14,761 nt of DNA from Candidatus Thorarchaeota archaeon (GTDB lineage Archaea; Asgardarchaeota; Thorarchaeia; Thorarchaeales; Thorarchaeaceae): positions 1 through 14,761 of the forward strand of contig PRDI01000031.1 of assembly GCA_003345595.1 (NCBI GenBank). Direction: 5' to 3'. The notes under the pieces were generated by a model that made no database searches, was not told the origin of the DNA, and saw only the letters and a list, made by a program, of their open reading frames with translations. Below, piece by piece: positions 1 through 14,761 of the stretch. A program made the translations under genes and the position numbers. Position 1 is the first letter of the stretch; the number at the start of each line of letters is the position of its first letter.

Positions 1-2
1 AT

Positions 3-917
3 CTGTTTGAGTACCTCAGGACAAAGGTGATCGGCAAGCCAGCGAGCTACCTGCAACCTGTACCTCTCTCTAATGTGATCAATGGAGGAGCGCACGCAGG
101 AAATGACCTTGCCGTACAGGAGTTCATGATACTGCCTGTAGGAGCCGCAGATGTTCGAGAGGGTATCCGATACACGAGTGAGGTATACCAAGCTCTCGGG
201 AAGAGGATGATTTCCAAGTACGGAAGGATGGCGAAGCATGTTGGTGATGAAGGGGGATACTGTGGCTTTGGACTGAAGACCACACGAGATGCATTCGACG
301 AGATCATTGGTGCGATTTCGGCAGCCGGCTATCAGCCTGGCAAGGACGTTGTTCTCGGCATCGACTGCGCCGCCAGCAGCTTCTACAAGGATGGTAAGTA
401 CACTGTTGATGGCAAAACCATGGACCCCGGTCAGCTGATTGACTACTATCTGGACCTAGAGAAGACATTCCCAATGAGGAGCATCGAGGACCCATTCCAT
501 GAGGAAGCCTTTGACACATTCGCAGAGCTGAGCAAGAAGACCCGTTGTCAGGTGATAACGGACGACCTGACAGTATCCAACCCGTCAACTGTTCAGAAGG
601 CGATAGACATGAAGGCCGGCAACGCACTACTGCTGAAGCTGAACCAGATTGGCACGGTCACAGAAGCAATTGACGCCGCCAGGACCGCTAACAAGGCTGG
701 ATGGCCGGTCGTTGTCAGCCACAGAAGTGGTGAAACTGGCGATACGTTCATCGCGGACCTCGTGGTTGCACTGTCGACTGGCCAGTTAAAGAGTGGTGCG
801 CCAGCACGAAGCGACAGGGTCGAGAAGTACAACAGGCTCCTTGAGATCTATGACCTGCTCGGCGGGAAGTGCGGCTATGCTGGAGCAGACTTCATGACAG
901 CATGGAGGAAGTACTAG
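3..917 (+). CDS. eno: Enolase (phosphopyruvate hydratase), 5'-truncated by window edge
   Basis: Frame is open from position 3 (LFEYLRTKVIGK...), so the GTG at 27 is internal. Enolase motifs present: NVINGGAHA, QEFMI, GDEGG, SIEDP, DDL, LLKLNQIGT, SHRSGET, GQLKSGAPARSDRVEKYN. Confidence 0.98.
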   Translation: MFEYLRTKVIGKPASYLQPVPLSNVINGGAHAGNDLAVQEFMILPVGAADVREGIRYTSEVYQALGKRMISKYGRMAKHVGDEGGYCGFGLKTTRDAFDEIIGAISAAGYQPGKDVVLGIDCAASSFYKDGKYTVDGKTMDPGQLIDYYLDLEKTFPMRSIEDPFHEEAFDTFAELSKKTRCQVITDDLTVSNPSTVQKAIDMKAGNALLLKLNQIGTVTEAIDAARTANKAGWPVVVSHRSGETGDTFIADLVVALSTGQLKSGAPARSDRVEKYNRLLEIYDLLGGKCGYAGADFMTAWRKY

Positions 918-920
918 CCA

Positions 921-2162
921 ATGACAGCGAAACTCACCGCAGCCATGGTAGTGATGGATGGTGGGGGCGACCGGCCTGTACCTGAGCTTGGTGGTTTGAC
1001 CCCACTTCAGGCAGCAAAGACCCCTAACTTCGATCGTCTTGCTTCTCAGGGGCAGAGCGGACTCATGCATGTGATATCTCCCGGTGTGACTCCCGGAAGT
1101 GATACTGCACACTTGGCACTGTTCGGATACGACCCGGTGTCGACCTACCCTGGACGAGGACCACTTGAGGCGCTCGGTGCAGGCCTCCAGTCTAGACCCG
1201 GAGATGTGGCGTTTCGTGCCAACTTCGCAACCATGAACCCCGACTTTACAGTGATTGACCGTAGGGCAGGAAGGGAGTTTACAAGTGAAGAGGGTGCGGC
1301 TCTTCAGAAAGCACTGGATGGTTTGGACATTGATGGAGTGAAGGTTCACTTTGTGCACACGGTCGAGCATCGCGGTGCTCTTGTTCTGGAGGGCAAGGGT
1401 CTCTCAGAGAAGATAACTGATGTCGACCCGCATGAGGATGGGAAGAAGATACTCCAAGCGGAGCCACTTGTGCCAGAGGCGAGAAAGACCGCCGATGTTG
1501 TGAACAGACTGATTAGGCTCTCCTACGAGCGACTGAGAGGTCTTGATGTCAACAAGGCTCGACAGAAACGAGGGATTGCACCTGCAAATGTGCTCCTTCT
1601 AAGAGGACCCGGTCAGCACCGGGAGGTTGCCACACTCAAAGAACGGTTTGGCATCCGCTGCGCTGTTCTCGCAGGAGGCGCACTGTACATTGGCACGGCC
1701 AAGTACGTCGGGATGGATCATGTCAAGGTCCAAGGTCAGACGGGAACCATAGACACCAACTTCGACGGGATAGCAGACAAGGCAATTGAATGCATTGAGG
1801 GTGGCTACGACTATGTCTTCATCCACATCAAGGCGACCGACAACGCAAGCCATGACCACAATGTGAAACAGAAGATACTCGCGATAGAACGAACCGACAA
1901 GATGGTTGGCCGAATACTCGACAAGGTTCGTGACCGGGTCGTGATTGCTGTCACGGCAGACCACACTACTCCTGTGACTGTGGGCGAGCACACGTGTGAC
2001 CCCGTACCAATAGTGATTTGGGCACCATTCCTTCGTCCAGACTCTTCTAAGCGATTCACCGAGATTGATGCAGCACGTGGAGCGCTTCACACCATTCGTG
2101 GCATGGATGTTCTTCCAACGCTTCTGGGCTATGCAGGGAAAACCGAGAAGTTTGGTTCTTGA
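921..2162 (+). CDS. apgM: 2,3-bisphosphoglycerate-independent phosphoglycerate mutase, archaeal type (alkaline phosphatase superfamily)
   Basis: Motifs DGGGDRP, TPLQAAKTPNFD, PGSDTAHLALFGYDP (phospho-Ser), YPGRGPLEALG, DNASHD, TADHTTP, HTCDPVP. Starts 3 nt after the eno stop, with GGAGG at 904-908; probably co-transcribed. Confidence 0.96.
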   Translation: MTAKLTAAMVVMDGGGDRPVPELGGLTPLQAAKTPNFDRLASQGQSGLMHVISPGVTPGSDTAHLALFGYDPVSTYPGRGPLEALGAGLQSRPGDVAFRANFATMNPDFTVIDRRAGREFTSEEGAALQKALDGLDIDGVKVHFVHTVEHRGALVLEGKGLSEKITDVDPHEDGKKILQAEPLVPEARKTADVVNRLIRLSYERLRGLDVNKARQKRGIAPANVLLLRGPGQHREVATLKERFGIRCAVLAGGALYIGTAKYVGMDHVKVQGQTGTIDTNFDGIADKAIECIEGGYDYVFIHIKATDNASHDHNVKQKILAIERTDKMVGRILDKVRDRVVIAVTADHTTPVTVGEHTCDPVPIVIWAPFLRPDSSKRFTEIDAARGALHTIRGMDVLPTLLGYAGKTEKFGS

Positions 2163-2186
2163 GGTCCTTAGTCCCCCTCGAATCCA

Positions 2187-3545
2187 CTAGTCCTGAGATG
2201 CAAGGTGCTGAATCCCGCGCTTTCCGATTGCTCGGTACTCGAAACCTTTCGCAATGACTGACTGTGTGTCAAACACATTCCTGCCGTCCACAATCGTGGG
2301 AGTTCTCATGAGCTTCTTGATCTTGTCGAGGTCCAGCTTGGAGTACTGCGAGTGCTTGGTGACGAGCGCTAGGCAGTCTGCGCCCTTTGCGGCCTTGTAG
2401 ATGTCCTTCTCGACCTCTAGAGGGCCAAACTCCCATTGTTGCACGTAGGGATCATGTAGCCTAACAGTCACCCCTTTTGTCTGCAAAGATGCAACCAAAG
2501 TGGCCGCAGGCGTGTTTCTTGTGTCATCAGAGTCTTCTAGGTATGCCGCACCAAGGACTGTCACAATGGCCTCGTTTATCTGAACTCCCTTTGCCATCAA
2601 TGCGTTTTCTACAAGATTCGACATGTGAACAGGCATGTAGTTGTTGATTCTTCTTGCCAGAGAGATAAACTCGGGCTCAATCTTCCAAGTGCCATATTCG
2701 TACAGACCATATCTTAGCAGCCACGGGTCCTTGGGCAAGCAGTGCCCTCCCACTCCCGCCCCGGGGATGTGCATATGCCTATCATGTCTTGCGTTGATTA
2801 CCTTGATGATATCATAGACATTGACGCCCATACTCTCACAGATCATAGAAACCTCGTTCGCGAACGCGATGTTGACGTCTCGATATGCGTTCTCAATTGT
2901 CTTCGCAAGTTCAGCGCTCAGGGTGTCTGTGATGTATATCTTGTCCTTGACAATCTTGGAGTACAACTCGACTGTGCGCTGTGTACTTCTCGGAGTAATG
3001 CCGCCAACGACTCTTGGCATGTTCACGAGGTATTCAATGAGTTTGCCGGGCATGACTCTCTCGTATGAGAATGCGAGGTCGAACTCCACACCTCCTTTAA
3101 GGCCAGACTCTTTCTCGATGATCTTTTGCACCACATTCTGAGTAGTTCCCGGAGCAACGGTAGACTCCACGACCACAAGCGCACCTTTCTTGATTCGCTG
3201 GCCGATGTTCGCGCTCGCCTCCCGTAGGGAAACGTACTGAGGCATGTTCTGTGCGTCCGTCGGGGTCTGAACATCAATCAGTATGACATCAGCATCCTTG
3301 AGCACCTCCACATCGTCTGTGGCCTTGAAGGTGCCTTTCGACACGACTCTAGAAATCACTTCTTCAAGTTCAGGTTCCACACCCTCGAAGGGCGACTTGC
3401 CTTTGTTCAGTACATCTATTTTGTAGCCAGAACGCTTCGATCTGCGCTGTAACCCCGTGACCTGAAATCCGTCCACGTCAGCAAGAAGAACAGCACAAGG
3501 TATGCCAACATACCCCATTCCAACGACAACAATCTTCGTTACCAT
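2187..3545 (-). CDS. Nucleotide-sugar dehydrogenase, UDP-glucose/GDP-mannose dehydrogenase family (WecC/WbpA/TviB-like UDP-N-acetylhexosamine 6-dehydrogenase)
   Basis: Rossmann GMGYVG, VQTP, ESTVAPGTT, ERVMPG, AELAKTIENAYRDVNIAFANE, catalytic GAGVGGHCLPKDP, DTRNTP, DGRN. Start moved from 3608 to ATG 3545 (MVTKIVVVG), preceded by a GAGG SD-like element. Substrate cannot be assigned from sequence alone. Confidence 0.93.
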   Translation of the reverse strand: MVTKIVVVGMGYVGIPCAVLLADVDGFQVTGLQRRSKRSGYKIDVLNKGKSPFEGVEPELEEVISRVVSKGTFKATDDVEVLKDADVILIDVQTPTDAQNMPQYVSLREASANIGQRIKKGALVVVESTVAPGTTQNVVQKIIEKESGLKGGVEFDLAFSYERVMPGKLIEYLVNMPRVVGGITPRSTQRTVELYSKIVKDKIYITDTLSAELAKTIENAYRDVNIAFANEVSMICESMGVNVYDIIKVINARHDRHMHIPGAGVGGHCLPKDPWLLRYGLYEYGTWKIEPEFISLARRINNYMPVHMSNLVENALMAKGVQINEAIVTVLGAAYLEDSDDTRNTPAATLVASLQTKGVTVRLHDPYVQQWEFGPLEVEKDIYKAAKGADCLALVTKHSQYSKLDLDKIKKLMRTPTIVDGRNVFDTQSVIAKGFEYRAIGKRGIQHLASQD

Positions 3546-3616
3546 CTGGAACAGCCTCAGAGGCACGGACCGGTCTGCCCAGGTCACAACCATCGACGGC
3601 GAGCTCATGAGCGCAC

Positions 3617-3658
3617 AAAAACGTTGTTACAGGTGAGCGACCGAACCCGGAAAGCGGG
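3617..3658 (-). terminator. Possible terminator of the 4Fe-4S gene (short hairpin, then T5 tract)
   Basis: On the minus strand after the stop: CCCG-CTTTC-CGGG (3658-3646), then TTTTT (3621-3617). Oligo-T termination is established in archaea, but the signal is short. Confidence 0.3.
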
Positions 3659-3661
3659 CGA

Positions 3662-4489
3662 CTACTCGACATTGACGGCTGCAGTTATGCGGCGAACAGA
3701 GTCCTCGAAGTACTCGGGGTCATCGATTGTCAGCTCTATTGCTTTGTTGGGACAGACTTCAACACATCTGCCACATCCTCGGCACTCCTTGCTTATGACA
3801 GCCCTGTCGTCCACTAGAGAGATTGCATTGACGAAGCAGCTGCCCTGAGTACATGTCCCGCAACCCTCACATCTGTCCGTGACCTTCACATGGACGCCTG
3901 ACATGCTTGTGATTTTCCTGCCAATACCGGGGGTGAGATCTGGCAGAATCTTCCAAAGACAGCAACAAGGACAGCAATTACAGACAGTGAGCAGCTTGTT
4001 GCCGGGTTGTGCGCCGAGCCACATAGAATCGAGCTTGTTACGACCAATAAGATGAACCAGTCCTGCTTCACGACACCTTCTCACATAGTCGAGCGCTTCT
4101 TCCTTCGTGACCCTGCGGCCCAACTGTGGGTTTATCATGAGCGAGGCTTCTCCAAGAAAGAGGCAGCCGTACTCTATCGGGTAGTCCTTGCACTTCGAGG
4201 CACTCCTGCAGATACAGAAGTTCATGATCCAGTGATAATTCGCTTTCTTGATGAAATGCTCCACAATCTGCGATGGCAGGACTGTTTCCACCGGCCGCTG
4301 AACCGATTTCTGAATGGGTATGGTCTTCTGGACCACAGAGTCCTTCGGAAGATAGATTATGTCATCGTTCTCGAAGACCATCTTGTCGACCAAGCGGCCC
4401 AGTAAGGGCACGCGTGTCATCAGCGCTATCATGCGCCTGTTTGGGAATGTCTTCTTGAGGAGCGCTACGAACCAGAGAGGACGGGCCAT
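3662..4489 (-). CDS. Cys-rich 4Fe-4S binding protein with C-terminal 2x[4Fe-4S] ferredoxin-like domain
   Basis: C-terminal CEGCGTCTQGSC and CRGCGRCVEVCP; central CICR-x4-C-x7-C and CNCCPCCC clusters. Likely start is ATG 4489 (MARPLWF), alternatively 4513; the ORF-track extension to 4654 looks non-coding. Confidence 0.88.
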   Translation of the reverse strand: MARPLWFVALLKKTFPNRRMIALMTRVPLLGRLVDKMVFENDDIIYLPKDSVVQKTIPIQKSVQRPVETVLPSQIVEHFIKKANYHWIMNFCICRSASKCKDYPIEYGCLFLGEASLMINPQLGRRVTKEEALDYVRRCREAGLVHLIGRNKLDSMWLGAQPGNKLLTVCNCCPCCCLWKILPDLTPGIGRKITSMSGVHVKVTDRCEGCGTCTQGSCFVNAISLVDDRAVISKECRGCGRCVEVCPNKAIELTIDDPEYFEDSVRRITAAVNVE

Positions 4490-4502
4490 GGTTATTTCTT
4501 GC

Positions 4503-4531
4503 TCATAAGGCATTGATATTGCTATCGAACC
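4503..4531. repeat. Copy 1 of a 29-bp intergenic direct repeat (promoter/operator-like)
   Basis: TCATAAGGCATTGATATTGCTATCGAACC matches 8791-8819 at 25/29 positions without gaps. It lies 14-42 nt upstream of the minus-strand ATG at 4489. Confidence 0.8.
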
Positions 4532-4838
4532 GGATTCAGGGGGAACAAAGCATAGGATATGCTGACCGTAGACTATGAACAACAATTTCCTCGCCGAACG
4601 AAGAGACTCGACTTCACTCCTAAATCGCCCTAGCCAAAGACGTGATGCGCACAAATGCAGGTATGAACCAGAGGGTAGGCGTCAGATCCGAGATATGCAA
4701 GTCCGTAAATAGGAGTTCGCATATTCTCTGCTACTGTGCAAATCCAGTTCAGGGGGATTTAATCAAACTGGATGGAGCAGAAGAGGATACCAGAACCCTC
4801 TGTTTGGCATCGTTTACTCTTCAGGAGGCGGGTGCATA

Positions 4839-7800
4839 ATGAAGCATTATTGTAACAGGTATAGATTGAACTTAGGGCAACTTAGGAAGACAACGAGTTC
4901 CCTGACACTGTTTCTGCTACTGACGATAATGATTGTGGCTCCGGTCACTACGACTACACCGAAGGCAGTGGGCAGCGCTCTACAAGGAAGCACTGACCAT
5001 GGAAACAGGATTGTAGCTGGTGCTCCCAAGACAACCGGCCTATATTGGGCTAGGACTTACGGAGGCGTCAACTCTGATTCTCCAGCGTGGGTCCAGCAGA
5101 CCACGGATGGAGGTTACGCGATGACGGGAACCACATTCTCATCTGACTATAGCACCGCCTTTCTCTGGGTTGCAAAGCTCAACTGTTCAGGGGGTGTCAC
5201 ATGGCAGAAGACCTACGTAAACAGCAGCATCGCCACAGGGGCAGATTTCATTCAGCAGACCTCTGACGGCGGCTACATAGTGGCCGCAGGCATGACAACA
5301 GCTACGGCTCTAAGCACAGCTTGGATCTTGAAGCTTGCCGCCGATGGCTCGATGACGTGGCAGAAGACCTACGGAAGTAGCGGCACCAACGTATTCTATA
5401 TTGCCTCCATTCAGCAGACCTCTGACGGAGGCTACATAGGAGTAGGAGCAACAAACGCTTCTGGCGCAGGCGGCCCTGACATATGGGCTCTGAAGATCAC
5501 CTCAGATGGTTCAATAGAATGGCAGAAGACCTATGGAGGCACTAATGCCGATCAGGGAATCTTTGTTCAACAGACCATGGATGGAGGCTATATAGTAGGT
5601 GCGGAGACGGTGTCCTTCTCACAAGGTTCTGATGATTACTTGATTCTAAAGCTCAACTCAACTGGTGGGGTCACATGGCAGAAAACCTACGGAGGGACTT
5701 CTGCAGACGACCTGCACTTCATTCGACAGACACCGGATGGAGGGTACTTTGTAGGTGGACAGACAGGCTCTTTCGGTCCTATTGTTGGTACAAACGTCTG
5801 GGCATTGAGGCTCAATTCCACAGGCGGAGTAATCTGGCAAAATGCTTACGGAGGCATCAGCAGCAGTGGCGCTTTCTCCGGCGGCTTGGCGTCTGACGGG
5901 GGCTACATACTTGCGGGATACACATTTGGATATGGCGCAGGCGGCTCGGACGTTTGGGTCCTGAGGCTCAACTCCACAGGCGGAGTACTCTCGCAGAACG
6001 CCTACGGAGGCAGTGGTGATGAAGGTGCAGAATCTGTTCAACAGACCGAGGACGGAGGCTACATGATTGGCGCGCACACAGATTCGTTTGGTGCAGGCTT
6101 GGATGACTCTTGGTTGGTGAAGCTCAACAGCAATTGCTCAGTGGTATTCGACAAGGGCAGCGATGCATCATTGCACGCATCAAGCGCAGGTACCTACATC
6201 ACCAACGCCGTGATCACGACACCGTCTGTGACCATTGGAAATGCTATCGCGGTATCAGCTATCACGACAATAACACCTGTGGCCTCCAGTATGGAAGTGA
6301 TGACGCAGGCTACCCCGGACTTGACTCCACCCTCAACCATAACTAGTCTGGTTGTGAGCAACCCGAAGTACTACTCGATTGATTTGACTTGGACTGCTCC
6401 CGGAGACGACGGCATGAAGGGGAACGCCACGGGCTATGTCGTGAAGTACTCCACGTCGGGAGCAATTACGGCCGCGAATTGGGACTCCTCCATTACCTAT
6501 GACCAGACGTGGACTCCCGCCAAGAACGGTACAACAGAAACGCACACGATCAGTGGATTGCCTTCGGGCCTGAAGTATTGGTTCGCGGTCGAGGCCTATG
6601 ACGAAGTACCCAACCTTGGCGGCGTATCCAACAGTCCCAGTGCAACGACCATCGCGATAGCCGGTAGGTATTTCTCAAACACCTACCCGTATCATGCTCA
6701 TGCAGGTAGTCCAAGGGGCGTTCTACAGACACCCGACGAAGGTTACATAGTGGTGGGAGTAATAGGCAACGGCACATACGGCAGTGAGGATCTCTGGGTT
6801 CTTAAGCTGGACTCCGCCGGGGCAGTGACCTGGCAGAAGAGCTACGGAGGCAACCTCAGTGACTATGGGAACTCCATTGACTTGACCACCGATGGGGGCT
6901 ACATAGTTGCAGGCTACACCTACTCATTTGGCGCAGGCAGCATGGACGCTTGGGTTTTGAAGCTCAACTCCACTGGCGGTGTGACGTGGCAGAAGACCTA
7001 TGGAGGCACCAGCGGCGACGAGGCCAACTCTGTTCAGCAGACTGCAGACGGAGGCTACGTAGTCGCCGGGAATACCGGGTCGTTCGGCGCAGGCGGCTCA
7101 GATGTTTGGGTCTTGAAGCTAAATTCTACTGGCGGGGTGGCATGGCAGAAGACATTCGGAACGAGTGAGCCCGAGGGCGCGAAATGTGTTCAGCAGACAG
7201 TAGATGGAGGGTACATTGTAGCGGGATTCACGCGCCCCGGGACGACAGCTATCGGTATGTGGGTTCTGAAGCTCAACTCCAGTGGCGGACTGGCGTGGGA
7301 GAAGTACTACGTAATCCCCGTCTTCGAAAGCTTCGAAGCCGCTAGTTCTATCCAGCAGACTCTGGATGGGGGCTACATAGTGGCGGGTACATCGTTTGCA
7401 TATTATCCCAATGAGAGTGGAATCTGGGTACTGAAGCTGGACTCTAACGGCACAGTCGTCTGGCAGAAGAAGTACGGAGGCGACACATCCTTCTCTCCAT
7501 CTGTTCAGCAGACCCTTGACGGAGGTTACGTCGTTGTCGGATCAGCACAACACACCGACAAGAATGGCGTCTGGCGACGTGGTATCTGGATTGCGAAGCT
7601 GAACTCCACCGGCGGGGTGACATGGCAGGAGGTTTTTGCAGGCGGCAACTCGCGGGAGAGCATCTGGTGTGGTCCGTGGTCGGTTCAGCAGACCGTTGAC
7701 CAAGGATACGTAATAGGAGCAAACATTAATTGGGCTACGAATGGCAACTCAGAATTGTGGATAATCAAGCTTGACTACGAAGGAACATCCGTAGAATGGG

Positions 7801-8492
7801 ACGAGTACTTCTACTTGTCCACTTACACCACAAGCACAGTTCCCGTGAGCACCGATGCATACGTGATCCCTGTGGGTGACATACATACCTTCTACTCCCT
7901 GAACAGCTCTGCGATCATCCATGACACAAACGTAACACCAACAGACACTTTCGCGACCGTAAGGTCACAGAATGAGAACCCCGATACCACGCCGCCTGGA
8001 GAGATAACTGACCTTCACGCAAGCTCATATTGGAATTCGAATGGCTCCGGGATTACTGATTTCCGTATTCTGTTGTTTTGGTCACCACCGGGTGACGACA
8101 ACTACTCTGGAAACGCCACGGGCTACATAGTCAAGTACTCCATAACAGGGGCGATAACCGCCGCCAACTGGAGTTCCGCAACAACGTACAGTCAGTCTTG
8201 GATACCTCAAGCTCCGTATGCTCCCGGCAGGCCGTACTATCCGGGTATCGAGGCTTACAACATCACAGATCTGGGCGTTGGGCCAAGGAACTACTGGTTT
8301 GCAATAGTAGCCTACGACAATCAAGGTAACTATGGCAATGTTTCAAATTGCGCTATAGTAGGAATGCCATTGATAACGACAAGCACCACGACAACGTATA
8401 GCTCGCCTTGGCCCGCATTGGCGGCAAGTGCAGCAGTAATCTCCGTAGCGGTGGTTTTAGTGTATGTGTTTCTGAGGAGAAGGAAGGGATAG
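4839..8492 (+). CDS. Large membrane-anchored cell-surface glycoprotein: N-terminal signal/TM, 2x[7-repeat beta-propeller + linker + FN3], Thr/Ser stalk, C-terminal TM and basic tail
   Basis: Hydrophobic LTLFLLLTIMIVAPV after a basic N-region. 14 repeats of consensus QQTxDGGYIVxG...WVLKLNSTGGVTWQKTYGG. Two FN3-like domains (WTAPGDD/WSPPGDD...YWFAxxAYD). Ends TTSTTTT, TM, RRRKG. GGAGG at 4824-4828; exact start is uncertain. Confidence 0.9.
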   Translation: MKHYCNRYRLNLGQLRKTTSSLTLFLLLTIMIVAPVTTTTPKAVGSALQGSTDHGNRIVAGAPKTTGLYWARTYGGVNSDSPAWVQQTTDGGYAMTGTTFSSDYSTAFLWVAKLNCSGGVTWQKTYVNSSIATGADFIQQTSDGGYIVAAGMTTATALSTAWILKLAADGSMTWQKTYGSSGTNVFYIASIQQTSDGGYIGVGATNASGAGGPDIWALKITSDGSIEWQKTYGGTNADQGIFVQQTMDGGYIVGAETVSFSQGSDDYLILKLNSTGGVTWQKTYGGTSADDLHFIRQTPDGGYFVGGQTGSFGPIVGTNVWALRLNSTGGVIWQNAYGGISSSGAFSGGLASDGGYILAGYTFGYGAGGSDVWVLRLNSTGGVLSQNAYGGSGDEGAESVQQTEDGGYMIGAHTDSFGAGLDDSWLVKLNSNCSVVFDKGSDASLHASSAGTYITNAVITTPSVTIGNAIAVSAITTITPVASSMEVMTQATPDLTPPSTITSLVVSNPKYYSIDLTWTAPGDDGMKGNATGYVVKYSTSGAITAANWDSSITYDQTWTPAKNGTTETHTISGLPSGLKYWFAVEAYDEVPNLGGVSNSPSATTIAIAGRYFSNTYPYHAHAGSPRGVLQTPDEGYIVVGVIGNGTYGSEDLWVLKLDSAGAVTWQKSYGGNLSDYGNSIDLTTDGGYIVAGYTYSFGAGSMDAWVLKLNSTGGVTWQKTYGGTSGDEANSVQQTADGGYVVAGNTGSFGAGGSDVWVLKLNSTGGVAWQKTFGTSEPEGAKCVQQTVDGGYIVAGFTRPGTTAIGMWVLKLNSSGGLAWEKYYVIPVFESFEAASSIQQTLDGGYIVAGTSFAYYPNESGIWVLKLDSNGTVVWQKKYGGDTSFSPSVQQTLDGGYVVVGSAQHTDKNGVWRRGIWIAKLNSTGGVTWQEVFAGGNSRESIWCGPWSVQQTVDQGYVIGANINWATNGNSELWIIKLDYEGTSVEWDEYFYLSTYTTSTVPVSTDAYVIPVGDIHTFYSLNSSAIIHDTNVTPTDTFATVRSQNENPDTTPPGEITDLHASSYWNSNGSGITDFRILLFWSPPGDDNYSGNATGYIVKYSITGAITAANWSSATTYSQSWIPQAPYAPGRPYYPGIEAYNITDLGVGPRNYWFAIVAYDNQGNYGNVSNCAIVGMPLITTSTTTTYSSPWPALAASAAVISVAVVLVYVFLRRRKG
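5043..6130 (+). repeat. Intragenic repeat block 1: seven ~50-aa propeller-blade repeats
   Basis: Seven DGGY cores (QQTTD, QQTSD, QQTSD, QQTMD, RQTPD, LASD, QQTED). DNA near-identity between blades, e.g. 5249-5280 vs 5408-5439 (31/32). Boundaries approximate. Confidence 0.88.
6700..7780 (+). repeat. Intragenic repeat block 2: seven ~50-aa propeller-blade repeats
   Basis: Seven cores (LQTPDEGY, DLTTDGGY, QQTADGGY, QQTVDGGY, QQTLDGGY x2, QQTVDQGY). Boundaries approximate. Confidence 0.88.
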
Positions 8493-8532
8493 GCCAAGTC
8501 AAGCTGGCCGGACTTGGTCATTCCTTTTTCTT
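8492..8532 (+). terminator. Hairpin plus pyrimidine/T tract directly after the surface-protein stop
   Basis: Stem GGCCAAGTC (8492-8500) / GACTTGGTC (8511-8519), 9 bp with one G-U pair and a 10-nt loop, followed by TTCCTTTTTCTT (8521-8532). Confidence 0.6.
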
Positions 8533-8790
8533 GGAAAGTCACCTAGACTTCAGGCCATAGAAACGGAGTTTGCAGATGGCCGGAATCAGAGGCGGATGGA
8601 CGTCTAGGAGAGGAGTCTTCCCGCATTCACTCCTTTCTCCTCGTTCTCCTTCGGGAACTGCATTCTAGGGAATACCGCTACTTGGCGGCGGTCACATCAG
8701 TGTTTCCTGGGCTCAAGCATCGTAGGCCCGTCTTATGTGAAGAGACTTGGCACCGCAACTCCCACAAAGCCTCGATAGGCATGGAAGTGG

Positions 8791-8827
8791 TCATAGGCCA
8801 TTGATATTACTACCGAACCAAGGTTCG
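8791..8827. repeat. Copy 2 of the 29-bp direct repeat, ending in the inverted repeat CGAACC-AA-GGTTCG
   Basis: TCATAGGCCATTGATATTACTACCGAACC (8791-8819) is 25/29 identical to 4503-4531. Perfect 6-bp inverted repeat at 8814-8819/8822-8827. Confidence 0.8.
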
Positions 8828-8981
8828 TCAGTCAGCGTTGTAGGTAGGTGGCATAATCAGACGCTGTCTTCTCTTCACTAGGCAGACTAAAACCACGCGA
8901 GTCCATCTTATGATACGGACACGAAACTGATTTAGCACACGCATCTGACTACTGTTAGTGCCGGCTGAAAGAGGAATCAAG

Positions 8982-9788
8982 ATGAAGTGCTTCACGCTAC
9001 ACAGCTACAAAGGTGGCACTGGCAAGACTACTATTGCAGCCAATCTCGCTGTGATGCTCAGCCAGATGGGACGTAATGTGGCTCTCTTGGATCTGGACTT
9101 TCAAGCTCCGAGCTTGCACACACTCTTTGGCATCAGACCACAAACGACCTACATCAATGCCTACTTGGCCCAAGAGAAGACCCCGAAGGAGGTGCTGGTC
9201 GATCTGGCACCAAGTCTCAAACTCAAAGGCAGGCTCTTGGTCGGCTTTTCGGACCCCAATGTAGAGGCAATAAGGTCGCAGTTGGCACGCGACCGCAAGT
9301 GGCACATGCAGGCACTATCGCAGCTACTGAACCTCAAAGTGAGGTTGCAGGCTGAGGGAGCGGACTACATGATTCTTGATTCCGCACCCGGTGTACACTA
9401 CAGCAGTGTTAATGCTATAGTACTCTCGGACTTCACTGTCATAGTGGCCAAGATTGACAATTTCGACTTTGACGGGACTGTGAATGTGCTTGATGGTCTC
9501 TATACTCCTCTGAACAAACCGACACTCCTACTGTTCAACAAGGTCGTGCCGGCGCTCCTTGAGGAACCGCGGTATTCACAAGTACGAAAGACCATCGAAG
9601 ACACTTTCAGTTCAAAGACCAAGCTCATGGGATTCATACCCTGCTATTGTGATATCGCACTGGGAATGGGCAGCGAGATTCACGCGCTCACTCAACCGAA
9701 GATACCTTTTGTCCAGTCACTGAAGAAGATGGCTACAATACTTGAGAAGTGGCCGGGGCCGCAGGGGACAGCAAAAGGTGGTACCTGA
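8982..9788 (+). CDS. MinD/ParA-family (SIMIBI) P-loop ATPase
   Basis: Deviant Walker A HSYKGGTGKTT, switch I LLDLD, Walker B ILDSAPG, and FNKV. Start taken as ATG 8982 with GAGGA at 8971-8975 (ORF track uses GTG 8958). No obvious C-terminal amphipathic membrane-targeting sequence. Confidence 0.93.
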   Translation: MKCFTLHSYKGGTGKTTIAANLAVMLSQMGRNVALLDLDFQAPSLHTLFGIRPQTTYINAYLAQEKTPKEVLVDLAPSLKLKGRLLVGFSDPNVEAIRSQLARDRKWHMQALSQLLNLKVRLQAEGADYMILDSAPGVHYSSVNAIVLSDFTVIVAKIDNFDFDGTVNVLDGLYTPLNKPTLLLFNKVVPALLEEPRYSQVRKTIEDTFSSKTKLMGFIPCYCDIALGMGSEIHALTQPKIPFVQSLKKMATILEKWPGPQGTAKGGT

Positions 9789-10399
9789 TGATCAGAGCAG
9801 TGTACATCCTGATCGAAGGCGGTATCTGTATCTACAGCAGAGTATATGACACAGCACTAGCTGACTCAATGCTGATGAGCAGTTTCGTTTCCGCCATCAC
9901 TACGTTCAGCAGAGAGGCCATGGGCGATGAGCTGCGGGGGATTGAATCCGGTGGCCATTTTCTATTTGTGACCGACCACGACAAGATTTCCACAGTGATT
10001 GTCGCAGACACTCCTGGTGAAGTTAGCTCCAGTGTGATGGATTACATAGGGGTCAGTTTCCTGAGCATGTTCTCCGTCCATCTTCAGCACCAGATGAGTG
10101 ACACGTCAGTGTATCGCTCGTTTGATGAAGTGATTGACAGGATTGTTCCTCAGAAGGCGATTGCAGAGTCCAGAGTGGATCCGAGAGAGCCACTCGACGC
10201 TCTTAGCATCGTCGAAGTGCCAAGGTCAGTCAGGGACGCAGCGCTCGTTCTTCTCCGTAGACAAAGCCTGCAAGCCCAGCAGGCCGCCAGGGAGCTGTCA
10301 ATCGACATCAATGAAGCCGTTGAAAAGCTTGAGCGGCTAGTGAAGCTTGGTAAGGCCGGCCGCAAGGAAACGATAGAGGGTGTAGTCTACTTCATCTGA
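9788..10399 (+). CDS. Longin-like domain protein with C-terminal winged helix-turn-helix (203 aa)
   Basis: ATG overlaps the ATPase stop (TGATG 9786-9790), with SD-like AGGTGG just upstream. aa 1-120 fit the longin b-b-a-b-b-b-a-a pattern (IRAVYIL-GG-ICIYSR; DSMLMSSFVSAITTFSREAMG; three strands; helix; SDTSVYRSFDEVIDRIV). aa 135-203 fit a wHTH (AQQAARELSIDINEAVEKLERLVKLG + beta-hairpin ending VVYFI). Folds assigned by pattern recognition only. Confidence 0.75.
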   Translation: MIRAVYILIEGGICIYSRVYDTALADSMLMSSFVSAITTFSREAMGDELRGIESGGHFLFVTDHDKISTVIVADTPGEVSSSVMDYIGVSFLSMFSVHLQHQMSDTSVYRSFDEVIDRIVPQKAIAESRVDPREPLDALSIVEVPRSVRDAALVLLRRQSLQAQQAARELSIDINEAVEKLERLVKLGKAGRKETIEGVVYFI

Positions 10400-10426
10400 T
10401 TTCTGAGCGTACGATATATGCTCTGT

Positions 10427-10433
10427 CTTATTA
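10427..10433 (+). promoter_or_regulatory. Possible archaeal TATA box for a leaderless def transcript
   Basis: CTTATTA lies 25-31 nt upstream of ATG 10458, the spacing expected for a leaderless archaeal mRNA. No clear BRE. Confidence 0.3.
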
Positions 10434-10457
10434 GGCCAGGGCCATAGATAGGTTCTG

Positions 10458-10979
10458 ATGACAGTCAAGGACATACTGCTACTTGGAAACCCGAGGCTGT
10501 ATGAGGTGTCCAGCCGCGTAGACAGGGCAGAGCTGGATAAGCTGAGCTCTGTCATCCAAGATCTTCATGACACGATGATGGCCTTCAGAAGGAAGTATGG
10601 TGTGGGCAGAGCCATCGCGGCTCCTCAGATTGGCGTGATGAAGCGGCTTGTGTACTTGGAGATCGACAGGCCCGTGGTCTTCATCAACCCCCAGCTATCC
10701 AACAAGAGCCCTGAGATGATGGAGATATGGGACGACTGTATGAGCTTCCCGGACCTGCTTGTGAGGGTGTATCGCCACAGGCAATGCCGAATCGAGTTTA
10801 GGGGCGCGAAATGGGAAAGCAAGTCATTGGACCTTAAGGATGATATGTCCGAGCTCCTCCAGCATGAGTGCGATCACTTGGACGGTGTGCTTGCTGTTTC
10901 AAGGGCTATTGATGCGCGGTCCTTTGCCCTCACGAGCCAAAGGCACCTCCTACAGAACCGAGGGGTAAGCGGAGAGTAG
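10458..10979 (+). CDS. def: Peptide deformylase-family protein (variant motifs)
   Basis: ILLLGNPRL N-terminus, GRAIAAPQIG (motif 1 variant), FINP, WDDCMSFP (motif 2 variant retaining the metal Cys), QHECDHLDG (HExDH motif 3). Confidence 0.9.
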   Translation: MTVKDILLLGNPRLYEVSSRVDRAELDKLSSVIQDLHDTMMAFRRKYGVGRAIAAPQIGVMKRLVYLEIDRPVVFINPQLSNKSPEMMEIWDDCMSFPDLLVRVYRHRQCRIEFRGAKWESKSLDLKDDMSELLQHECDHLDGVLAVSRAIDARSFALTSQRHLLQNRGVSGE

Positions 10980-11064
10980 TCATGTTGTTGGGTTTCGACT
11001 TCGTTAGCAATTCTCTTATGCAGTTTTGTCCTCATGTAATGGTCGGCCAGCCGGGGTCTATTCC

Positions 11065-14000
11065 ATGAAGAGAAAAAGCGTTCTTATCCTTCTGGGCATC
11101 ATCTGTGGGACATCTATCGCGGCGGTTGTCTTGGGCTATGGCTGGTTACTGAACCAGATCATATACCAGCACACGTTTTCAAGTAAAGCGGGCGTTGATT
11201 ACTGGGCGACTTGGACCCTAGGAAACCGACTCTTCACAGCCTCTGCTCTTCTTACGCTCCTCAGTATGATTACACTACCTCAACGCTCGACATTCGTTGC
11301 ATTCATCACGGCGATATCTCAGATGGGCGGAACGGTCAGGCGCCTAGACTGGCCTTCGGCAGTTGCCTGGAGAGTGCTCGAGGCGTGTGGCTTCTTCGTA
11401 TTCTACGTTTCGACAGGCGGCTATTCGTTGACCGGCCAGAATGTAGCCTTTCTCATGATGATGCTGGATCTCGGCGCGATCTCGGTCACTCCAAATGATG
11501 TTGCGACTCTGTTCTCACTTCCTTTTGCTCCTGGCACATCTGCAGAATCGATTCAGAGTCTCGTGCCAGCCATGGAGGCATATCAGCTGTACATGGGACT
11601 AGTAGCGACCTTTCTGGCAGTCACTGCCGGTCGAATCGTGTTGAGCATTGCCACAGACCTCTTTGCCCAGAAGAGAGATATTCTGGAAGTCCTCTCCAAG
11701 GGTCTGCTCGTTGGTGCGTTGGTCTTGGCCATCGAGATCATGGGAGTACCGTTGTGGACTGTCAACGCAGGAACGTGGATGACATATCTGGCCTCTATCA
11801 TTGCCATGGGATCATGCATCGTGGGTTCGCTTGCACTTTTCGCATTTCGCGTCCGCTCTGGTGATGTCCGAACCCGGATAAGGGGGAAGATTACGCAGCT
11901 CGAGGAAGACCTGGCGAGGCTTCAAGGGGAGCTTCTGTCCGTTCGCCAAGAGTATGAAGGCGGGGCAATTGGTGCAGAGGATTACCGAAGCAAGGTCAAC
12001 ATGCTCTTGGAGGACAGATCAAATATCGCAGGCGAACTCAGACGGCTGAAGGTCGAAAGGCTCATACCAATTGGCGGCTCACCGCGCAGGTTCGGCTTGC
12101 TCGCAGTTGTTCTGATTGCGGTTGTTGTGATGCTCCCTGTAACGCAGGCATTCTATTATGGAATCCAAATGGATGGTGACAAGTTCATCGAATGGAAATT
12201 CGACCTTGAAACCCAGAAGGAGATTCAGCTGACAAGCTGGGCTGCTGGCACTCAGGGAATGAGCACCTTAACGCTGCGCGATCTTACACTAAACGCAACG
12301 CCTGAGAGTGAGTTGGAGTTCTTAACAACTGTGCGTCAGTGGGACCAAGATGCGAGTTACCTTCGGATGAAGAACCAAATAGGTGCCAACTGGATGCAGC
12401 TGGCTGACTCTGATATTACCTTTCTCCGCGAACATGAGTACTGGCTTGCCCCACTCACGCTCGACTATGACACTATTAGTACGAACTTCATCAACCAGCA
12501 TCTAATCTACACACACACAGAAGGTCTTGTTGTCCTCGATGCATATAGCGGCAACATCATCGAGAGCGACAACCTGGTCACACTGCTCAACCGTAGTGAG
12601 GGTATAGGCACCTACTATGGGGAAGGAATGGGGTTTGACGGTGTCGTGTTCGTCAATGTTCCCGGTTTTGACGAGGTCGGTAATGTCAGCTACCAGGGGC
12701 AGCCAGACTACACACTGAGAGGTTTCGAGTCATGGTTCTACATGCTCACAATGGGTCCTCAGGCTTGGTCCTTCCTTGGTCGTGACCTCAACATGCTCGC
12801 TCAAAGGGATGTCCTCTCGAGAGTCAACAGGATATTGCTGCAAGGTTTGGTTGCTGATTCGGACCCGTACATAGCGGTAGACCCTGTGGGTAATATCTAC
12901 TACGCGGTATCAGTATATGCCGACTATAAGCTGGCCACATCCTATGCCCGCGAGAACTACATGCGATTCATGGGCGTTGTTCTTGTTGATGTGGGAACCG
13001 GTGTCATGCGCTTCTACAGGTCTCCGACTGTGGACACAACATTCTTCATTGACAAGCTCTTCAGTGATTACTATCCTTGGCAGGAAACACCCTCTTGGCT
13101 TCAGTCACAGATGAAGTGGCCCGAGGATCTGTACGAGCGTCAACTCAATGTGGCCTACACATATCACGTTACAAACGGCTTCATCTGGAGAAGCGGAGTA
13201 GACTTCCATTCTGCACCTGGGGAGTATGACACACGGTACATCATCATGCGGATCGCAGGGGTCGATCGATTCGTTGCCACGCACAATGTGGAGTTTCTCA
13301 ACTCACCCGGAAAGAATCTCGCAGGTCTCTATGTCATGGGTTGTGGTGACAGAAGCTTCGGGCAGCTGACCTTCTATGGCTCAGGCAGTATTGGCTCTTC
13401 CACCCTCATTGGACCTGAGGCCGCGCGTCAGGCGTTTCTGACTAGCGATAACGTAAGGGATCAGCTGACACTCTGGGGCACTTTCAGGTATGGCAACATC
13501 CTGCTGTATCACTTGGGCGGAGAGGTGCTATTCGTGATTCCTGTCTTCCTTCAAGTGGAAACGACTGAGAACAGGGTGATTGAGAAGCTGGGCGGCGTGG
13601 GACTTGTCGATGCGGAAACAGGCTCCCATGTTGCGCTAGGTAGCAATGTGGTCGAGGCATACAGTCTGATGTTCGGGCTGTTGAACAAGACGACCACCTT
13701 GCCGGGTACGGTCGGGCTTGAGAGTGCGACCTTCAGTCCTGCGACTGTCCAATCCGGTTCTGCGTCAGAACTTGTCGCTCTCATGAGGAACAACGATAAT
13801 GTGACCCACAGTCTGTTCCTCGATGTGATAGTTGGAGCAGGCAACTTCTCGGTTCAGTGGCACGGAACAGAGGTTACCCCCACGCTATATCCCACGAACA
13901 CCACATTCACTCTTGACATTGGCATGATTGGTTCTACTGATCTGTATGGCACTTCGCCGAAAGTGACCGCCTATCTTCCTTCGGGGATTGTGTCTGCAAC

Positions 14001-14079
14001 CTATCTGGTCACTCTAGTGCTCAGGACGGAAGAAGGTGTGGTGGACGAGCTCAGCCTATTCATTACAGTCGTCGTATAG
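11065..14079 (+). CDS. UPF0182-family integral membrane protein, archaeal type, with coiled-coil insertion and C-terminal Ig-like extension
   Basis: Several hydrophobic TM segments in the N-terminal ~370 aa, then a large soluble region with VRQWD, HLIYTHTEG, YYGE, DPY, YMR, P-x-DLYERQ...YHVT, NLAGL, GNILLY-x7-FVIPVF, recalled as UPF0182 hallmarks. Start moved to ATG 11065 (MKRKSVLILL). Confidence 0.82.
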   Translation: MKRKSVLILLGIICGTSIAAVVLGYGWLLNQIIYQHTFSSKAGVDYWATWTLGNRLFTASALLTLLSMITLPQRSTFVAFITAISQMGGTVRRLDWPSAVAWRVLEACGFFVFYVSTGGYSLTGQNVAFLMMMLDLGAISVTPNDVATLFSLPFAPGTSAESIQSLVPAMEAYQLYMGLVATFLAVTAGRIVLSIATDLFAQKRDILEVLSKGLLVGALVLAIEIMGVPLWTVNAGTWMTYLASIIAMGSCIVGSLALFAFRVRSGDVRTRIRGKITQLEEDLARLQGELLSVRQEYEGGAIGAEDYRSKVNMLLEDRSNIAGELRRLKVERLIPIGGSPRRFGLLAVVLIAVVVMLPVTQAFYYGIQMDGDKFIEWKFDLETQKEIQLTSWAAGTQGMSTLTLRDLTLNATPESELEFLTTVRQWDQDASYLRMKNQIGANWMQLADSDITFLREHEYWLAPLTLDYDTISTNFINQHLIYTHTEGLVVLDAYSGNIIESDNLVTLLNRSEGIGTYYGEGMGFDGVVFVNVPGFDEVGNVSYQGQPDYTLRGFESWFYMLTMGPQAWSFLGRDLNMLAQRDVLSRVNRILLQGLVADSDPYIAVDPVGNIYYAVSVYADYKLATSYARENYMRFMGVVLVDVGTGVMRFYRSPTVDTTFFIDKLFSDYYPWQETPSWLQSQMKWPEDLYERQLNVAYTYHVTNGFIWRSGVDFHSAPGEYDTRYIIMRIAGVDRFVATHNVEFLNSPGKNLAGLYVMGCGDRSFGQLTFYGSGSIGSSTLIGPEAARQAFLTSDNVRDQLTLWGTFRYGNILLYHLGGEVLFVIPVFLQVETTENRVIEKLGGVGLVDAETGSHVALGSNVVEAYSLMFGLLNKTTTLPGTVGLESATFSPATVQSGSASELVALMRNNDNVTHSLFLDVIVGAGNFSVQWHGTEVTPTLYPTNTTFTLDIGMIGSTDLYGTSPKVTAYLPSGIVSATYLVTLVLRTEEGVVDELSLFITVVV

Positions 14080-14082
14080 GAA

Positions 14083-14760
14083 TCAGACGGCGGCCTGACG
14101 ATACCAGTCAACAGTGCGGCTCAGGCCCTCGTCCAGTCCTACTCGGGGCGTGAAGTCCAAGATTCTAGCGGCTTTCTTCATGGCGCCGATGCTTTGTCGT
14201 ACATCGCCTTTCCGTGGCGGCATATGTATTATCTTAGAGGTTGAACCAGCCACGGCCTTGATCCTATTCGCTAGGTCGAGAATGCTTGTCGAGTCTGTCC
14301 CAGAGATGTTGATGGTCTGTCCTTTCGCTTTCGGCGACTGAGCCGCAGCATAAGTTGCCTCTACAACATCGTCCACATAGATGAAGCTTCTAGTCTGGCT
14401 GCCATCACCCTCTACAGTGATTGACTGGTTGTTGAGCGCTTGGTTGATGAATATCGATATCACGCCACTGTAGGCCGAGTAGGCCTGCCGCGGTCCATAC
14501 ACGTTGAAGTACCGCAGAATGACCGGCTCTATCCCATGGATGTTACCATAGGCTTTGAAGTAGGACTCTGCAGATATCTTGGACGCTGCATAGGGACTGA
14601 GAGGATTGAGCACGCTCTCCTCGGTGACTGGCAGTCGGGTTGGATTTCCATAGACGGCAGCGCTTGAACTCAGGACTGCTCGTTTCGCATTTCTCGTCCT
14701 CGCTAACTCTAGCACATTCAGCGCTGACGTGACATTGCTATTATGGACAATGAGGGGATT
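14083..14760 (-). CDS. NAD-dependent NDP-sugar epimerase/dehydratase (extended SDR; GalE/WbpP-like), N-terminus outside window
   Basis: Frame is open to the window edge (NPLIVHNSNVTSALNVLELAR...). Motifs SSAAVYG, PLSPYAASK (YxxxK), LRYFNVYGP, GDGSQTRSFIYVDD, RKGDV. Convergent with UPF0182 across a 3-nt gap. Confidence 0.95.
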   Translation of the reverse strand, partial: NPLIVHNSNVTSALNVLELARTRNAKRAVLSSSAAVYGNPTRLPVTEESVLNPLSPYAASKISAESYFKAYGNIHGIEPVILRYFNVYGPRQAYSAYSGVISIFINQALNNQSITVEGDGSQTRSFIYVDDVVEATYAAAQSPKAKGQTINISGTDSTSILDLANRIKAVAGSTSKIIHMPPRKGDVRQSIGAMKKAARILDFTPRVGLDEGLSRTVDWYRQAAV

Positions 14761-14761
14761 C

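Follow-up and report, generated by a model that had tools for sequence, protein, structure and literature searches.

We identified a two-gene cassette in a Candidatus Thorarchaeota genome that encodes a ParA/MinD-class ATPase (gene A) and, immediately downstream, a protein with a predicted longin domain followed by a winged helix (gene B); it may well be a dedicated Asgard operon in which an ATPase switch and its cognate partner serve a cellular role, a reading to which we give an even chance. The cassette is old, having been present before several Asgard families diverged; it lies on the chromosome, is transmitted vertically and is dispensable. An earlier note, made from the letters alone, had rightly placed it in an Asgard setting (the relatives are Thorarchaeota). 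The window, i.e. the whole stretch of DNA that was analysed, has 14,761 nucleotides, and the features of the cassette are given in Table 1.

Table 1. Features of the A–B cassette (positions of the window)
Feature	Position	Strand	Basis or remark
GAGG Shine-Dalgarno-like element, 7 nt 5' of the ATG of gene A	8971..8974	+	read from sequence; consensus resemblance only
Gene A, 268-aa ParA/MinD-class (SIMIBI) ATPase	8982..9788	+	ORF translation, Pfam profiles, orthologue alignment
Deviant Walker A of A, K10-G-G-T-G-K15-T-T	9009..9032	+	translation and family alignment
Switch I / DxD motif of A, D37-L-D39, followed by FQAPS	9090..9098	+	alignment: D39 and P43 invariant
Walker B region of A, M-I-L-D133-S-A-P-G	9369..9392	+	alignment: D133, P136 and G137 invariant
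GGTGG Shine-Dalgarno-like element for gene B, inside the 3' end of A	9777..9781	+	read from sequence; 6 nt upstream of the ATG
TGATG stop/start overlap of A and B	9786..9790	+	TGA 9786-9788 shares one base with ATG 9788-9790
Gene B, 203-aa longin and winged-helix protein	9788..10399	+	ORF translation, alignments, AlphaFold model, VIA, Foldseek
Longin domain of B, residues 1-125	9788..10162	+	bb-a-bbb-aa topology (AF2), VIA matches, homology to other longins
Linker motif between the B domains, P132-x-x-P-L-D-x-L139	10181..10204	+	invariant in 16 orthologues
wHTH domain of B, residues 137-203	10196..10396	+	AF2 pLDDT about 90; VIA matches
Terminator-like hairpin, then T-rich tail, just 3' of gene B	10405..10423	+	consensus scan only

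By its sequence features the product of gene A (N-terminus MKCFTLHSYKGGTGKTT) is a member of the ParA/MinD superfamily: the deviant Walker A motif (KGGTGKT; the earlier note had likewise called it a deviant Walker A), the DxD motif and the Walker B aspartate are all in place, and the Pfam profiles AAA_31 (60.6 bits), CbiA (56.3 bits) and ParA (51.8 bits) all score above their gathering cut-offs. Archaeal MinD and Soj are the closest solved structures, and the start codon lines up with the starts of the orthologues. The signature lysine K10 and the glycines G11, G12 and G14 are invariant across 22 family members; the P-loop lysine K15 is replaced by arginine (KGGTGRT) in two of them (L021 and L023). 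Judged by these motifs, the ATPase appears to be catalytically intact.

Two narrower assignments were tried and rejected. MinD proper is represented by TIGR01969 and TIGR01968, on which gene A scores 52.6 bits (cut-off 201.75) and 42.1 bits (cut-off 212.9), respectively; the C-terminal tails in the family are variable, with no conserved amphipathic helix, and neither MinE nor MinC is found within the window. The ParA of a ParABS or plasmid partition system is represented by NF041546 (58.4 bits against a cut-off of 180), and the cassette has neither a ParB match for B nor repeat arrays. We also considered whether the conserved C221-x-C223 of A and C14 of B might jointly have an Fe-S or metal role, and dropped the idea: the CxC is limited to the close f1/f2 family, is missing even there from L012, L021 and L023, and is not consistently tracked by the loss of Cys14 in B.

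Gene B has no significant match in Pfam, NCBIfam or PDB sequences, including ParB, ParG, MinE and MinC, which agrees with the earlier description of a partner unlike ParB, MinE or MinC. The longin and wHTH architecture proposed at the same time holds at the level of the predicted fold: in the AlphaFold model the N-domain has a longin fold and the C-domain is a winged helix. The top 23 VIA matches of the N-domain are all longin domains (Z 9.9-11.8, with 102-122 residues aligned); the longins matched include those of VAMP7, Sec22, AP, COPI, TRAPP and SRX (Z 10-11.8), with SRX structures at Z 8.8-11.1, and roadblock structures score lower (Z 8.6). At E about 1e-4, Foldseek matches the model to Mon1/Ccz1, AP sigma/mu and zeta-COP. 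No Pfam longin family matches B itself; among the family members recovered with the B profile, P0108 matches Fuz_longin_1 with 30.1 bits (cut-off 26.1) and P0066 with 22 bits, and through P0066 the B longin is homologous in sequence to longins fused to Arf/Ras-like GTPases. Across the wide B family the longin domain has no universally conserved arginine that could serve as a catalytic finger, a point against the reading preferred below. The wHTH domain is matched by TFE-alpha (VIA Z 9.8, rmsd 1.4-1.6 A over 66-67 residues) and also by ArsR, MarR, MecI, TrmBL2/TrmB-type, RPC62 and ESCRT-II winged helices. In the linker, P132 and L136 are 90% conserved among 59 family members.

B is strongly acidic: net charges are about -12 for the longin domain and about -1.6 for the putative recognition helix of the wHTH, which is variable; only the wing is basic. 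Such acidity is atypical for a centromere- or operator-binding protein, and the wHTH is therefore a less secure DNA tether than the earlier note assumed.

The overlap of the two genes, with a Shine-Dalgarno-like element inside the end of A, is present as had been reported, and makes translational coupling of A and B plausible. A terminator-like element comparable to the one downstream of B is found at 8505-8520, after the gene upstream of A (consensus scan), and with such elements on both sides A–B looks like a separate bicistronic unit. Rfam has no match in the window. The earlier proposal depended on the adjacency extending beyond a single genome, and in a neighbourhood survey 29 of the 31 loci with enough flank had the two genes side by side on one strand, with A directly 5'; this is far more than expected by chance. 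Linked pairs occur in five Asgard families (f1, f2, f14, f22 and f24), in which identity between B proteins falls as low as 20-28%, and at most of the orthologous loci A and B overlap or sit no more than about 20 nt apart. Mean pairwise identities among orthologues are 57% for A, 59% for the B longin and 48% for the B wHTH, i.e. all three have similar moderate evolutionary rates. In a tree with only five Mrp-like outgroups and long branches, the B-linked ATPases all fall into one clade with moderate support (89/89), whose sub-clades match the host families, and this clade is sister (98/96) to a second ParA clade, that of P0171 (see below).

Longin and roadblock domains dock on and regulate small GTPases. 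In the reading that we prefer, the longin of B would likewise be a platform that docks on and regulates A, with A as an ATP-dependent dimerising switch and B as its cognate partner; the winged helix would link the pair to DNA or some other macromolecule, and the role would be that of a regulatory switch, or one in DNA- or nucleoid-associated organisation, not defence. Direct binding of A to B is fairly probable, and regulation of ATP turnover would be the most likely function of the longin; DNA binding by the wHTH is conceivable, at slightly less than an even chance. Complex prediction with A and B each given as an alignment scored 0.00, which counts neither for nor against binding.

The surroundings of A–B point to a cellular role rather than defence. 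Its neighbours are housekeeping genes: a Fer4 protein, a deformylase and UPF0182 in f1; a NurA-HerA-Mre11-Rad50 operon and an MrfA-like helicase in f22; and a peptidase, a radical SAM protein and an H+-PPase in f14. No defence genes were found near A–B in four lineages, and with PADLOC A gave only weak generic P-loop matches and B one marginal match. Congeners that lack the pair are cleanly missing the whole block that carries it at the same chromosomal slot, the slot is fixed across genera, and GC content is uniform around A–B.

The earlier note knew of no description of such a pairing, a claim that does not stand, as this type of pairing has already been predicted computationally: Li, Burroughs and Aravind (bioRxiv October 2026, 10.64898/2026.10.19.760177) predicted ParA-wHTH systems, mainly archaeal, in which some of the wHTH proteins also carry a profilin/longin-like domain (section 20) and which at their simplest consist of two genes with no effector. 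A–B, a ParA gene coupled to a longin-wHTH gene, fits this architecture, and it could accordingly be read as anti-mobile-element immunity, with the wHTH recognising invader DNA, the ParA coating or intercepting it and the longin-like domain multimerising the complex. NF047398, the NCBIfam family of the KGGVGR variant, also matches all 22 family ATPases and is the top NCBIfam match in at most 19 of them (at least L035 scores higher on MrpORP), at a sub-threshold 47-67 bits (cut-off 90 bits) in members scored singly. The distribution is patchy even within the genus: of the four congeneric genomes searched (G000 included), two lack A–B, as do other genera, in each case at the same site, so it cannot be essential, and a distribution of this kind also fits accessory or defence functions.

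The ATPase sequence differs, however, from both hallmarks given for the ConB2 type of the preprint, an arginine replacing the second Walker A lysine (KGGVGR) and a PG downstream of DxD, at sensor-1 (10.64898/2026.10.19.760177). Gene A keeps the lysine (KGGTGKT), and the ConB2-typical arginine, a point in favour of the immune reading, occurs only in the two sister lineages mentioned above (2 of 22 members); at DxD gene A reads DLDFQAPSLH, in which the invariant proline is followed by serine and there is no PG (the position being that of the preprint text only). The B wHTH does not evolve fast compared with the longin or the ATPase, whereas the description has a rapidly evolving one, the context is housekeeping and syntenic rather than a defence island, and no effector gene is present. 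Taken with the surroundings described above, these differences make the immune explanation unlikely, although it survives best among the alternatives.

Somewhat more unlikely is a DNA partition or chromosome-segregation module similar to type Ib ParA/ParG or the SegAB of Sulfolobus (Crenarchaeota), in which B would be a centromere-binding adaptor that stimulates A. These systems share with A–B a ParA-type gene placed first and a small, lineage-specific partner gene downstream with a DNA-binding fold (here a winged helix); some A orthologues terminate in Lys/Pro-rich basic tails, and in f22 the pair adjoins the DNA-end-processing operon. But A–B lacks centromere-like repeats: the 460 nt upstream of A hold only chance-level short repeats and inverted repeats, and no repeat arrays or palindromes flank the pair on either side (all repeats in 4600-11100 are inside the upstream surface-protein gene). 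B is very acidic and longin-based, and shows no similarity to Pfam or NCBIfam families, ParB and ParG included (the comparison covers these families; SegB itself is not among them). The pair is also chromosomal and optional, being missing from many complete relatives, and no B relatives were found in PLSDB plasmids, INPHARED phages or IMG/VR contigs.

Less probable again is an ATP-gated transcription switch, with B as a winged-helix regulator controlled by A in the way that the MinD-like FleN controls FleQ. FleN, an ATPase of the MinD/ParA class, targets a DNA-binding regulator and not a centromere; FleQ, unlike B, is an AAA+ enhancer-binding protein with no longin, and the two do not form an operonic two-gene cassette of the A–B kind. 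The similarity of the wHTH to TFE-alpha and to ArsR, MarR, MecI and TrmB-type regulators would suit such a switch, as would a longin serving as a sensor or docking module and an operon that looks self-contained; on the other side, no operator-like inverted repeat rises above chance in the upstream region, the recognition helix is acidic and variable, and no target genes are conserved beside A–B across lineages. That A and B are neighbours with no functional connection is very improbable given a gene order and strand kept across five families at such low B identity, the close spacing and the paralogous operon described next, against which stand only weak negatives: a complex prediction with no supporting signal, no fused A–B protein among the longer relatives of A (E<=1e-10) and no ParA domain among the long relatives of the B longin.

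The same genome has a second operon, in which the paralogous ParA P0171 (reading DTDVASPG at DxD) is found with larger longin-roadblock-wHTH proteins. In 24 of 26 loci P0171 shares an operon with two longin-wHTH proteins, and the large partner is present in all sampled genomes of f1 (13/13) and f12 (12/12). The longin of the partner P0170 is homologous to that of B (hhalign 96.7%, E 4e-10). The best Foldseek matches of P0170 are Mon1/Ccz1/Fuzzy-type tri-longin RabGEFs and GATOR1 subunits (E 5e-8 to 1e-6), with low TM-scores (0.2-0.26) that indicate domain-level similarity only. Other B-longin paralogues in the genome (contigs C47, C119, C50 and C68) have no ParA-type match in their 1.5-kb flanks.

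Several longin systems offer partial parallels to the preferred reading of A–B as a switch with its cognate partner. NPRL2/NPRL3 (GATOR1/SEACIT), Mon1-Ccz1, Fuzzy-Inturned and BLOC-3 are longin-first proteins that regulate an NTPase, and the B longin matches the longins of Mon1, Ccz1 and Fuzzy; Npr2 and Npr3, in addition, have N-terminal longin and C-terminal wHTH domains (PMC3521125). But the clients of NPRL2/3 and of the tri-longin RabGEFs are TRAFAC small GTPases (Rag and Rab) rather than a SIMIBI ParA-type ATPase, these proteins carry extra domains, and no Pfam NPR2/NPR3 match was found, hence no sequence-level membership was seen. MglA-MglB and the Asgard longin/roadblock and small-GTPase modules are likewise operonic pairs of an NTPase switch and a regulator of the longin/roadblock superfamily; A differs in being a deviant-Walker-A ATPase of the ATP-sandwich dimerisation class, and B in having a wHTH. 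In SR-alpha (SRX longin and SIMIBI NG domain) with SR-beta, a longin is associated with a SIMIBI-class NTPase, but SRX binds the Arf-like SR-beta and not the SIMIBI domain, and SR-alpha is a single polypeptide with no wHTH. A wider proposal would be that Asgard longin-wHTH proteins, with the domain logic of NPRL2/NPRL3 and with larger paralogues that are tri-longin-GEF-like, natively regulate a dedicated clade of ParA-type SIMIBI ATPases and make up a chromosomal switch or positioning system that has no part in immunity; this we hold to be doubtful.

Regulation of small GTPases by longin domains is a hallmark of membrane traffic and nutrient signalling in eukaryotes, whose closest known relatives are the Asgard archaea. 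The conserved A–B cassette is a simple two-protein system, with which longin regulation of a different class of NTPase could be tested. Of the two such operons in Thorarchaeota, one is optional and the other is present in all sampled genomes of two families; from genomics and predicted structures, the two operons and the NPRL2/3- and Mon1/Fuzzy-like partners of the second suggest that the role is cellular and not defensive, at variance with the one interpretation published so far, which is computational. If the wider proposal above held, the longin platform would already have worked with ATP-sandwich dimer ATPases in the archaeal ancestors, either earlier than or in parallel with the time when eukaryotes recruited it to Rag/Rab-type GTPases.

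The two same-strand open reading frames claimed in the earlier note are present exactly where it placed them: gene A, which encodes a ParA/MinD-class ATPase, and gene B, which encodes a 203-aa partner. The ATPase has an intact deviant Walker A motif (K10-GGTG-K15-TT), switch I residues D37/D39 and Walker B D133. It exceeds the Pfam cut-offs for AAA_31, CbiA and ParA, and the solved structures nearest to it are archaeal MinD and Soj. No curated NCBIfam family was reached (the top one is NF047398, a KGGVGR-variant AAA ATPase domain, with 67 bits against a cut-off of 90 bits).

Features of the A-B region and of the paralogous operon
Feature	Position	Strand	Remarks
Predicted surface protein	4839-8492	+	1217 aa; in the block missing from congeners
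Terminator-like hairpins either side of A-B	8505-8520 and 10405-10423		consensus matches only
GAGG	7 nt 5' of the ATG of A	+	sequence
Gene A, ATPase	8982-9788	+	268 aa
GGTGG before B start	9777-9781	+	sequence
Overlap of A stop and B start	TGA 9786-9788, ATG 9788-9790	+	sequence
Peptide deformylase homologue	10458-10979	+	Pfam Pep_deformylase, E 3e-34
UPF0182 protein, multi-pass membrane	11026-14079	+	1017 aa
P0171	L052:1492-2244	minus	ParA paralogue; loci L052/L065 on contig C23 of genome G000
P0170	L052:2237-3562	minus	442 aa; loci L052/L065 on contig C23 of genome G000

Searches of Pfam, NCBIfam and PDB sequences gave nothing significant for B. In the AlphaFold2 model (built from 16 homologues, pLDDT 77), residues 1-120 adopt a bb-a-bbb-aa topology and the C-terminal domain is H-S-H-H-S-S (pLDDT about 90). 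An exhaustive structural comparison placed 23 longin domains at the top (Z 9.9-11.8, 102-122 residues aligned), including those of VAMP7, Sec22, AP mu/sigma, COPI delta/zeta, TRAPP, SRX, Fuzzy and Mon1, with roadblock domains below them (Z 8.6); residues 137-203 resemble winged helices, TFE-alpha among them (Z 9.8, rmsd 1.4-1.6 A), and Foldseek agrees. A profile of the B family collected 688 proteins (E<=0.001) among 1.84 billion cluster representatives, among them proteins that pass Pfam Fuz_longin_1 and Arf/Ras-like GTPases with a fused longin domain. Because of these structural, Foldseek and profile matches, the earlier description of the partner as a longin domain fused to a winged helix-turn-helix (wHTH) is correct.

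The Asgard setting holds as well, the close relatives coming from Candidatus Thorarchaeota/Promethearchaeota MAGs. Among 301 genomes of the phylum, the longin domain by itself is found nearly everywhere and in many architectures; full-length B homologues were found in five host families (f1, f2, f14, f22 and f24), for example in 16 of the 77 f1 genomes at E<1e-50. The neighbourhood check proposed in the earlier note showed conserved adjacency: of the 31 loci whose flanks were long enough, 29 have an A-type ATPase gene immediately 5' of B on the same strand, mostly overlapping it or separated by no more than about 20 nt, and the linkage persists down to a B identity of only 20-28%. The B-linked ATPases form a single clade in a maximum-likelihood tree (support 89/89), with sub-clades that track host families; since the tree has only five Mrp-like outgroups and long branches, this result is supportive, not conclusive. 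The feature is genuine and ancient. The arrangement in f22 is A-B-B or B-A-B; at three f22 loci (L058, L059 and L061, the last at G259:C1:921000-940000) it directly adjoins a NurA-HerA-Mre11-Rad50 operon, and a DEAD/MZB (MrfA-like) helicase gene is also directly beside it.

This genome has a second operon, which encodes, in order, a 319-aa longin-wHTH relative, P0170 and the ParA paralogue P0171 (251 aa, with RGGTGKS and DTDVASPG; 30% identity to A), whose start overlaps the end of P0170. The N-terminal domain of P0170 is homologous to the longin domain of B (hhalign probability 96.7%, E 4e-10), and its predicted model comprises a longin, a roadblock-like and two wHTH domains. Foldseek ranks Fuzzy/Inturned, Mon1-Ccz1, BLOC-3 and GATOR1/SEACIT subunits as most similar to P0170 (E 5e-8 to 1e-6), with TM-scores that are low because of domain orientation. 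P0170 homologues occur in all sampled f1 (13/13) and f12 (12/12) genomes, a ParA paralogue adjoins them in 24 of 26 loci, and the P0171-type and B-linked ParA clades are sisters in the maximum-likelihood tree. ParA thus pairs repeatedly with longin-wHTH partners, in two distinct gene orders, and the association is probably ancestral.

The earlier note put the pairing forward as a candidate undescribed system, but a preprint from 2026 (Li, Burroughs and Aravind, bioRxiv 10.64898/2026.10.19.760177) predicted systems of this general kind. Judged by architecture, the closest described system is the mostly archaeal "ParA-wHTH system" of that preprint, placed within the ConB2 assemblage; some of its wHTHs carry a fused profilin/longin-like domain, and the system is hypothesised to intercept invader DNA. 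The ConB2 hallmarks are an arginine for the Walker A lysine and PG after DxD; A, however, has neither, the former being found in two sister lineages of A (KGGTGRT) and SPG in P0171. In these lineages (L021 in genome G037, L023 in G212) the change is accompanied by CYC to YYP and by B Cys14 to Ile or Ser, and the three together may be a coordinated shift toward a slow-hydrolysing switch. Eukaryotic Npr2/Npr3 also carry tandem wHTH domains together with a longin domain (Zhang et al., PMC3521125), and NPRL2-like longin families were reported in most Thor MAGs, with ParA and MinD unmentioned (Liu et al., bioRxiv 10.1101/2020.10.19.343400).

An immune reading of A-B finds no support in these data, and the pair is not defence-like: PADLOC returned nothing specific, plasmid, phage and viral contigs yielded no relatives, and mean pairwise identities among orthologues (ATPase 57%, longin domain 59%, wHTH 48%) do not resemble an arms-race pattern. 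The pair is optional and chromosomal. Two congeneric genomes (G116 and G155) and two other genera retain the order enolase-apgM-(UDP-glucose dehydrogenase)-Fer4-UPF0182, with Fer4 abutting UPF0182, and cleanly lack the block at about 4839-10979 (surface protein, A, B, deformylase); in a further genus the slot is occupied by A-B alone. GC content is uniform, no flanking repeats were found, and in all lineages inspected A-B has housekeeping genes as neighbours. The UPF0182 protein (62-70% identity, syntenic across the family) is the right-hand boundary of this variable slot. The predicted surface protein has an N-terminal signal/TM segment, fibronectin type III domains, a 52-aa (156-nt) repeat present in about 13 copies (W..KL...G...WQKTYGG ... 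QQT.DGGY) and a C-terminal TM anchor. The deformylase homologue lies directly 3' of B both in this genome and in two further genera (L063 and L064) and is missing along with A-B in two congeners; its G124 orthologue has an in-frame TGA.

In the model we favour, A would be an ATP-dependent dimerising switch and B a partner dedicated to it; the longin domain of B would provide the platform for docking and regulation, and the winged helix would link the complex to DNA or another macromolecule. Functional coupling of A and B is very likely, and their putative direct binding is rather probable; DNA binding is possible, if somewhat doubtful. Caution is due because B is very acidic, its putative recognition helix has a net negative charge (the wing alone is basic), no candidate binding sites were found, and its longin domain has no universally conserved Arg. 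The invariant linker motif of B (P132-x-x-PLD-x-L) is a candidate interaction element. The feature is of interest for the evolution of longin-NTPase partnerships.
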